A DNA stretch of 64,000 bases from Sedimentisphaerales bacterium. Lineage in GTDB: Bacteria > Planctomycetota > Phycisphaerae > Sedimentisphaerales > Anaerobacaceae. Numbering within the stretch: the first letter of the stretch is position 1; each line of letters begins with the position of its first letter. The notes below the pieces were generated by a model. That model made no database searches and was not told the origin of the DNA. It saw nothing but the letters and a program-made list of their open reading frames with translations. Shown here in pieces: positions 1-64,000 of the stretch. Location: positions 3,264,001 to 3,328,000 of the forward strand of contig OY970194.1 in NCBI GenBank assembly GCA_963708075.1, given 5' to 3'. The translations under genes and the position numbers were made by a program.

Positions 1-447
1 ATGTACGAGCGATGGATCGAGAACAGCCTGTACAGGACCATGAAAGAGCTGCGGCAGGTCCAGCGAGAGCGAAAGGCGGAAGCCGGGCACGGGCCATTGA
101 GTCCTGCCAATCTGGAGAATCATGTGTGGCAGCAGCAAGCGGAGCCTGCGGAGCTGGCCGATGCCACCCGCGCTACCGTGACCGATTCTGCGAAACAAAG
201 CCAATCCGGGGCGCCTCAGCAAGACCATCGCCAGGCTGCGCTTGGCGATGTCACTGATGCTGTCGCGATGAATTGTGCGAAACAAACCCAATTCCGGCCA
301 TCTCAGCCGGACCATTGCTTTGCGGAAGCGCAAGACCCTGCGTCTCTACAGGCTGACGATCCCGCCGGTGCTGCCGCGAGTGATTCCGCGAAGCAAAGCC
401 AAATTCCGGGAAACGCGCCGTGTGAAACAAAGCCAATGCGGGTGTGA
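1..447 (+). CDS. 3' part of a hypothetical protein with a repeat-derived low-complexity tail (probably starts upstream of the window)
   Basis: ORF open from base 1; helical segment YERWIENSLYRTMKELRQVQ followed by repeated AKQ(S/T)Q units; stop converges on the fliD stop. Confidence 0.55.
   Translation: MYERWIENSLYRTMKELRQVQRERKAEAGHGPLSPANLENHVWQQQAEPAELADATRATVTDSAKQSQSGAPQQDHRQAALGDVTDAVAMNCAKQTQFRPSQPDHCFAEAQDPASLQADDPAGAAASDSAKQSQIPGNAPCETKPMRV
190..437 (+). repeat. Four dispersed copies of a 16-bp motif, consensus GCGAAACAAAGCCAAT
   Basis: Copies at 190-205, 277-292, 388-403 and 422-437, each 0-2 mismatches from consensus. Confidence 0.85.
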
Positions 448-450
448 GGA

Positions 451-2475
451 CTAACCCATCCCGAGGGCGGACATCTGGTTGCGGAGCAGGGCCAGCGTCT
501 TTTCGAGGCGGGCGAACTTCGCCACGAGACGGGCTTCGCGGTCGGTCAGGCGCTGCTGTTCCATCTCGATCCTGTCCTGCAGGTGCTCGATCTGGTCTTC
601 GGCCTGGCCCTGGTCCAACTGGAGCGTGCCGGTGGTGGCCCTGAGGACCCGATCCAGGACATTGGCCATGGCGCCGGCGAAGCCCTGCTTGACGCGGACC
701 GTGGCGGTGAACGTGCCGTCCTGGCTCAGGTCCACGCTCAACTGCAGGCCGTTCTCCGGGTTGACCGGCTCGCTGTCGACATCGAACGTGCTGTCGCCCG
801 TAACGATATTGCCGTTGATGGCGGCGTCGCGATAGGCGGCCTCAGTGGATAGCTTCATCCTGGCGCCCGTAATCACCCCACCGGCCACGGTCACCTCGAC
901 GTCGTAGGCGGCTGCCGTGGTGTAGTTGCTGGAGGCCCCGTAGAACTCGATCGTGTTGCTGTCGGAACTGCCTGTTTTGTCGGCCCCGATGATCGCCAGG
1001 GCGCCCTGGTAATCCTCCGCGATGGCCTCATCGAACGCGCTGCCGCTCAGGCTCATCATGCCGTCGCCGTCGAGATCGATGCCGATCTGGGCCGGGGTGA
1101 GGAAGGTGTCGGCGTCGATGACAAAGCCGCTGGTCTGCCGCACGAGAGGGGTGCGAAGGTCGTTGACGATGTTGCGCACGACGGAGTCGCCCATGAGCAC
1201 GCCGGCGGTCTTGAGAGCGTCATTGTAGTCGCTTTTCTCCTTGATGAACGCCACCGCGGCATTGTAGGCGGTGACCATGGAGTCAAGCTTGCCCTTGACC
1301 GACGCGATGTCGCGGGTCAGGTTGACCTGGACTGTCCCCGTGTCGTGCAGGTGCAATGTCACGCCCCGGATGACGTCGTCGATCGTATTCGAGCTGCGGG
1401 TGATCCACTCGCCCACGCCGGATGGGTATCCATCCACCTTGATCTGGGAATCCTGGGCCGATTGGGTCTCCGTGAAGTCGGCGGCGGCAAAACCGGCCAA
1501 GCTGGCCACGGTGCTGCCGCCCTGCGTGAGCCGGCTGACGGCAGGAGTGTCGAATGTCGTGGCGCCGGAGCCGGCGTTGTACGCCAGGCCCAGCTCCATC
1601 AGGCTGGCGCCGCCGGTGTGGTCGGTCAGGCGGATCTGGCCGTTGACCAGGGTCGCCGTGGCCGTGCCCGCGAAGACGTCGTTGATCTCTTCTACGATGT
1701 GGCCGAGGGTCGTATGCTCGTTGATGGCCAGATTCTGACTGACGGCCGTCCCATCGTGGAGTCTGCCGCTGATCGTGATGTACTCATCTCCGGCGAGCGT
1801 TCCGCTGAACTGGTCGAGCGCCGTGATCCTGTCCGCCAACGCGGCGTTCTCGCTACCGACCGCCAGCGGCGCTTCCATCTGCCAGACCTCCGTGTTGCTG
1901 GCGTTGATCTGGACCTCATAATCCAAGCCGGCGTCGTTGCCGTTGAGCATGAGGTGGTAGGCGTCATTGTAGTAGAGCAGGTTGGCGGTGACGCCCGGGT
2001 TATTCGCATCATTGTTGATCAGTCCCACCAGGTCTTCGAGGGTCGTGTCGGCGGTCGTCGTGATGACCGTCTCCTGGCGGTTGTAGGAATAGATGAACGT
2101 GCCGGCGCCGACGTAGTCCTCCGCGTATTCCTTGCCCGCCGTGTGTGCCCAGCGTTCCCCGTTGGCGAGTTGATTCACGATGACGGTGTGATTGCCTTCA
2201 AAGGCGTTGTGGGAGGCCTCGGCCGTCACGATTTCGGTGTCGCTGGATGCGGTGGCATAGGCGCGGAGCGTGCCGGCGTCGGACAGGGCCGCCGTGGTGG
2301 TCTTGAGCGTTTCGAGCTTGGTCTCTATGGTGCTCAGAGCGTTCTTGCGCTCATTCCAGACGCTCTGGCGCTGCGCATACTGGGTGAGCGTGCGTTGCTC
2401 CATCGCCATGAGCTGGCTGATCAACTGGTTCGTATCGATTCCGGTTAAGAGCCCCGGAAGCCGCAAGTCGCCCAT
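451..2475 (-). CDS. fliD: Flagellar filament cap protein FliD
   Basis: N-term GLLTGIDTNQLISQLMAME; ITRSSNTIDDVIRGVTLHL; C-term LVAKFARLEKTLALL; 674 aa. Confidence 0.95.
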   Translation of the reverse strand: MGDLRLPGLLTGIDTNQLISQLMAMEQRTLTQYAQRQSVWNERKNALSTIETKLETLKTTTAALSDAGTLRAYATASSDTEIVTAEASHNAFEGNHTVIVNQLANGERWAHTAGKEYAEDYVGAGTFIYSYNRQETVITTTADTTLEDLVGLINNDANNPGVTANLLYYNDAYHLMLNGNDAGLDYEVQINASNTEVWQMEAPLAVGSENAALADRITALDQFSGTLAGDEYITISGRLHDGTAVSQNLAINEHTTLGHIVEEINDVFAGTATATLVNGQIRLTDHTGGASLMELGLAYNAGSGATTFDTPAVSRLTQGGSTVASLAGFAAADFTETQSAQDSQIKVDGYPSGVGEWITRSSNTIDDVIRGVTLHLHDTGTVQVNLTRDIASVKGKLDSMVTAYNAAVAFIKEKSDYNDALKTAGVLMGDSVVRNIVNDLRTPLVRQTSGFVIDADTFLTPAQIGIDLDGDGMMSLSGSAFDEAIAEDYQGALAIIGADKTGSSDSNTIEFYGASSNYTTAAAYDVEVTVAGGVITGARMKLSTEAAYRDAAINGNIVTGDSTFDVDSEPVNPENGLQLSVDLSQDGTFTATVRVKQGFAGAMANVLDRVLRATTGTLQLDQGQAEDQIEHLQDRIEMEQQRLTDREARLVAKFARLEKTLALLRNQMSALGMG

Positions 2476-2555
2476 TTTCTATCTACCTCTTCAGCGGACA
2501 CGGTGCACTGCTTACGCACATGCCCCTTTTCTGTGAGCACACGGTCCCATACATA

Positions 2556-2582
2556 TTATCGTTCGAAACGCGGGCCTCTGAA
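2556..2582 (-). promoter_or_regulatory. Candidate sigma28 (FliA) promoter for fliD
   Basis: Minus strand TTCAG-N15-ACGATAA vs consensus TAAAG-N15-CCGATAA, ~80 bp upstream of the fliD ATG. Confidence 0.45.
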
Positions 2583-2589
2583 GGCGGCA

Positions 2590-5500
2590 TCAGGATTTCA
2601 GCGTCACGGTCGCACCTGCCGTCACCGGCCCGGTATCGATCATTTCCAGCTCGAAGCGGTCCCCGTGGTCCGCGCACCACTGCCGCACATCGGTCGTGAT
2701 GCCCCGCTCGAAGTAATCCTGGAGGAATTCCCTGGCGGCTGCACTATCATGGTTCTCAACCTCGCGATGCAGGTGGGGCAGGCTCTGCTCCTTCATGTCC
2801 AGGGCATGAAGCGCCATGGCCCTGAGCAGGTCGAAATTCCTCATCCGCCGGGCCAAACCGCGATCCATTGCCTCAATGCCGTTGAGCATGCTCGCACAAC
2901 TGATGTGATAAGCGTGGTTGAACAGCCACACGGCACTTTCCAGCAGTTGCTGGAGCAGGCGGCGGTCGAGCGGCTCGCTCTCCCAGATGGGGATATGGGC
3001 CTTGAATCTCAGCAGGAAATCGGAGCAGTTGCACTCTCTCAACTGCCGGCCGATATCGCCGCTTGGCTCGGCCTGTATCTTCTCGCGAATCTTCTGCAGT
3101 TTGCATTCGCAGTACTGGCGGTACCGCGCTCTCTTATTCCGAGGGTCAAATGTGGACACCTGGTGCGTCTGGCTCATCGCGTGCACGCGGATGAAGGTCA
3201 GGTACTCAGGAACGTTCTTCACTTTCCAGCGTGCCGTCCGCCGGATGTATTCGCCGAGCTTGGCCGACCAGAACGAATCCGATGCGAACGGATTCTCATC
3301 ATAGGGCCCGATCTCGTCGAACAGTGATTTGCGAATCATGGCCGAGCCATGGCTCATTCCATGTCGCCAGGAGGTAAACCGCTCGATGATCTCCTCCTGC
3401 GCCGGAGGCAGGTCGTTGCACTCCGTGTACTCCAGCCCCCGCCAGTGATCCAGGAACGTCCGGTAGCAGGAACCGACCATGGCCAGGCGCGGGTCCTGCG
3501 AGATTTCGCGATGGAGGGTTTCGAGCTTGGCGGGACTCATGATGTCGTCGGCGTCCTGGATGACGATGAAATCGGATGCCGCCTGTGAAATCGCGAAGTT
3601 CCGCCGGACGTAGGGACCTCGATTGTCCTCGAAGTGGTAGGGTCTTATACGTGGATCGAGCCGGGCGTACCTGTCAATGATCTCCCGCGTTCCATCCGTG
3701 CTGCCGTCGTCGAGCAGGAGAAGCTCCCATTCCTGCAGACTCTGCCCTCGAACGCTCTCGATGCACTCGCTCAGGTGCGTCTCACAGTTGCGACAGGCCG
3801 TCACTATGGTGACCTTGGGCCCGGGAGACCCCGCTTGGACCGGACGGACTGCCTGCGTGTCGGTTCTCATCGAACTCACGCAGCGGACGGCGGCTCCCCG
3901 CGCAAGCGACGAGGAACGCATCCGATTCAGACGCTCCCGCACGTTCAGCATTTTTCGCTTCTGGTCCGGCGGGACCTTGACATGGGGATTACCCAGCAGG
4001 CGGCCGTAAACCCGATGGACGTCCTCATAGCGATTCTGCTGCGCGTAGCACTGGGCCAGGAGCGTGCAACTTGCGACGTAGCACTCGCCGAGATTCGTAT
4101 AATCCATGAATTCCGACTGGCCGCGGTCCAGTCGCCCCAGAGCGAGCTGCCCTTCAAGGCAATCGAGCGTTGCCTCAAAGTGTCCCTGTGCCCGGTCGGG
4201 TTTGCCGAGGCGGACATACGACGCACCCACCGCATAATGCGCCTTCGGCGAGTCCGGCTTGCATGCCAGCGCCTTCTCACCCCACTCGACCGCAAGGGCG
4301 GGGAACAGCCTCTCGAAGAACAGGGCGTTGTCTTTGCCCTGCCTGTACTGCTCCTCTTCGGCCCGCCCCTGCGCCGCGTACAGGCTCTCGACGAATCGCA
4401 GGAAAGCGAGTTCGGTTTGCTCCTCCTTCGGTTCGCCCTGCCGCATCTGCTTGAGATGCTCGATGCAGAGCCGATTCTCCAGAGAGAATTCATCCACGGG
4501 GCATGCATGCTGGCGCTGGGGACCGGTATAACGGACTACGATTTCCGGGCAATAGAGAATTGGCCGTTGCGGTCCTTCCCCGTCTGTATAGATGCGATAC
4601 GACAATTGGATCGCGCCGCGATGGAACGCCGTCGGCGGGAATCCGCCCAGACGCGTGAGCGTGTCCTTTCGGAAGGCACAGAACTCATCCGTATCACACG
4701 CAGCATAGACAGCCACCTCTCCCAGGTTGTAGCGACGGGGCTGGTCTTCACCGGGTCTGCCGAGGATTCGACCCCGCAGCCCGTTGATGTCGTACCTGCC
4801 GAACCGATCGAGAACGCCTTGCACGAAGCTGTTCTCAGGAATCGTGTGCTCGTCCAGGAAGGCGATGAATTGGCCCCTTGCATGAGCGGCGGCCGCATTT
4901 CTTTGCTCCCACCGGCTCGCCTCGGCCTCGCGAGCCATAAGCAGGACGCCAAAATCCAACCGTGCCACGAGCGAGTCAAGAACCTGCCTGCAGGCCGGGG
5001 GAACAAGCGCTATCACCTCAAACGCTTTCTCGGTTTGTTCGTTCAGCCGCCGGAAGAGCTCGTGACACTGTGCCACATTCTCACCGACCTCAACCACGAT
5101 GGAAAGGTGGACGGTATGGCCATTTCTGCAGTCCATCAGCGGCTCCACCGGACACAAGCGGACAGCTTGCAGAGTATCCTTCTTCACTGTGCCGAAAGCC
5201 ACATCACGGACAATCTCGTGGCGCTGGGCCCTCGTCCAGCATATGTCTTGTCGCTCCAGGTATCTTCTGCAGAAGTCGCGGGCCACCTGCGTTCCGTGTG
5301 TCTCGAATTCGCGCTGCAGGCACTGGCGGCTCTGCTCGGGTAGCGCCAGCGCAAAATACGCCAGCCCCCGGACCAGGTCATAGCACCGCACGCTGCGCGC
5401 AGCGTCTTCGACGAGTCGCTCCACGATGCCACACGTCTCGATGCACCGGACGAATTGTCCCTTGGTGAACTGAGAGAAGATCCGGGCAATGAATTCCTCG

Positions 5501-8500
5501 GCAATCCGGCTTGTCAACGGTTCGTTGGCCCACTGCTGAAAGAGATGGCCGTGCCTGGCGACAAAGTCATTGCAGATGGACTGGCGAAGTTCGGCGCGGA
5601 TGTCCGTGTTCGGGTTGGCGTCGAGCCGTTCCCTCAACTTCCGGATCTGGCTGCGGCGGTAGTCTCTGAATTTCGCTCGCGGGCTGCGGGGATCGAACGA
5701 GGGCAGTTTCTCCGTCTGCGAGTTCAGATGCATCCGCCGCAACGTGAGAAACTCCGGGATGTTCCGGAATCGGACCGCATCTATCCGGCATGCGTACTCC
5801 ACGGCCTTGAGCAGCCAGAAGGAGTCGGAGCCGAACGGGTTCTCATCGTAAGGGCCGATCTCTTCGAACAGCCTTTTGCGGATGATGGCGATGCCGTGCG
5901 GGCAGAAGTCGGACGTGCCGTACGTGCGGTACATGTCAAGGATTTGCTCGTGCGTGGTCGCGAGGGGCACATCCTCGGTATGCTCCGCGTCCGGGGAGCC
6001 GTCGAGAAACATTCGGTAGAACGAGCCCACGATCCCCAGCCGATCGTCCTCTGTGATCGCCTTGTGCAGCCGCTCGAGCTTGTTCGGAGCCATGATGTCG
6101 TCCGCATCGTGAATCACGATGAAATCAGCGGCGGCTCGCCCCATGGCGTAGTTGCGCCGGACGTACGGCCCTTTGTTGTCGTCGAAGCAGAAGGCTTTGA
6201 TTCGCGGGTCGCGCTGCGCGTAATCCTCGATGATGCGCCGCGTCCCGTCCGTGCTGCCGTCATCGAGCAGGAAAAGCTCCCAGTCGGGCATCGTCTGAGC
6301 CAGAATGCTGTCGATACACTGCGGCAGAAACGCCTCCGCCTCGTAACACGCCGTGACGACAGTGACTTTCGGGCGCCCCAAAGACACAGGTCCCGTTGGA
6401 GTAGTCTGAGCCCCGGATGGGTCAAAGGGATTACCCTGCAGCCGGGTAGCTTGTGTCGGCACGCTGAACATTGGCGACAGGTGGTCCTGCGGGCGGTTGG
6501 CGGCGACGGAATAGAGGACCGCATCGATTTGCGGCAGAACCTGCTCCGTGGACCATCGCTCCTGCACGCAGGCGAGATACTCGCGCCGGTCGAAGTCCGC
6601 CGACAGGACGATATCGCGGCATTCCTGGGCCGTGTTGAAGATCCATTTCTCCGGGTAACAGCTCCCGGCGCCGGGGTAGTTGTGGATCACCGGCTTGAGC
6701 CCCTTGGCCATGCCTTCGAGGATGTTCACCGGATGGCCTTCCCGGATGCTCGTGGAGAGGATGAAATCCTTGTCGTCCAACCAGGAACTCACGTCGTCCA
6801 CGCGGCCGTAATAGAAGACACGGTCCTGAATCCAAAGCTCTCTTTCGATGTGCCGGAGGTAGTGCTTCAGTTCGCCCTGGTGCAGCTCATCGCCGAACAG
6901 CTCGCCCGCAATGTGCAGCGTATAGCCGGGATCGGCGGCCAGGATCTCACGCAGGCACTGCATCAGGAAAGGCAGGTTCTTGGCCGGACGCAGAGAGCCG
7001 ACGAACGCCAGGCTCTTGCCACGGGCCCGGTCGACAAAGTTGAACCTGGTCAGATCGACACAGTTCGGCACCACGTGTGTGCGGACTCTGGTCTCGATGT
7101 CCGGGACCTGGTCTTTCAGAACATCGCGAATATACGGACTGACGAAGATCAGATCGTCGACGTTTTCCCAGTGAATCTTCTGGGGGAACGAGCAGAATGC
7201 CTCGAAGCTGTGCAGGCGAAGAATGGTCCTGCATCGCCGCGGTTGTTTCGTCACCCGGACGGCGAAATCCGTGGCCCATTCGATCCAGCATACATCCGCG
7301 GTTTGCAGCGCCCGCGCGATGTCCTGCTTCTCATTGCAGTCCACGACCCACACATCATGGGACGCACGCAGGTGTGCCAGAATCTCGCCCATGAAGGACA
7401 GATTGTTCTTGTGAGGCAGGATGGCGATCTTCAGTCTCGTGGCCTGTACAGGTACAGCCGCGCCCGTGCAGATTTGTGACCCCGGCGTCTCCCGTCGCTG
7501 GGCTTCCTGTCGTGCATACTCTGCGTACTGGTCCTGCATCTCCTTCTTCGCGTTGGTGATCGCCCCCTCCCACCGTCTCAATGCGTACAGGTATTCACCG
7601 ATGTTGCGCAGCTCGCCGATCTCGCTCAATCGCAGCCACAGGTCATAGTCCTGGGCAAATTGGAATCGCTCATCGTAGCCGCCGGCCTCGATCAGGGCGG
7701 ACCGCCGCACCATGGCCGTGCCGTGGGCCATTCGGTTCCTGGCCACAAGCTCCGCCTTGATGTCCGCAGGCTCCGTCGGCAATCGCCACTGGCCGCAGAC
7801 TTTCCCCTCTGCATCGATCCTGGCGCACCAGCAGCCCACGACAAGGCATGCAGGATTTCCTTCCAGGACCTTCGACTGCTTTTCGAATCGCTGCGGCAGC
7901 GAGACATCGTCGGCATCCATGCGTGCGATGTATTCCCCCCTGCACAGCTTCAGACCGACATTCAGCGATTTTGTCAGGCCCTGTCTCTGGGCGTTCCTGT
8001 AGATCGCCGTCCTCGAGTCCTTCCCGTCGAGCAGGATTTCGGGCGTCCTGTCGGAGCTTGCGTCGTCGACGATGATGAACTCGAAGTCCTGGCAGGTCTG
8101 GCGGTAGATGCTCTCCAACGCCTGAGGCAGAAATTTCTCGCCATTATGCACGGCCATCAGCACGCTGATTTTCGGCTTGTTGGTCCAGTCCTTGTTCTGC
8201 TCCGTGTCCGGTATGCACGCGTTCCACTGGTCCTCGTAGTAGCGTTTGACCCTTTCATTGTGCCCCTGCAAGTAGACGATGTCCCGGTCGTCGATGTATT
8301 CGTACAATCGTTCCTTGACGGCCGTGTGATACAGGTCACTGTAGGGAATGCCGGTAAATACGTTGCGCCAGACCCGCGTGGGCTTGATTTCTTCCAGCAA
8401 CTCGTTTGTCTCATGCAGGTCTGCCTCCGTCTCCCCCGGCACGCCAATAACCGTACTGGCGATCGTCTTGATCCCCGACTCGCGGCACCACCGGAACGCA

Positions 8501-9492
8501 TCGCGGATCTGGTCCGTGGTGATATCCTTATGCATCAGGTCCAGCATCCTCTGCGAGCCGCTCTCCACGCCGAAGTAGAATCCCTTCGCCCCCGCCCTCG
8601 CCATCAATTGCACCAGCTCCTCGCTGAGGTTGGACACCCGCGTCTCGCACACCCAGGAGATGCCCAGGTTTTTGCGCTGCAGCAGGCCGCAGAACTCCCT
8701 CAATCGCCCTTCGTTCAGGGTGAAATTGTCTTCCCGGAAGTAGATTCCCTTGGCCCCGTACTTGTGAACGAGATGCTCGATGTCCGAGACAATCCGCTCG
8801 GCACTGAAGGAGGTGTATTTCCTGCCCCAGACCGAGTTGACCGAACAGAAGGCGCAGCGGAACGGGCAGCCGCGACTCGTATTCATCGTGAAGACGGGGG
8901 CGTCACCGATCAGCTTCATGCTCCAGTCGTAGGGCAGATCGATGAAGCAGTCCCACGCCGGCATCGGGAGCGTATCCAGATCGTCGATCCGCGGGTAGCG
9001 GACGATGCGATCCGTGACCTTGCCCGCGACGATGTCCCGGATGGCGTACTCGCCCTCGCCCTGCACGATGAAGTCCACGAAGCCGGGAATCGTCTGCGGC
9101 GCCACGGCGGCATGAGGTCCGCCCACGACGATCTTGCCCCGCCATTTTCCCGTCTCCCTCAGCCGCTGCATGGCGTGGAGCATCCGAAGCGTGTCGCGAA
9201 AACAGATCGTGTTGGCGTAAATGCCCACAAAGTCGATGGCGTTCTTTTGGAGGTATCCGGTTTCGAGAAAGTCGCTGGGTTGCAGGTAGTTGTCGATGAA
9301 GGACACCTTGTGCCCGGCATCGCGCAGCACGGAGATCAGGAAGCCGATCCCTATGGGCGGCCGCTTCTCCCGCGTCGAAAACGGCGACTGCGCCGGCGCC
9401 GCCGAAGTGACCAGCAGGACTCGCCGGCCGCCGGAATGCCCTTCCCCATGGTTTGTACCGGACAAGATGACCCCGCTTTCTTTTGGATCCAT
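2590..9492 (-). CDS. Giant (~2300 aa) multidomain protein: B12-binding radical SAM + GT2 + GT4 + GT2 + degenerate GT2 + TPR + GT2
   Basis: GGPHA and SRGCPFRCAFC radical-SAM motifs; three GT2 domains with DD(A/G)S and DADD; GT4 with EGHPVNILE; start placed at ATG 9492 behind GAGG, 7 bp after the upstream stop (ORF track extends to 9558). Confidence 0.9.
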   Translation of the reverse strand: MDPKESGVILSGTNHGEGHSGGRRVLLVTSAAPAQSPFSTREKRPPIGIGFLISVLRDAGHKVSFIDNYLQPSDFLETGYLQKNAIDFVGIYANTICFRDTLRMLHAMQRLRETGKWRGKIVVGGPHAAVAPQTIPGFVDFIVQGEGEYAIRDIVAGKVTDRIVRYPRIDDLDTLPMPAWDCFIDLPYDWSMKLIGDAPVFTMNTSRGCPFRCAFCSVNSVWGRKYTSFSAERIVSDIEHLVHKYGAKGIYFREDNFTLNEGRLREFCGLLQRKNLGISWVCETRVSNLSEELVQLMARAGAKGFYFGVESGSQRMLDLMHKDITTDQIRDAFRWCRESGIKTIASTVIGVPGETEADLHETNELLEEIKPTRVWRNVFTGIPYSDLYHTAVKERLYEYIDDRDIVYLQGHNERVKRYYEDQWNACIPDTEQNKDWTNKPKISVLMAVHNGEKFLPQALESIYRQTCQDFEFIIVDDASSDRTPEILLDGKDSRTAIYRNAQRQGLTKSLNVGLKLCRGEYIARMDADDVSLPQRFEKQSKVLEGNPACLVVGCWCARIDAEGKVCGQWRLPTEPADIKAELVARNRMAHGTAMVRRSALIEAGGYDERFQFAQDYDLWLRLSEIGELRNIGEYLYALRRWEGAITNAKKEMQDQYAEYARQEAQRRETPGSQICTGAAVPVQATRLKIAILPHKNNLSFMGEILAHLRASHDVWVVDCNEKQDIARALQTADVCWIEWATDFAVRVTKQPRRCRTILRLHSFEAFCSFPQKIHWENVDDLIFVSPYIRDVLKDQVPDIETRVRTHVVPNCVDLTRFNFVDRARGKSLAFVGSLRPAKNLPFLMQCLREILAADPGYTLHIAGELFGDELHQGELKHYLRHIERELWIQDRVFYYGRVDDVSSWLDDKDFILSTSIREGHPVNILEGMAKGLKPVIHNYPGAGSCYPEKWIFNTAQECRDIVLSADFDRREYLACVQERWSTEQVLPQIDAVLYSVAANRPQDHLSPMFSVPTQATRLQGNPFDPSGAQTTPTGPVSLGRPKVTVVTACYEAEAFLPQCIDSILAQTMPDWELFLLDDGSTDGTRRIIEDYAQRDPRIKAFCFDDNKGPYVRRNYAMGRAAADFIVIHDADDIMAPNKLERLHKAITEDDRLGIVGSFYRMFLDGSPDAEHTEDVPLATTHEQILDMYRTYGTSDFCPHGIAIIRKRLFEEIGPYDENPFGSDSFWLLKAVEYACRIDAVRFRNIPEFLTLRRMHLNSQTEKLPSFDPRSPRAKFRDYRRSQIRKLRERLDANPNTDIRAELRQSICNDFVARHGHLFQQWANEPLTSRIAEEFIARIFSQFTKGQFVRCIETCGIVERLVEDAARSVRCYDLVRGLAYFALALPEQSRQCLQREFETHGTQVARDFCRRYLERQDICWTRAQRHEIVRDVAFGTVKKDTLQAVRLCPVEPLMDCRNGHTVHLSIVVEVGENVAQCHELFRRLNEQTEKAFEVIALVPPACRQVLDSLVARLDFGVLLMAREAEASRWEQRNAAAAHARGQFIAFLDEHTIPENSFVQGVLDRFGRYDINGLRGRILGRPGEDQPRRYNLGEVAVYAACDTDEFCAFRKDTLTRLGGFPPTAFHRGAIQLSYRIYTDGEGPQRPILYCPEIVVRYTGPQRQHACPVDEFSLENRLCIEHLKQMRQGEPKEEQTELAFLRFVESLYAAQGRAEEEQYRQGKDNALFFERLFPALAVEWGEKALACKPDSPKAHYAVGASYVRLGKPDRAQGHFEATLDCLEGQLALGRLDRGQSEFMDYTNLGECYVASCTLLAQCYAQQNRYEDVHRVYGRLLGNPHVKVPPDQKRKMLNVRERLNRMRSSSLARGAAVRCVSSMRTDTQAVRPVQAGSPGPKVTIVTACRNCETHLSECIESVRGQSLQEWELLLLDDGSTDGTREIIDRYARLDPRIRPYHFEDNRGPYVRRNFAISQAASDFIVIQDADDIMSPAKLETLHREISQDPRLAMVGSCYRTFLDHWRGLEYTECNDLPPAQEEIIERFTSWRHGMSHGSAMIRKSLFDEIGPYDENPFASDSFWSAKLGEYIRRTARWKVKNVPEYLTFIRVHAMSQTHQVSTFDPRNKRARYRQYCECKLQKIREKIQAEPSGDIGRQLRECNCSDFLLRFKAHIPIWESEPLDRRLLQQLLESAVWLFNHAYHISCASMLNGIEAMDRGLARRMRNFDLLRAMALHALDMKEQSLPHLHREVENHDSAAAREFLQDYFERGITTDVRQWCADHGDRFELEMIDTGPVTAGATVTLKS

Positions 9493-9499
9493 CACAAGA

Positions 9500-11092
9500 C
9501 TACCTCTTCTGGGCTGCGAGAATCCCGAATTGCCTGTCCACGAGCTGAGCTGACCCAAAGACTGTTTTCAGAAGCGCACCTATTTCCGCCTCGGAATACT
9601 CGCGGATGTGAGCATATGTCGAGGTCTGCACTCCCTTGCCTGTCAGCGGCGTGCTCAGAATCAGCATCCCGCCGGGTTCGAGCACCCGGTGGATCTCATG
9701 GAGCGTTTTGGCCAGTTGGACGGGCAGCAGATGTTCCGCCACCTCTGACAAAACGACATTCGTGAATGATCTGTCCGCGAATCGCAGGCAGGTCGAGTTG
9801 GAATAGATGAATTGGAGTGTCGGATGCTCCTTTGCCGCGATCTCCACCGCCTCCGTCGAGTAATCACAGCCGACCACATTTGGGCATTTGCGGGCAAGCA
9901 GGCCCGTGATCATGCCTTCTCCGCATCCCACGTCGAGAACGCGGTCCTCGCCGTCCACAAGTGACGCGATTCGCCGGCCGCGTTCACTGACATACTCGCT
10001 GATCTTTGCCGGCATGCCGTGGAGGGCCGCCCGTTCCCTCTGATGAAAATCCCAGGTGTCGCTATACCGTTTCCGGATCACTCTCGCGGGCGAGCCCGCC
10101 GCGATGCACGCCATGGGGACGGATTTCGTGACCGTGGAGTTGGCGCCGATGACGGCCCCTTTGCCTAGCGTGACATCGTCGCACAGGACAGCACCCGCCC
10201 CGAGCCAGTTGTCGCCCATTAGAAAGATTCCTCTTCCGACATTCGGCTGCTTGGTGATCGGGACATCGAAACTGTCGAAGGTGTGGTTCTGGGCGTACAG
10301 GCCGCAGTGAGGGGCGATGATCGTCCAGTCGCCGACGTAGATGCCGCCCTTGGCGTGAAAGACGGTGTAGTGATTGAGCACGCAGTGGTCGCCAATGACG
10401 ATCTCGCCGCCTTCCGCTCGAAGGACGACGCCCTTGCGAATCACGCAGTTGGCGCCGATCCGGACGTGCTGCGGCGAATCGATCACAACATCCGGGTCGA
10501 TGAATGTATTGGCGCCACAGGAGATAGAGACGCAATCCTTGTCGAGGCCTCTTACAGAGCACGTGACGGCCGGCGCGGTCGGCTCCGGCTTCTCGTCGAT
10601 GGGCCCAAGCTGTTCCAGCAATGCCTGGAGTCGTCCGACCTTGCGATACAAGGAGTGTCTTACCAGCACGAACCTGCCCGTTTCCGAGATGCTCAGCTCG
10701 TTGCCGGAATCCTCAAGTTCCCGGATGGATTCGTCCATGGCGTCCATGCGGAAGTCGAAGATCTCCCGCACGAAGAGTAGATACGTGCCTCGTGCCGACG
10801 CGGCACAGAGATCCATCAGAGAGCCGGACGACGCCGTCCCAGGGAGATCGATGAGGCGGACATTGGACATGGATATCCGGGCTGGAAGTCTCTCAGCGTC
10901 TGCCACCGTGTTGCCGAGGACAATCTCATAACCGCCGGTTATGTCCTGTCCGCTCAGTCGTGCCACATAGGCCATCAACTCGGATCGCGGAGACGAGGCC
11001 GGCAGGATGATGGAACACCGCACGCAAGCCCGGCCCGCAGAACGAGCGTCCGCCACGACGGCGGATTTGCTTTCAGGATACGTGCTTTCCAT
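9500..11092 (-). CDS. Fusion: degenerate GT2-like domain + hexapeptide-repeat (LbH) acyltransferase + class I SAM methyltransferase
   Basis: IGANCVIRKGVV/IGDHCVL/LGKGAVIGANSTVTKSVP repeats; VLDVGCGEG motif I; EVAEHL...EIHRVLEPGG. Confidence 0.85.
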   Translation of the reverse strand: MESTYPESKSAVVADARSAGRACVRCSIILPASSPRSELMAYVARLSGQDITGGYEIVLGNTVADAERLPARISMSNVRLIDLPGTASSGSLMDLCAASARGTYLLFVREIFDFRMDAMDESIRELEDSGNELSISETGRFVLVRHSLYRKVGRLQALLEQLGPIDEKPEPTAPAVTCSVRGLDKDCVSISCGANTFIDPDVVIDSPQHVRIGANCVIRKGVVLRAEGGEIVIGDHCVLNHYTVFHAKGGIYVGDWTIIAPHCGLYAQNHTFDSFDVPITKQPNVGRGIFLMGDNWLGAGAVLCDDVTLGKGAVIGANSTVTKSVPMACIAAGSPARVIRKRYSDTWDFHQRERAALHGMPAKISEYVSERGRRIASLVDGEDRVLDVGCGEGMITGLLARKCPNVVGCDYSTEAVEIAAKEHPTLQFIYSNSTCLRFADRSFTNVVLSEVAEHLLPVQLAKTLHEIHRVLEPGGMLILSTPLTGKGVQTSTYAHIREYSEAEIGALLKTVFGSAQLVDRQFGILAAQKR

Positions 11093-11423
11093 AGGTCCTC
11101 AGCATCTGTCTGCCCCGCCGGACAGCCTGGAGAGAAGTGGACGTTTCCTCGCGCTGTGCGGTCAGCGTTAGACAGAGCTCCTGGTAGAGCTGCAGAAGAC
11201 ACTGGCGAGGGTCATTGCCGCCAAGCTCTGAGAGCGTGCCCGATGCCAGAATCGCACGTACGAGATGGCCGGTATGCTCACACAGGCCCTCCGCAGCGGC
11301 TAAACGGCCCTGATGCACCAGCTTTAGCTGCTCTTCCAGCAACTCGTGCAACTTATCAAGCATCGCCTTGGCATCTGCCGTGGCTGCCCCGTTCGGTTGT
11401 TCGCCTGTACATTCGTCGCTCAT
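11073..11423 (-). CDS. Small all-helical protein, FlgN/FliT-like chaperone candidate
   Basis: 116 aa, coiled-coil character, LQAVRRGRQMLRTY C-terminus resembles FlgN/FliT-type ends; overlaps both neighbours. Confidence 0.5.
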   Translation of the reverse strand: MSDECTGEQPNGAATADAKAMLDKLHELLEEQLKLVHQGRLAAAEGLCEHTGHLVRAILASGTLSELGGNDPRQCLLQLYQELCLTLTAQREETSTSLQAVRRGRQMLRTYGKHVS

Positions 11424-12037
11424 CGGACCTCCGCATTCATATGGTCAACTTCTTCCAGGAGATTGGCGGCATCGCGGTGGGTCGGCTCCAGGGCCAGGAG
11501 GTTCAGCAGCATGGCCTTCGATCGCTCCGGCCGGCCGTCTTTCAAAAGCAGCGCCGCCAGGGCGAACATCACCGACGTGTCGCCCGGATGCATCTGGAGA
11601 TACACCTCCAGGTAGTAGATGATCTTCCCAAAGGACCCCATCTCACAAGAGACCTGGAACATGCCGAGCAAGGCCGTGATATTGTCCGTGTCGAGTTCCA
11701 GCGATTTCATGTAGAGATCGAAAGCCTGGGGGAAATCCCGCCGCTGCTGTGCGATCATCGCCAGGCCGGCGTAGGCCTTGGCGCACTTCGGGTCGAGCCG
11801 ACAGGCCACGCGAAACGCGATCTCCGCGTCATCCAGCTTGTGCTTCTGCATTGCCGCCACGCCCAGTCCCACGTAAGGCCCCGGCTCATCGGGCCCGAGC
11901 GAAGCCGCCTTCTCATAGCAACGCTGGGCCTGGTTGTAATTGCCGGTGGAAGTATAACAGTCCCCCAGCTCGCGCAAGACCTCGTAGTGCTGTGTGTGCC
12001 TGTGCCGATCCATATCGTTCATTCGTGCTGTAGTCAT
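11420..12037 (-). CDS. TPR protein
   Basis: Tandem TPR-like units (LGDCYTSTGNYNQAQRCYEKAASLGP; AYAGLAMIAQQRRDFPQAFDLYMKSLELD). Confidence 0.85.
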   Translation of the reverse strand: MTTARMNDMDRHRHTQHYEVLRELGDCYTSTGNYNQAQRCYEKAASLGPDEPGPYVGLGVAAMQKHKLDDAEIAFRVACRLDPKCAKAYAGLAMIAQQRRDFPQAFDLYMKSLELDTDNITALLGMFQVSCEMGSFGKIIYYLEVYLQMHPGDTSVMFALAALLLKDGRPERSKAMLLNLLALEPTHRDAANLLEEVDHMNAEVR

Positions 12038-12043
12038 GAATAT

Positions 12044-13735
12044 CTAAGCCCCGAAGTTCTTAAAACGGCTCGACGATGTCGAACAGCAGTCTCTTTCCGG
12101 ATGAGCCGGAATATATACGTGAGTCCCGAGCATCTGCTCGGCCTGGCAGAGCAGCCGGATCGCCGCGATGAAATCCTCTTTCCGGCGGCAGATGTTGGCT
12201 TCCAGCAGCAACGTGTCCACCGTCGGACGTTCCCGATTCACCTGGCCGCTCAGCCGGCCCGCCCTGAGATGGTCCCCCGCCTCGAAGTACGCCCGGGCGG
12301 CCATCGTCGTCATCCACAGTTGATTGCCGAAGCGCTGGCCCATGCGCTCGAACAGCCGAGCCGCCGCAGTCCATTCGCCGTCGGCCTCGGCCTGTTTGGC
12401 CTGGCGCAGCAACTCGTCGAACTGGAACGGGAGTTCCTCCTCGTTCGGCCGGCGCACCGGGATATTTGCGGCCGCGAGCGACGCCTCCACGGCCAAGTGC
12501 CTGTGGGCCCTTCGCGCCTGGTCCAGATCGGTCCGCCGCAGCACGGCCGCCCAGGATTGCGGGGTGGCGCCTTCCAGCAGGAAGCCCTCCTGGGCCGTGC
12601 TGTGCATCAGGGCGTAAAGGGACTTCTCCACCCACATCTCCTCGACGGCCATATTCCCCGGCAGGGTCGCCACGTAGTCGCCTTCGCACCTGGGCAGCGT
12701 TGCGTCGAGTCGGTCGGCCATGGAGCTGAGCGGATTCACCGGCACGAGCTCGACATTGGGCATCTGGACATTCAACCGGCCCATATCCGCAGCCGGCAAA
12801 GGAATCAAGAGCTTGTACGGATAGAATGTATATCGCCAGACGCGCAGCATCACGTTGACGGTCTGCTCGTCCAGCTTGTCCGCCAGGAGAATGATGGACA
12901 AGTCCTTCATCTTCGGCCAGGGTTTGGCCGGCCGGGTCGTGCGAATCTCCAGGATGTTCCGCAGGTACTCCTGCGGGTCCTTGCGCTGCCGGCAGGAGAT
13001 ACGGTCGGATTCCCCCGCCGGACTGTAGAACTCCCCGGTGACGATGGGGACATGATGGAAATCCGAGAAGAACGAAAGCCGGCGAGTGATGTCCCAGTCG
13101 ATGAGGATGTTCAACTGCTCGTTGTACAAGCCGGTCCTGTCGAGCAGGTCCCGCCGGTGCATCAGGGAGACGTGCAGGACGTGGTTGAAGTGAAGCATCA
13201 GGAAGGGGTCAAAGTCCCGGCTGATCTCCACCTGCTTGCTCAGGACCCGCCGGTCCCCGCCGGGCATCACCTCGCAACAGGTCTTGTACAGGTCGCTGTA
13301 CGCCGCCTGGCAGTCCGTCGGGCCTTCCAGGGCATCGACCAGCGTCCTGACATGATCCGGATAGTACACGTCATCGTCATCGAGATAGGCCACATACTTG
13401 CCTCGGGCCCGGGCCAGGGCCTCGTTCAGCGAGAACGGCTTGCCGCGATTCTCTTTACGGTCGATGAAAACTACGCGGGAATCGGGAAACGATCGAACGA
13501 CGTCACCGACCTCTTCCCCGCCGTCGCGGACGATGAATATCTCCAGATCGCGGTAGGTCTGCCGCAGCACGCTGGCGAGCGCCTCTGCCAGGTACCGGCG
13601 CCGGTTGTACGTAGGCAGCAGAACAGTGACCAGCGGCCCGCGTTTGCCGCTCTCGGCGGACACTCGCCGGGAACGCACGGGGCGGTAGTCCCGCCATGCG
13701 TTGAAAGGATCGGGCATCACTGGTGGAAAGGTCAT
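12044..13735 (-). CDS. GT2 glycosyltransferase with second degenerate GT2-like domain and C-terminal TPR-like helices
   Basis: VTVLLPTYNRRRYL...VRDGG...YVAYLDDDD; later DLSIILL...GDYVATLPG lacking DxD. Confidence 0.9.
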   Translation of the reverse strand: MTFPPVMPDPFNAWRDYRPVRSRRVSAESGKRGPLVTVLLPTYNRRRYLAEALASVLRQTYRDLEIFIVRDGGEEVGDVVRSFPDSRVVFIDRKENRGKPFSLNEALARARGKYVAYLDDDDVYYPDHVRTLVDALEGPTDCQAAYSDLYKTCCEVMPGGDRRVLSKQVEISRDFDPFLMLHFNHVLHVSLMHRRDLLDRTGLYNEQLNILIDWDITRRLSFFSDFHHVPIVTGEFYSPAGESDRISCRQRKDPQEYLRNILEIRTTRPAKPWPKMKDLSIILLADKLDEQTVNVMLRVWRYTFYPYKLLIPLPAADMGRLNVQMPNVELVPVNPLSSMADRLDATLPRCEGDYVATLPGNMAVEEMWVEKSLYALMHSTAQEGFLLEGATPQSWAAVLRRTDLDQARRAHRHLAVEASLAAANIPVRRPNEEELPFQFDELLRQAKQAEADGEWTAAARLFERMGQRFGNQLWMTTMAARAYFEAGDHLRAGRLSGQVNRERPTVDTLLLEANICRRKEDFIAAIRLLCQAEQMLGTHVYIPAHPERDCCSTSSSRFKNFGA

Positions 13736-15183
13736 CTCTGGTTCACGCTGGTCTGTGGGCCGGACATGGTGAGCGATTGCAGGTCAATCTCCGTCTCGAG
13801 CTGCGTGAGAATCCCGTTGACCTTCTTGAGCTGTTCCTGCAGCGGATAACGTTCCTGCACGAACCGGCGGTAATTCTGGGGCTGGTAATCCTGGGACAGG
13901 ACCTGCTCGCAGAACTGCTCGGCGATATTGAACAGGTATGCGGACGGGAACAGCTTCTCGGCCCCCGGAAAGTTGTGGATCACCGGCTTCAGGCCGCAGG
14001 CCATGCCGGCCAGCAGCGCCTCCACCTGGTGCTCGCCGATCCCGCCGGCGATGACGAAGTGCTTGTCGCTGAGCCAGGCATTCAGGTCCCCCGGGTACGG
14101 CTCGAAGAAGACGACCCCACCCAGGCCCAGGGTCTGAACCATGTACCGGACGTATTGTTCCAGCGAGGGGCTCTCGAAGACTCCCGAGAAAAACAGGTGA
14201 TATTGAGGATCGATGTAGTGCAGCTTCTGCATGCATTGAAGCAGGAAGGCGGGGTTGGCCTCCATCGTGAGGCAGCCCATACATGCAAGAGCCTTGCCGT
14301 GCGTTCGCGTGCGGAAGAGATAACGGTCCAGGTTCACGCCGTTCGGCACGACCACCAGGCGCGTCCGATTGCGGATATCAGGCACGTGGGGCAACAGCGT
14401 CTCCTCCACGGCCGAGCTTCCGATCTCAACCAGGATGTCCACGTCCTCCCACCGGACCTGTTTGGCCCAACGGTCGCGGATGTCGCAGCGGCGCAGGCTG
14501 ACAATCACCTTCTTCCGCTCGACCCGTCGGGACGCCTCCACGAGCATCTCGCCTCCCCCATCGAACCAGCAGATGTCGGCCCACTGCATCAGCTCGGCCA
14601 GCTTGCCGGAGTCTGTCCCGGCGTGGAACTCAGTCGTAAATCGCTGACGCACGAATTCGCACACATCGGCGAGGACCCCGTCCTCGGCACTGCCGCCGCG
14701 GAAGAACGCCACCTTCGGCCTCTTGCCGCGGACCACATCGAGGATCGGTTTGAGCACCTCCTGCTCCGGCCATAAGCGGTACGAGCGGAGAAGCACCTCC
14801 ACGGCCTGGCCCTTCTTGCCCTGGTCGAGCAGCATGGTGGCTGTGCGGTTGAGGACTTCAATGTTCAGGATGCCCAACCGCTCCATATTCTCGAACAGTT
14901 CCGCCGCCTCGCCGGCCATCCCGCCGCCGAGATATGCCTCTACAAGATTCCAGATGATCTCGCCACTACCGCCGTTGAGATCGCGGGCCCGCATGAGGCA
15001 GGCAATCGCGTCGTCGGTCCGGCCCAGGCAGTGCAGGATGGCCCCCGCGTCGTTCAGGGCCTGCACGTCGTGCGGTGTGGTCCGCAGGTGCTCGCGGATG
15101 CAGTTGAGTCCCTCCTGGTACTTGCCCTTCTCGGCAAGCTGCAAACCTCTCTGGTAGTAGCTCAAGTCCGTCTGTGTTGCCAT
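13732..15183 (-). CDS. TPR + GT4-fold protein, probably catalytically impaired
   Basis: N-terminal TPRs; VVPNGVNLDRY and GMACGLKPVIHNFPG; start at ATG 15183 behind AGAAGGAG (the ORF-track start 15243 lies inside the sigma54 promoter). Confidence 0.85.
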   Translation of the reverse strand: MATQTDLSYYQRGLQLAEKGKYQEGLNCIREHLRTTPHDVQALNDAGAILHCLGRTDDAIACLMRARDLNGGSGEIIWNLVEAYLGGGMAGEAAELFENMERLGILNIEVLNRTATMLLDQGKKGQAVEVLLRSYRLWPEQEVLKPILDVVRGKRPKVAFFRGGSAEDGVLADVCEFVRQRFTTEFHAGTDSGKLAELMQWADICWFDGGGEMLVEASRRVERKKVIVSLRRCDIRDRWAKQVRWEDVDILVEIGSSAVEETLLPHVPDIRNRTRLVVVPNGVNLDRYLFRTRTHGKALACMGCLTMEANPAFLLQCMQKLHYIDPQYHLFFSGVFESPSLEQYVRYMVQTLGLGGVVFFEPYPGDLNAWLSDKHFVIAGGIGEHQVEALLAGMACGLKPVIHNFPGAEKLFPSAYLFNIAEQFCEQVLSQDYQPQNYRRFVQERYPLQEQLKKVNGILTQLETEIDLQSLTMSGPQTSVNQR

Positions 15184-15238
15184 CGGCCGTACTCCTTCTG
15201 ACAATCTATTCCCTGAGGGCGCCATTGCTTCAGATTCC

Positions 15239-15254
15239 TGCAAATTGCATGCCG
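15239..15254 (-). promoter_or_regulatory. Sigma54 -24/-12 promoter for the glycosylation island
   Basis: Minus strand CGGCAT-GCAAT-TTGCA, correct GG-N10-GC spacing, ~55 bp upstream of ATG 15183. Confidence 0.7.
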
Positions 15255-15356
15255 TGAGGCGAAACCGCGATGGGAATCGATGGAAGTGGCGTCTGCTGTT
15301 CTCCCTGGATAGAAATCAGACACCCGTGTCTGCAAACCAGCCGAAAGGTGAGGCAC

Positions 15357-15430
15357 GGGTACCACGCTTTCGCTCGCGTAAGCGTGCCGCTGGGCGTGAT
15401 CATGTCCATGCTAGCGTGCACATGGCACCC
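15357..15430. repeat. Inverted doublet of REP-like hairpin elements (GGGTGCCATG family)
   Basis: GGGTACCACGCTTTCGCTCGCGTAAGCGTG (15357-15386) facing CATGTCCATGCTAGCGTGCACATGGCACCC (15401-15430); related copy at 38797-38826. Confidence 0.6.
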
Positions 15431-15463
15431 AGTGAGGACCTGACTTTCATAGGGGTAGAGGCT

Positions 15464-16651
15464 TTACTGGATAAAGTCCAATAATGACGTGCTCATCAAC
15501 CTGCCGGCCACGGAGAGCGACATCTGGTAGAGCACTTCCCGGCGGGAAAGGTCGATGGCAATCTGCGCGATGTCCGCCTCCTGCAGCCGTGTCGTCTCAT
15601 CCGTCGTGTTGAACTGCATGCTTTCGAGGTTGTCCTTGAGTGTGTTCAGGAATGCGACCTTCGAGCCGGTGGACACCTCCATCTGCACCAGAAGGTTGCG
15701 GACCTCCTCGACGCCGGCAACCCCCTTATCGATGTAGTCCTGCAGTTCTGTGGTGGATACCCCTCGCTCGTTGAGAAGGATGTCTCTCAGGCTGATCAGG
15801 GTCCCGAACACATCGTACGTTCCCGGCACGCGGACCAACTCGACACCGGTGCTGTGTATTCCCGTCGTGTCCACATACAAGACGCGACCGGTGCGGGAAT
15901 CTGTCACGGCCTGGCTGGTTTCTCCGCCGGCGGGCACCGTCACAAAGCTGGCCCCGTCGTCGATGGAGATGCGATAGTTCGTGCCATCGTGGTCCACGGT
16001 CAGCCAGACATCCCCCTGGACATTGGAGGTCCCCGTCCCGGCGGCGGCGCCCGTCTGGCCCAGAAAGATCGGCTCGCCGCGATCATCGTTGCGAAAAATG
16101 GCGTCGCCAACGTGATAGGCCTCGATGTCCAGGCCCGGCGCCACGTCGATGTTGCGGGACTCGTCACTGCCCTGGTAGGTCACCTGTGTAATCTTGCCCC
16201 CCTCGCGCACCACGCTGTATGGGGCGGAGCTTGTGTTGTTGCCTCCAAAGAGGTACTGATTCGCATGCTGGGTGTTGGCCAGCGAGACCAACTGTTCCAG
16301 CGTGTTGTTCAGCTTGTCGGCAATTCGCTTTTGCCCATCCAGGTCGTGGACGCCGCCGACGATCTGCGTCAGCAGCGTTCGGGTGCCCGCCAGCTCGGAG
16401 GCCATATCCGTGATGATCGTCGAGGAGATCTCCAGGTTGCCGATCAGTTCCGTGACGTTTTCCTTATAGCTGGCCAACGACCGATCCTGGGAGTTCAGCC
16501 CCAGAATGCGATACGCATCGGAGGGGCTGTCTGAGCCGCGGTTGACCCGATTGCCCGTGGCAGCCTGTTCCTGCAGCCGGGTGATCGCCCTGCCGTGCAG
16601 TTGCAGGGCGTACCGGACGTTTTCGGAGATGCTGGTTAGCGATCCGCTCAT
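15464..16651 (-). CDS. flgL: Flagellar hook-associated protein 3 FlgL
   Basis: LQEQAATGNRVNRGSDSP; SLANTQHANQYLFGG; C-term EADIAQIAIDL...STSLLDFIQ. Confidence 0.95.
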   Translation of the reverse strand: MSGSLTSISENVRYALQLHGRAITRLQEQAATGNRVNRGSDSPSDAYRILGLNSQDRSLASYKENVTELIGNLEISSTIITDMASELAGTRTLLTQIVGGVHDLDGQKRIADKLNNTLEQLVSLANTQHANQYLFGGNNTSSAPYSVVREGGKITQVTYQGSDESRNIDVAPGLDIEAYHVGDAIFRNDDRGEPIFLGQTGAAAGTGTSNVQGDVWLTVDHDGTNYRISIDDGASFVTVPAGGETSQAVTDSRTGRVLYVDTTGIHSTGVELVRVPGTYDVFGTLISLRDILLNERGVSTTELQDYIDKGVAGVEEVRNLLVQMEVSTGSKVAFLNTLKDNLESMQFNTTDETTRLQEADIAQIAIDLSRREVLYQMSLSVAGRLMSTSLLDFIQ

Positions 16652-16653
16652 GA

Positions 16654-18625
16654 TTAGACCATATTCATCAATGTCGTCATAGTTGTCTGAATACTACTGA
16701 GGTATTTTGCCACGGCCTGGAACATCTTCTCAAAGACCAGCAATTGGGCCGCCTCGTCGTTGATGTTGACGGAGCTGAGATCGTTGCGGCGTTGCTCGAG
16801 GTTCTGGAGCATAGCCTCAACATTGTCCTGGCGAGACTGCTTCAGCGACACTTGCTGGCCCAGGTTGGCGGCCATTCGATGGTAGTACTCGCCCGGGGTC
16901 ATGCCGTTGAGGGCTTCCACGGTCCCGTCGCGGACGGCCGCCAGTCTCAGGGCGGCGATGTTGTCGGCCAGATCGCTTCCGAAAGCCGTGGCAATTCGGT
17001 CGGGCGCATCGATGATGTCGCTGGAGACCCTCATCTCCGAGGCACCGGAGCCTGAGAAGAATGTATTCAGGCCGGTCGCGGCCAGGAAGCCGGACGTGTC
17101 CGTCGTAGCGAAGGCTTCCACCTCGAAACTGTCGCCATCGTTCAGTTGCCCCATGCTCAGGGAGACCTTGATGCCGCTGCTCAACTCGATCACGTCGCCG
17201 GCGGGGTAGCCGGCTCCGACATTGAGCGTGGCCACGACCCCGCCGCTGGTGTCCGTCACGTCGATCTGAAGAGCACCGTTACCCACCGACCCGCTGCCTC
17301 TGACCTGAAAGGTGAACGTCTGATTCTCACTGCCGTTGTAGATCCCGGAGACACCGATGTCGGGCGGTGAGGCGGCAGTGAGATCAGCCGCTGTGGGCTG
17401 AGGCAGCACAGCCGGAAGGAAGTCAAAGGTGTACCCCACGTCGGCAATGACGTGCAGCCGGGAGGACGCGACGGATGCATTCAGCCCGGCGATGGCGTCG
17501 ATCTTGGCGGCGACGGATTCCAGCGTGTCCGGCACAGGCCCCGACACGTTCACATCGATGGCATATCTCTCCGCACTGCCGGTAGCCACATCCGTCAGTC
17601 TCAGGTAGAAGGTCCCATCCGTGATGGGGGCATCCGTGGCGGACAGGTCCGTGCTGTTCATCGCCCACCCGGTCAACTGCTCGAATGATCCTTCCTGGCC
17701 CACCCCCTGGACGTGGTACCGATTCACTTCGTTCACGATCGTCCGAGCCAGCGTATCCAGATCGGTCTGAAAACCGGAGAGCAACTCGTTTTTCAGGGTC
17801 AGTAGTGCGCCCAGTCGTCCTCCCTGGATGTTGAGATTCGTGCCTTCACTGCCCGAGGCAAACACTCGCAGCGACTGGTCGGCCTGCAGGCTCTTCTCGA
17901 GGAACATCGTCACCGAGCCGACAACCGCCGGAAGGCCCGCGATGACGACATCGACGACGCCGAAATCTCTCTCCTGGGTTTCAATACCGGCCAGACCGGC
18001 CAGTTCCGTGATCATGCGGTCCCGGTAATCCCGCAGGTTGTTGGTCTGTTCTCCGCTGATCTCGATGTTCTGGATCTTGCCGTTCAGCTCGGCGATCTGT
18101 GAGATGAGCGCGTTGACGGAATCGACCGTATTGTTCGCCTCCAGCGCGATTTGGTCTTGCAGGTCGGTCATCAGACTGCCCAATCGCCGGAATTCATTGG
18201 TCAGGACCTCTGCCGAGCTGATCACCTCGTTCCGCCACACCCGCTCCTGGGGATGTGCCGCCAGACTCCGCAGCGCATCGAAAAAGGCGTCGACCATAGC
18301 ATTCAGCCCGCCGGCGTCGGCAAACTCGCCCAGCGTCGTCTCGATGGAGCTGAGAACGGAAAGTTCTTGAGAGACCTGCCCATAGGCGGACTTCTGCCGC
18401 ATGATCTCGCGTTCCATGAGAACCATCTATCATGCGGGTGACGCCTGCGACATCGACGCCGGCCCCTGTCTCCACGTAGCCGATCCGGCCGGTGGCCGAA
18501 GGGGATAGTTCCACCCGCTGGCGGTGGTAGCCTTCCGTCGCTGCGTTGGCAACATTGTTGCCGATGATGTCGAGCGCGGTCTGCGCCGCATTCAGGCCGC
18601 TCAATCCTATGGCATAGTTCTGCAT
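16654..18625 (-). CDS. flgK: Flagellar hook-associated protein 1 FlgK, split by a +1 frameshift at ~18423 as sequenced
   Basis: N-term IGLSGLNAAQTALDIIGNNVANAATEGYHRQRV in ORF 18194-18625; remainder to SSVNINDEAAQLLVFEKMFQA in ORF 16654-18426; removing one G gives RMIDVLMEREI. Confidence 0.92.
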
Positions 18626-18652
18626 CTTCCCGTCCTGACTCTATCGCAACTC

Positions 18653-19172
18653 TTAGAGCTGCAAGCTCATCAGTGTCGTATTCGTCTGGTGCCTTGCCTG
18701 GCCGGTGGGATTGTAGAGAACGCCCACCTGGCTGCCGGCCCCAAAGAACGTCCGTACAAGCGTTCGGTTGAATCGCGCAATCGGACACAAGAACCGCTGT
18801 CAGCATGTACTCGCCTTTGAGGTCCGCGATCAGGGAGCTGAGTTTCCTCTGTCGCGTTGCCACCGATGCCCGCTGCGGCTCCGGGAGCATCGATTGCAGC
18901 TTCGACAGTGTCAGCCGGTCCGCATCGCACTCGAGCGCCAGGGCCAGATCGGCGCGAAGCATCTGCCGCGTCTGTTCGTTGGCCGCATAGGTTTCGGTCC
19001 GGCCGCGAATCTCCGCGAGAAGCTGTTCCAGCGCCGCGTCGTCACGCTTGATGAGCAGGCCGCGAAGTGCGTCCAGTTGCACCAGAGTCGTCTCCAGATG
19101 CCGGATGTCCTCATCGAGCACGGCCAGCAGTCGTTCCACGTTCGTTTCCACCGCAAGTGATGTCATGATCAC
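18653..19172 (-). CDS. flgN: Flagellar export chaperone FlgN, frameshift at ~18776 as sequenced
   Basis: Helical protein between flgJ and flgK (LLIKRDDAALEQLL); shifted frame continues RFNRTLVRTFFG...LYNPTGQ...LMSLQL-stop at 18653, 27 bp before the flgK ATG. Confidence 0.75.
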
Positions 19173-19552
19173 AGCTCTCTATCTATCTGTGCACCGGCCC
19201 CACGGGCCCCTTCCATATCTTCAAAGTGGCGATAGATCTCCTGCCACACGCCAAATCCCCCCTTGTCCGCCACGTCCTGCGCCAGGTAGAGCCAGAACAG
19301 CCCGTGAACCTGCTGCGAGGCCCCATCCTCCCCATCTTCATCGACGTTCCACTGGCCGATGGATTCCTTTACCTCGTCGAACAGCTTCGTCAGAAGAACC
19401 GACTCGAAGTCCCGGGCGATCCGCTTCTTCTCTTCCTCACCCTGCTGCACAGGGTCCGATTGCGTCTTGACGACTTCAGACCGCAGCTTGGAATCGCGGC
19501 TGTAATCCGCAATCTGCAATCCGAAATCCGCAATAGGGTCGATCCCGTCCAT
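19169..19552 (-). CDS. flgJ: FlgJ-type rod-binding protein (no muramidase domain)
   Basis: KRIARDFESVLLTKLFDEVK...LAQDVADKGGFGV; directly after flgI. Confidence 0.8.
   Translation of the reverse strand: MDGIDPIADFGLQIADYSRDSKLRSEVVKTQSDPVQQGEEEKKRIARDFESVLLTKLFDEVKESIGQWNVDEDGEDGASQQVHGLFWLYLAQDVADKGGFGVWQEIYRHFEDMEGARGAGAQIDREL
19504..19534. repeat. Heptamer tandem repeat (AATCCGC-type) inside the flgJ 5' end
   Basis: AATCCGC AATCTGC AATCCGA AATCCGC AAT; encodes IADFGLQIAD. Confidence 0.8.
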
Positions 19553-19561
19553 GAGTGTCCC

Positions 19562-20707
19562 TTACATGATGACCAGCTTGGCCTGCAGGGCCCCGGCTTT
19601 CTTCAAGGCGTTGAAGATGGCGATGAGGTCCCGCGGCGAGGCCCCGATCGCATTGAGCGTTTTCGCCAGCTCAGACACGGTCACCGACCGCGCCACGGGG
19701 ATCAGGTACGCGTTCTGCTCCTCTGCCTCCAGGGCCGTCTCAGGAATGATCGCCGTCGTGCCGGAATCCGAGAACGGCGCCACCGGCTGGGAGACCGAAG
19801 CGATCTCCTGGACCTTCACGACCAGGCTGCCCTGGGAGATGGCCACGGCGGAGATGCCGACGCTCTCGCCCACGACAATCGTCCCCGTTCGCTCGTTGAT
19901 GACCACCGTGGCGGGCATGTCCACGGTCACCTCTTTCAGCGTGATCTCGTCGAGGAAACCGACGATGCCCGCCTGGTTGACGTTGTCGGGGACACTGACC
20001 CGCACAGTGCCCGCGTCGAGAACGACACTGCTGTCGGGATGAGACTGATTGATCGCCTGGCTGATTCGTTGGGCGGTGGAGAAGTCGTTGTTGCGCAGGT
20101 GAAAAGTGATGAAGCGCCGCCCGGCCACTTCCTCGATGAATTCGGCAGGCTCGGCCTGCTCGACGATGGCGCCATCGGGGATGCGGCCGACCGTCTGGTG
20201 GTTCTTGGACAGCGACGCCTGGTTGCCGGAGGCGGCCCAGCCGCCCAGCGATACGCCGCCCTGGGCGACAGCATAGACCTGCCCGTCAAGCCCTTTCAAC
20301 GGCGTCGGCAAAAGCATCCCTCCCTGGAGGCTCTTGGCGTCGCCGATCACGGACACATCCACGTCGATGCGTGCGCCTTCCCGGTCAAATGCACCCAGCT
20401 CGGCACTGACCATCACCACCGCGATGTTGCCGCCCGTCAGGTCGTTCGGTGTCAGGACCAGGCCCGAATCCCGGAGGATATTGGTGAGCATCTGCCGTGA
20501 CAGCAGAGTCGTGTCGCCGGTGCCGGCCAGACCAGTCACCAGCCCGATGCCGTTGAGCGGGTTGCCGCGCACGCCCTGGATATCCACGATGTCTTTGATG
20601 CGCTCCCCGGGCGCGGCACGACAGAGGGCCAGCACAACCGCCAGCGCCGCGGCAACTCGAAGGCTCGGATGCCGAGCGTCAGATTCACGAAAACGATGAG
20701 ATTTCAT
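19562..20707 (-). CDS. flgI: Flagellar P-ring protein FlgI
   Basis: ERIKDIVDIQGVRGNPLNGIGLVTGLAGTGD; VVINERTGTIV; LKKAGALQAKL. Confidence 0.97.
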   Translation of the reverse strand: MKSHRFRESDARHPSLRVAAALAVVLALCRAAPGERIKDIVDIQGVRGNPLNGIGLVTGLAGTGDTTLLSRQMLTNILRDSGLVLTPNDLTGGNIAVVMVSAELGAFDREGARIDVDVSVIGDAKSLQGGMLLPTPLKGLDGQVYAVAQGGVSLGGWAASGNQASLSKNHQTVGRIPDGAIVEQAEPAEFIEEVAGRRFITFHLRNNDFSTAQRISQAINQSHPDSSVVLDAGTVRVSVPDNVNQAGIVGFLDEITLKEVTVDMPATVVINERTGTIVVGESVGISAVAISQGSLVVKVQEIASVSQPVAPFSDSGTTAIIPETALEAEEQNAYLIPVARSVTVSELAKTLNAIGASPRDLIAIFNALKKAGALQAKLVIM

Positions 20708-20739
20708 GATTACGGTTCTCCAGGAATAGAAGCATCACC

Positions 20740-21354
20740 CTACCAGGGCCAGAGGACATTCATGATCTGACCGAGCCACCCGGGCTTCGTGTAGGGAGCG
20801 GACACGCCCCCGTTCTTCGTGAGAATGCGGAAGTTGGCGACCTGCTCGCTGCGAATCGTGTTGTCGAAGGCAACGTCGCTCGGACGCACGATCCCGCTGA
20901 CTTCAATTGTCTGCGTATCCCCGGCGATGCGCCGGTTCCGCGTCCCGGCGACCACGAGGTTGCCGTTCGGGAGCACGTCCATGACGACCACGCTGACACG
21001 GTCCTCGAAGCTGCGCTCGTCCTTGAAATCCGCCTTGCTCTTGAGCTCGTTGGAGGATTCGGCGTCCATCGTGAAGCCCGGGATGCTCGGCAGGATGTGA
21101 TCGATGTTCAGCTCGCCGTTGAAGTCGCTGGACCGCGCGGTCTCCTTCTTCAAGTCGCGCTTGCCCTTGTTATCAACCTTGCTTTCCTCGATGATCTTGA
21201 TCGTCAGAGTATCCCCGATGTTGCGGGCGACGTCATCGACGTACAGCCTCTTCATGCTCTTGTCCCGCTTGGCCCAGATCGAGCCCGCATGGACAAAGTC
21301 GCACGCAAACAGCACCAGCGTAAGCGCCAAGAAGGTGTTCGCTGACCTTTTCAT
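20740..21354 (-). CDS. flgH: Flagellar L-ring protein FlgH
   Basis: ARNIGDTLTIKIIE; VMDVLPNGNLVVAG; SGIVRPSDV...IRSEQVAN; start at ATG 21354 gives a signal peptide. Confidence 0.93.
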   Translation of the reverse strand: MKRSANTFLALTLVLFACDFVHAGSIWAKRDKSMKRLYVDDVARNIGDTLTIKIIEESKVDNKGKRDLKKETARSSDFNGELNIDHILPSIPGFTMDAESSNELKSKADFKDERSFEDRVSVVVMDVLPNGNLVVAGTRNRRIAGDTQTIEVSGIVRPSDVAFDNTIRSEQVANFRILTKNGGVSAPYTKPGWLGQIMNVLWPW

Positions 21355-21392
21355 TGGATGTCCTTCCATGTTGCAGAGCTCCACTGAATAAC

Positions 21393-22388
21393 TCAGAGCA
21401 CGGGCTCGACGGTCCCATCGTCGTTCACCTTGCACACAATGATGCGATGCGAATCCGTGTTGCGGACCTTGACGTATTGCCCGGCCCGCCCCTCCTGCAT
21501 CGCCAGGCCGACGGCGGTCACCAGGAACCCGGGACGCTGAATGCGGATTACGACGGTTTCGTTGCGCCGGATAACCAGCGACGGCTCAGGAGCGTCGACC
21601 ATGCCGTCGCGGATTTCGGTCCGCGCCGGCAGATCACGCAGGGCCACCAGGCCATGCGGGGACTTCCAGCCGGTCTCGGGCCGGTCAGAGACCGTCTCTT
21701 CGATCTTCACATTCTCCGGGGTAAGCGTCGCACCTTCCGAAATCTCCTGCAGGGTGACGGCCTTGTGGCACCGGTACCGCAGGCGAAGCGGGACGGTCCG
21801 CGACCCAACCTCTTTCCCATCCACAACTACCGCCACCTGGATCGTTACGAAGCCGCTGGCGCCGTTCTCGACAAATCGCGGCACAAGCTGCATATTCCGG
21901 GGCTCGTCGAGCAGGACCAGGTCCTTCGGCTTGGCCGCCGCCGTGCCGTCACAGAGTGATGTGCCGGGCGGGTTCTGCTGCAGGAACAACCTCGCGAAGG
22001 AGACGAACTCGTCCCCACTGATGACTTGCTGGCGTCGTCGCACCGTGACGGCGTCCGCGCCGGTCAGTACTACGCTGTCGGCCGGGATGCCCTGGGAGGC
22101 GAGGCGGCTAAGGATCGTCGCGCGGTCCAGTGTGATCTTCTGCCCCGGCACGGAGAACCGGCCGAGACGCACACTGCCCGCGGTCGTGGCCACAGGTCCG
22201 GCCCCCGTGATCGCAGTGACCTGTCCGAGGCTCAGGAATGAGCTTGGCACCGTCACCTCGCGCGGCAGGTGAATGCGCAGCAAGTTATCCGACGTGCTGT
22301 CCTCGCCGCCTGAGGCCGCCGCATTGCACAGCCCGGTGAGAGACAAGATGAAAGTAGCTCGGATGACCCATAACAAACGGTGATTCAT
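21393..22388 (-). CDS. flgA: P-ring formation chaperone FlgA
   Basis: Signal peptide; C-term VIRRNETV...GLAMQEGRAGQYVKVRNTDSHRII; between flgG and flgH. Confidence 0.9.
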   Translation of the reverse strand: MNHRLLWVIRATFILSLTGLCNAAASGGEDSTSDNLLRIHLPREVTVPSSFLSLGQVTAITGAGPVATTAGSVRLGRFSVPGQKITLDRATILSRLASQGIPADSVVLTGADAVTVRRRQQVISGDEFVSFARLFLQQNPPGTSLCDGTAAAKPKDLVLLDEPRNMQLVPRFVENGASGFVTIQVAVVVDGKEVGSRTVPLRLRYRCHKAVTLQEISEGATLTPENVKIEETVSDRPETGWKSPHGLVALRDLPARTEIRDGMVDAPEPSLVIRRNETVVIRIQRPGFLVTAVGLAMQEGRAGQYVKVRNTDSHRIIVCKVNDDGTVEPVL

Positions 22389-22397
22389 GTGCCGCTC

Positions 22398-23184
22398 CTA
22401 ACGGGTGATGCTGTTGGTTCTCACGAAGCATGTCGTCGCCGGCCTTGATGGCCCGCGAGTTGATCTCGTACGCTCTCTGCGCCGTGATCAGGTTCACCAG
22501 CTCGTTGACCATCTGGACGTTGGATTTTTCGAGGAAGCCGGACTGGATGGTCCCCAGCCCGTCCTGTCCCGGGTTGCCGGGCACGGGTTCGCCGCTGGCG
22601 TCGGTCGAGGCATACAGGTTGTCCCCCTGGTTGGTCAGGCCGGCGGGGTTCGTGAACCGCACGAGTTGAATCGTGCCGACGGTGGAGCGTGAGCCCGATG
22701 CGTCGGTGACATTGACGCCCCCATCGGGCCCAATATCCACCGAGGCGGCATCCGTCGGAATACTGATTCCCGGGTCCAGCGTGTACCCCGTCGTCGTGAC
22801 GAGTTGCCCGTTCGCGTTCATCTCCAGGGCGCCGTTGCGCGTATAGCGGAGATCACCATTCGGCATGAGGACCTGAAGGAAGCCATTACCGCGGATGGCG
22901 ATGTCGAGCTTGCGGCCGGTGTTGGTCAGCTCGCCCATGCTGAAGACCTTGAGCGTGGAGCCGACGCGCACACCGCTGCCAACCTCCAGCCCGGTCGGGG
23001 CATTGACCCCCGGGGCGACCTCCGTGCCGGACTCCTTGATCTTGTCGTACAGCAGGTCCTGGAAATCGATCTGGCTGCGCTTGAAGCCGGTCGTGTTCAC
23101 GTTGGCCAGGTTGTTGGCGATGACATCCACCAGCGTCTGCTGGGCCATCATGCCTGTTGCCGCCGTGGAAAATGCTCTAAGCAT
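22398..23184 (-). CDS. flgG: Distal rod protein FlgG, +1 frameshift at ~22418 just before the true stop
   Basis: AATGMMAQQ..VDVIANNLANVNTTGFKR; LEKSNVQMVNELVNLITAQRAYEINSR; removing one A gives DDMLRETNSITR-stop (261 aa) followed by the flgA RBS and ATG. Confidence 0.95.
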
Positions 23185-23198
23185 ACGCAACCCCTTTA

Positions 23199-23282
23199 AT
23201 GTACGATTTACGATGTATGATTTACGATTTGGACTTGGGCCATCCGCAGCAAATCGTAAATCATAAATCGTAAATCATAAAT
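23199..23282. repeat. Inverted pair of heptamer arrays (ATTTACG / AAATCGT), 32-bp stem with 20-nt loop, between flgF and flgG
   Basis: Left arm 23199-23230 and right arm 23251-23282 are reverse complements with 3 mismatches. Confidence 0.9.
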
Positions 23283-23286
23283 TCTC

Positions 23287-24015
23287 TCAGCCCATGGCCA
23301 CGTTGACCATGCTGCTGCTCGTGTCCTTCATCACACTCGCCAGTCTCATATTGGCCTCGTAGAGGCGCGAGACCGTGATCATGTTGACCAGCTCATCGAC
23401 GATCCTGACGTTGGACGCCTCCTGGTAACCCTGCTTGACCACCGGGCTCAGCACCTCGACGGGCTGCACTTCCGGCGGGACTCGGAAACAGGTGTTGCCG
23501 GCGGGGACAAGCTGATCTTCGTAACCGGGAAACTCGACAACTCGGAACTGGCCGATCGCTGCACCGCGTGCGCTGATGCGGCCGTCGCCGGCGACATTGA
23601 TGGCGGACGGATCGACGTCAGCAGGGAGCGAGATCGGTCCGGCGATGCCGGCCACTACCCGCCCCGACAGGTCAACGATCTGCCCGTTCGGATTCGTCTG
23701 GAACACGCCGTGCCGCGTGTACAGCGGCCCCTCCGGCGTCTCAATGACGAAGAACCCCTGGCCGTAAAGAGCGAAATCCAGCGTCCGGTCCGTTTGGACG
23801 AGGCTGCCCTGCGAGAAGTCGAGCGGCATCGCGGACTCCTCTTGTGCGCCTCCATCGCCCCCTGTACCCGTCTGTTCATCGAGGGCCCGGGTGAACGCGT
23901 TGCAGCGGCGCTTGTAGCCCGCGGTGCTCGCATTGGCCAGGTTATGTGCAACGATATCGAACTCCCTGGTCAGGGTGTCGAGACTCGTGCTCACCTGAGT
24001 TCCAATGTCTGTCAT
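23287..24015 (-). CDS. flgF: Proximal rod protein FlgF
   Basis: DIVAHNLANASTAGYKR; DFSQGSLVQTDRTLDFAL; EASNVRIVDELVNMITVSRLYEAN; upstream of flgG. Confidence 0.85.
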   Translation of the reverse strand: MTDIGTQVSTSLDTLTREFDIVAHNLANASTAGYKRRCNAFTRALDEQTGTGGDGGAQEESAMPLDFSQGSLVQTDRTLDFALYGQGFFVIETPEGPLYTRHGVFQTNPNGQIVDLSGRVVAGIAGPISLPADVDPSAINVAGDGRISARGAAIGQFRVVEFPGYEDQLVPAGNTCFRVPPEVQPVEVLSPVVKQGYQEASNVRIVDELVNMITVSRLYEANMRLASVMKDTSSSMVNVAMG

Positions 24016-24016
24016 T

Positions 24017-24919
24017 CTACGCTCCCTGCATGACCCGCTCACCCGGCACAGCCGCTTGCGCCAAGTGCATCAGCTCATCAAGCTCCAGGCTCGTGAGGTC
24101 TGTCAAATCCACGGTGATCACCGTCTCCTCGCCAACCGCTTGCCTGTGTCTCACCCGCCCAACGTGTAAAATGATATGCCCACGACTTCCGGCGTCGTCC
24201 GTCGCTTCGCCCTCACGGGCCGATCCCAACGTGAACACAACCAGGACCCTCTCACCCACCTGCGCCGCCAATGGACTGTGGACCTTCAGGCCGGAGTCCG
24301 ACACCTCTGTCACGACCCCGCGAACCAGCTCGAACCAATCCGTCGGGCCCACGTCGTTCAACCCCATGGCGGCCGCTTGCACAAATGGGAAACGGGCAAC
24401 GGTCGCCATGGCATCGCTGGAGATGACCCGGTTACTCCTCGGTGTAGCCTGCTCGTGCTTGCCGTTCATCCGGTACGCAAGCCTTTCGCGAAGGGCGGCC
24501 ACTTCCAGGCGGAGCCGCTCGGTCTCCTGGGCTGTCCGGCTGTGGGCGCACTCTTCCAGAAGCTTGGCCGCTCCCCGGTCGAAGGCATCGGGGGTAATGA
24601 AGATGTCGTGGCTTCGCTCGATGCCGCTCCTGGCGACAATTACCAGGAGCATCTGCCGATCCCTCGCTCCAAGGCCCCTTCTCGCCGCGCCGTCCGAGAA
24701 TAAATCCCTCGCCTGCGCTATAGGCACATGGGGGCGTCTGTGGCTGACCCACCACAGCAGCAGGACCAGTGCCAGCAACAGCAGCGTGACAACTACAATC
24801 ACCGAGTAGTCCTCCCCGGAACGGGGATGGATCTTCTGGGCGGCCGCCCATCTCTCGCGGGCCGTCAGGGCCAGCAAGGCCGTGTCACAACTGTCCCACA
24901 TGGTGCTGCCGATGGTCAT
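24017..24919 (-). CDS. Membrane-anchored protein with C-terminal PilZ-like beta-barrel
   Basis: TM VIVVVTLLLLALVLLLWWV; VTEVSDSGLKV..VGERVLVVF..VGRVRH..TVDLTDL pattern. Confidence 0.6.
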   Translation of the reverse strand: MTIGSTMWDSCDTALLALTARERWAAAQKIHPRSGEDYSVIVVVTLLLLALVLLLWWVSHRRPHVPIAQARDLFSDGAARRGLGARDRQMLLVIVARSGIERSHDIFITPDAFDRGAAKLLEECAHSRTAQETERLRLEVAALRERLAYRMNGKHEQATPRSNRVISSDAMATVARFPFVQAAAMGLNDVGPTDWFELVRGVVTEVSDSGLKVHSPLAAQVGERVLVVFTLGSAREGEATDDAGSRGHIILHVGRVRHRQAVGEETVITVDLTDLTSLELDELMHLAQAAVPGERVMQGA

Positions 24920-24959
24920 CGAATCCCCGTTAGCACTACTGCCGTCGCGGAATACCCGG

Positions 24960-26648
24960 CTACCGGATCAGACTGGTCAGCTCACGAAGAATATCCGTCG
25001 CCACCCGAATCGTTCGGGCATTGGCCTGGAAGCCGTTCTGGGCCTGAATCATGTTGACGAACTCCGTCGCCACGTCGGCGTTGGATTTCTCCAGGGCCCC
25101 GCCGTGGATGGAGCCGGCGCCGCTGCGCATGGCTTGGGTGGCCACGGCCCCGCCGGAGTTCGGCGACGGGGCATAGTACCCGCCGCCCACCCCCTGCAGA
25201 CCGGCGGGGTTGTTGAACAGGCCCACCTGCAGAGCCGCGATGTCCTTCTTGATGCCGTTGGAGAAGGCCCCAATGAGCACGCCCTCGCCATCGACGGACA
25301 CTCCGGAGAGGTTGCCGGCTTCATACCCGTCCTGCTCGCGCGCCACCGCCGTGGAGTTGCCGGCGAACTGCGTCAGCCCGTCGAACGAGCCTGCGCTCCC
25401 AAGGTTCATCGCAACGGTTTGTGCATGCGCCATATCATGCTCGAACGTAATGACGAACTCAGCGGCTTCCGTATCAGGAATACCGGCAAAGGCGCCCGTT
25501 TGGGCGTTGAACGCCAGACTGTCGATACGACGGTCCTCGGGGAGTATCTGGCCGACGTTGCCGGTGACAGAGGTCAGAACCATGTCCCACGTATTGACCG
25601 CATCGGTCCGCACGAGAGCTGCCGAGAGCACGTGCTTGCCGCCCTGAGAATCGTAAATTGCGATGTTGACGTTCTTGACTTCGTCTCCGCCGACCGTGGT
25701 GAGCTCGAAGTACGGCGACATGGTCAACGTGCCGTCACCACCATAGGAGAGGGCAATATCGGACTTGCTGTACCCGGTCTGGTCGTCCGTAATACGGATT
25801 CGCCCGCCGGCCAATGAAGCCGTCGCGCCGCTGAGCACGTTGGTATTCAGATGAGTGATCAAGTCCCCCAGCGTCGTGGTTGGGGCCACGGTGAAGGACA
25901 GGCCGGCGCTGAATGCGGACCCATCGGGGTTGTACCCGGAGATCGTGATCGTTCCGTCTTCCCCAACGCCCAGTTGGCCGCCCGCCGCGGACCCGCCGCT
26001 GAACTGGTCAAGCTGATCGATCTCCGTGGTGTCCACGGCCTCTCGGTCCCCGTCATACGTGTACCGCAGGTTGGAGGTCAGAACCTGGGCATTCGCCACA
26101 CCGGTCGCGTCGGAGCTGAGGTTGCCGCTGATGGAGATCTCCGAAGTGGCCTTGGCGGGAAGGGCGACGTCGTAGGGCACGCGAATGCTGCTGTCACCAA
26201 CCGCCTGGAATCCGTCCAACTCTCCGGTCAGACCGATGCGCTGGACTCGATAGCCGGCGGAGGGATCGACAAGGTAGCCTTCCGCATCGACTCCGAACGC
26301 CCCCGCGCGCGTATAGAGGTACTGCTCCCCGTCACCGACCACGAAGTAGCCCGCGCCTTCGAGGGCCATATCCAGGGGACTGCCCGTGTTTACAATACTG
26401 CCCTGCTCGGTATTGGGGGTGATGCCGGCCACGCCGACGCCGCTGCCCACCTGCTCAGGGTTCGTTCCGCCGACGCGCTCCGTCGGCTGCGAGCCCTGTT
26501 CCACCGTCTGGCTCAATAACTCCTCGAAGGTGATCCGGCTGGCCTTGAACGCGGTGGTATTGATATTCGCCAGGTTGTTCCCCGCGATGTCCAGCATCTT
26601 CTGATGAGCCTGCAACCCCGTGATTCCCGATGACAATGCATAGGTCAT
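24960..26648 (-). CDS. flgE: Flagellar hook protein FlgE
   Basis: LDIAGNNLANINTTAFKASR; YTRAGAF; LEKSNADVATEFVNMIQAQNGFQANAR; 562 aa. Confidence 0.96.
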   Translation of the reverse strand: MTYALSSGITGLQAHQKMLDIAGNNLANINTTAFKASRITFEELLSQTVEQGSQPTERVGGTNPEQVGSGVGVAGITPNTEQGSIVNTGSPLDMALEGAGYFVVGDGEQYLYTRAGAFGVDAEGYLVDPSAGYRVQRIGLTGELDGFQAVGDSSIRVPYDVALPAKATSEISISGNLSSDATGVANAQVLTSNLRYTYDGDREAVDTTEIDQLDQFSGGSAAGGQLGVGEDGTITISGYNPDGSAFSAGLSFTVAPTTTLGDLITHLNTNVLSGATASLAGGRIRITDDQTGYSKSDIALSYGGDGTLTMSPYFELTTVGGDEVKNVNIAIYDSQGGKHVLSAALVRTDAVNTWDMVLTSVTGNVGQILPEDRRIDSLAFNAQTGAFAGIPDTEAAEFVITFEHDMAHAQTVAMNLGSAGSFDGLTQFAGNSTAVAREQDGYEAGNLSGVSVDGEGVLIGAFSNGIKKDIAALQVGLFNNPAGLQGVGGGYYAPSPNSGGAVATQAMRSGAGSIHGGALEKSNADVATEFVNMIQAQNGFQANARTIRVATDILRELTSLIR

Positions 26649-26687
26649 GTTTGCTGTCTCCCACTACTGAAATCGCCGACTTGCCCG

Positions 26688-27068
26688 TTACTCCCGAATC
26701 GATAGCACATCTGCCAGATCCACTTTCTGATCGTCCACGACCAGACTGATCTGACCATCCTTTCCCATGAGCACCTCGTCCACCTTCCCCGTGCGGGTCT
26801 CCACGCCGTCGTCCGTCGTGACTTTGAAGGAGACCTCTCGACCGATCAGCGAGCCGGCGTAGCCGCGCTGCACGGAGTCCAGTACCCGGCCGAAGGAGCT
26901 GTTCATATTCTCCAGTTGCTGAAGCTGTGAGAACTGCGCCAACTGGGCCGTCATATCCTTGTTGTCCAGCGGCTCCAGCGGATTCTGGTTCTGCAGTTGC
27001 GCCACCAGCAGCTTCATGTAATCCATCTGGATATCACTCGCAGATCCGGTCATGCCTGTCACATTCAT
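26688..27068 (-). CDS. flgD: Hook capping protein FlgD (short form)
   Basis: YMKLLVAQLQNQNPLEPLDNKDMTAQLAQFSQLQQL; SLIGREV. Confidence 0.93.
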   Translation of the reverse strand: MNVTGMTGSASDIQMDYMKLLVAQLQNQNPLEPLDNKDMTAQLAQFSQLQQLENMNSSFGRVLDSVQRGYAGSLIGREVSFKVTTDDGVETRTGKVDEVLMGKDGQISLVVDDQKVDLADVLSIRE

Positions 27069-27162
27069 ATGTTCCGCCTCATATCATCCGTACCCGCACG
27101 CTAAACTATCTTGCATTCATCCACTTTCCAGTGAGCCCTGTTTGCACCATTCGTGCCCATTG

Positions 27163-27178
27163 AGCAAGCGGCGTGCCA
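27163..27178 (-). promoter_or_regulatory. Sigma54 promoter of the flgD operon
   Basis: Minus strand TGGCAC-GCCGC-TTGCT, exact consensus, ~95 bp upstream of flgD. Confidence 0.9.
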
Positions 27179-27616
27179 GAAGCGGATACCGCGTGAATAT
27201 TAGATATCGCGAGCCTCAAATGGTGGTTCACGAGTCTGATCGCACGTGTCACGACACCGGGCGACGCCGTTGGCGATTCCTCCGGGCAGGAGAAATCTTC
27301 CGAACGCGTGCGGAAGAATCTGCCGCCACGGTGGAGCCGGTCGTCCACCGGAGCCCGATCTTGCCGGGGAAGTCGGGCGACGCATGCGAGTCCCATAAGA
27401 AACGGAGTTGAATTCCTGCCCGTGCGCGAGGCGCGCGACATGCACCAGGCCGGCCCTGCGAGCCACTCTCTCGTGCAGGAAAACTCGCGTGATTTACGGC
27501 GGACCGACCGTCCAATAAAGATTAAAGTTGCGCGAAACCTCCGGCCGATGTGCGGGTATCCATACCGAAGCGATGGTTGGATGGTGATGGTTCATGGATG
27601 ACAGGGTCGGGAGAAT

Positions 27617-29059
<1,443 letters not shown>

Positions 29060-29361
29060 CCACTGCAGGCGCCAGCCGTCGCCCTGTAGAGGCGAAAAAT
29101 CTTCCGTCTCGACTCTCCCCCGTCCCATTCACATTTCTCCAGGTCTTGACCACCTTTGCACATCCTCTGCGGCATTCAGGCTACGCCCTGCCCACGAGCG
29201 ATGCTTGTCAGAAAATCTGCCGGTCCGTATAGAATCCTGACATGGCCCACAACCTCGCATCGTCGCCGTCATCGGGAAAACGAGAATAATGAACGACCCC
29301 ACACGCGGCAAACTGGACAACGATGCGAGTCCTATCGTCTTAAGCGGCGCTTCGGCGAATC

Positions 29362-29377
29362 TGGCACGGGTGTTGCT
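29362..29377 (+). promoter_or_regulatory. Sigma54 promoter of the TPR-fliLMN-flhA-fliA operon
   Basis: TGGCAC-GGGTG-TTGCT, exact consensus, ~85 bp upstream of 29461. Confidence 0.9.
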
Positions 29378-29460
29378 GTTATCAGGAAAGGTCTGCGGCC
29401 GCACTACGGGAATACCGTGCCCTATCGCGGGCCGCAGGACTCGGACCAGGATACGAGGTT

Positions 29461-32007
29461 GTGGCAATCAGAAAAGAGAGACCCAATCGGCAGAAGAAGA
29501 CACAGGCACAGCCGCCGCTGGCGGAGGGACTGCCCGCCACAACACCCGACGCCGAGCCTCAGCATGACGACATTTTCGATCCACTGCTTAACTTCGTGTC
29601 CGACCCCGACGGGGGCATCGCCGCTGAGGAACCGTCTGTGGTCCCGTTGCCAAGCGGGTCGTCGTTCTCGCACAGGCCCCTGCTGAGTCTGCAGGGGATA
29701 CTGCTGGTGGGAATCATTTGTCTCGTGGGGATCCTTATCCACACGGTGCTTGAGAAGATCAAAGCGCGGCCGGTTGTCCCGCCGGCGCCCGTGTCGGCCG
29801 CGCGTCCCACACCCCAGCCACGTTCTGGCGATGTCCCCACGCAAAACCTGCCGGCAGAGGAGAAAGAGCCCTCTGCCTATGAGAGTCCTGAGCCGACGGT
29901 GACCCAAGCCGAGCCACTGTCGCTCCAGGTGGCTCAGAAGTACTACATCGACGGGGACTACGACAACGCGTTCACAGCATACGACAAACTCTACCGGTTT
30001 TTGGCCGCCACGGAGCAAAATCAGCCGGTGAAGGATTTCCTGCTGTTGAGGATGGCCTTGTGCAGCAGAACCGGCGGCAACGTGCAACAGGCCGACGCGA
30101 TGTTCAGGGCGGTGGCGTTGAGCCGACTGCCGATTCTCCGGGCCATTGCACGGTACTATCAAAGCGTCGCCCTGCTGGACCGCCAACGGTACATGGAGGC
30201 GGCGGCGCGAGCCTACCAGACGATCTCCCTGATCGAGGTTGTGGATTGTGATCCGAAGTGGTCCGCCGCAGTCCAGCGTCAATGCTGCTTTCTTGCCGCC
30301 GAGGCCCTGACTCGCAACCTCCTGTCCCTGCAAGGCGCCGGCGGTGACCAGGCCACGGAGCTGTGGGGCGGATATCCGCAGATCGATCCATTCGTCAATC
30401 TCGACGAGGCGCAACTGAAGACCTTCCTCAATTCCGGACGCGAGACGCTGGACCAGGCGTTGCTCGGCCCACAGATTCGCCCCGCACGGGGCGAGGGTGC
30501 TACGCCACGATGGTCCGTGACCTGCGACGGCGCCTCCCTGGAGGAGCTACTCGCGCGCTTCGTCGCCGGCGCACGGGTCAACGTCCGCTGGCTGGACGGC
30601 GGCCGGGTCCCGGATGGGGAAGCCGGAAGAAAACGGCCCGTCTACCTTCACCTCGCTCGGGCAACGGCTCAACAGGTCGTCACCACGGCAGCCGGGAGCG
30701 CCGGTTTGCTGGCCCGCGTGGACGAGGCGGGCAATGTGACCATCCTCGACCCGTCTTCCTATTCTTCAATGGCTGAGTATACGAAGTTGCTCGCAGAGGA
30801 ATCCATATCGCTCTGGCAACGATTTCTGCTCGGGACCGAAGAAGATCAACGAGTTCCGAACGGGCATTTCGCGTTGGCCCTGGTCCACGCCGCCAGGGAC
30901 AGGCCGGATGAGGCCGTCGCCGAGTACAAGCTGGTGGCGAGCCGCTACTCTCGGCACGCGTTGGCCCCGCAGGCGCTGCTGCGTTCCGGCCGGCTCAAGG
31001 TCAGACTGCGAGACTACATGGGCGCGCACCAGGATTTCAAGCAGCTCATCTCGCTCTATCCCGACGCTGAACCCTCAGAACAGGCCTGCCTGGATCTGGC
31101 CGATGTGACCACGAAAGCCGGGCTGTACGACGAAGCGGCCGGCTTGTACCGCAAGGTCTTCAATCTTGGCCTGTCCCCCGAATCGCAGGTCCAGGCGTCG
31201 CTGGGAGCAGGCCGGTGCTCCTATGAGGTGCAGGACTTTGAGGCTGCCGCAGAGTGGCTCAATCGGTTCATCTCCCTCGCCCGCGACCAGAAGCTCCCGG
31301 AGTTCCACAGCGCCTGCCTGCTGCTGGGCAAAGCATATCTGGCCCTGAACAACCCGCAGCAGGCCCAGGCGGCGCTGAACCTGGCGCTGCAGGGCGAGCT
31401 CTCCGGACAACAACTCGCGGAAACCTGCTCCACGCTGGCGAGGTGCTATACCGAGCAGGGGCTGTTCATCGAGGCACTCAATCTGCTCGAGGGCACGCAG
31501 GCGTGGCAATTGTCACAACAAGAGACGGTCGAGCTGCTGCTGCTTCGCGCGCGAGCGCTGCGTTCCATCGGCCTCGTGGAGAAGGCGATTGCCGCACTGA
31601 TGGAGAAGAGCTCGCTCCTGCCAAGCCCTGAGTTGAAAGGGTCGGTGGCGATGGAGCTGGCGGAATGTCACGCCGCCAAAGGCGACCTTGCACAGGGGGT
31701 CAAGGTGCTGGGCGAGGCATTCGCCCTCGTCCAGCCGGGCGATCTGGCCCAGCGGATCGGCGGCAGGCTGGCCGAGCTTTGCCTGGAGGCGGACCAGCCC
31801 GAGCAGGCGATATCCGTCTGTTCTCAGCTTCTGAACTCCGCCTCTGGCGAACAGGCGGAACCCCTGTTGAGACTGCAGGCTGAAGCCTACCGGCGGCAGA
31901 GAGAGTATGGTCGAGCGGTCGCCGTCCTATTGAGTCGGCACAACAACGGGACCGCCGCGAAACCAGGGCAGGCCGGCGTCAAGACAGAGACACAGAAGCA
32001 GGAGTGA
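29461..32007 (+). CDS. Large single-TM TPR protein with internal STN/secretin-N-like domain
   Basis: TM LQGILLVGIICLVGILIH; Pro-rich linker; many TPRs (YKLVASRYSRHALAPQALL; FKQLISLYP); segment GASLEELLARF...RPVYLHLARATAQQVV. Confidence 0.75.
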   Translation: MAIRKERPNRQKKTQAQPPLAEGLPATTPDAEPQHDDIFDPLLNFVSDPDGGIAAEEPSVVPLPSGSSFSHRPLLSLQGILLVGIICLVGILIHTVLEKIKARPVVPPAPVSAARPTPQPRSGDVPTQNLPAEEKEPSAYESPEPTVTQAEPLSLQVAQKYYIDGDYDNAFTAYDKLYRFLAATEQNQPVKDFLLLRMALCSRTGGNVQQADAMFRAVALSRLPILRAIARYYQSVALLDRQRYMEAAARAYQTISLIEVVDCDPKWSAAVQRQCCFLAAEALTRNLLSLQGAGGDQATELWGGYPQIDPFVNLDEAQLKTFLNSGRETLDQALLGPQIRPARGEGATPRWSVTCDGASLEELLARFVAGARVNVRWLDGGRVPDGEAGRKRPVYLHLARATAQQVVTTAAGSAGLLARVDEAGNVTILDPSSYSSMAEYTKLLAEESISLWQRFLLGTEEDQRVPNGHFALALVHAARDRPDEAVAEYKLVASRYSRHALAPQALLRSGRLKVRLRDYMGAHQDFKQLISLYPDAEPSEQACLDLADVTTKAGLYDEAAGLYRKVFNLGLSPESQVQASLGAGRCSYEVQDFEAAAEWLNRFISLARDQKLPEFHSACLLLGKAYLALNNPQQAQAALNLALQGELSGQQLAETCSTLARCYTEQGLFIEALNLLEGTQAWQLSQQETVELLLLRARALRSIGLVEKAIAALMEKSSLLPSPELKGSVAMELAECHAAKGDLAQGVKVLGEAFALVQPGDLAQRIGGRLAELCLEADQPEQAISVCSQLLNSASGEQAEPLLRLQAEAYRRQREYGRAVAVLLSRHNNGTAAKPGQAGVKTETQKQE

Positions 32008-32011
32008 GAAG

Positions 32012-32884
32012 ATGGTAACGCCAGGTGAGTGGAGTCAGATACGGATGTTGGCCTTGCTCGTGCTGTGGACAGCGGCTGGGGCGGCAGCCGGCGAGGCAAC
32101 AAGCCCTCGTGCCGAGGCGGACGTTTCGCTCGATCCGGCCGCTATCTTCAGCCGGATCATGAGGAGCAATGCCGAGAAGGCCGCGCAAGCCGAGCGTTCA
32201 CTGCCCGGCGATGTCACGCGCAAGCTCTGGCGCAACCGGGTGTCGGTGCCCGAGCAGAGCGACAACGCACAGGCTCAGATCGCCCTGGACGATCTGGTTC
32301 GCAAGATCAGGTCCATGAAGTTCCAGGCCAGGGAGCAGGAACCGCCCGCTGCGGCCGCGTTTGTGGTGCCGGAACCCGTCACAAGCCATCTCGAGGCCCC
32401 ATCTGCTCAGAAGCCGGTATTGAAACAGGCAGCTCCTCTGGCCCCCACGGGGTCTGTCGCGCCCGAAAGGCCATTGCCTGCGGAAGCGGCGGAGGCCCTC
32501 AAGCGTGTGCTGGCCGACCCGAACCAGGTGAGTGATCCGCAGGAACTGGCGGAGTTGCTGTATCTGACCGGCAAGTTCGTCGAGGCAGCCGTTCTGTACC
32601 AGAAGGCTCTTGATCTTACGAGCGACAAGGAGCCTGCGGCACGTGTCGACCGGGCCTGGATGCTCCTGCAACTCGGCAATTGCCTGCGGGATACGGACCC
32701 GGCCAGAGCCAGGGACGCGTACGCGAAGGTGATTGCGGAACACGCGGACTGCCCCTGGGTGGAACTCGCCAAAGCACACAGCCAGTTCATCACCTGGTAC
32801 GAGCAGGTTCAGCCCCGCCAGTGGGTCGCCGGGCAGGAATCGCCGCCCAAGCAGGTGGCCGCATCGCAGAAACCTACGCCTTGA
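32012..32884 (+). CDS. Exported TPR protein
   Basis: Signal-like LALLVLWTAAGAAAG; LAELLYLTGKFVEAAVLYQKAL; AWMLLQLGNCL. Confidence 0.7.
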   Translation: MVTPGEWSQIRMLALLVLWTAAGAAAGEATSPRAEADVSLDPAAIFSRIMRSNAEKAAQAERSLPGDVTRKLWRNRVSVPEQSDNAQAQIALDDLVRKIRSMKFQAREQEPPAAAAFVVPEPVTSHLEAPSAQKPVLKQAAPLAPTGSVAPERPLPAEAAEALKRVLADPNQVSDPQELAELLYLTGKFVEAAVLYQKALDLTSDKEPAARVDRAWMLLQLGNCLRDTDPARARDAYAKVIAEHADCPWVELAKAHSQFITWYEQVQPRQWVAGQESPPKQVAASQKPTP

Positions 32885-32887
32885 TTC

Positions 32888-34447
32888 GTGGAACGGGAGA
32901 CATCGATTGTGAGCAGGACCTCCGTAGAGAACCGAGACAGAATTCAGCAGCGAGCGAACATCGCCACAGTGCTGATCGTTGATGACGAGCCCGAGACGAT
33001 CCGCCTCATGCTCGAGATCCTCGCCCGCAAGGGTATCGGCGCCCAATTGGCCGGCGACCGCCGGGCGGCCATTGAAACGCTCGACAGGAATGGTTGCGAT
33101 CTCGCCTTCCTCAGCACGCGGCTCGGCCGCGACTCAGGACAGCCGAACACCCTTGAGCTTATCCGTGAAATCCAGTCTCGCTCACCTGAAATCCCGATCA
33201 TTGTGATGGCGCGCTCCAGCGAGGAAGGCGGCGCGGACCTGCTCCACTGCGGCACGCAGGCGGCCGTTCAAGCCGTTCGTGCCGGCTGCCGCGATTTCCT
33301 CCTCAAGCCGCTGGAGCGAGAGGCTGTGGAGCGGCTGCTTGAAGCGTTGTTGCCGAACCGTCCCGTGGCGACCGCCGATTCCGCCCAGGAGGCAAACCAC
33401 TGTCTCTACCAGATCGTCGGCCGCAGTCCCGAGCTGATGCGGACCGTCGTGCTGGCCGAGCGGATCGCCCCTACCTCGGTGCCGGTCCTGGTCAGCGGTG
33501 AGAGCGGCACGGGCAAGGAGCTCATCGCCCTGCTGCTCCATCACAAGAGCCGGCGGGCGCTGGGCCCCTTCGTGCGGGTCAACTGCGCCGCCTTGAGCGA
33601 CACGCTGCTCGAAAGCGAGCTGTTCGGACATGAGAAGGGTGCGTTCACCGGCGCCTACACGCAGCACAAGGGCCGCTTCGAGATGGCACATGGTGGAACG
33701 CTCCTGCTCGACGAGATCAGTGAGACGCCGTTGCACTTCCAGGCCAAGCTGCTGCGCATCCTGGAGCAGCAGGAATTCGAGCGGGTCGGCGGGAACGAGA
33801 ACATCCGGGTGAATGTTCGCGTCATCAGCACGACGAACCGCGACCTTGTCCAGGAGGTCCAGGCGGGCCGGTTCCGTGCGGACTTGTACTACCGCCTCAG
33901 CACCGCCAGGATCGTCATGGCGCCTCTTCGCGAGCGTCGTGAGGACTTGCCCGAACTCGTGTGGCACTTCGTCAATCTGTATGCCCGCGAGGCCTCGCGA
34001 TGCATTACTGAACTCGATCCGGCGACGATGGACATTTTTGCGAAGTACCCCTGGCCCGGCAACGTTCGGCAGTTGCGAAACGTGGTGCTGACCTCGCTGA
34101 TCCTGGGCGTCGGCCCGACGTTGTCCCTGGCGGATGTCTCCTGGCTCTTCGATGAGTTGCAGCCCCTGACGCAGCACCCCACCCACTGCGGATTGCGGAT
34201 TGCGGATTGCGGACTGACGAAGGGCGCCGAATCGAATCCACAATCCGATATCAGCCATCCGAAATCCGAGATGGCCGTCGGAGGCCGATTGCTGGCGGAC
34301 CTGGAGCGGCAGGCGATTCTCGAAACCCTTCGCCAAACCTCGGGCAACCAGACGAAAGCCGCCAAGGTCTTAGGCATCAGCGACCGCACGTTGCGGGAGA
34401 AGATGCGGCGTTACCGCGGGCAGCAGTGTCTTCAGCCGGTGCCCTGA
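32888..34447 (+). CDS. Sigma54-dependent response regulator (NtrC/FleR/FlgR-like), atypical receiver
   Basis: LIVDDE receiver start; GESGTGKE; ESELFGHEKGAFTGA; WPGNVRQL; AAKVLGISDRTLREK; exact start uncertain. Confidence 0.92.
   Translation: MERETSIVSRTSVENRDRIQQRANIATVLIVDDEPETIRLMLEILARKGIGAQLAGDRRAAIETLDRNGCDLAFLSTRLGRDSGQPNTLELIREIQSRSPEIPIIVMARSSEEGGADLLHCGTQAAVQAVRAGCRDFLLKPLEREAVERLLEALLPNRPVATADSAQEANHCLYQIVGRSPELMRTVVLAERIAPTSVPVLVSGESGTGKELIALLLHHKSRRALGPFVRVNCAALSDTLLESELFGHEKGAFTGAYTQHKGRFEMAHGGTLLLDEISETPLHFQAKLLRILEQQEFERVGGNENIRVNVRVISTTNRDLVQEVQAGRFRADLYYRLSTARIVMAPLRERREDLPELVWHFVNLYAREASRCITELDPATMDIFAKYPWPGNVRQLRNVVLTSLILGVGPTLSLADVSWLFDELQPLTQHPTHCGLRIADCGLTKGAESNPQSDISHPKSEMAVGGRLLADLERQAILETLRQTSGNQTKAAKVLGISDRTLREKMRRYRGQQCLQPVP
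34185..34269. repeat. Inverted heptamer arrays (ATTGCGG / AATCCGA-type) in frame within the activator AAA+-HTH linker
   Basis: ACTGCGG (ATTGCGG)3 ACTG ... AATCCAC AATCCGA TATCAGC CATCCGA AATCCGA. Confidence 0.85.
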
Positions 34448-34478
34448 CCACAGAACTTCAAGATCACGGAGAACAGGC

Positions 34479-35066
34479 ATGGCCGACAAACCGAATGACG
34501 TAAAGGAGCAGAGCAGCCCTCCGCCGGTTCCACTGCCGGAGGCGGCGCCGGCCCGGAGCGTGCAGGGTAAGATCACGCCGTGGCTGATCACCGCATTGAC
34601 GGTCCTCGTCTGTGCCGGGGCCGGCTTTGCCGTCGCCCGGATGTTCGGCGCCGGGGGCAAGGCTCAGACCGCTTCGGCGGCCACGGAGACGGGCCGTGAG
34701 GAAAAATCACACGGAAAATCCAAAACACAATCGGAGAACGGCGAGCCCTGGTTCTACGATATCGAGCCCATCGTCGCCAACCTGAACGAGCCCGGGGTCA
34801 CCCGGTACGTCCGGGTCGCCCTGACCCTCGAGGTGGGCAACGGGATGGAGGCGACTGAAGGAAAGGAATTCCTGGACCAGAAGAAACCGCTTCTAAAGCA
34901 CTGGCTGACCCTGTACTTATCCAACCAGACCCTGGAGGGCATCCGGGGAGAGAAGAACCTGCGGCAGGTGCAGACGCAGATAACGGACGCGTTGAACCAG
35001 GGCCTGTTCCCCAACGACAAGCCCCGAATTGTGGGCGTGCTGTTCAAGGAGCTGTCGATCCAATGA
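34479..35066 (+). CDS. fliL: Flagellar basal body protein FliL
   Basis: Single TM; YDIEPIVANLNEPGVTRYVRV; IVGVLFKELSIQ. Confidence 0.9.
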   Translation: MADKPNDVKEQSSPPPVPLPEAAPARSVQGKITPWLITALTVLVCAGAGFAVARMFGAGGKAQTASAATETGREEKSHGKSKTQSENGEPWFYDIEPIVANLNEPGVTRYVRVALTLEVGNGMEATEGKEFLDQKKPLLKHWLTLYLSNQTLEGIRGEKNLRQVQTQITDALNQGLFPNDKPRIVGVLFKELSIQ

Positions 35067-36052
35067 GTCGCCTGCCCGCCCATCTGAACAGCTCGAATTC
35101 GCGCCGGCTCCTGGCGGCCGTGGGGTCGGACCACGCCGCAGATGTAATACCGACAGAGGCCGCGAAGTATGACTGGCACAGCCCGCACTACTTCAATGAG
35201 GATCAGTACAATCGGCTCGCCGCCGTGATGAGCCAGGTGGCCGCCGCCATTGGAGCGGGATTCAGCCGCTTTTTCAACAAGGAGTTGGCCGTTGCCCCTG
35301 CGTCCATCGCACAGCACTTTGCCGGGCCCCTTCGCGACCTTGGGATCGCCGAGGGCCGGTACTACCTGATGATCACAGCGGGCAAGGACAAGGTCTGTGG
35401 CTTCCTGAGCCTCACCACCGAGACAGCCCTGCGATGGGTCAAGCGGTTGCTCGGTGACGCAGGATCGGACACGAACCCGAACCAGGCTCTTTCCGCCCTG
35501 GAGGAATCGCTCCTGACCGATCTGCTGTCGGCGGTAACGGAGACCTTCCTGTCGTCGCTGCGAGCCCACCAGGAACTGCGTGCCGGTGACCGTCTGATCA
35601 GGGATGAGCCGGCGGTGCGGTTCGAGCAGGCCCAGGAAATCTGTATGATTGTCTTTGCCGTTACGGATGGAGAGTCGAGCGGGAAAGATGATCTGCTCTT
35701 CCTGCTGCCCTGCAGCGTGCTCGCCCCGCTGGTAGGCAAGGCCCGCCAAGCTGCGCAGCAGACCTCTCCCGAGGAATTGTCACGCACGCTGACGGAGCAC
35801 GTCCAGCAGATGCCGATCAGCATCACTGCAAGGCTGGCCTCTACGACGCTCAGCTTTGAAGAGCTTCTCGAACTCAGCAGAGATGACATCCTGCTGCTGG
35901 ACAAGTCCCTCGACGAGCCCATCGAACTACTCGTGGAGGACAGGATCGTCTTTCGTGGGCGTCCCGCGCGGTCCAACGGGCGGCGCGTCGTGGTGATTAC
36001 ACAGTCGACGGGTGCTCCCGTGCAAAAGGCAGTGAAAACGGCCGCGAATTGA
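35063..36052 (+). CDS. fliM: Motor switch protein FliM (divergent)
   Basis: YDWHSPHYF; LSALEESLL; C-terminal SpoA domain ITARLASTTLSFEELLELSRDDILLL; between fliL and fliN. Confidence 0.85.
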   Translation: MSRLPAHLNSSNSRRLLAAVGSDHAADVIPTEAAKYDWHSPHYFNEDQYNRLAAVMSQVAAAIGAGFSRFFNKELAVAPASIAQHFAGPLRDLGIAEGRYYLMITAGKDKVCGFLSLTTETALRWVKRLLGDAGSDTNPNQALSALEESLLTDLLSAVTETFLSSLRAHQELRAGDRLIRDEPAVRFEQAQEICMIVFAVTDGESSGKDDLLFLLPCSVLAPLVGKARQAAQQTSPEELSRTLTEHVQQMPISITARLASTTLSFEELLELSRDDILLLDKSLDEPIELLVEDRIVFRGRPARSNGRRVVVITQSTGAPVQKAVKTAAN

Positions 36053-36074
36053 GCCGGAGAAAGGATACGCGATT

Positions 36075-36470
36075 ATGCCCGAAGTGATACAGGCTCCGAT
36101 CGACAATGAGACACAGCAGGCATGGAACACCGCATCGCCCGGCGGCGAGGCCGCGACCCGGGCTCACCCGGTCGAGTATCCGGAAGCGCCGCAGGATGCC
36201 CCGGCCGGTCCGGGCGGGCAGATCGATATCCTGCTCGACATGGACGTCCCCGTGACCGTCGTCCTTGGCGCCACGCGAGTTCCCGTCCGGCGACTTCTCC
36301 AGCTCGGGCCCGGCTCTGTCCTGAAGCTCGACAAGCCTGTTGAGGCTCCGGCGGAATTGTTTCTCAAGGATTCCAAGTTCGGCGAAGCCGAGGTAGTCGT
36401 GGTGGACAACCGCTTCGCGGTACGCATTACACAGATTGTCAAGGCCGGCACTGCAGGCAGTCCGGCATAG
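36075..36470 (+). CDS. fliN: Motor switch protein FliN
   Basis: IDILLDMDVPVTVVLG...LLQLGPGSVLKLDK...EVVVVDNRFAVRIT. Confidence 0.92.
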   Translation: MPEVIQAPIDNETQQAWNTASPGGEAATRAHPVEYPEAPQDAPAGPGGQIDILLDMDVPVTVVLGATRVPVRRLLQLGPGSVLKLDKPVEAPAELFLKDSKFGEAEVVVVDNRFAVRITQIVKAGTAGSPA

Positions 36471-36512
36471 AATCAAGAGATCCGATGGGTCCTATGTTTA
36501 CCACAGGAGATT

Positions 36513-38666
36513 ATGGCTTCTAATCAGGCGATGACATCCAGCTTGCCGGCCGCGGACGATGGGCTGCTCACGACCCCGCTGGGCTCGTACAGCAACATCG
36601 TGCTGGTGATCGGACTGGTTGCCATCCTGGGCACGTTGATCATCCCCCTGCCGACACCCCTGCTGGACATGCTGTTGGCCTGCAGCATTTCCATGGCCAT
36701 CGCGGTGCTCGTCATCACTTTATCTTCGCGCGAGTCGCTGGAGCTGTCCACCTTCCCGTCCATGCTGCTGTTCGCGACGCTCTTTCGGCTCTCGCTGAAC
36801 GTGGCCTCGACGCGATTGATCCTGCTGCAGGGCGACGCCGGCAAGATCATCCAGACATTCGGCCAGTTCGTCGCCGGCGGCAGTCTCGTCGTCGGCATGG
36901 TCATCTTCCTGATCCTCGTGATCATTCAGTTCATCGTGATCACGAAAGGCGCCGAGCGAATCAGCGAAGTGGCAGCGAGATTCACCCTCGACGCCATGCC
37001 CGGCAAGCAGATGGCCATCGACGCGGACCTCAATGCCGGGATGATCACCGAGACGCAGGCCAATGAACGGCGATCCAAAATCGTCAAGGAAAGCGAGTTC
37101 TACGGCGCCATGGACGGTGCCAGCAAGTTCATCCGGGGCGACGCCAAGGCGGGTCTGGTCATCACAGCCGTCAATCTCGTCGGCGGCATCGCCATGGGCT
37201 ACGCGCGAGGCATGACGATCACCAACGCCATCCAGACGTATTCCATCCTGTCCATCGGCGACGGCCTGGTCAGCCAGATCCCCTCCGTGATCATCTCCAT
37301 CAGCTCCGGCTTCCTCGTGACGAAGATCTCCTCCAGTCACAGCGTCGGCCAGGACCTCGCCAAGCAGTTCCTGCGGACCTCGCAACCGTTGATGACGGCG
37401 GCGTGTATCATCGCGGCCATGGCCTTCGTCCCCGGCATGCCCAAGGTCCAGTTCCTCATGCTCGCCGCAGGCACGGCGTTATTCGCCAAGGCGACGGCCA
37501 AGACGGAGAAGGCCCAATCGAAGGCCGCCCCGGTATCCATGAAGAAGACAGAGAAGGAGCCCGTGGAGGACCTGCTCGATATCGACCGCATCTCCGTTCA
37601 CGTGGGCGTTCGCCTGATCGGCATGGTCGATCCGCGAAAGACCAATACGATCTTTGACCGCATCGGAGCGTTGAGGCGTCAGTTCGCGCAACAATTCGGC
37701 ATCGTCGTTCCGCTGGTCCGGCTGCGAGACGATCTGAACATCGAGCCGAACGGCTACGAGATCCGACTCAGCGAAATGCCCGTGGCAAAAGGATCGCTGG
37801 AGCCCGACATGTTCCTCGCCATGGACTCGGGCGTGGTTCAGCAGAAGGTCAGCGGGATCAAGACGACCGAGCCCGTGTACGGCCTGCCGGCGCTGTGGAT
37901 TGCCGGCGATAAGAAGGAGGCGGCGGAGCTGAACGGCTATACCGTCATCGATCCGGAGTCCGTCTTCATCACGCACCTGTCGGAAACGCTCAAGAGACAT
38001 GCTGATGAGTTGCTCACCCGCGAGGATGTTCAGCTTCTCATCGACCGGCTCCGCAAGAACCAGCCGTCGCTCGTCGGGGAGATGATCGGGGCGGAGAGCC
38101 CTGTCTCTGTCGGCCTGCTCCAGCGCGTCCTGAAAAACCTGCTCAGGAGCGGCATTGCGATTCGGGAACTGACCACTATCCTCGAAGCCCTCGCGGAGCA
38201 CGCGCCGAAGACCAAGAACCCCATCATGCTGACAGAGATGGTCCGCAAGTCGCTCAGCCGCACGATCACGGAGCAGTACAAGGACGAGGCGAGTAAGGTC
38301 TCCGCCATCACGTTTGACCCGGCGTTTGAGCATCGGATGGTCGCCGCGCTTCGCCAGGAAAGTGGAGAGCTGATCCTGGGGGTCCCGGCCGAGACCGCCC
38401 TGGAGTTGAATCGGAAGGTGGCCGCCGCGTGGAGAGCCGCCATGGATCAGAGCAAAGACAAAGTTGTCCTGTTGTGTGACGCCCGGCTGCGGGCGCCGCT
38501 GGCCCAGATGCTGGCCCGCACGCTTCAGATGCTGCCCATCGTTGCGTACGACGAGATCATCCTGGGGACACAGCTCGTGCCGATCGAGACCATCTCCATC
38601 CAGCAGGACGAGCTGGAGACAACGAACGGACGCGAACAGCTCGTCATGGCATCAGCGGGAGTATGA
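36513..38666 (+). CDS. flhA: Flagellar export gate protein FlhA
   Basis: LFRLSLNVASTRLIL; RISEVAARFTLDAMPGKQMAIDADL; FYGAMDGASKFIRGDA. Confidence 0.97.
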   Translation: MASNQAMTSSLPAADDGLLTTPLGSYSNIVLVIGLVAILGTLIIPLPTPLLDMLLACSISMAIAVLVITLSSRESLELSTFPSMLLFATLFRLSLNVASTRLILLQGDAGKIIQTFGQFVAGGSLVVGMVIFLILVIIQFIVITKGAERISEVAARFTLDAMPGKQMAIDADLNAGMITETQANERRSKIVKESEFYGAMDGASKFIRGDAKAGLVITAVNLVGGIAMGYARGMTITNAIQTYSILSIGDGLVSQIPSVIISISSGFLVTKISSSHSVGQDLAKQFLRTSQPLMTAACIIAAMAFVPGMPKVQFLMLAAGTALFAKATAKTEKAQSKAAPVSMKKTEKEPVEDLLDIDRISVHVGVRLIGMVDPRKTNTIFDRIGALRRQFAQQFGIVVPLVRLRDDLNIEPNGYEIRLSEMPVAKGSLEPDMFLAMDSGVVQQKVSGIKTTEPVYGLPALWIAGDKKEAAELNGYTVIDPESVFITHLSETLKRHADELLTREDVQLLIDRLRKNQPSLVGEMIGAESPVSVGLLQRVLKNLLRSGIAIRELTTILEALAEHAPKTKNPIMLTEMVRKSLSRTITEQYKDEASKVSAITFDPAFEHRMVAALRQESGELILGVPAETALELNRKVAAAWRAAMDQSKDKVVLLCDARLRAPLAQMLARTLQMLPIVAYDEIILGTQLVPIETISIQQDELETTNGREQLVMASAGV

Positions 38667-38710
38667 CGCAGTATGAGTATTCTGTCACAGACTAGACGGT
38701 GGACCATGAT

Positions 38711-38826
38711 GGGTGGCAGCGGCAAGCGCGAGCTTGCCGATGGTTCGCCCATCCGCCATTGGCAAGGCCGTCGTCTTTGCCGCTGCCACCCAGACCGGGC
38801 GCCGTGCTTACGCTTGCGTAAGCATG
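38711..38826. repeat. Cluster of REP-like elements downstream of flhA
   Basis: 15-bp perfect IR GGGTGGCAGCGGCAA (38711-38725) / TTGCCGCTGCCACCC (38777-38791); hairpins CGGCAAGC-GCGA-GCTTGCCG and TGCTTACGC-TT-GCGTAAGCA. Confidence 0.75.
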
Positions 38827-38899
38827 CTCTCTCCACAAGACTCCAGGCGACACCCGCACAGACGTGGATGCGGCGGCCGGAACGGGGAGGAGAATAACT

Positions 38900-39136
38900 A
38901 TGCTGCACGTGCGGTCCATTGCAGTGAGCAGCGCGGTTGTCTGCATGTTCGCTGTCGCGATCGTGGGATCGATCAGCGGCCTTTCGCCATGGGCATGTTG
39001 CGAGAGGGCGCTATTGGCGGGAGCGATCATCTATTTCGCCGCCGGTACTGCTGTGCGGGCGATAAATGCAATCCTGGTACAGGCGATCGTTGACAGCCAG
39101 GTCAACAAGGAACGGACCCGTGAAGGACAGACTTGA
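38900..39136 (+). CDS. Small two-TM membrane protein
   Basis: 78 aa after GGGGAGGAG RBS; two hydrophobic segments; runs into the fliA start region. Confidence 0.65.
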   Translation: MLHVRSIAVSSAVVCMFAVAIVGSISGLSPWACCERALLAGAIIYFAAGTAVRAINAILVQAIVDSQVNKERTREGQT

Positions 39137-39944
39137 TAATGTGTCCGAGGCGGCAGGCAAGGCCACGGTAGAGCACGAGGCCGGCCACAGCAGGCATTTG
39201 AAAGCCGTGGCGGCCCGCACGTACCGCGGGCACAAGAGCCGCTGCATCAGCGACGAGGAAATCCTCAAGCTGCTGCCGATGGTCCGCAAGATCGCACGTC
39301 GCGCGGTCAGCTACATCCGGCCGCCCCTGTCCCTGGACGACCTGGTCTCGGCCGGGACGATCGGACTGCTCAAAGCCGCACGCGACTTCGATCCGTCCCA
39401 CCAGGCGGAGTTCAAGACCTACGCGTACATCCGGATCAAAGGGGCCGTGCTCGATGAGTTGCGAAGGGCCTCCCTGCTGCCATCCGGCGTGGGCAAGCAG
39501 GTTCGCCAGGTGCAGGAGCTCAGCCGCAGGATCGCCGAGGAGACCGGCAGCCTGCCCACCGACGAGGAGTTGGCCCGCAGGCTCAATGTCCCCGTCGAAG
39601 AAGTGTACGAGCTGTTCGAGAGCGCCAGGGCCCAGCACTTCGTGTCCATCGATGGGCTTACCGACGAGCAGCCGGCGCTGGGCGACGTCCTGGCGGCGGC
39701 AGATACCGCCGCCCCGGAAAGCCGGCTGGAACGCGCCGAGTTGCTCGATCAGTTGACCGAGGCCATGCAGGAACTCGATCAGCGAAGGCTGCAGGTCATC
39801 GTGTTGTATTATCATCAGCAGTTGACCATGAAGCAGATTGCCACCTTGCTTGACATCACCGAATCCCGCGTCAGTCAATTGCACGCGAGTGCACTTTTCA
39901 CTCTCTCTGTGAAATTGGAGCAATGGAAAGATGGCGGATTCTGA
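39120..39944 (+). CDS. fliA: RNA polymerase sigma28 factor FliA/WhiG
   Basis: DDLVSAGTIGLLKAARDFDP; FKTYAYIRIKGAVLDELR; LTMKQIATLLDITESRVSQLH; start uncertain (GTG 39120 or 39141). Confidence 0.93.
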   Translation: MKDRLDNVSEAAGKATVEHEAGHSRHLKAVAARTYRGHKSRCISDEEILKLLPMVRKIARRAVSYIRPPLSLDDLVSAGTIGLLKAARDFDPSHQAEFKTYAYIRIKGAVLDELRRASLLPSGVGKQVRQVQELSRRIAEETGSLPTDEELARRLNVPVEEVYELFESARAQHFVSIDGLTDEQPALGDVLAAADTAAPESRLERAELLDQLTEAMQELDQRRLQVIVLYYHQQLTMKQIATLLDITESRVSQLHASALFTLSVKLEQWKDGGF

Positions 39945-40137
39945 TTTCAACTTCATCCCACCGGTGGAACACCTTCACAACGTCCCTGGTCTGACCCCGG
40001 CCAAAGAGCGGGAGGAGCGCAAGCGCCGTCCGCGTTCCCCGGCCGGCAAGCGCGAGCCGGTCCAGCAGGACAAAGACAAGGAAAACCATCAGAAGTCAGG
40101 CGACGGCGAGTCTCATTCGATTGACTATTGCGCGTGA
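39931..40137 (+). CDS. Small hydrophilic hypothetical protein ending in IDYCA
   Basis: 68 aa, overlaps the fliA stop; basic central tract. Confidence 0.55.
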   Translation: MADSDFNFIPPVEHLHNVPGLTPAKEREERKRRPRSPAGKREPVQQDKDKENHQKSGDGESHSIDYCA

Positions 40138-40184
40138 GACCGTAAGATACGACGTGAAGGTCCGGATACGAAAGGTCAAGGGCT

Positions 40185-40421
40185 ATGGGGCACGTACTGA
40201 AGGCGAACCGGGTTCGGCTCGAAGAACCGTTGCGGCTGAGTATCGATGGCACGGGGACGGTGGGACACACCGGCTCACACCGGCCGGGCACGCCGTCGTG
40301 CGTCCGCATCGCCCAGAGCAACGCGGAGTTTGCCGTTCTGGAAGTCACGTGCGCATGCGGCAAGGTAATCCACGTGCGCTGTGACTATGCGGCCGCTTCC
40401 CAGGAGTCTGCACAACCGTGA
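40185..40421 (+). CDS. Small hypothetical protein with CxCG...C motif
   Basis: 78 aa; LEVTCACGKVIHVRCDY; in operon orientation. Confidence 0.6.
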   Translation: MGHVLKANRVRLEEPLRLSIDGTGTVGHTGSHRPGTPSCVRIAQSNAEFAVLEVTCACGKVIHVRCDYAAASQESAQP

Positions 40422-40471
40422 TCTATCGGCCGCGACAATATGTGCGATCGAAGAAACGATGGAGAAAGACG

Positions 40472-41062
40472 ATGACCGTAATGGCAAGAAACCTGACGCT
40501 GGTTGTGACAGCCGTGCTGGTGCTGGCAGGGGCGGGCTGTACCTCGCCTCAAAGCGCCACCGGCGCGATCACCGCTGACAATCCGCAAACGTCCGTCGCA
40601 GGCGACACCGCCGCCAAGCGATTCCAGAACACGCCGCCGGGCAGCCGGACGGCCGTCGAATCAGCAATCGAGTTGTCCCAGAAGTACGCCAGCCTGTCCG
40701 ATCAGACAGTGGTGCTGCGGGAAGAAAACCAGCGGCTGAAAACGGAGAATGCGAACCTCCAGCAGCAGGTAGCGAGTCTGGAGGCCCGGCTGAAACAGAC
40801 CCAGAAGGAGTTGAGCGAGGCCAATGATCTGCTCATCGAAATGCTGACCGAACTCAATACCTGGAAGAACAATATTCTTGGCTTCCGGGGGGAGATGCGC
40901 GACGCCGCGAAGGCCCAGTTGGAGGCGCTGCTCAAAGTGCTGGAACTCCTCGGGGGCAAGGTAGAGGCCGACGCACTCGGGCAGACGCATGCGGGCACGC
41001 TCAACCCGGAGCCGAATGGCCCGTCGGTACCGCCGACAGGGGATGTGAACGATGCCCAGTGA
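40472..41062 (+). CDS. Coiled-coil lipoprotein
   Basis: Signal LVVTAVLVLAGAG-C; long heptad region LREENQRLKTENANLQQQVASLEARL. Confidence 0.75.
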   Translation: MTVMARNLTLVVTAVLVLAGAGCTSPQSATGAITADNPQTSVAGDTAAKRFQNTPPGSRTAVESAIELSQKYASLSDQTVVLREENQRLKTENANLQQQVASLEARLKQTQKELSEANDLLIEMLTELNTWKNNILGFRGEMRDAAKAQLEALLKVLELLGGKVEADALGQTHAGTLNPEPNGPSVPPTGDVNDAQ

Positions 41063-41741
41063 GCTCCAGCTCGACCTGCGTAAGAGCCTGTGTACCCGGG
41101 TGGGCGTGCCACCGGCGGGACTGGGCTTGGCTGCCTGTCTGCTGCTGAGCCTGTTCTGTGGCTGCGAGTCCCCGTCCAGCGGCATGATGGCCAATTCCTA
41201 CTACCTGAACGCGGCCGAGGACCTGCGGGAGCTCGGCCGGGTGACACTGGTGGAGTTGGACAACACGTCCGCTTATCCCGATATCTCCCACGATGTAACA
41301 AAGGCCCTGTTTCTGGAAGTGCAGAAGAAGCAGGTCTTCAGCGTAGCCACGGTCGGCCGGGATGACCCTGCCTGGCAGGCATTGCAGGAGAACCTGGATT
41401 CGCTGCAGGCCATGCAAACACTGCTGATGATCCGCGAGAAGTTCAAATCCAACGGCCTGCTGGTCGGCACGATCACCGAATACCGGCCGTACCCGCGGCT
41501 CGCCATTGGCCTGCGGCTGAGGTTGATCGACTTGGCGGACGGGCAATTGCTCTGGGGCGTCGAGCAGGTCTGGGACAGCACAGACAGAAACGTGCAGAAG
41601 CGGGTGGGGGCCTATTATCGCAGGGATCGCCGCTCTGATGCCAGCCCCCTGCCCGAGGAACTGGTCGCCGTCAGTTCCCTGGAGTTCGTCAGATTCGCCG
41701 CCTATGAGATCGCCCAGACCCTCGATGGCGAGAAAAAATAG
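41052..41741 (+). CDS. Lipoprotein with TolB-N/CsgG/FlgO-like alpha/beta fold
   Basis: LLLSLFCG-C lipobox; RVTLVEL; GLLVGTITEY...IGLRLRLIDLADGQLLW. Confidence 0.65.
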   Translation: MPSELQLDLRKSLCTRVGVPPAGLGLAACLLLSLFCGCESPSSGMMANSYYLNAAEDLRELGRVTLVELDNTSAYPDISHDVTKALFLEVQKKQVFSVATVGRDDPAWQALQENLDSLQAMQTLLMIREKFKSNGLLVGTITEYRPYPRLAIGLRLRLIDLADGQLLWGVEQVWDSTDRNVQKRVGAYYRRDRRSDASPLPEELVAVSSLEFVRFAAYEIAQTLDGEKK

Positions 41742-41812
41742 CTCGGGCAGACGAGTTTTGCTAGGAAAATGCCCGTTTTCACTACTGGAACCTGTTTTCT
41801 TCGGCAGAAGGC

Positions 41813-41839
41813 TTAAGTACCTTGAGAATCGAGCGAAAA
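41813..41839 (+). promoter_or_regulatory. Weak candidate sigma28 promoter for flgM
   Basis: TTAAG-N15-GCGAAAA, 40 bp upstream of the ATG. Confidence 0.3.
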
Positions 41840-41879
41840 TAATAGTGGATGACAGGCTTTGGTTTGAAGGAATGGGACA

Positions 41880-42146
41880 ATGATCAATAATGTGACAAAT
41901 CATGTGGGGCAGGCCTTGGGCAAGACATCTTTGCCACACGCCGATCCTGCGAATATGCGTCCCGCAAGCGGCTCCGATGCCACGATTCAGGTTGAATTCG
42001 CAGATATTCTCAACCGGGCCAAACAGGCCGCGGAGGCGGATAGTGACGCGGTGCAAAAGGCCCGCGAGCTGCTGCTTTCCGGCCGGCTCACCAGCCCCGA
42101 GAATGTCCGGGCGGCCGCGGAGAATATCCTAAACACCGGCATCTGA
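41880..42146 (+). CDS. flgM: Anti-sigma28 factor FlgM-like protein
   Basis: 88 aa; DATIQV then DAVQKARELLLSGRL...VRAAAENIL resembles the FlgM C-terminus; last gene of the flagellar arm. Confidence 0.6.
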   Translation: MINNVTNHVGQALGKTSLPHADPANMRPASGSDATIQVEFADILNRAKQAAEADSDAVQKARELLLSGRLTSPENVRAAAENILNTGI

Positions 42147-42174
42147 AAGAGTTATAGCAACTACGACCGAGGCG

Positions 42175-42216
42175 CGGGGCCCTGTCAAGGACGACAAGAG
42201 CCCCGTCTTTTTTTTT
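42175..42216 (+). terminator. Intrinsic terminator after flgM
   Basis: Imperfect stem CGGGGCCCTGTC / GACAAGAGCCCCG followed by a long T run. Confidence 0.65.
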
Positions 42217-42270
42217 GCGCACGCGACGACGAATCAGCACAAAGGGCTGCTGGAAAAGCACTTACGATGC

Positions 42271-42504
42271 TTACATGTAGCAGTCGAGCAGTGTGCCGAT
42301 GGGACGTGGGCCGGAGGCCGGCCTGGAACTGGAGGTGGCCTTCGCCAAAACGAGGGGCTCGTCGCAAACGAGGCGAACCCGGACATCGACGGGGATCACC
42401 TGCGACTCGCGCACCGCCCCGGCAAGCATCGGCCGGGCAGTGGACGTGAAGAAAGCCGTTAAGTCACGAGCAGCAATGAAGTTATAGCCAATCAGATCGA
42501 GCAT
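42271..42504 (-). CDS. Small hypothetical protein (77 aa) ending in GTLLDCYM
   Basis: ATG 42504 behind GGGGGT and immediately downstream of a near-consensus sigma70 promoter. Confidence 0.55.
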   Translation of the reverse strand: MLDLIGYNFIAARDLTAFFTSTARPMLAGAVRESQVIPVDVRVRLVCDEPLVLAKATSSSRPASGPRPIGTLLDCYM

Positions 42505-42529
42505 TACTTCTACCCCCAAGTACGTTGCT

Positions 42530-42558
42530 ATTGTAGCAGAATCGCCCCGGCAAGTCAA
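42530..42558 (-). promoter_or_regulatory. Sigma70-type promoter
   Basis: Minus strand TTGACT-17 bp-TACAAT, with TG two bases upstream of the -10 box (TGCTACAAT). Confidence 0.8.
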
Positions 42559-42753
42559 GCAAAATCTCACCCCGCAAGGTCCGGAAATGGCCCCTCGGGA
42601 AGCCCGCCCTCTCGGCGTCCGGAGCCCAGCCCTTACGGGACCTGTGGCCGTCGTTAGTGACCCCGTTCCCACCCGTGGCTAACATTTTCCTGGCGGTTTT
42701 GCCGATTTACTGAGGTAAAGAGTTCGCACATGACTTTTGACACGAGGGCCCGG

Positions 42754-42954
42754 ATGCAAATCATCATTCAATGTCCGCACTGCGGCTATCGCTGGTGGAT
42801 GGCGGCCGACGCGGCCGACCGCCGCCTGCGATGCCGGAAGTGTTCTACCCTATTCAAAGTCCCCGACCTGACCGAAGTCCCCGACGCCACGAAAGTCATA
42901 ACTCGTGCCGCCGGCGACCTTTACGTAGATGACGCCGGTCACACCTACGGCTGA
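42754..42954 (+). CDS. Small zinc-ribbon protein
   Basis: CPHC...CRKC, IIIQCPHCG...RLRCRKCSTLFKVP. Confidence 0.7.
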   Translation: MQIIIQCPHCGYRWWMAADAADRRLRCRKCSTLFKVPDLTEVPDATKVITRAAGDLYVDDAGHTYG

Positions 42955-43017
42955 CACTCGACTCATTCTGAACCGAATCTCCGCACGCTCGGGGTTGCCG
43001 GCGCAAACAAGTACAAA

Positions 43018-43045
43018 GGGGGATGGGATTCCATTCCCGTCCCCC
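43018..43045 (-). terminator. Hairpin between convergent genes, likely terminator
   Basis: GGGGGATGGGA-6 nt-TCCCGTCCCCC; followed by TTTGT on the minus strand. Confidence 0.55.
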
Positions 43046-43066
43046 GGTCAGACTTCTGTCGGCAAC

Positions 43067-43534
43067 TCAGTTCTCGGTGATTTTCACATTGTCGACATAG
43101 GCGGTTGTTTCACCGTTTGCGTTGACCGTGATGTGCCAGGTTTCGTGCACCATGAGGTTCGGCGCGCTGCCCTGGCCGAGACAACGGTAGTTGTTGACAA
43201 ATGTATACGTCTGCCCTTTCTTCGCGTTGAATGTGTCCTGCGTCACCCCCGTGCCCTGGTACGTGGCGCCCAGGTTCGGCCCCCAGACGACTTGCCCGCT
43301 CAAGCCTTGCGGTTGAAAATGGGTCTTGCCGTGGATGCCACCCGCATTGTCCTCCGTGTACGTCAGCGAAATGTGCATGAAGCCTTGACAGTAAACCTCA
43401 TCTCCCGTGGACGCAATCCAGTACCACCAGTCTATGGGGACTTTGATGTTCGTGGTGCATTCGCCGGAGGCGAGGCCCCCAAACAACATTAGTGCCAATG
43501 TCGTCAGTGTTAGCTGTTTCATGCGGTTTCTCAT
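43067..43534 (-). CDS. Secreted beta-rich hypothetical protein
   Basis: GAAAGGAA RBS; signal MKQLTLTTLALMLFGGLASG; TGATYQGTG-like and HITVNANGE segments. Confidence 0.7.
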   Translation of the reverse strand: MRNRMKQLTLTTLALMLFGGLASGECTTNIKVPIDWWYWIASTGDEVYCQGFMHISLTYTEDNAGGIHGKTHFQPQGLSGQVVWGPNLGATYQGTGVTQDTFNAKKGQTYTFVNNYRCLGQGSAPNLMVHETWHITVNANGETTAYVDNVKITEN

Positions 43535-44070
43535 CTTCAGATTCCTTTCGTTAGACTGTGCCCTCAGGCGCCACCTGAGCGCTACCCACAAAATCAACGC
43601 CAATCACTCGAGATGTAGTTCCGTCGCCCGATCCTCTGCACACCTCCTTTCTGAGCGTGGACAGACGACCGCAAGAAGTCTCCGAGAAATGAATTGCTTG
43701 CAGCGCTCCCTCAAACGTTCATTGACCGCCAGTCTCGCAGCCGGCAAAATCAGCAACGCCGGCCACCGAACACCTCTTCAAGAAACATACACCTCTGCAG
43801 GCATGCGACAATACGGGAAAATACGCATTTCGCGAAGATAGCAGCACAGGCATCGGCGGGGTCAATGGTCCTGGGCAGGTTCCGGGCATTTCTATGTTGT
43901 CTTTCGATAGCAGGCTGGTATGCTTATCACAAGTGTTTTGAGATACTCATGCGCTCCACCGAACAGCCGAGAGCGGATGGGCGTGGAATCGATGTGGCCG
44001 CAGTAGCGTCACGCTGCCGCGGGTGCAGCCCGCTGCGGGCCCTTCAGTGAACATTGAACAGGAGGTCATC

Positions 44071-45303
44071 ATGGGAAGCAGAAATCGATCGAGGGTTGTT
44101 CTGGTGGGCTGTGTGATTCTGATCGCCACCGGCTGTGTTCTGGGACAGGACTGGCCGCAGTGGCGAGGGCCCAATCGCGATGGAAAGGTCACCGGGTTCA
44201 CCGCGCCCCAGACCTGGCCGAAGGAACTGACGGCGAAGTGGAAGACAACTGTGGGCACGGGCTGCGCAACGCCGGCCCTGGTCGGCGACAAGCTCTACGT
44301 CTTCGCACGACAGGGCGAGGAAGAAGTCACGCTGTGCCTCAACGCGGCGGACGGTAAGGAGGTATGGAAGGATAAATACGCGGCCCAGGCCGTGACCGGC
44401 GCGGCCGCGCGGCACCCCGGGCCCCGAAGCTCGCCTGCCGTGGCGGAGGGAAAGGTCGTCACGCTGGGCGTGGGCGGAGTCGTCTCCTGCCTGGACGCCG
44501 GCACGGGTAAAGTCGTGTGGCGTAAGGACCCGTTCCCCAAGGTCGTGCCGCAGTTCTTCACCTCAACGTCGCCGATCATCGTCGATGGCAAAGCCATCGT
44601 GCACGTGGGCGGCAAGGACAACGGAGCCATTGTGGCGTTCGACCTGGCCGGCGGGGACGAGAAATGGAAGTGGGCGGCGGAAGGCCCGGCGTATGCCTCG
44701 CCGGCCCTTATGACGGTTGACGGCGTGAAGCAGATCGTGACGCTGTCCGAGAAGAGCATCGTGGGCATTGCGGTCGCCGACGGCAAGCTGCTATGGCAAC
44801 AGCCGTTCGCGCCGCAGGGCCGGGCGTACAACGCCGCCACCCCGATTGTCGATGGGCAGACAGTGATCTACACGGGGTCCGGCCGGGGCGCCAAGGCCGT
44901 GAAGATCGAAAAACAGGGTGATGCTTTTGCCGCCAAGGAACTCTGGAGCAACGCAGAGTTGGCACCGCAGTTCAACACGCCGGTGCTCAAAGACGGCTTG
45001 CTCTTCGGCCTCACCGACAAGAACAGCCTCTACTGCATCGATGCCAAGACCGGCAAGACAGCCTGGACCGATTCAACAGCGAGAGGCAGCGGCGGGTTCG
45101 GGGAGATTGTGGACGCCGGCCCCTGCCTGATGATCCTGCCCAACAATTCCGAGCTGATCGTCTACAAGCCCAGCGGCACGGCCTATGAAGAGGTGGCCAA
45201 GATCAAGGTTGCCGAGACGCCGACCTACGCGTATCCGGTGCTCGCGGGCAACCGCCTCTTCATCAAGGATCAGGAAACCGTGGCGATGCTGACGATTCAG
45301 TAG
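44071..45303 (+). CDS. PQQ-binding-like (BamB-type) beta-propeller protein
   Basis: AGGAGG RBS; signal peptide; DWPQWRGPNRDG; repeated CLDA..GK..W blades. Confidence 0.9.
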   Translation: MGSRNRSRVVLVGCVILIATGCVLGQDWPQWRGPNRDGKVTGFTAPQTWPKELTAKWKTTVGTGCATPALVGDKLYVFARQGEEEVTLCLNAADGKEVWKDKYAAQAVTGAAARHPGPRSSPAVAEGKVVTLGVGGVVSCLDAGTGKVVWRKDPFPKVVPQFFTSTSPIIVDGKAIVHVGGKDNGAIVAFDLAGGDEKWKWAAEGPAYASPALMTVDGVKQIVTLSEKSIVGIAVADGKLLWQQPFAPQGRAYNAATPIVDGQTVIYTGSGRGAKAVKIEKQGDAFAAKELWSNAELAPQFNTPVLKDGLLFGLTDKNSLYCIDAKTGKTAWTDSTARGSGGFGEIVDAGPCLMILPNNSELIVYKPSGTAYEEVAKIKVAETPTYAYPVLAGNRLFIKDQETVAMLTIQ

Positions 45304-45334
45304 TCCATCGTCGGCAATTCAATCGGATTTCACA

Positions 45335-45399
45335 CAAAGCCGCGAAGGTACAAAGATGCCTGTAGAGATCGAGGCATTGAATGGGCCTTCGCGGCTTTG
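45335..45399. repeat. Intergenic 14-bp perfect inverted repeat with nested 6-bp stem
   Basis: CAAAGCCGCGAAGG (45335-45348) / CCTTCGCGGCTTTG (45386-45399); inner ATGCCT/AGGCAT. Confidence 0.7.
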
Positions 45400-45500
45400 C
45401 CATTTAGTGCCGCATAATTAGCAAAAGCGGTCAAGCAGGCCTGTAGAACGAGCCGTACAATGACGCACATGACGATCAGGATGCACAGGCAGGTGAAGAA

Positions 45501-46091
45501 ATGAAAAAGTCCACGGAACAACTGTACAAGGAGCGGATCCTGAAGGTCCTGGTCTTCATCCAAAGGAATCTGGACAGCGAGTTGTCGCTGGACGAGTTCG
45601 CTCGCGTGGCGCACTTTTCGCCCTACCACTTTCACCGGGTATTTCGCGGGATCGTAGGCGAGTCGCTGCAGGAGCACATCCGGCGCCTGCGGCTGGAGCG
45701 TGCGGCAATGCGGCTCAAGCACACGGACTGGACGGTGCTCGAAATCGCCCTGGAGGCGTGCGATGAAACCCACGAACCGTTCACTCGGGCGTTCCGAACG
45801 GTCTATGATTGTTCTCCGTCGCGGTTCCGGTTGGACAAGGGGCTCGCCTTGAAGGCGAATGCCGTCGGCGTACAGACCCTGGCCGGCGGCGAGTACGCCG
45901 TCGTGACGCACACCAGCCCCTACGACACTCTCGGCCAGACCTACGCCAAGCTGTTTGGCCAGTGGCTGCCGCACAGCGGCCGGGAGCTGCGCTCCGAGCC
46001 CAGCCTGGAATTCTACCTGAATGATCCGGAATCGACCGACCCAGAGGACCTGCTGACCGGCATCTGTGCTCCTCTTGAGCCTCTGACCTGA
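45501..46091 (+). CDS. AraC-family regulator with truncated GyrI-like effector domain (possibly decaying)
   Basis: AHFSPYHFHRVF..IRRLRLERAA; only the second half of the GyrI-like domain (GGEYAVVTH.SPYD..WLP.SG..EFYLNDP); 196 aa. Confidence 0.8.
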   Translation: MKKSTEQLYKERILKVLVFIQRNLDSELSLDEFARVAHFSPYHFHRVFRGIVGESLQEHIRRLRLERAAMRLKHTDWTVLEIALEACDETHEPFTRAFRTVYDCSPSRFRLDKGLALKANAVGVQTLAGGEYAVVTHTSPYDTLGQTYAKLFGQWLPHSGRELRSEPSLEFYLNDPESTDPEDLLTGICAPLEPLT

Positions 46092-46103
46092 AAGGCACAT
46101 GTT

Positions 46104-46730
46104 ATGACAATGGACAACAAGATCGATCTATGGAAGCTGCACAAAGACGAGTATGCGACGCCCAAGAGCCCCGCACTGGTCACAGTGCGCGAGGGGATAT
46201 ATCTGGCCATCAGCGGCCGGGGCGAGCCGGGCGGACCCGAATTCACCGATAAAGTCGGCGCCCTGTACGCCGTCGCGTACACCGTCAAGATGACCCGCAA
46301 ATTCGCCGGCCTGCAGGATTATGTGATCTGCAAGTTGGAGAGCCAGTGGTGGCTGGATGGGCCGGACCAGGACTTCGCCCGAGTGCCGCGAGACCAATGG
46401 AACTGGCGGCTTATGATCCGCACGCCCGAGATCGTCACACAGGCCGAGTTACGCCAAGCCGTGTCCGCGCTAACGGAAAAAGGCAAAGCCCCCAGCGCGA
46501 ACCAGGTAAAACTCGAATCCTTTGCGGAGGGCCTGTGCGTCCAGATGCTGCACATCGGCCCGTACGATCGCGAGTGCGACACCATCGCCCGGATGCGAAC
46601 ATTGGCGGATGCGCAGGGCCTCGAATTCCATGGCCGCCACCACGAAATCTACTTGTCCGACCCGCGCCGCGTCGCCCCGGAGAAGCTCAAGACCATCCTG
46701 CGCATCCCCGTCCGAAAGAGCAAGTCGTAG
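46104..46730 (+). CDS. GyrI-like small-molecule-binding protein
   Basis: YLAISGRGEP; WNWRLMIRTP; EGLCVQMLHIGPYD; HHEIYLSDPRR. Confidence 0.85.
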   Translation: MTMDNKIDLWKLHKDEYATPKSPALVTVREGIYLAISGRGEPGGPEFTDKVGALYAVAYTVKMTRKFAGLQDYVICKLESQWWLDGPDQDFARVPRDQWNWRLMIRTPEIVTQAELRQAVSALTEKGKAPSANQVKLESFAEGLCVQMLHIGPYDRECDTIARMRTLADAQGLEFHGRHHEIYLSDPRRVAPEKLKTILRIPVRKSKS

Positions 46731-46766
46731 GACATTGACGCGTTGGCCTTTGTCTGATCGGTCCGC

Positions 46767-48008
46767 TCACGGGGTACCAGCAACCGACCTGGATACGTTG
46801 AGGTCTGCCACCGGCGACCGAGTGACCGCAGCACCCGGGGACCTCAGCATTCGCAGCAGCAGAGGCCAGATGACGAGGACTGCCGCCGGCACAAGCAGAG
46901 CCAGGAGCCCAAAAACAACGATGGGAGCCGTCCACGGCGCCGTGACGAACCGCATACAGATCGCCCCGACCATGAACTGATAGAAGACGATGAACGCGGA
47001 GGCCGAGCCGATGTCCTGATGCACCTGTTCGAGGATCAGATTATTGCTGAGTGGCCGGCTCATGCCGCAAAAGAACGTGATGGTGCACATGCACCCCGCG
47101 AAGGCGGTGTAGTGCCAGCCGCCCCAGGCGAGGATGCCCGCCCCGCCGGCCGCACAGCCGATCAGGCAGATAGTCAGCAGCACTGCATCCGGCAGGAACT
47201 TCGTCACGCGTGTGCAGACGAATGCCCCGAGCATGCCCATCAGCGCGTTGAGGCCGAACAGGATACCGAAGGCATAATTCGAGAGCCCGTAAGTCCGAAT
47301 GTAGACAATCGGGGCCAAGGCGATAAAGCCGTAGAACGGGCCGAGGATCAGGCCCATCGCGGTAACCGAGAGGAAGTAGCGGCGATTTCGGACCAATCGG
47401 ATGTAGCGCCCCATCAGCGTCAGGAAGTGGCCGGAGACCCGCTCGACTGCCGTCTCTCGATAGAGCCGCCATGACACCAGCAGCACCGCGGCGCCCAAGA
47501 GGGCCTGGACAGCGAAAATCGCCCGCCATGTCGATACCTTCAGCAGCGTTGCGCCAATTGTGGGGGCGATCATCGGGGCCAATGCGAGAATGATGCCGAT
47601 CCAGGCGAGGATGTGCTTTCGTCGCGGCCCCTCGTACCGGTCCCGGCAGATGGCCATGCACATCGAAGATGGGCCCGCGGCTCCCACGCCCTGCAGGACA
47701 CGGAACGCGATCAACTGCACCACGTTCGCGGCCATCATGCAGGCGGCGCTCGCCCCCGCGAAAAGCATGAGCCCCGCCAGCAACACCGGCCGCCGGCCGT
47801 ACTTGTCCGACAGCGGGCCGCAAATCAGCAGGAAGACGCTGAAGCCTGCGAACCAGAGCACCAGCGACAGCGCGACCCGGCCGGCCGCCACGCCCCACTC
47901 GGCTGCAATGATCGGCATCGCCGCCAGGTACATGTCTGTCGCCATCGGCGGCACCGCCGCAATCGCCGCCAGGAAGACAACGTACAGCAACCCTCTATCC
48001 GGTCTCAT
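46767..48008 (-). CDS. Bcr/CflA-family MFS efflux transporter
   Basis: ATDMYLAAMP; GPLSDKYGRRPVLL; ~12 hydrophobic segments. Confidence 0.9.
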   Translation of the reverse strand: MRPDRGLLYVVFLAAIAAVPPMATDMYLAAMPIIAAEWGVAAGRVALSLVLWFAGFSVFLLICGPLSDKYGRRPVLLAGLMLFAGASAACMMAANVVQLIAFRVLQGVGAAGPSSMCMAICRDRYEGPRRKHILAWIGIILALAPMIAPTIGATLLKVSTWRAIFAVQALLGAAVLLVSWRLYRETAVERVSGHFLTLMGRYIRLVRNRRYFLSVTAMGLILGPFYGFIALAPIVYIRTYGLSNYAFGILFGLNALMGMLGAFVCTRVTKFLPDAVLLTICLIGCAAGGAGILAWGGWHYTAFAGCMCTITFFCGMSRPLSNNLILEQVHQDIGSASAFIVFYQFMVGAICMRFVTAPWTAPIVVFGLLALLVPAAVLVIWPLLLRMLRSPGAAVTRSPVADLNVSRSVAGTP

Positions 48009-48144
48009 TTCAGTATGATTCAGTGAAGTTATCTTTCGCTAAAGAGCGGGTGATCTTATCACAACATGGATCAGCCGGCAAGCGGCTCATGGAGGTGACA
48101 CGGAACCCGACCACATAATCAGGACATGCAGAAGCGCTCAGTTG

Positions 48145-49251
48145 TCAGTGCCTCGTGAATCTGTCGAAGACGCTGATGACAGGCAGGGTGTTGCCGTCGT
48201 CGTCGAAGAAGCCGCGGCTGCGGAGACCGCCCTGGACCGCGGGTTCCCACCAGAAGATGCCCTTGCCGCGATTGTCGGGTGTGCTCAGGACCAGCCGGTT
48301 CACTTCCTCCAGGAATTGCCTCTGTCCCTCCGGGCTCTCCGGGAACGGGGCCGGCTTATTTTTATACTCGGAGGGTCGCCAATTGTAGGCCACCTCGACG
48401 AGGATGATGTCCTTCTTGTACTCGTTGGCCATGAAGATCAGGTTTTCACGCAGGTCGAGCAGCGAGCCATGCCACCAGGGATAATAGGATTGGCCAATGA
48501 CGTCGTAATCCACGCCATACGAGTGCCACTTATCGAAGAACGCCTTCGTCCGTTCCTTGTTGCCGCCCTGGTCGATGTGGATCATGATGAGGGGGCGAGC
48601 CACGTTGCGCCGGCCGGCCTCCACGCCCTTGATCCCGGCCTGCAGCAGCTCGGCGAAGTTGTCCCAGTTGCCGGGCAGCCTGCCGTCGGGCCAGAGCATG
48701 CCATTGATGACCTCATTGCCGATCTGGACCATGTCCGGCTGAATCCGGGCGTCGCAGAAGGCCCCAATTGTGTCGCGCGTGTATTCGAACACCGCCTGCA
48801 CCAGCTCCGTGTGCGACTTGCCCTCCCAGGCCTTGGGGATTCCCTGCTTGCCCGGGTCGGCCCAAGTGTCGGAGTAATGGTAATTCAGCAGGAGCTTGAA
48901 GCCGAGCGCCTTGGCCTCTTTGGCAAGAGCGATCGTGTAGTCGAGATTGTTCGGCAACTGCGTCGGCGTGTGGAACAGACGCAGCCGAATCCAGTTGTAG
49001 CCGTGATCCTTGAAAATCTCGAGTCCCGGCTTGGCCTGCCCGTCCTCTCTGAATACCGTTCCGCGCTCCTCCGCCTGCTTGAGAAACGACAGGTCCGCCC
49101 CGATTGCATAATCGTCGGCACGCGCCCCCGACGCCAACCCCATCAGGAGCATCAGCCCTGATAGTGTGCGCCATCGAGTAATGAGGAAGCCAGCGGCATT
49201 CTTTGCGGGGACCAGTCTGCCTATCTCATCCGCTCTCATTGATTCCTCCAT
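48145..49251 (-). CDS. GH53 arabinogalactan endo-1,4-beta-galactanase
   Basis: GADLSF; RLRLF; HYSDTWADPGKQ; MVQIGNE; SYYPWWHG; GIFWWEP. Confidence 0.93.
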   Translation of the reverse strand: MEESMRADEIGRLVPAKNAAGFLITRWRTLSGLMLLMGLASGARADDYAIGADLSFLKQAEERGTVFREDGQAKPGLEIFKDHGYNWIRLRLFHTPTQLPNNLDYTIALAKEAKALGFKLLLNYHYSDTWADPGKQGIPKAWEGKSHTELVQAVFEYTRDTIGAFCDARIQPDMVQIGNEVINGMLWPDGRLPGNWDNFAELLQAGIKGVEAGRRNVARPLIMIHIDQGGNKERTKAFFDKWHSYGVDYDVIGQSYYPWWHGSLLDLRENLIFMANEYKKDIILVEVAYNWRPSEYKNKPAPFPESPEGQRQFLEEVNRLVLSTPDNRGKGIFWWEPAVQGGLRSRGFFDDDGNTLPVISVFDRFTRH

Positions 49252-49283
49252 GACGACTGGTGACTTGCGATGCCCTGGGTTCG

Positions 49284-49919
49284 TCAGCGCATGATCCAGT
49301 TTTGGCCGTCGTAGACGGTTTCCACGGAGGGCCTCAAGGCGGGATCGCCGTGCAGCGAGTACCTCAGTTCGAGGGTCTTTCGCAGAAAGATCTGCATGGG
49401 TTGTCCGGCCTCATTCACGGCCACGGGGTGCGGTACGATGACCGTCTCGTTGCTCAGGCCACTCACAAATACCTTGAAGCTCGCGGCCTGTGGATCGAAG
49501 TCCCGCCAGGCGATGACGATTTCTTTGGCGTTGTCTTCGCCCTGGAGAATGCGGCTATCGACCTTTTCCAGCGGCTCAAGGAACTGGTAGATCCCGCCGT
49601 GCCGCTGCTGAATCTGCTGGAAGACAGCCGGCGGAACGCCCTGCCCGGCCGGAAGGACTTGGAACGTGTCCGTCATCAGGTCGCACTTCGGGTAGAACTC
49701 GACGTCCCGGCCCGTCCGGTTGGTCACCGTCACGATCATGTACCAGAAGCGGCTTTGCGGATTGCCGCCCCACGGCACCACGATCTGCTGTGGATGCTCG
49801 AATTTGACCTCCACCGTCCACTGCCCGGGCCGCTGGAGAATCGCCGGCTTCGGGGCCGCCATGCTCAGCCCCACCACAACCACCGTCAGGATTGTCCCAT
49901 AATACAGCCGTTTTCTCAT
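49284..49919 (-). CDS. Secreted hypothetical protein
   Basis: Signal peptide; FWYMIVTVTNRTG; VFVSGLSNET; LRKTLELRY. Confidence 0.75.
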   Translation of the reverse strand: MRKRLYYGTILTVVVVGLSMAAPKPAILQRPGQWTVEVKFEHPQQIVVPWGGNPQSRFWYMIVTVTNRTGRDVEFYPKCDLMTDTFQVLPAGQGVPPAVFQQIQQRHGGIYQFLEPLEKVDSRILQGEDNAKEIVIAWRDFDPQAASFKVFVSGLSNETVIVPHPVAVNEAGQPMQIFLRKTLELRYSLHGDPALRPSVETVYDGQNWIMR

Positions 49920-50144
49920 CGATCGTCCCCTCGCCTGTGTAGAGACGCAACATCGTGCGTCGCCAGGGTACCACGCCAAGTTCTACGTCTTCCCCATTTT
50001 ACACAACTTCCCCCCAAAAGCCAAGAAGATTTTGTCCCCATCTCGGGCCTGAGAGTCTTCGGGCGACATAAGGATGCAGATGAATCGTTGCCTGATATTG
50101 ATTTGCGCAGCCCGTTAGACTTCCGACAGCCTGTTCTGTCACAA

Positions 50145-50912
50145 TCAGAAGTCCTTGAACTGGCTCATCCATTGCGGCCAGTCGGTGGGCATGACGCCCC
50201 CTGCCTTGGTCCACGGTCCGGCCGTGTTGTACTGGCGATGCCATTTCAGCATCCATAGCTCCTTGAGCCCCACTTTTCGCGTGGACCAGTCCATGAATAA
50301 GGAGTTGACCGCCCCATCGTGCCGGTCAATACACACCCGCTGCATCTCATTGGTGGACGCCGCCCCTGACGGCCCTCCACCGGTCGCCGGAGGAAGGTCC
50401 ATGTGTCGCGGCCAGTAAGAGACCCACCACGAGTCGGCAAACACCGGGACCGTGTGGGCGGCCGGATCGCCCGATGCCCTCCAATATGCCTCTGCGGGCA
50501 AGCGTCCCCATGCCCCCGAACCCTCGCGAGTGTTGCATACCCAGCCGTTCAGGCCGTAGCTCCCGGCATAGCTAACACCCTGCGAGGTTACCTGCCAGGC
50601 CACAGATGCCCAATTGGGCGCTGCGAGATTCGATATTGGCCCCACAGCCTCCGGACACAGCAGAAGGCGACGATCCTTCCAGTAGGACTCCAGCGGCTGA
50701 ATCCACCACAGGCCGGAGCCCATGCCCTCGCCCGAGATGAAATGATGGTCGTTGTCTCTCGCGAAGGCATCAAAGACCTTGCCCCAGGATCGCAGTTTGG
50801 ACAGGCAGACGGCTTCTTTGGCTCTATGCCGGCCTGCCGGACCTGCGGCCCCGGACACCATGACCAGCAGGACCCCACTCAGGACCAGGACAGCGAGTTC
50901 CGCCTTGCCCAT
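50145..50912 (-). CDS. Prepilin-like / H-X9-DG-type (DUF1559-like) protein with degenerate N-terminal methylation motif
   Basis: RAKEAVCLSKLR; LLCP; SYGLNGW; CIDRHDGAVNSLFMDWS. Confidence 0.8.
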   Translation of the reverse strand: MGKAELAVLVLSGVLLVMVSGAAGPAGRHRAKEAVCLSKLRSWGKVFDAFARDNDHHFISGEGMGSGLWWIQPLESYWKDRRLLLCPEAVGPISNLAAPNWASVAWQVTSQGVSYAGSYGLNGWVCNTREGSGAWGRLPAEAYWRASGDPAAHTVPVFADSWWVSYWPRHMDLPPATGGGPSGAASTNEMQRVCIDRHDGAVNSLFMDWSTRKVGLKELWMLKWHRQYNTAGPWTKAGGVMPTDWPQWMSQFKDF

Positions 50913-51095
50913 GCTCGTCCTATCTCCCACAGGTTCACCTCCCGTACATCTGACGCCAACCAGCGACGGCCTTGCCTCAGACCCAACGTTCGGTGACGCT
51001 CTCGCCGATTCGACAGGCAGATTGTGTACCTCCCTGTCAGTATCAGTATTCTTCTATCATCCGCAGTCCCGTTTGTCAACCGCGAAAGGCGGAAA

Positions 51096-54000
51096 TCAGC
51101 CACCGGGATTGGCGTCTGGTGGTGTATCATCGAAACCGGGGGAGCCGCCGGAGGTTGTGCTCGGACGCCAGGAGGTCTTGTCATTGAGGGCGTTGGGGTC
51201 GCTCGCGGCGGGGTCTTTGACTGTAAGGGAGAAGCCGTCGCCGTCGGTGATCTTGTACCAGCCGTCGTCAAAGAGGAAGCTCTGAATGATCTGCCCCGCG
51301 GCGTCCTGGATCCCGATTTGCTCGCCGGCGTTCTTGAGATTCCCAACGTACGTGCCGGCGATGGGCAGGCCGGGACCGTATCTGGCCTCGAAGGCGTTGG
51401 CATCCTCGACCACAAGGACATACTCGGCCGGAGCCAACTCGACACTTGGGAAGGTGAACTCGACGCCGTCGGTGAACGTGACGAGATTGAGGTTGATCGT
51501 TTCAGCACCGATGTTGGTCAACTCGATGAACTCGGTGTTCGGGTCGAGCGGGTGATACATGATCTCACTGATTCGCAGGCTCTCGGCCACCGGTCCCACG
51601 GCAAACAGCGTCTCCGCCAAGCCACTCCACGGGCTATACGTGTTGTTGGACACCAGCACGCGGGCCTTGACCAAGCAACTCTCGGTGATCGGGAACGGGC
51701 CCGAATATTGATGAATGGCGCCGGCGTCGCCATTGTCGATGGTGGAAGTGCTCCGGCCGGCGACCAATTCGGCATTGAAGAGCAGATCGGAGCTCGTAGT
51801 TGACGAATTCATACCGTGGATGGCGAGCACGTTCTGACCTTTGCGCAAGAGCCCCACCTGTCCGGAGACATCGAAATCCTCGAAGATGACCGCCGCCCCG
51901 TCGTCATGATTGTTGCCGTTGGCAGAATTCCAGGCCGGCGTGCCGGTGAACAACGCCCGCTGGATCTCGACGCCGTTGAGGTAGGCGACGAACCCGTCAT
52001 CATATCGCATCCGCAGGGCCATAAAGTTGAATGTGCTGGGGTCAGCCGCGACAGTGAACGGGATGCGGATGTAGCAGGTTGCGTTGCGCCTGTACATCTG
52101 AGTGCCCAAGTCGATACTGAAGAACTGCTCATAGCCACGATCTGTTTCAAAGCCAACGCCGCCTGTTCCGCTGATCCAGGCCGAGTCATCGAAGGCGGAA
52201 CCGCCCCGCCAGGCGTCGCTGATCGGTGCGGTGGGCACGAAGGCGCGCTTGGGCGCGTTCTCGGCGACAAGTGTCGTGGCCTCCCGGGTGGTCGTGACGG
52301 CGCTGGAAGGCCGCGGGTCCGAGCCATCGAGCGTGTAGAACAGCGTACCGCTGGGACGTGAATTGACGAGGCTGACGAGACTGCCGGCTGCAACATGGCC
52401 GCCGTCCGGCACAATCCGGGGTGGAGCGACAAATTGATTATCGACCCACGTGCATCGCGTTTGCAGCCACTGCTTGAGGTGATCGACCTCGCCCTGAAAG
52501 CTGCCGAACCGCGGGCCCTGGCCGGGCCACTTCTGATAGTTGCGGACCTGAGCCTCGCGAATTTCGTTCGCCATGGCGTCAATCGTCGCATTGAGGCCGG
52601 CGGTGCTGAACGGGCCCTTGCGCAGCGCGTACCATCGATCAATGTACTTCTGCCAGAAGTTGGTGTCCTTGAAAAGGCGATCCCACCAGACGTAATTGAG
52701 AACATCGGTCCCACCCGACGACCAGCTCTGGGGATTGTCGTCACGGCCGTCGGTGGATTCGAGCGCGCGGTCGAAGTCCCAGATCGGTCCCATCCCGAGC
52801 TTGCCGCCGCGGGGTTTGTACATGTACGTGCTCAGGCGAAGGGCGTCCGCGTTCATCGCCAGCATGTTGAGCAGGTTGTGGTCGACGAAGGAGTCCACAT
52901 CAATGTACTTGGCGTAGCCGGTCTGGGGATTGGCGAAGTCCGGGCCATAGAGGGCGTTCTCGAACGCGTCGAGATAGCCCCGAATCCATGCGGACTGTGC
53001 GGCCGTGATTTCGACCTGCTTCGGGTCCACGTAGCAGAACGTCCCGTCGCCGTACGTGGGGTTTCCCCGGGCAGTGCGAAAGCCGCTGTCCCCCGGGTCG
53101 GGCCGGTCGTTCTTCAGCATGTAGCCGCCGGTGATCTTCGGCTCGGTGCTGTCCCACGGCTCAAGCTTCTCCACGTTCACCCGTTCATCGCCCCGCTTGA
53201 TCTTCTCCATGAAGATGTACAGGCCGACATAGTCGCTGGCAGACACCGTATCGTCATTGGTGTTGAGGTACATTTCGACGAACCGGGTGCGAACCGCGTA
53301 CCGTCCGATCTGGTTGCTCAGGTCGTACATAAATGCGTTGCTGATCAGCACGCGATCGAAGGTGAACGGAGCGTACAGAATCCAGTCGGAGTCAGCGGGC
53401 ATGCCCAGGATAGAGACATCCCTGTCCCGGTTATTCTCATCCCACAGCTCGAACGCATAGGACGGCTTGGCCACTCCGGCGGTGCTGGAACCCCGTCTCT
53501 TGAGTCCGCCTCGCCCGTAGAAATCAGGTGGATCGGTGATCTTCGCACGCCCCTGCTCGCCCGTATCGATGACGACGGATGAGACCCGGGCGGGGTTCGT
53601 GCCGATGCTCTGGCGGCTCGTGTCGACGACGACAATCGGCAGATTGGAGTTGAAGCTCAGGACATCATTGGCCAGGGCGATGTACGTCCGGCTGACCACG
53701 GCACTCGGGGCCTTGCCCGGCTCGTAGGCACGGGCGAGCACTTCCTTTGCGCCGACCACTGGAATGGGGGCCGTGTACTTGGGAGATGAAAGCGTGGGCG
53801 CCTGTCCATCCAGTGTCCAGTGAATCTCAGCAGCCGGGTTCGGCGAACTCAGTTCCAGGAGGAAGTAACCGAAGAATGTGCCGGCATCGCGTGAGAAGAC
53901 AGGCTCCTGCGATATGCTCGGATATCCGGGAGCATTGGCCCGGCCCGGCGTTGGTGGAGCGAAGTACTGCTCCTGATTGCCATAGAGACCATACGAGAGA

Positions 54001-55001
54001 TCGGCTCGCTGCGGAGGAAAACCCACGACATCCTCACCGCCCGCATAGGAGGCGTACTCGCACGCCACCTGCAGGTCGGGCGCAACCAGGGCAAGATACT
54101 CGCCGTCGCCATCCAGGTTGAAGTTCGCATGGTAGTAGCCCCGTGGGTCGCAATAGGGCCAGTTCTCCGGATGGTCGGCCTGCTCGATCCCAGAGGCAAA
54201 GACCACCAGGAATCCGCCCGCGGCAATCTGGACCGCAGGCAGCGCCCACTTTGTCAGATCGTCCGGATCATCCGTCAGATACCAACCGCCGAGATTCACG
54301 GCGCCGGCTCCCGCATTATGGATCTCGATCCAGTCCGAGTACACCGTTTTCCCTTCGACAGTTGTGGAGAAGCCATTCTCATTGACGGCCATGAATTCGC
54401 TGATCACCAGAGAACCATTCCCCAATTGCGTATCCGGCTCGCCGGGATTCTCCTCTGGAGGCAGCACCCCCGCGGCGCTGCCAAGGAGTTCCGCTTCCCC
54501 AATCTGCATACTGTTCGCGTGAGCAGCGTCGCAGACTTGCGTGAACACGAGCTGATAATGCGCGTACGCCCCTTTGTTGGGAAAAGCAATCGGAGTGGTA
54601 TTCTTCGCAAAGCGGGGCCAGCTTGTTGTCCCGGCGAAATCCACGATGTCACCGCGAGCGATCAAGGTGTATGGACCGTCGATGCTCACGTTGGAGCCGG
54701 ACAACTCAAAGGTGACGGGGTCCCGCTCGGGTGCGTCATTGGCCGTGGTAAGAGTCAGTCCGGTGACAATGGTAGAACCTATGGATGGGCTCACTTGGAA
54801 TCCCGTCGGCTGGGTCTGGCCCTTGAAGTGCAGGAACTTCGTGTTGATGTCATCATCGATTGCCAGGTTGGGGGATTCGTTGGCGGGCCAGTCTCCATCG
54901 TTCGGGACGCCCTGTATGATGTCCGCCGGGGAAGTGATGTCTACCTGCGCCGCCGTTTGTCCTAACAACAAGATCGCTATCAACAAGAATGATCCGGCCA
55001 C
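51096..55001 (-). CDS. Secreted CotH kinase-family protein with lamin-tail domains and FN3-associated/chitobiase-like linkers
   Basis: LVISEFMA..DWIEI; RGSST..KPSYAFE; DWILYA; GPIWDFD; YTLDGSDP; LRISEIMYHP. Confidence 0.88.
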   Translation of the reverse strand: MAGSFLLIAILLLGQTAAQVDITSPADIIQGVPNDGDWPANESPNLAIDDDINTKFLHFKGQTQPTGFQVSPSIGSTIVTGLTLTTANDAPERDPVTFELSGSNVSIDGPYTLIARGDIVDFAGTTSWPRFAKNTTPIAFPNKGAYAHYQLVFTQVCDAAHANSMQIGEAELLGSAAGVLPPEENPGEPDTQLGNGSLVISEFMAVNENGFSTTVEGKTVYSDWIEIHNAGAGAVNLGGWYLTDDPDDLTKWALPAVQIAAGGFLVVFASGIEQADHPENWPYCDPRGYYHANFNLDGDGEYLALVAPDLQVACEYASYAGGEDVVGFPPQRADLSYGLYGNQEQYFAPPTPGRANAPGYPSISQEPVFSRDAGTFFGYFLLELSSPNPAAEIHWTLDGQAPTLSSPKYTAPIPVVGAKEVLARAYEPGKAPSAVVSRTYIALANDVLSFNSNLPIVVVDTSRQSIGTNPARVSSVVIDTGEQGRAKITDPPDFYGRGGLKRRGSSTAGVAKPSYAFELWDENNRDRDVSILGMPADSDWILYAPFTFDRVLISNAFMYDLSNQIGRYAVRTRFVEMYLNTNDDTVSASDYVGLYIFMEKIKRGDERVNVEKLEPWDSTEPKITGGYMLKNDRPDPGDSGFRTARGNPTYGDGTFCYVDPKQVEITAAQSAWIRGYLDAFENALYGPDFANPQTGYAKYIDVDSFVDHNLLNMLAMNADALRLSTYMYKPRGGKLGMGPIWDFDRALESTDGRDDNPQSWSSGGTDVLNYVWWDRLFKDTNFWQKYIDRWYALRKGPFSTAGLNATIDAMANEIREAQVRNYQKWPGQGPRFGSFQGEVDHLKQWLQTRCTWVDNQFVAPPRIVPDGGHVAAGSLVSLVNSRPSGTLFYTLDGSDPRPSSAVTTTREATTLVAENAPKRAFVPTAPISDAWRGGSAFDDSAWISGTGGVGFETDRGYEQFFSIDLGTQMYRRNATCYIRIPFTVAADPSTFNFMALRMRYDDGFVAYLNGVEIQRALFTGTPAWNSANGNNHDDGAAVIFEDFDVSGQVGLLRKGQNVLAIHGMNSSTTSSDLLFNAELVAGRSTSTIDNGDAGAIHQYSGPFPITESCLVKARVLVSNNTYSPWSGLAETLFAVGPVAESLRISEIMYHPLDPNTEFIELTNIGAETINLNLVTFTDGVEFTFPSVELAPAEYVLVVEDANAFEARYGPGLPIAGTYVGNLKNAGEQIGIQDAAGQIIQSFLFDDGWYKITDGDGFSLTVKDPAASDPNALNDKTSWRPSTTSGGSPGFDDTPPDANPGG

Positions 55002-55251
55002 TCTTCATCCATCCTCTCTGAGGGTCACTGTCGGCAGAACCTGCCTCGTCGGCGGTCTGCATGCTCTGCATCAGGCATCGTACCCCGCCAGTCTCATTAT
55101 AGCCATTGAGCCTTGTTCAGTCAATGTCACCAGGTATCATCTCTCTATGAATCAAATCTATAAATCCTCTGCATTTTGGGCTCGGCGGAGGTATTCTATA
55201 CGTGCAGCCGGTGTATCGGTCCATTTTCGGGCAACTCGATGGAGGTTTGGC

Positions 55252-56478
55252 ATGACTCAGACAAACGAGATGCGAAGCAGCAACATGACTCGTCGTGGGT
55301 TCATTTCGAGTGCGGGGGCGGCTATTTCTTTCGCTGTGGTTGCGCCGAGCGCGGTGCGAGGAACGGCGGCGAACAGCCGGGTCAAGGCCGGCCTCATCGG
55401 GCTCGGCGGTCGAGGCCGGATGATTGCCGGCATGGTACAGAAGCATGGCGGATACGAACTCGTCGCCGTGGCCGACTATTTCGAGCAGGTCGCGGATGCG
55501 GCCGGTGAGCAGCTCCAGGTGCCCAAGGCCGGCCGCTTCGCGGGCCTGTCCGCCTACAAGAAGCTCATCGCAAGCGGCGTCGAAGCGGTCTTCATGGAGA
55601 CCCCGCCCTACTGCTTCCCGGAGCACGTGGAGGCGGCGGTCGAGGCGGGCCGGCACGTGTACATCGCCAAGCCACTGGGCTGCGATGTCCCCGGTTGCCT
55701 GAGGATTCGCGACGCCGCCCGGAAGGCGACTGCGGGCAAGCGGGTCTTCCTGTGCGACTTTCAGACCCGCACCGACCCGTTCTTCATCGAGGGCGTCAAA
55801 CGCGTGCAGGAGGGCGCCATCGGCCGGATCGCGATGCTCAGCTCGGAGTATAACGACGAGAGCTTCGCGGATCCGCCGAAGACCGCGACCATCGAGAGCC
55901 GGCTGCAGGAACTGATCTGGGTCAACGATGATGCGCTCGGCGGCAGCTACATTGTCAACGCGGGCATCCACGCAATCGACGTAGCCCTGTGGATCGCGGG
56001 GCAAATGCCGGCCAGCGCCATGGGCGCCTCGCGGGTCGGCCGCAGCAACCCGCACGGCGATTCGCACGACGTTTTCTCCGTCACCTACGAATTCCCGAAC
56101 GGAATGATCCTGAACCATCGCGGCGAGCACCTGAAGAACCGTAGCGAGTTTCGCAGCGACTGCTTCGCCCAGGGCGGTGAAGGCTGGCTGGAGACCGGCT
56201 ACACCTCGCGCGTCCGCATCCTCGGCACCCGCACCGGCTGGCGCGGCGGCGATGTCGTCGAGCTCTATCCGCGCGGCGCCGAGCGCAACATCGACACGTT
56301 CCACAAGTGCGTCACGGCGGACGATTACAGCAACTCGACCATCGAGCCGAGCATCAACTCAACGCTGGCCACGATCTTAGGCCGCGAAGCCGCCCGCCGC
56401 CGGACAAAGCTCACCCTCGAAGAGGTTCTCAAAGAGAACCGCCGCCTCGAACCTGACCTGCACGGCCTGAAAGCATAG
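55252..56478 (+). CDS. Tat-exported Gfo/Idh/MocA oxidoreductase
   Basis: TRRGFI twin-arginine motif; GLIGLGGRG; HVYIAKP; HAIDV; start behind GGAGG. Confidence 0.9.
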   Translation: MTQTNEMRSSNMTRRGFISSAGAAISFAVVAPSAVRGTAANSRVKAGLIGLGGRGRMIAGMVQKHGGYELVAVADYFEQVADAAGEQLQVPKAGRFAGLSAYKKLIASGVEAVFMETPPYCFPEHVEAAVEAGRHVYIAKPLGCDVPGCLRIRDAARKATAGKRVFLCDFQTRTDPFFIEGVKRVQEGAIGRIAMLSSEYNDESFADPPKTATIESRLQELIWVNDDALGGSYIVNAGIHAIDVALWIAGQMPASAMGASRVGRSNPHGDSHDVFSVTYEFPNGMILNHRGEHLKNRSEFRSDCFAQGGEGWLETGYTSRVRILGTRTGWRGGDVVELYPRGAERNIDTFHKCVTADDYSNSTIEPSINSTLATILGREAARRRTKLTLEEVLKENRRLEPDLHGLKA

Positions 56479-56480
56479 TT

Positions 56481-58286
56481 CTACTGGCCGGGGCTGAGTT
56501 CCTGGGTGAAGCGGAGGTCGACGAAGGCAGGGGTGTCGCTGTCGCGGGCGGTGAAGAGGTTGAATTCGGGCCAGTCGCCGTAGGCGTCGTTGTCGCAGAC
56601 GGAGAACGTCAGCCGCACGGAGGAGTTCGCAGCGATGCGTACATCGGCCGTTCTCGCGCTCGTGGCGTTCAGCACCTTCGCCGGAATGGCCATCTCGATC
56701 CGGTAACCGCTCGAATGCAGCGTATATCCGGCGACGACCGTGGAGACATCGATATCTCGCCACTCCATAGTGCCGGTCTCGCGGGAGCCGAATTCGCCCA
56801 AGACATACGGCCGGCCCTGCGAGCCCACGGGCACGACACGGAACCGGTAATTGCGCTGATCTCCGGTAAGCCATCCATCACGCCGGCCGTCGATATCCAC
56901 CTCAAGGTTGTCGTCGAAGGACCAGAAGGGATCCTCGTATGGTGTCAGCACGCGATTGTCGATGACATCGGCCGCGAGGTATAGCATGCCATCGGACCAC
57001 GCGGTATAAGCGGATACCTGGAGGTCTGAATCCGCTGCCGGGAGGTCCGCCACCTGCACGTATTCGCCGGTCCTGATGAGGCCGTCGATCTGCGGCTGGC
57101 TCTTGGGGACCTGGTTGTTGCACCAGAACAAAGGATACGGATCGGCCCCGTCAGACAGACCATCCGCGTCGGTGTCGGGGTTCCGGGGGTCGGACTCGCG
57201 GTAGTACGCGGCGGTCAATTCCTTCAGATCCTCGATGCTGTCGCCGTCAGTGTCCTTCTCCGTCGGGGAAGAACCGAGGGATTCTTCTGTCGCGGGCAGG
57301 GCGCCGCTGTCCGGGACCCCGTCGCCATCCCCGTCCGGCGCGATCACCACCCGGGCCCATTGCGGGTCCAGGGCTATCCAGCTACGCGGATTCAAGACGT
57401 TGGACAGCAGGAAATTGAAATGCCTGCCGCTGTCGGCGGGATGGGTGAAGAGCTCAGGACGATCGGCATGACCCATGTCACTGCCGAGCGGGTTGCCGCT
57501 GGCGGTGAAAATCGAATCCAGCGAATGCAGGTACTCGTGAACGAAGACCCCGTCGCAATCGAGGCCCCATGCCAGAGGGATCGCGACGTAGGACGTGTTG
57601 CCGAGAAAGCCGATATCGACGCCATAAGTGCCGCCGCCGATGGCCGCGACGGCCCCATCGGAGTTCTCAAAGGCGTAGAGTACAACGACCACAGAGTACT
57701 GCCCGTTGGTGACGCCCGCGTTACGCAGGTCCTGCTCGACCGACCCGCCGCCGACGGGCCAGTACGTCAGCCAGTATTCGCCCTTGCCGGACAGGTCCCA
57801 GAGCTGCGAGGGCATCAGCACGCGGTCCATGACCATCCAGTCGGTTTTCACGAGGCACTTGCAGTTGGAGCTCCGCCACAAAAAGTGCGTTGCCTCGACC
57901 GTTTCGGTCTTCAGGGTCTCGATGTCCCTGGCGGACAGATTCACCCAGAGACGCCCGCCGGAGTAGTCCCGCTGGTAGCGGGGATACACGACCACGAGGG
58001 TGTCGATCTCGATGTACTCCATCGTGCCAGGCAGAGGCAACTGCTCATCGGCGGCTGCCCGCAGGACCCCGGCGCCTTGCGACATCCGTGTGGGCACCGT
58101 CGAATAGCAGGAGAAACACCCCTTCTCAAGCAGGCTATTCGTAAGCAAACCGCTGACACCCGACACGCCGGGGATCGCGACATTCATATCAGAGGGCCGG
58201 GCCTGTCCCGCGGCCCATGCGGCCCAGAGAAGCGTCAATGCAGCCGCTACGGGCGGAAAACCATTCCTCATCGAGCGCATCATCAT
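56481..58286 (-). CDS. Secreted protein: HExxH zinc-peptidase-like domain + DxDxDG Ca-binding repeats + CBM9-like domain
   Basis: Signal peptide; FVHEYLHSLD; DGDGDGVPD/DTDGDSIED/DTDADGLSD; PQIDG...LYLAADVID..DNLEVDID..GYRIEMAIP. Confidence 0.7.
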   Translation of the reverse strand: MMMRSMRNGFPPVAAALTLLWAAWAAGQARPSDMNVAIPGVSGVSGLLTNSLLEKGCFSCYSTVPTRMSQGAGVLRAAADEQLPLPGTMEYIEIDTLVVVYPRYQRDYSGGRLWVNLSARDIETLKTETVEATHFLWRSSNCKCLVKTDWMVMDRVLMPSQLWDLSGKGEYWLTYWPVGGGSVEQDLRNAGVTNGQYSVVVVLYAFENSDGAVAAIGGGTYGVDIGFLGNTSYVAIPLAWGLDCDGVFVHEYLHSLDSIFTASGNPLGSDMGHADRPELFTHPADSGRHFNFLLSNVLNPRSWIALDPQWARVVIAPDGDGDGVPDSGALPATEESLGSSPTEKDTDGDSIEDLKELTAAYYRESDPRNPDTDADGLSDGADPYPLFWCNNQVPKSQPQIDGLIRTGEYVQVADLPAADSDLQVSAYTAWSDGMLYLAADVIDNRVLTPYEDPFWSFDDNLEVDIDGRRDGWLTGDQRNYRFRVVPVGSQGRPYVLGEFGSRETGTMEWRDIDVSTVVAGYTLHSSGYRIEMAIPAKVLNATSARTADVRIAANSSVRLTFSVCDNDAYGDWPEFNLFTARDSDTPAFVDLRFTQELSPGQ

Positions 58287-58483
58287 ACCTCCAAGGCAGG
58301 AAACACCCATATTATGTCTCTGGCAGCGGCATTCTGTCAATCCCGCCAGAGATAATTCACAACTCGAGCGGGCCGCTTAAGGAACAGGAAGAGCTTGTTG
58401 AGTATCCTAAGCACGGATAAGATTGTGCCGATGGAGAGAGGCGTCCTGGTGCATCGGATCATTGATGGTATGGAGGTTCTTCG

Positions 58484-61400
58484 ATGGCGTTATCATGCAC
58501 GCGTGACAGACTTAGAGGGCACCGGCAATATGATCTGTGCGACCGTTTCTATGTGTCGATGTTTCTCCTGCTGGGGTGGATTACCCCGGTGTTTGCAGGA
58601 GATTCGTACGATCTGGTGTTTTCCACTTATTTCGGTGGCGGCGACTGGGAACACGCCCGGGACGCATACGGTGATGCCAACGGCAACGTCTACGTCTGCG
58701 GAGGAGCCGCATCACGAGACTTTCCCACGACGGCGGGAGCCTGCGACCGGACATTCAACTTCGGGGACACCTCCGGAGAGGAGTGCGACGCGTTCATATG
58801 CAAATTCGGACCAGACAGCCGATTGATCTGGTCCACCTTCCTGGGCGGACCGGGCTACGACCGGGCCTACGGAATTGAAGTGGACGCCCAGGGCTATGTG
58901 TACGTGGCCGGGCGTGCAGGGAGGGACTTCCCCACTACGCCGGACGCTTTCCAGCCAACGTTCCAGGGTTACAACGGCGGAGGTTACGGCGGATACCAGA
59001 ATGCATTCGTGGCCAAGCTTTCCCCGGACGGCTCGACGCTCCTCTGGGCCAGCTATGTCGGCGTGGCGCAACTCTGCCGAGACATCGCCATCGACGCACG
59101 TGGCGACATCTATCTGCCTCTTGGCAATCCGGATAAGGGAGCCTTGCCGCCCGGCGAGTGGTTTGCCAACGCATTTCAGAAGACACCTCAGGGCGGCATG
59201 GACTGCGGCGCGATCAAGGTCGCCGGCGATGGCTCCAGGGTCCTCTGGGCTACGTGGCTGGGCGGTTCCGGCCTTGATGAGGGCGCCGCCTCCATTCGCG
59301 TTGGGCCCGACGGCAAGGTCTTCATCGGCGGTTCGACGTTCTCCGAGGACTTCCCGACGACCGAAGGCGCCCACGACCGGACGTACAACGGGGAGGCGGA
59401 CTTCTTCGTCGCCTGCCTGACGCCGAACGGCTCTTCGCTGGTCTATGGGACCTATCTCGGCGGCGACGGCAACGAGTGGATCAGCACGCACAACCTCGCT
59501 GTCGACGCACAGGGCAACGCGTATGTCGCTGTCCCGACCAGCTCAACGAATTACCCTGTGACGCGCGGGGCTTTTCAAAAAGGTCTTCGCGGCGGGAACA
59601 CGGATTGGGCGATCAGCAAGCTCTCCCCCACGGGCGGCCTGCTGGCGAGCACTCTCGTCGGTGGCAATGGCGATGAGAACGCCGACGGCGTCTACGTCGA
59701 TGCGGCGGGCAACGTCTTTGTCACGGGGGAGACTAAGTCCACGGATTTCCCCGTGACAGCCGGAGCATACCAGAAGCAGACTGGCGGCGGTTCGGATGCG
59801 GCGATCATTCTGCTTTCCGCCGATTTCAGCAGGCTACTCTATGCGACGTACCTCGGCGGCCCCGCGAATGACAACGGCCGCTCAGGCTTCCTGGGCGGCG
59901 ACGGAAGCATGTACGTGGTGGGAGCATCCGATGGCGCAGGCTGGCCCGCGAAGAACGCCTTCCAGGCTGCATTCGGCGGCGGTGGCGGCGGCTACGGTAA
60001 CGGAGACTGCATCCTGGCCAGGCTCGCGCCGCCGAGCACGATCGCGGTCGATCCGCGCACGACCTATCAGACGATCAAGGGCTGGGAGGCCGTCGCATTT
60101 GCACTGGACCCCGGCAACGCCGCGTACCCGAATTTCAAGGACACGCTGTTCAATCTGGTCGTCAACGACGTAGGGATCAACCGGGTCCGCCTGGAGATTC
60201 GCAGTGGCGTCGAAAACAGCAACGACAACTGGTCTGGCTACCAGGCCGGCACGATCGACTACCAGACGTGGCGCAGCCGCCGGTACGCGACGATCAACGA
60301 CGACGCGGACCCGCAGACGATCAACCCGGCCGGGTTCCACTTCTCCGAGATGGACAATGCCATCGACCGCGTCGTGAACCCGCTGCGCCAAGCGATGGAG
60401 GCCAATGGCGATAGACTCTGCGTCAACGTGAACTATGTGGCTTTCACCGCCCAGATCACACAAGGTGTCTACATCCATAACGACCCGGCTGAGTATGCGG
60501 AGTTCGTCCTGGCGACGTACCTTCACCTGCAGGAGAAGTACGGTTGGGTGCCGGACCTGTGGGAGGTCATTCTCGAGCCGGACAACGTGTCCCAGTGGAA
60601 CGGGAAACTGATCGGCCAGGCCATCGTGGCCGCCGCCGAGAGGCTGCGGGCGGCGGGATTCGAGCCGGCATTCGTCGCCCCCTCGAACACGAATATGACG
60701 AATGCGGTCCAGTATTTTGACCAGATGATCGCGGTGCCCGGCGTGCTGCCGGTCCTTCGCGAGCTCGCCTACCATCGTTACGGCGGGGTCTCGCTGGAGA
60801 GCCTGCACGCCATCGCCGCGAGGGGCAAGCAGTACGGCATCGGCACCTCCATGCTCGAATGGTGGAGCACCGGCAACGGGTATGCCACGCTACACGACGA
60901 TCTCAAGATCGGCAACAATTCGGCCTGGCAACAGGGAGTACTCGCCGGAGCGATGAATTCGGATATGTCGATTTACCAGATCGATGATTCGAACGCCGCG
61001 CAACCCAGGGTCCTGTTGACCGACAAGACGAAGTTCCTGCGCCAGTACTACAAATTCGTCCGCCCCGGCGCGGTCCGCATCGAGGCGGCGTCCCAGCAGG
61101 CGACCTTCGATCCGCTCGCCTTCATCAACGCCGACGGCAGTTACGTCGTCGTGGTCAAGTGCAGCGCGGGCGGCGAGTTCTCCATTGGCGGCCTGGCCGC
61201 AGGGACGTACGGGATCAAGTACACCACCACCGCTGAATTCGATGTGGATTTGCCGGACCAAGTCATCCAGTCCGGGCAGGCCGTAGTCGCACAGATTCCG
61301 CAAGCCGGAGTCCTGACCGTGTACGGCACCCCCGCGTCGCTGGACGACCAGGCCCCATCGGCGCCGACAGAACTCATTGCCAGCGGAGTATCTGCCTCTC

Positions 61401-62281
61401 AGGTCACCCTAACGTGGACCGCATCGGCGGATAATACTGCGGTCGCGGGGTACAAGGTGTACCGCGACGACGCTCGGATCGGCTTTTCGTCCACGTCCTC
61501 CTTCGTGGATGCCCAGGTGGAGGCCGGCAAGAGTTACGTCTACGAGGTCTCCGCTTATGATACCGCCGGGAACGAATCGCTCCGGTCGACGGCGCTGGTG
61601 GTGGCCGTATCCACGCCAAACACCGAGAGCGACCTGCTGGGATACTGGAAATTCGATGAGAGCGCCGGCAACGTGGCGATAGACGCCTCGGACTACGCCC
61701 ACTACGGGACCCTCTTCAAGGCCGTGCGGGTTCCGGGCAAGAGCGGAAGGGCCCTGGATTTCGGCGGGTTCGGCAACTACGTGCAGATTCAGTCAGACCC
61801 GATCCTTGACAACCTGGAGGCGGTGACGATGACTGCGTGGATTTACCCGCGCGTGGACGCCCACTGGCACGTGCTCGACAAGGGCGACGGCGACAAGCGG
61901 CTCTTTGCGGAGGGAACGCGCCTGAGCATCGATGGCAGGGTTCGCTACAGCGGCACGCACGCCTACTCCGCCAGTGCGTCCGGTACAGTCATGCTCAACA
62001 CGTGGCAGCACGTGGCGCTGGTCTGGAGCCGCACGACGAACAGGACCCGCTTGTACCACAACGGCCTTGAGGTCCGTTATGACATCCAGGAAACCGGCTC
62101 CGGCGCTCCGCAGGAAGACGGGGACTTTCCCTTTACAATCGGGGCCCGGGGCGCGCTCGGCGACGTGACCTTCTTCGATGGCCTGATGGATGAGGTCCGC
62201 CTCTACAATCGATCCCTGAGCGTCCAGGAGATCGCGGACATCTGCGGCGTGGTGGTGGTCCCGCCGCGTCCGAAGCGGTAG
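58484..62281 (+). CDS. Secreted modular protein: SBBP beta-propeller repeats + clan GH-A-like barrel + FN3 + LamG-like domain
   Basis: Repeated ST(Y/F)LGG..D and DFPTT.GA; YQTIKGW, LEPD, MLEWW; DDQAPSAPT..VAGYKVYRD; GYWKFDE...FDGLMDEVRLYNRSLS. Confidence 0.8.
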   Translation: MALSCTRDRLRGHRQYDLCDRFYVSMFLLLGWITPVFAGDSYDLVFSTYFGGGDWEHARDAYGDANGNVYVCGGAASRDFPTTAGACDRTFNFGDTSGEECDAFICKFGPDSRLIWSTFLGGPGYDRAYGIEVDAQGYVYVAGRAGRDFPTTPDAFQPTFQGYNGGGYGGYQNAFVAKLSPDGSTLLWASYVGVAQLCRDIAIDARGDIYLPLGNPDKGALPPGEWFANAFQKTPQGGMDCGAIKVAGDGSRVLWATWLGGSGLDEGAASIRVGPDGKVFIGGSTFSEDFPTTEGAHDRTYNGEADFFVACLTPNGSSLVYGTYLGGDGNEWISTHNLAVDAQGNAYVAVPTSSTNYPVTRGAFQKGLRGGNTDWAISKLSPTGGLLASTLVGGNGDENADGVYVDAAGNVFVTGETKSTDFPVTAGAYQKQTGGGSDAAIILLSADFSRLLYATYLGGPANDNGRSGFLGGDGSMYVVGASDGAGWPAKNAFQAAFGGGGGGYGNGDCILARLAPPSTIAVDPRTTYQTIKGWEAVAFALDPGNAAYPNFKDTLFNLVVNDVGINRVRLEIRSGVENSNDNWSGYQAGTIDYQTWRSRRYATINDDADPQTINPAGFHFSEMDNAIDRVVNPLRQAMEANGDRLCVNVNYVAFTAQITQGVYIHNDPAEYAEFVLATYLHLQEKYGWVPDLWEVILEPDNVSQWNGKLIGQAIVAAAERLRAAGFEPAFVAPSNTNMTNAVQYFDQMIAVPGVLPVLRELAYHRYGGVSLESLHAIAARGKQYGIGTSMLEWWSTGNGYATLHDDLKIGNNSAWQQGVLAGAMNSDMSIYQIDDSNAAQPRVLLTDKTKFLRQYYKFVRPGAVRIEAASQQATFDPLAFINADGSYVVVVKCSAGGEFSIGGLAAGTYGIKYTTTAEFDVDLPDQVIQSGQAVVAQIPQAGVLTVYGTPASLDDQAPSAPTELIASGVSASQVTLTWTASADNTAVAGYKVYRDDARIGFSSTSSFVDAQVEAGKSYVYEVSAYDTAGNESLRSTALVVAVSTPNTESDLLGYWKFDESAGNVAIDASDYAHYGTLFKAVRVPGKSGRALDFGGFGNYVQIQSDPILDNLEAVTMTAWIYPRVDAHWHVLDKGDGDKRLFAEGTRLSIDGRVRYSGTHAYSASASGTVMLNTWQHVALVWSRTTNRTRLYHNGLEVRYDIQETGSGAPQEDGDFPFTIGARGALGDVTFFDGLMDEVRLYNRSLSVQEIADICGVVVVPPRPKR

Positions 62282-62286
62282 CCGCA

Positions 62287-63020
62287 CTATGGGGTCCAGT
62301 CGCGGCCTTTGATGCCGTGGATGGTGAGATTGGCGTCGGGCAGGCCGTCGCGTGCGGGACGGATTTCCTCCGCGTGGAGGAAGGCCACATGGCCGTCGGC
62401 GAACAGGAAGTTGCGCGCCCCTGCCAGTTCCACCAGCCCTGCTCCTGGTCGATGGACAGATGGTTGCTCGACCACTCGCCTATGAGGATTTTCTCGGCCG
62501 GGTACGCGACGTTGTCACGCCGCTGCGGGAAGGACGGCTTGATCCTGTTCTTGTCATACGTATCGGCCTTGTCGCTCATGGCGTCGATCTGATCGGGACT
62601 GTGGTAGAACGCCATGGAGTAGGCGTAGCTGGTGGACTCGTACATCGTCGGATTGGCACGGTCCTCGGGACACAGCAGGACGGAGGGGTTATTCACGTCA
62701 ATCACCCCGCCCAGATAGGGTTTCACGAAGGCCCGCCAGCCCCGGCCCATCCACACCCAATAGAAGGGACTACTCGAAACAGGATCTTCGGCGCAGGGCC
62801 AGATGTTGTCGTTGCCGTCGAGGTACATGCTCATCCCGAGCCCGATCTGCTTGAGATTGTGCATACAGCCGGTCCGGTATGCCCGGACTCTCACCAGGCG
62901 AAGAGACGGGATCAGGATCGATAGCAGAACGGAGATGATCGCCAGGACCACGAGCAGCTCAATCAAAGTGAACGCTCGCCATGACGGCGGATTCAGATCT
63001 CTGCTGGACTGTACAGACAT
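62287..63020 (-). CDS. Prepilin-type N-methylation / H-X9-DG protein, -1 frameshift in a G run at ~62420 as sequenced
   Basis: RAFTLIELLVVLAIISVLLSILIPSL; C-terminal RNFLFADGHV lies in another frame (ORF 62287-62475) and is restored by adding one G to GGGG. Confidence 0.85.
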
Positions 63021-63083
63021 TCATCACTCCCTTGACCAAGACATAGTGGATGACGGGCATGTCTCCATCGAGGCGTAAACCAT

Positions 63084-63112
63084 CGGCAAGCTGGCGCTTG
63101 CCGCTGCCACCC
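63084..63112. repeat. REP-like hairpin (GGGTGGCAGCGGCAAG family)
   Basis: CGGCAAGC-TGGC-GCTTGCCG-CTGCCACCC; shares TTGCCGCTGCCACCC exactly with 38777-38791. Confidence 0.7.
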
Positions 63113-63195
63113 GTCACGATCACTCATCAAATATCGGGCGTCATCGTACCCATCGACGGGCGGGAGTTCAAGGCCGGAATTGCCGGCGCGAGAGC

Positions 63196-64000
63196 TTATT
63201 CGACCGTGACGCTCTTGGCGAGGTTGCGGGGCTTATCGACGTCGTGGCCGCGGAGCACGGCGGCGTGATAGGCCAGCAATTGCAGCGGAATCACCGTGAG
63301 CATCGGCTGGAGCAATTCCGGGGCGTCGGGAATCGTGATCAGATGATCCGCCCGTTCGCGGATGACCTCATCGCCCTCGGTGGCCACGACGATGACCCTG
63401 CCGCCGCGGGCCCGGACCTCCTCGATGTTGCCCATGATTTTGTCGTACTGCGGTCCGGCGGTTGCGATGAAAACAGCCGGCATACCGTCGGCGATCAGGG
63501 CGATTGGGCCATGCTTCATCTCCGCGGCAGGCAGACCCTCCGCGTGGATGTAACTGATCTCCTTGAGCTTCAGGGCCCCTTCCAGGGCGACCGGGTAATT
63601 GAATCCCCTGCCGAGGAACAGCCAATTCTCCTTTTCGATGTTGGCCGCGGCGATCTCGCGAATGTGGTCGGACTGATCGAGGATTTGGCTGATCTTCTCG
63701 GGTATCTGCGAGAGCTCGTCAATATATCGGGCCGCCTCGTCGCTGCTGATATGCCTTCTCCTGCCCAGCTCGATGGCCAGCATGCTCAGCACGGCCACCT
63801 GGCCGGTGAAGGCCTTGGTGCTCGCGACACCGATCTCGGGCCCTACGTGCAGGTAAATGCCCGCATCGGTCGCCCGAGCGATGGAGGAGCCGACAACGTT
63901 GACGACGCCCAGGACGGTCGCCCCGCGCTCCTTGGCCTGCTCGACGGCGGCCAGCGTGTCGGCGGTCTCGCCGGACTGGCTGATGGCGACCACGATCGTG
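63196..64000 (-). CDS. glmS: Glutamine-fructose-6-phosphate transaminase GlmS, C-terminal part (truncated by window edge)
   Basis: ISQSGETADT; EIGVASTKAF; ALKLKEISYIHAEG; DVDKPRNLAKSVTVE. Confidence 0.97.
   Translation of the reverse strand, partial: TIVVAISQSGETADTLAAVEQAKERGATVLGVVNVVGSSIARATDAGIYLHVGPEIGVASTKAFTGQVAVLSMLAIELGRRRHISSDEAARYIDELSQIPEKISQILDQSDHIREIAAANIEKENWLFLGRGFNYPVALEGALKLKEISYIHAEGLPAAEMKHGPIALIADGMPAVFIATAGPQYDKIMGNIEEVRARGGRVIVVATEGDEVIRERADHLITIPDAPELLQPMLTVIPLQLLAYHAAVLRGHDVDKPRNLAKSVTVE

Follow-up and report, generated by a model that had tools for sequence, protein, structure and literature searches.

The gene directly before fliD in the window, by which we mean the whole 64,000-nucleotide stretch of Sedimentisphaerales bacterium DNA that was analysed, encodes a 2,300-residue protein in which a B12-binding radical SAM enzyme is fused to a series of glycosyltransferase domains. 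Because the contents of this position vary between relatives and the C-terminal GT2d end is common to most of the giant genes found there, the gene is one allele of a shuffled, hypervariable slot with a conserved C-terminal end, and not a fixed machine. What is conserved, judging from sequence comparison, is the pairing of the radical SAM enzyme with the glycosyltransferase domain GT2a, which is predicted to be a general glycan-tailoring module. Our overall explanation, which we hold to be evenly balanced between right and wrong, is that within an island for flagellin O-glycosylation the giant gene is the component that varies. Each ingredient has precedents, namely glycosylation islands at flagellar loci, transferases with several domains and radical SAM enzymes that act on sugars; a module that joins them is undescribed in the literature that we searched.

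The giant gene and its operon

Translation of the giant gene gives 2,300 codons of open frame with zero stops (Table 1). Pfam places a B12-binding domain at residues 45-154 (PF02310, 47.7 bits against a cut-off of 32.1) and a Radical_SAM domain at residues 203-365 (PF04055), together with four GT2 stretches (PF00535), a GT4-type stretch at residues 826-942 (PF00534) and TPR repeats at about residues 1739-1833. The CxxxCxxC motif at residues 209-216 reads CPFRCAFC, and the layout is that of class B radical SAM enzymes, a Rossmann B12-binding domain followed by a CxxxCxxC barrel, with a fold similar to OxsB and TsrM. No transmembrane stretch was detected in the protein, which is consistent with our overall explanation. 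GT2b and GT2d, both followed by a helical tail of 150 aa, duplicate each other within the protein (53% and 32% identity), and a fold model of residues 1680-2290 has a GT-A domain flanked by helical regions and indicates no donor sugar.

Catalytic motifs are all kept in GT2a, GT2b, GT2d and the GT4-type domain. GT2c reads DEH at the DxD position and RG at the acceptor-base EG; the homologous domains carry EG in six of six cases and DDD in five of six. By these motifs GT2c is a predicted pseudo-enzyme, leaving four apparently intact glycosyltransferases, and we reject the idea of five active ones. The original prediction was of a single uninterrupted frame lying directly upstream of fliD and carrying five glycosyltransferase domains. 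Its frame and its position before fliD are borne out, its domain coordinates agree with those from Pfam, and five domains of glycosyltransferase fold are indeed present, but with the GT2c motifs lost only four are intact.

Six of the seven domain junctions are bridged, without a frameshift, by contigs drawn from three studies and four public runs, the best-matching of which is possibly the source sample; a bridge across the GT2a/GT4 junction was absent from the records inspected (32 of 80). The sole indel in the giant frame across the contigs inspected is an in-frame 9-nt deletion, 11 of the 17 substitutions listed are synonymous and none creates a stop (40 of 158 differences inspected), and GC3 stays at 0.67-0.88 along the whole gene. 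Given the six junctions bridged in frame, we reject an assembly fusion. That several genes were misread as one is extremely unlikely, even with one junction lacking a visible bridge and with broken flagellar frames in two other genomes of the set, since frames at the same position in relatives span 1,323-3,706 aa and the GT2a-GT4-GT2 order is found again in homologue P0008.

The source genome is a single 7.5-Mb contig, 93% complete. From TPR-GT4 through GT2-TPR, the TPR gene, the small helical protein gene, the acyltransferase-methyltransferase gene and the giant gene to fliD, the intergenic gaps are -4, 6, -4, -20, 7 and 114 nt, the last running from the giant stop codon to the start of fliD; this operon coupling counts in favour of our overall explanation. 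Soluble glycosyltransferases thus stand within a flagellar cluster, and the island is without a flippase, ABC exporter, membrane anchor or lipid-carrier export genes. The size and place of the 116-aa helical protein suggest an FlgN/FliT-like chaperone. Residues 1-175 of the acyltransferase-methyltransferase (region given as 9500-10035) have no Pfam match and recur in the island genes of several relatives; they may be a decayed GT2. The EX7E motif of TPR-GT4 is damaged in the source genome and in three readable relatives of the genus and is intact in most other relatives; the intact GT4 of the giant protein, a member of the same family, perhaps replaces it.

Table 1. Features of the fliD-proximal gene run, in window positions.
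Feature	Position	Strand	Basis or remark
2,300-aa radical SAM / multi-glycosyltransferase fusion (P0001)	2590..9492	(-)	translation, Pfam, public contigs
B12-binding (Rossmann) domain	9031..9360	(-)	GGPH and GEGE motifs; N94 and I96 in loop under cobalt
Radical SAM barrel and C-terminal part	8188..8900	(-)	CxxxCxxC at 8845-8868
GT2a, fixed partner of radical SAM	7483..8175	(-)	DxD (RMDADD) and base (QDYDLW) both intact
GT4-type (GT-B) domain	6463..7425	(-)	EX7E intact; 34% identity to upstream TPR-GT4 gene
GT2b and helical tail	5143..6372	(-)	motifs intact; duplicate of GT2d
GT2c, predicted pseudo-glycosyltransferase	4453..5115	(-)	DxD and catalytic base lost
TPR-like helical repeats	3883..4305	(-)	Pfam and fold model
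GT2d and helical tail	2623..3825	(-)	C-terminal module
fliD, filament cap, last gene of operon	451..2475	(-)	
Hexapeptide-repeat acyltransferase and class I methyltransferase	9500..11092	(-)	upstream of the radical SAM as its usual partner
116-aa conserved helical protein	11073..11423	(-)	no Pfam match
205-aa TPR protein	11420..12037	(-)	conserved in island-less relatives too
GT2 with C-terminal helical repeats (GT2-TPR)	12044..13735	(-)	candidate initiating protein O-glycosyltransferase
TPR-GT4	13732..15243	(-)	second Glu of EX7E lost in source genome

A hypervariable slot and its likely target

We compared 60 relatives, 44 of which have a fliD match and 43 of which could be read upstream of it. 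The slot holds glycosyltransferase genes in 31 of these 43, is empty in 11 and is cut off in one. Its proteins are mostly single chains of 1,300-4,000 aa, and the 32 that were scanned present a mix of GT2, GT4, GT9, methyltransferase, sulfotransferase, capsule-synthesis and other radical SAM domains. The GT2d module recurs in most giant genes of the genus at about 52-57% identity, with or without a radical SAM domain. The radical SAM domain of the giant protein itself is found in five of the 60 relatives (65-76% identity), always within long frames; the fusion lies directly before fliD in four of them, and in the fifth the contig ends inside the gene. None of the 16 relatives without a fliD match carries it. 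Among the best 120 homologous proteins, none has the same full domain order.

Other contents of the slot are of interest in their own right. At ten loci of genus relatives (L050-L053, L056, L058-L061 and L083) a second island type upstream of fliD encodes proteins of 1,900-3,400 aa, in which Pfam matches nothing over some 1,000 residues or more ahead of TPR-GT2d. Genes for a short-chain reductase and as many as four other radical SAM enzymes come before it, with a thiamine-diphosphate enzyme as well in one scanned case; this gene set recalls branched-sugar (yersiniose-type) synthesis. Distant B12-radical SAM domains (23-28% identity) have also been recruited to the slot (L066:3072-7127 and L076:2347-3861), one of the two being fused to a TOD1/MUCI70 glycosyltransferase-like domain.

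Flagellin is the likely target of the glycan. The source genome has one flagellin gene, fliC, about 21 kb from the giant gene and coding for 269 aa. The GT2-TPR gene occurs in 33 of the 60 relatives, comprising all 31 filled slots, two unresolved slots and none of the 11 empty ones; counted by fliD, it is in 33 of 44 fliD-bearing and 0 of 16 fliD-less relatives, kin that are not independent. Every one of the 26 island-bearing relatives whose flagellin is complete has one of 269-279 aa. Among island-less relatives, seven of ten have or span a flagellin of 394-457 aa and three have a short one, and one further genome yielded no flagellin. Three changes are needed on the FliD tree to account for the island-less genomes, with long flagellins in two of the three groups. 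The tracking of short flagellin with the island is suggestive, with few independent events and three exceptions, and the small number of lineages weighs against our overall explanation; the multi-glycosyltransferase slot proteins are apparently an alternative to flagellin outer domains. A flagellin target fits known systems, namely the stepwise GT2-based glycosylation described for C. difficile flagellin (PMC5207246) and the TPR-guided recognition of flagellin described for FlmG (PMC7591256). A complex prediction for GT2-TPR with flagellin scored 0.00, which speaks neither for nor against the pairing. In two genomes (G021 and G013) frameshifts break up the flagellin and adjacent genes (L222, L228 and L062); sequencing errors are the probable cause.

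We consider it improbable that the glycan is built on another acceptor, be it FliD, the hook, other flagellar proteins, an S-layer, a pilin or a lipid-linked surface polysaccharide. The giant gene does adjoin fliD, yet lies 21 kb from fliC; a Wzx/Wzz polysaccharide cluster stands just past fliS, about 25 kb away; and the family is found mostly outside flagellar loci, with many members in clusters of wzm/wzt, wzx or O-antigen ligase genes. The island, however, lacks any flippase, ABC exporter or membrane anchor, and its presence tracks fliD and short flagellin throughout the order. The cluster past fliS is of Wza/Wzz/Wzx type and includes GT4s and a methyltransferase (L002:1331-17487 (-)), and a stand-alone GT-B glycosyltransferase gene is divergent from the flagellin gene (L001:1462-2637 (+)).

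With flagellin as the acceptor, the cytoplasmic GT2-TPR protein would add the first sugar to Ser/Thr of the 269-aa chain, a step that we assign to this separate gene because it is the more conserved. The giant protein would then lengthen the chain by its four apparently active transferases, probably with the genus-conserved GT2d acting near the core and the variable modules of the N-terminal part working at a greater distance from it. The radical SAM-GT2a pair and the adjacent acyltransferase/methyltransferase gene would supply an outer or capping sugar, transferred by GT2a. The radical SAM enzyme would take a hydrogen from this sugar, either while it is still part of the nucleotide donor or once it has been transferred, and methylcobalamin would then methylate the sugar carbon.

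Radical SAM and GT2a as a conserved pair

A homologue search restricted to proteins of 763-2,175 aa, a restriction that selects for fusions, gave 207 matches. The best 120 of these long homologues share 60-72% identity, and GT2a comes directly next in every one, 119 by script and the last by inspection. An unbiased genome scan confirmed 163 loci, the best 80 of which were kept (46 fused, 31 stand-alone and 3 cut). Calling a domain GT2a-type at an identity of at least 38%, where the other GT2s of the source genome score 22-33%, we found such a domain after the radical SAM in 61 of these best 80 loci; in 38 there is a class I methyltransferase no more than 1.5 kb upstream, and in 23 a hexapeptide acyltransferase ahead. 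AlphaFold folds the radical SAM enzyme and GT2a as one unit (pLDDT 94, pTM 0.91), with GT2a packed directly after. Carriers include Planctomycetota, Thermodesulfobacteriota, Nitrospirota, Fibrobacterota, Chloroflexota, Omnitrophota and archaea, and the closest named homologues are labelled Sedimentisphaerales or Planctomycetota; homologue P0078 carries the label Desulfuromonas sp. An atlas search returned only generic or nameless B12-radical SAM clusters, part of them viral.

Relatives at 31-65% identity also occur on 19 viral contigs, mostly beside GT2 genes. At seven viral loci (L168, L170, L172, L175, L180, L182 and L184) the radical SAM is beside or fused to GT2 genes; L168 is a radical SAM-GT2a-GT2 fusion at 65% identity, and the acyltransferase-methyltransferase partner is present at L184. 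In homologues P0012, P0030 and P0097 a carbamoyltransferase (PF02543/PF16861) is fused to the radical SAM-GT2.

In flanks of up to 10 kb, often shorter, flagellar genes were found near 21 of the 46 fused and none of the 31 stand-alone copies, which makes 21 of the best 80 of 163 loci; two further fused loci have a flagellin-like neighbour. All members of the 13-member clade that holds the giant gene lie in a flagellar island, 12 with flagellar matches and one with conserved island genes, which argues for our overall explanation. The link to the flagellum first proposed therefore holds for the giant gene's own clade and lineage, but not for the family as a whole: since no flagellar gene was found in the flanks of 25 of the 46 fused copies or of any of the 31 stand-alone ones, we reject a flagellum-specific family, and the same numbers weigh against our overall explanation.

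Stand-alone copies occupy surface-polysaccharide clusters (25 loci scanned). A direct search located a wzt gene at 17 loci, no more than three genes upstream in 10, and a Wzt_C domain in 9 of the 17. In the Klebsiella systems described in PMC11231755, a Wzt binding module recognises the terminal cap, and WbbB and ORF6 combine an N-terminal terminator with C-terminal transferases. The position after wzt thus suggests that the radical SAM module is a chain cap, at an uncontrolled background frequency of wzt near glycan genes, and we count it towards the capping step of our overall explanation. The source genome has no match to Wzt_C (PF14524), so capping there would be by analogy, and no Wzm/Wzt exporter is linked to the island. 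Taken as a whole, it is a tentative and rather doubtful proposal that radical SAM-GT2a is an undescribed capping module in which cobalamin radical chemistry yields a C-methylated or rearranged terminal sugar, serving as a Wzt-read export signal in ABC-dependent glycans and grafted onto the transferases that coat flagellins without outer domains and onto phage glycans.

Radical chemistry and known systems

All 72 aligned relatives keep the cobalamin-pocket motifs GGPH and GEGE unchanged; AprD4, which is described as not binding cobalamin (PMC12931638), lacks them. Cobalamin binding by the giant protein's radical SAM domain is predicted from these motifs; as AprD4 illustrates, the fold alone would be insufficient. 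Sixteen B12-binding domains in the source genome score above cut-off and a cobalamin riboswitch is present, and because CobS has no match in the 93%-complete genome, cobalamin would need scavenging; this counts against our overall explanation. The riboswitch (G000:C1:1385616-1385820, -; L217) precedes a gene for a 501-aa secreted-looking protein and a gene with a prepilin-type N-terminal motif, with no obvious btuB.

The named NCBIfam radical SAM models (PhpK, ApyD, BchE, AprD4, HpnJ, MgmA and others) all score below cut-off, the best being PhpK (144 bits against 600) and AprD4 (126.5 against 500). Sequence matches in the PDB are led by AprD4 (E 1e-30) and MgmA (E 1e-20), and fold matches run from OxsB (Z 32.0) and AprD4 (31.4) to TsrM (27.4), MgmA (26.4) and CysS (25.5). 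The lower face is described as hydrophobic in radical methylases and as polar in non-methylases (PMC12931638; also the TokK preprint and PMC13331322). In profile alignment I96 falls on TokK W76 and OxsB G188, N94 on OxsB N186, and V218 on TokK W215 and on a Val of MgmA; among the 72 sequences these residues are conserved in 65 (I96), 66 (N94) and 70 (V218). The lower-face residues thus give a mixed signal for methylation. I96, with the hydrophobic face that it implies, V218 as the MgmA residue and the invariant GGPH and GEGE favour it; N94 on OxsB N186, Val at the position of TokK W215 and the ranking of methylases below OxsB and AprD4, two non-methylating sugar-ring enzymes, tell against it.

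We judge C-methylation by the radical SAM domain to be somewhat the more probable outcome, and other radical sugar chemistry to be possible at a clearly lower level. The polypeptide that the original prediction had building and radical-methylating a multi-sugar glycan is a real, soluble fusion, tied to the flagellar operon in its own lineage, but methylation is only one of two live chemistries.

On the same island and target, a non-methylating radical SAM enzyme, carrying out an AprD4-like dehydration that yields a deoxy-keto sugar, or an OxsB-like ring contraction or rearrangement, and leaving methyl groups to the class I methyltransferase, appears unlikely, though it has several points in its favour: the two best structural matches are OxsB and AprD4, AprD4 is the best PDB sequence match and has FR[D/E] and CETR segments in common with the giant protein, N94 aligns to OxsB N186, and a Tyr ends strand 3 where TokK and OxsB have Ser. 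Yet the identities in those structural matches are only 21-24%, AprD4 lacks both GGPH/GEGE and cobalamin, and I96 stands where OxsB carries Gly. AprD4 also needs a partner reductase, AprD3. Neighbour clustering of 77 loci (the 80 less 3 redundant or cut ones), covering proteins of up to 1,000 aa, found no reductase recurring beside the module, which disfavours a route of the AprD4/AprD3 type. The traits of an AprD4-type diol dehydratase are thus lacking, with no recurrent partner reductase and with cobalamin motifs present.

Far less probable still is that the tethered enzyme methylates a flagellin residue, as MgmA would, or a phosphonate decoration in the manner of Fom3 or PhpK. MgmA is the second PDB sequence match and PhpK the top NCBIfam model, but the strict partner of the module is a glycosyltransferase even at loci without flagella. 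PEP mutase has no match above cut-off in the source genome and is absent from the recurrent neighbours, and we reject the phosphonate route for want of such a match.

Sugar C-methylation, our preferred chemistry, has its nearest described parallels in GenK, GenD1, Fms7 and MoeK5 (PMC9204698), which likewise combine B12-binding and radical SAM domains and methylate carbon in sugar-containing molecules; compared by description, these are stand-alone antibiotic enzymes, none of them described there as fused to a glycosyltransferase. AprD4 (PDB 6FD2) and OxsB (PDB 5UL4) are alike in fold (Z 31-32, rmsd 2.7-2.8 A over about 380 residues) and perform radical chemistry on sugar rings, but differ at 21-24% identity, in the missing cobalamin and GGPH/GEGE of AprD4 and in the Gly of OxsB in place of the giant protein's Ile under cobalt. 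The C. difficile type B system (GT1, GT2 with a methyltransferase domain, GT3), as set out in PMC5207246, resembles the island in its cytoplasmic, stepwise flagellin O-glycan, its GT2-family enzymes and its fusion of a transferase to a methylating domain, with methylation suggested to end extension; it differs in that its three transferases are separate and its methyltransferase is of class I, with no radical SAM enzyme and no five-domain chain described. The Klebsiella proteins WbbB (O12) and ORF6 (O7) and the WbdA/WbdD polymerase-terminator systems likewise join an N-terminal capping module to C-terminal transferases on one polypeptide, and their cap is read by the binding module of Wzt, a setting that many stand-alone radical SAM copies share; unlike the giant protein, they are described as making a lipid-linked repeating polymer with a coiled-coil ruler, ABC export and methyl, phosphomethyl or Kdo caps (PMC11231755). 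The island has no exporter, and the cap chemistry proposed here is radical. Caulobacter FlmG shares the joining of TPRs to a flagellin-acting glycosyltransferase, but has a single GT-B domain and transfers pseudaminic acid; its TPRs are shown to bind flagellin (PMC7591256), a role that is putative in the island.

In the reviews consulted, cobalamin radical SAM enzymes are described as tailoring antibiotics, lipids, cofactors and proteins, and the words glycan, sugar, polysaccharide and glycosyltransferase do not occur in the 2026 review PMC12931638. Three papers place radical SAM genes near glycan genes in passages that give no function (PMC4267127, PMC9723712 and PMC8743553). A search covering mainly the text of openly available papers found no paper on a B12-radical SAM enzyme fused to glycosyltransferases or acting in flagellin glycosylation. 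The fusion to a glycosyltransferase points to a substrate class, within a fragment of 660 residues and two domains. The slot before fliD speaks of glycan pathways evolving through domain shuffling in proteins of 1,300-4,000 aa. The conserved pair predicts an unknown sugar in sediment microbes, and its occurrence over many bacterial phyla, archaea and phages would bring oxygen-sensitive radical chemistry to cell-surface glycan biosynthesis.
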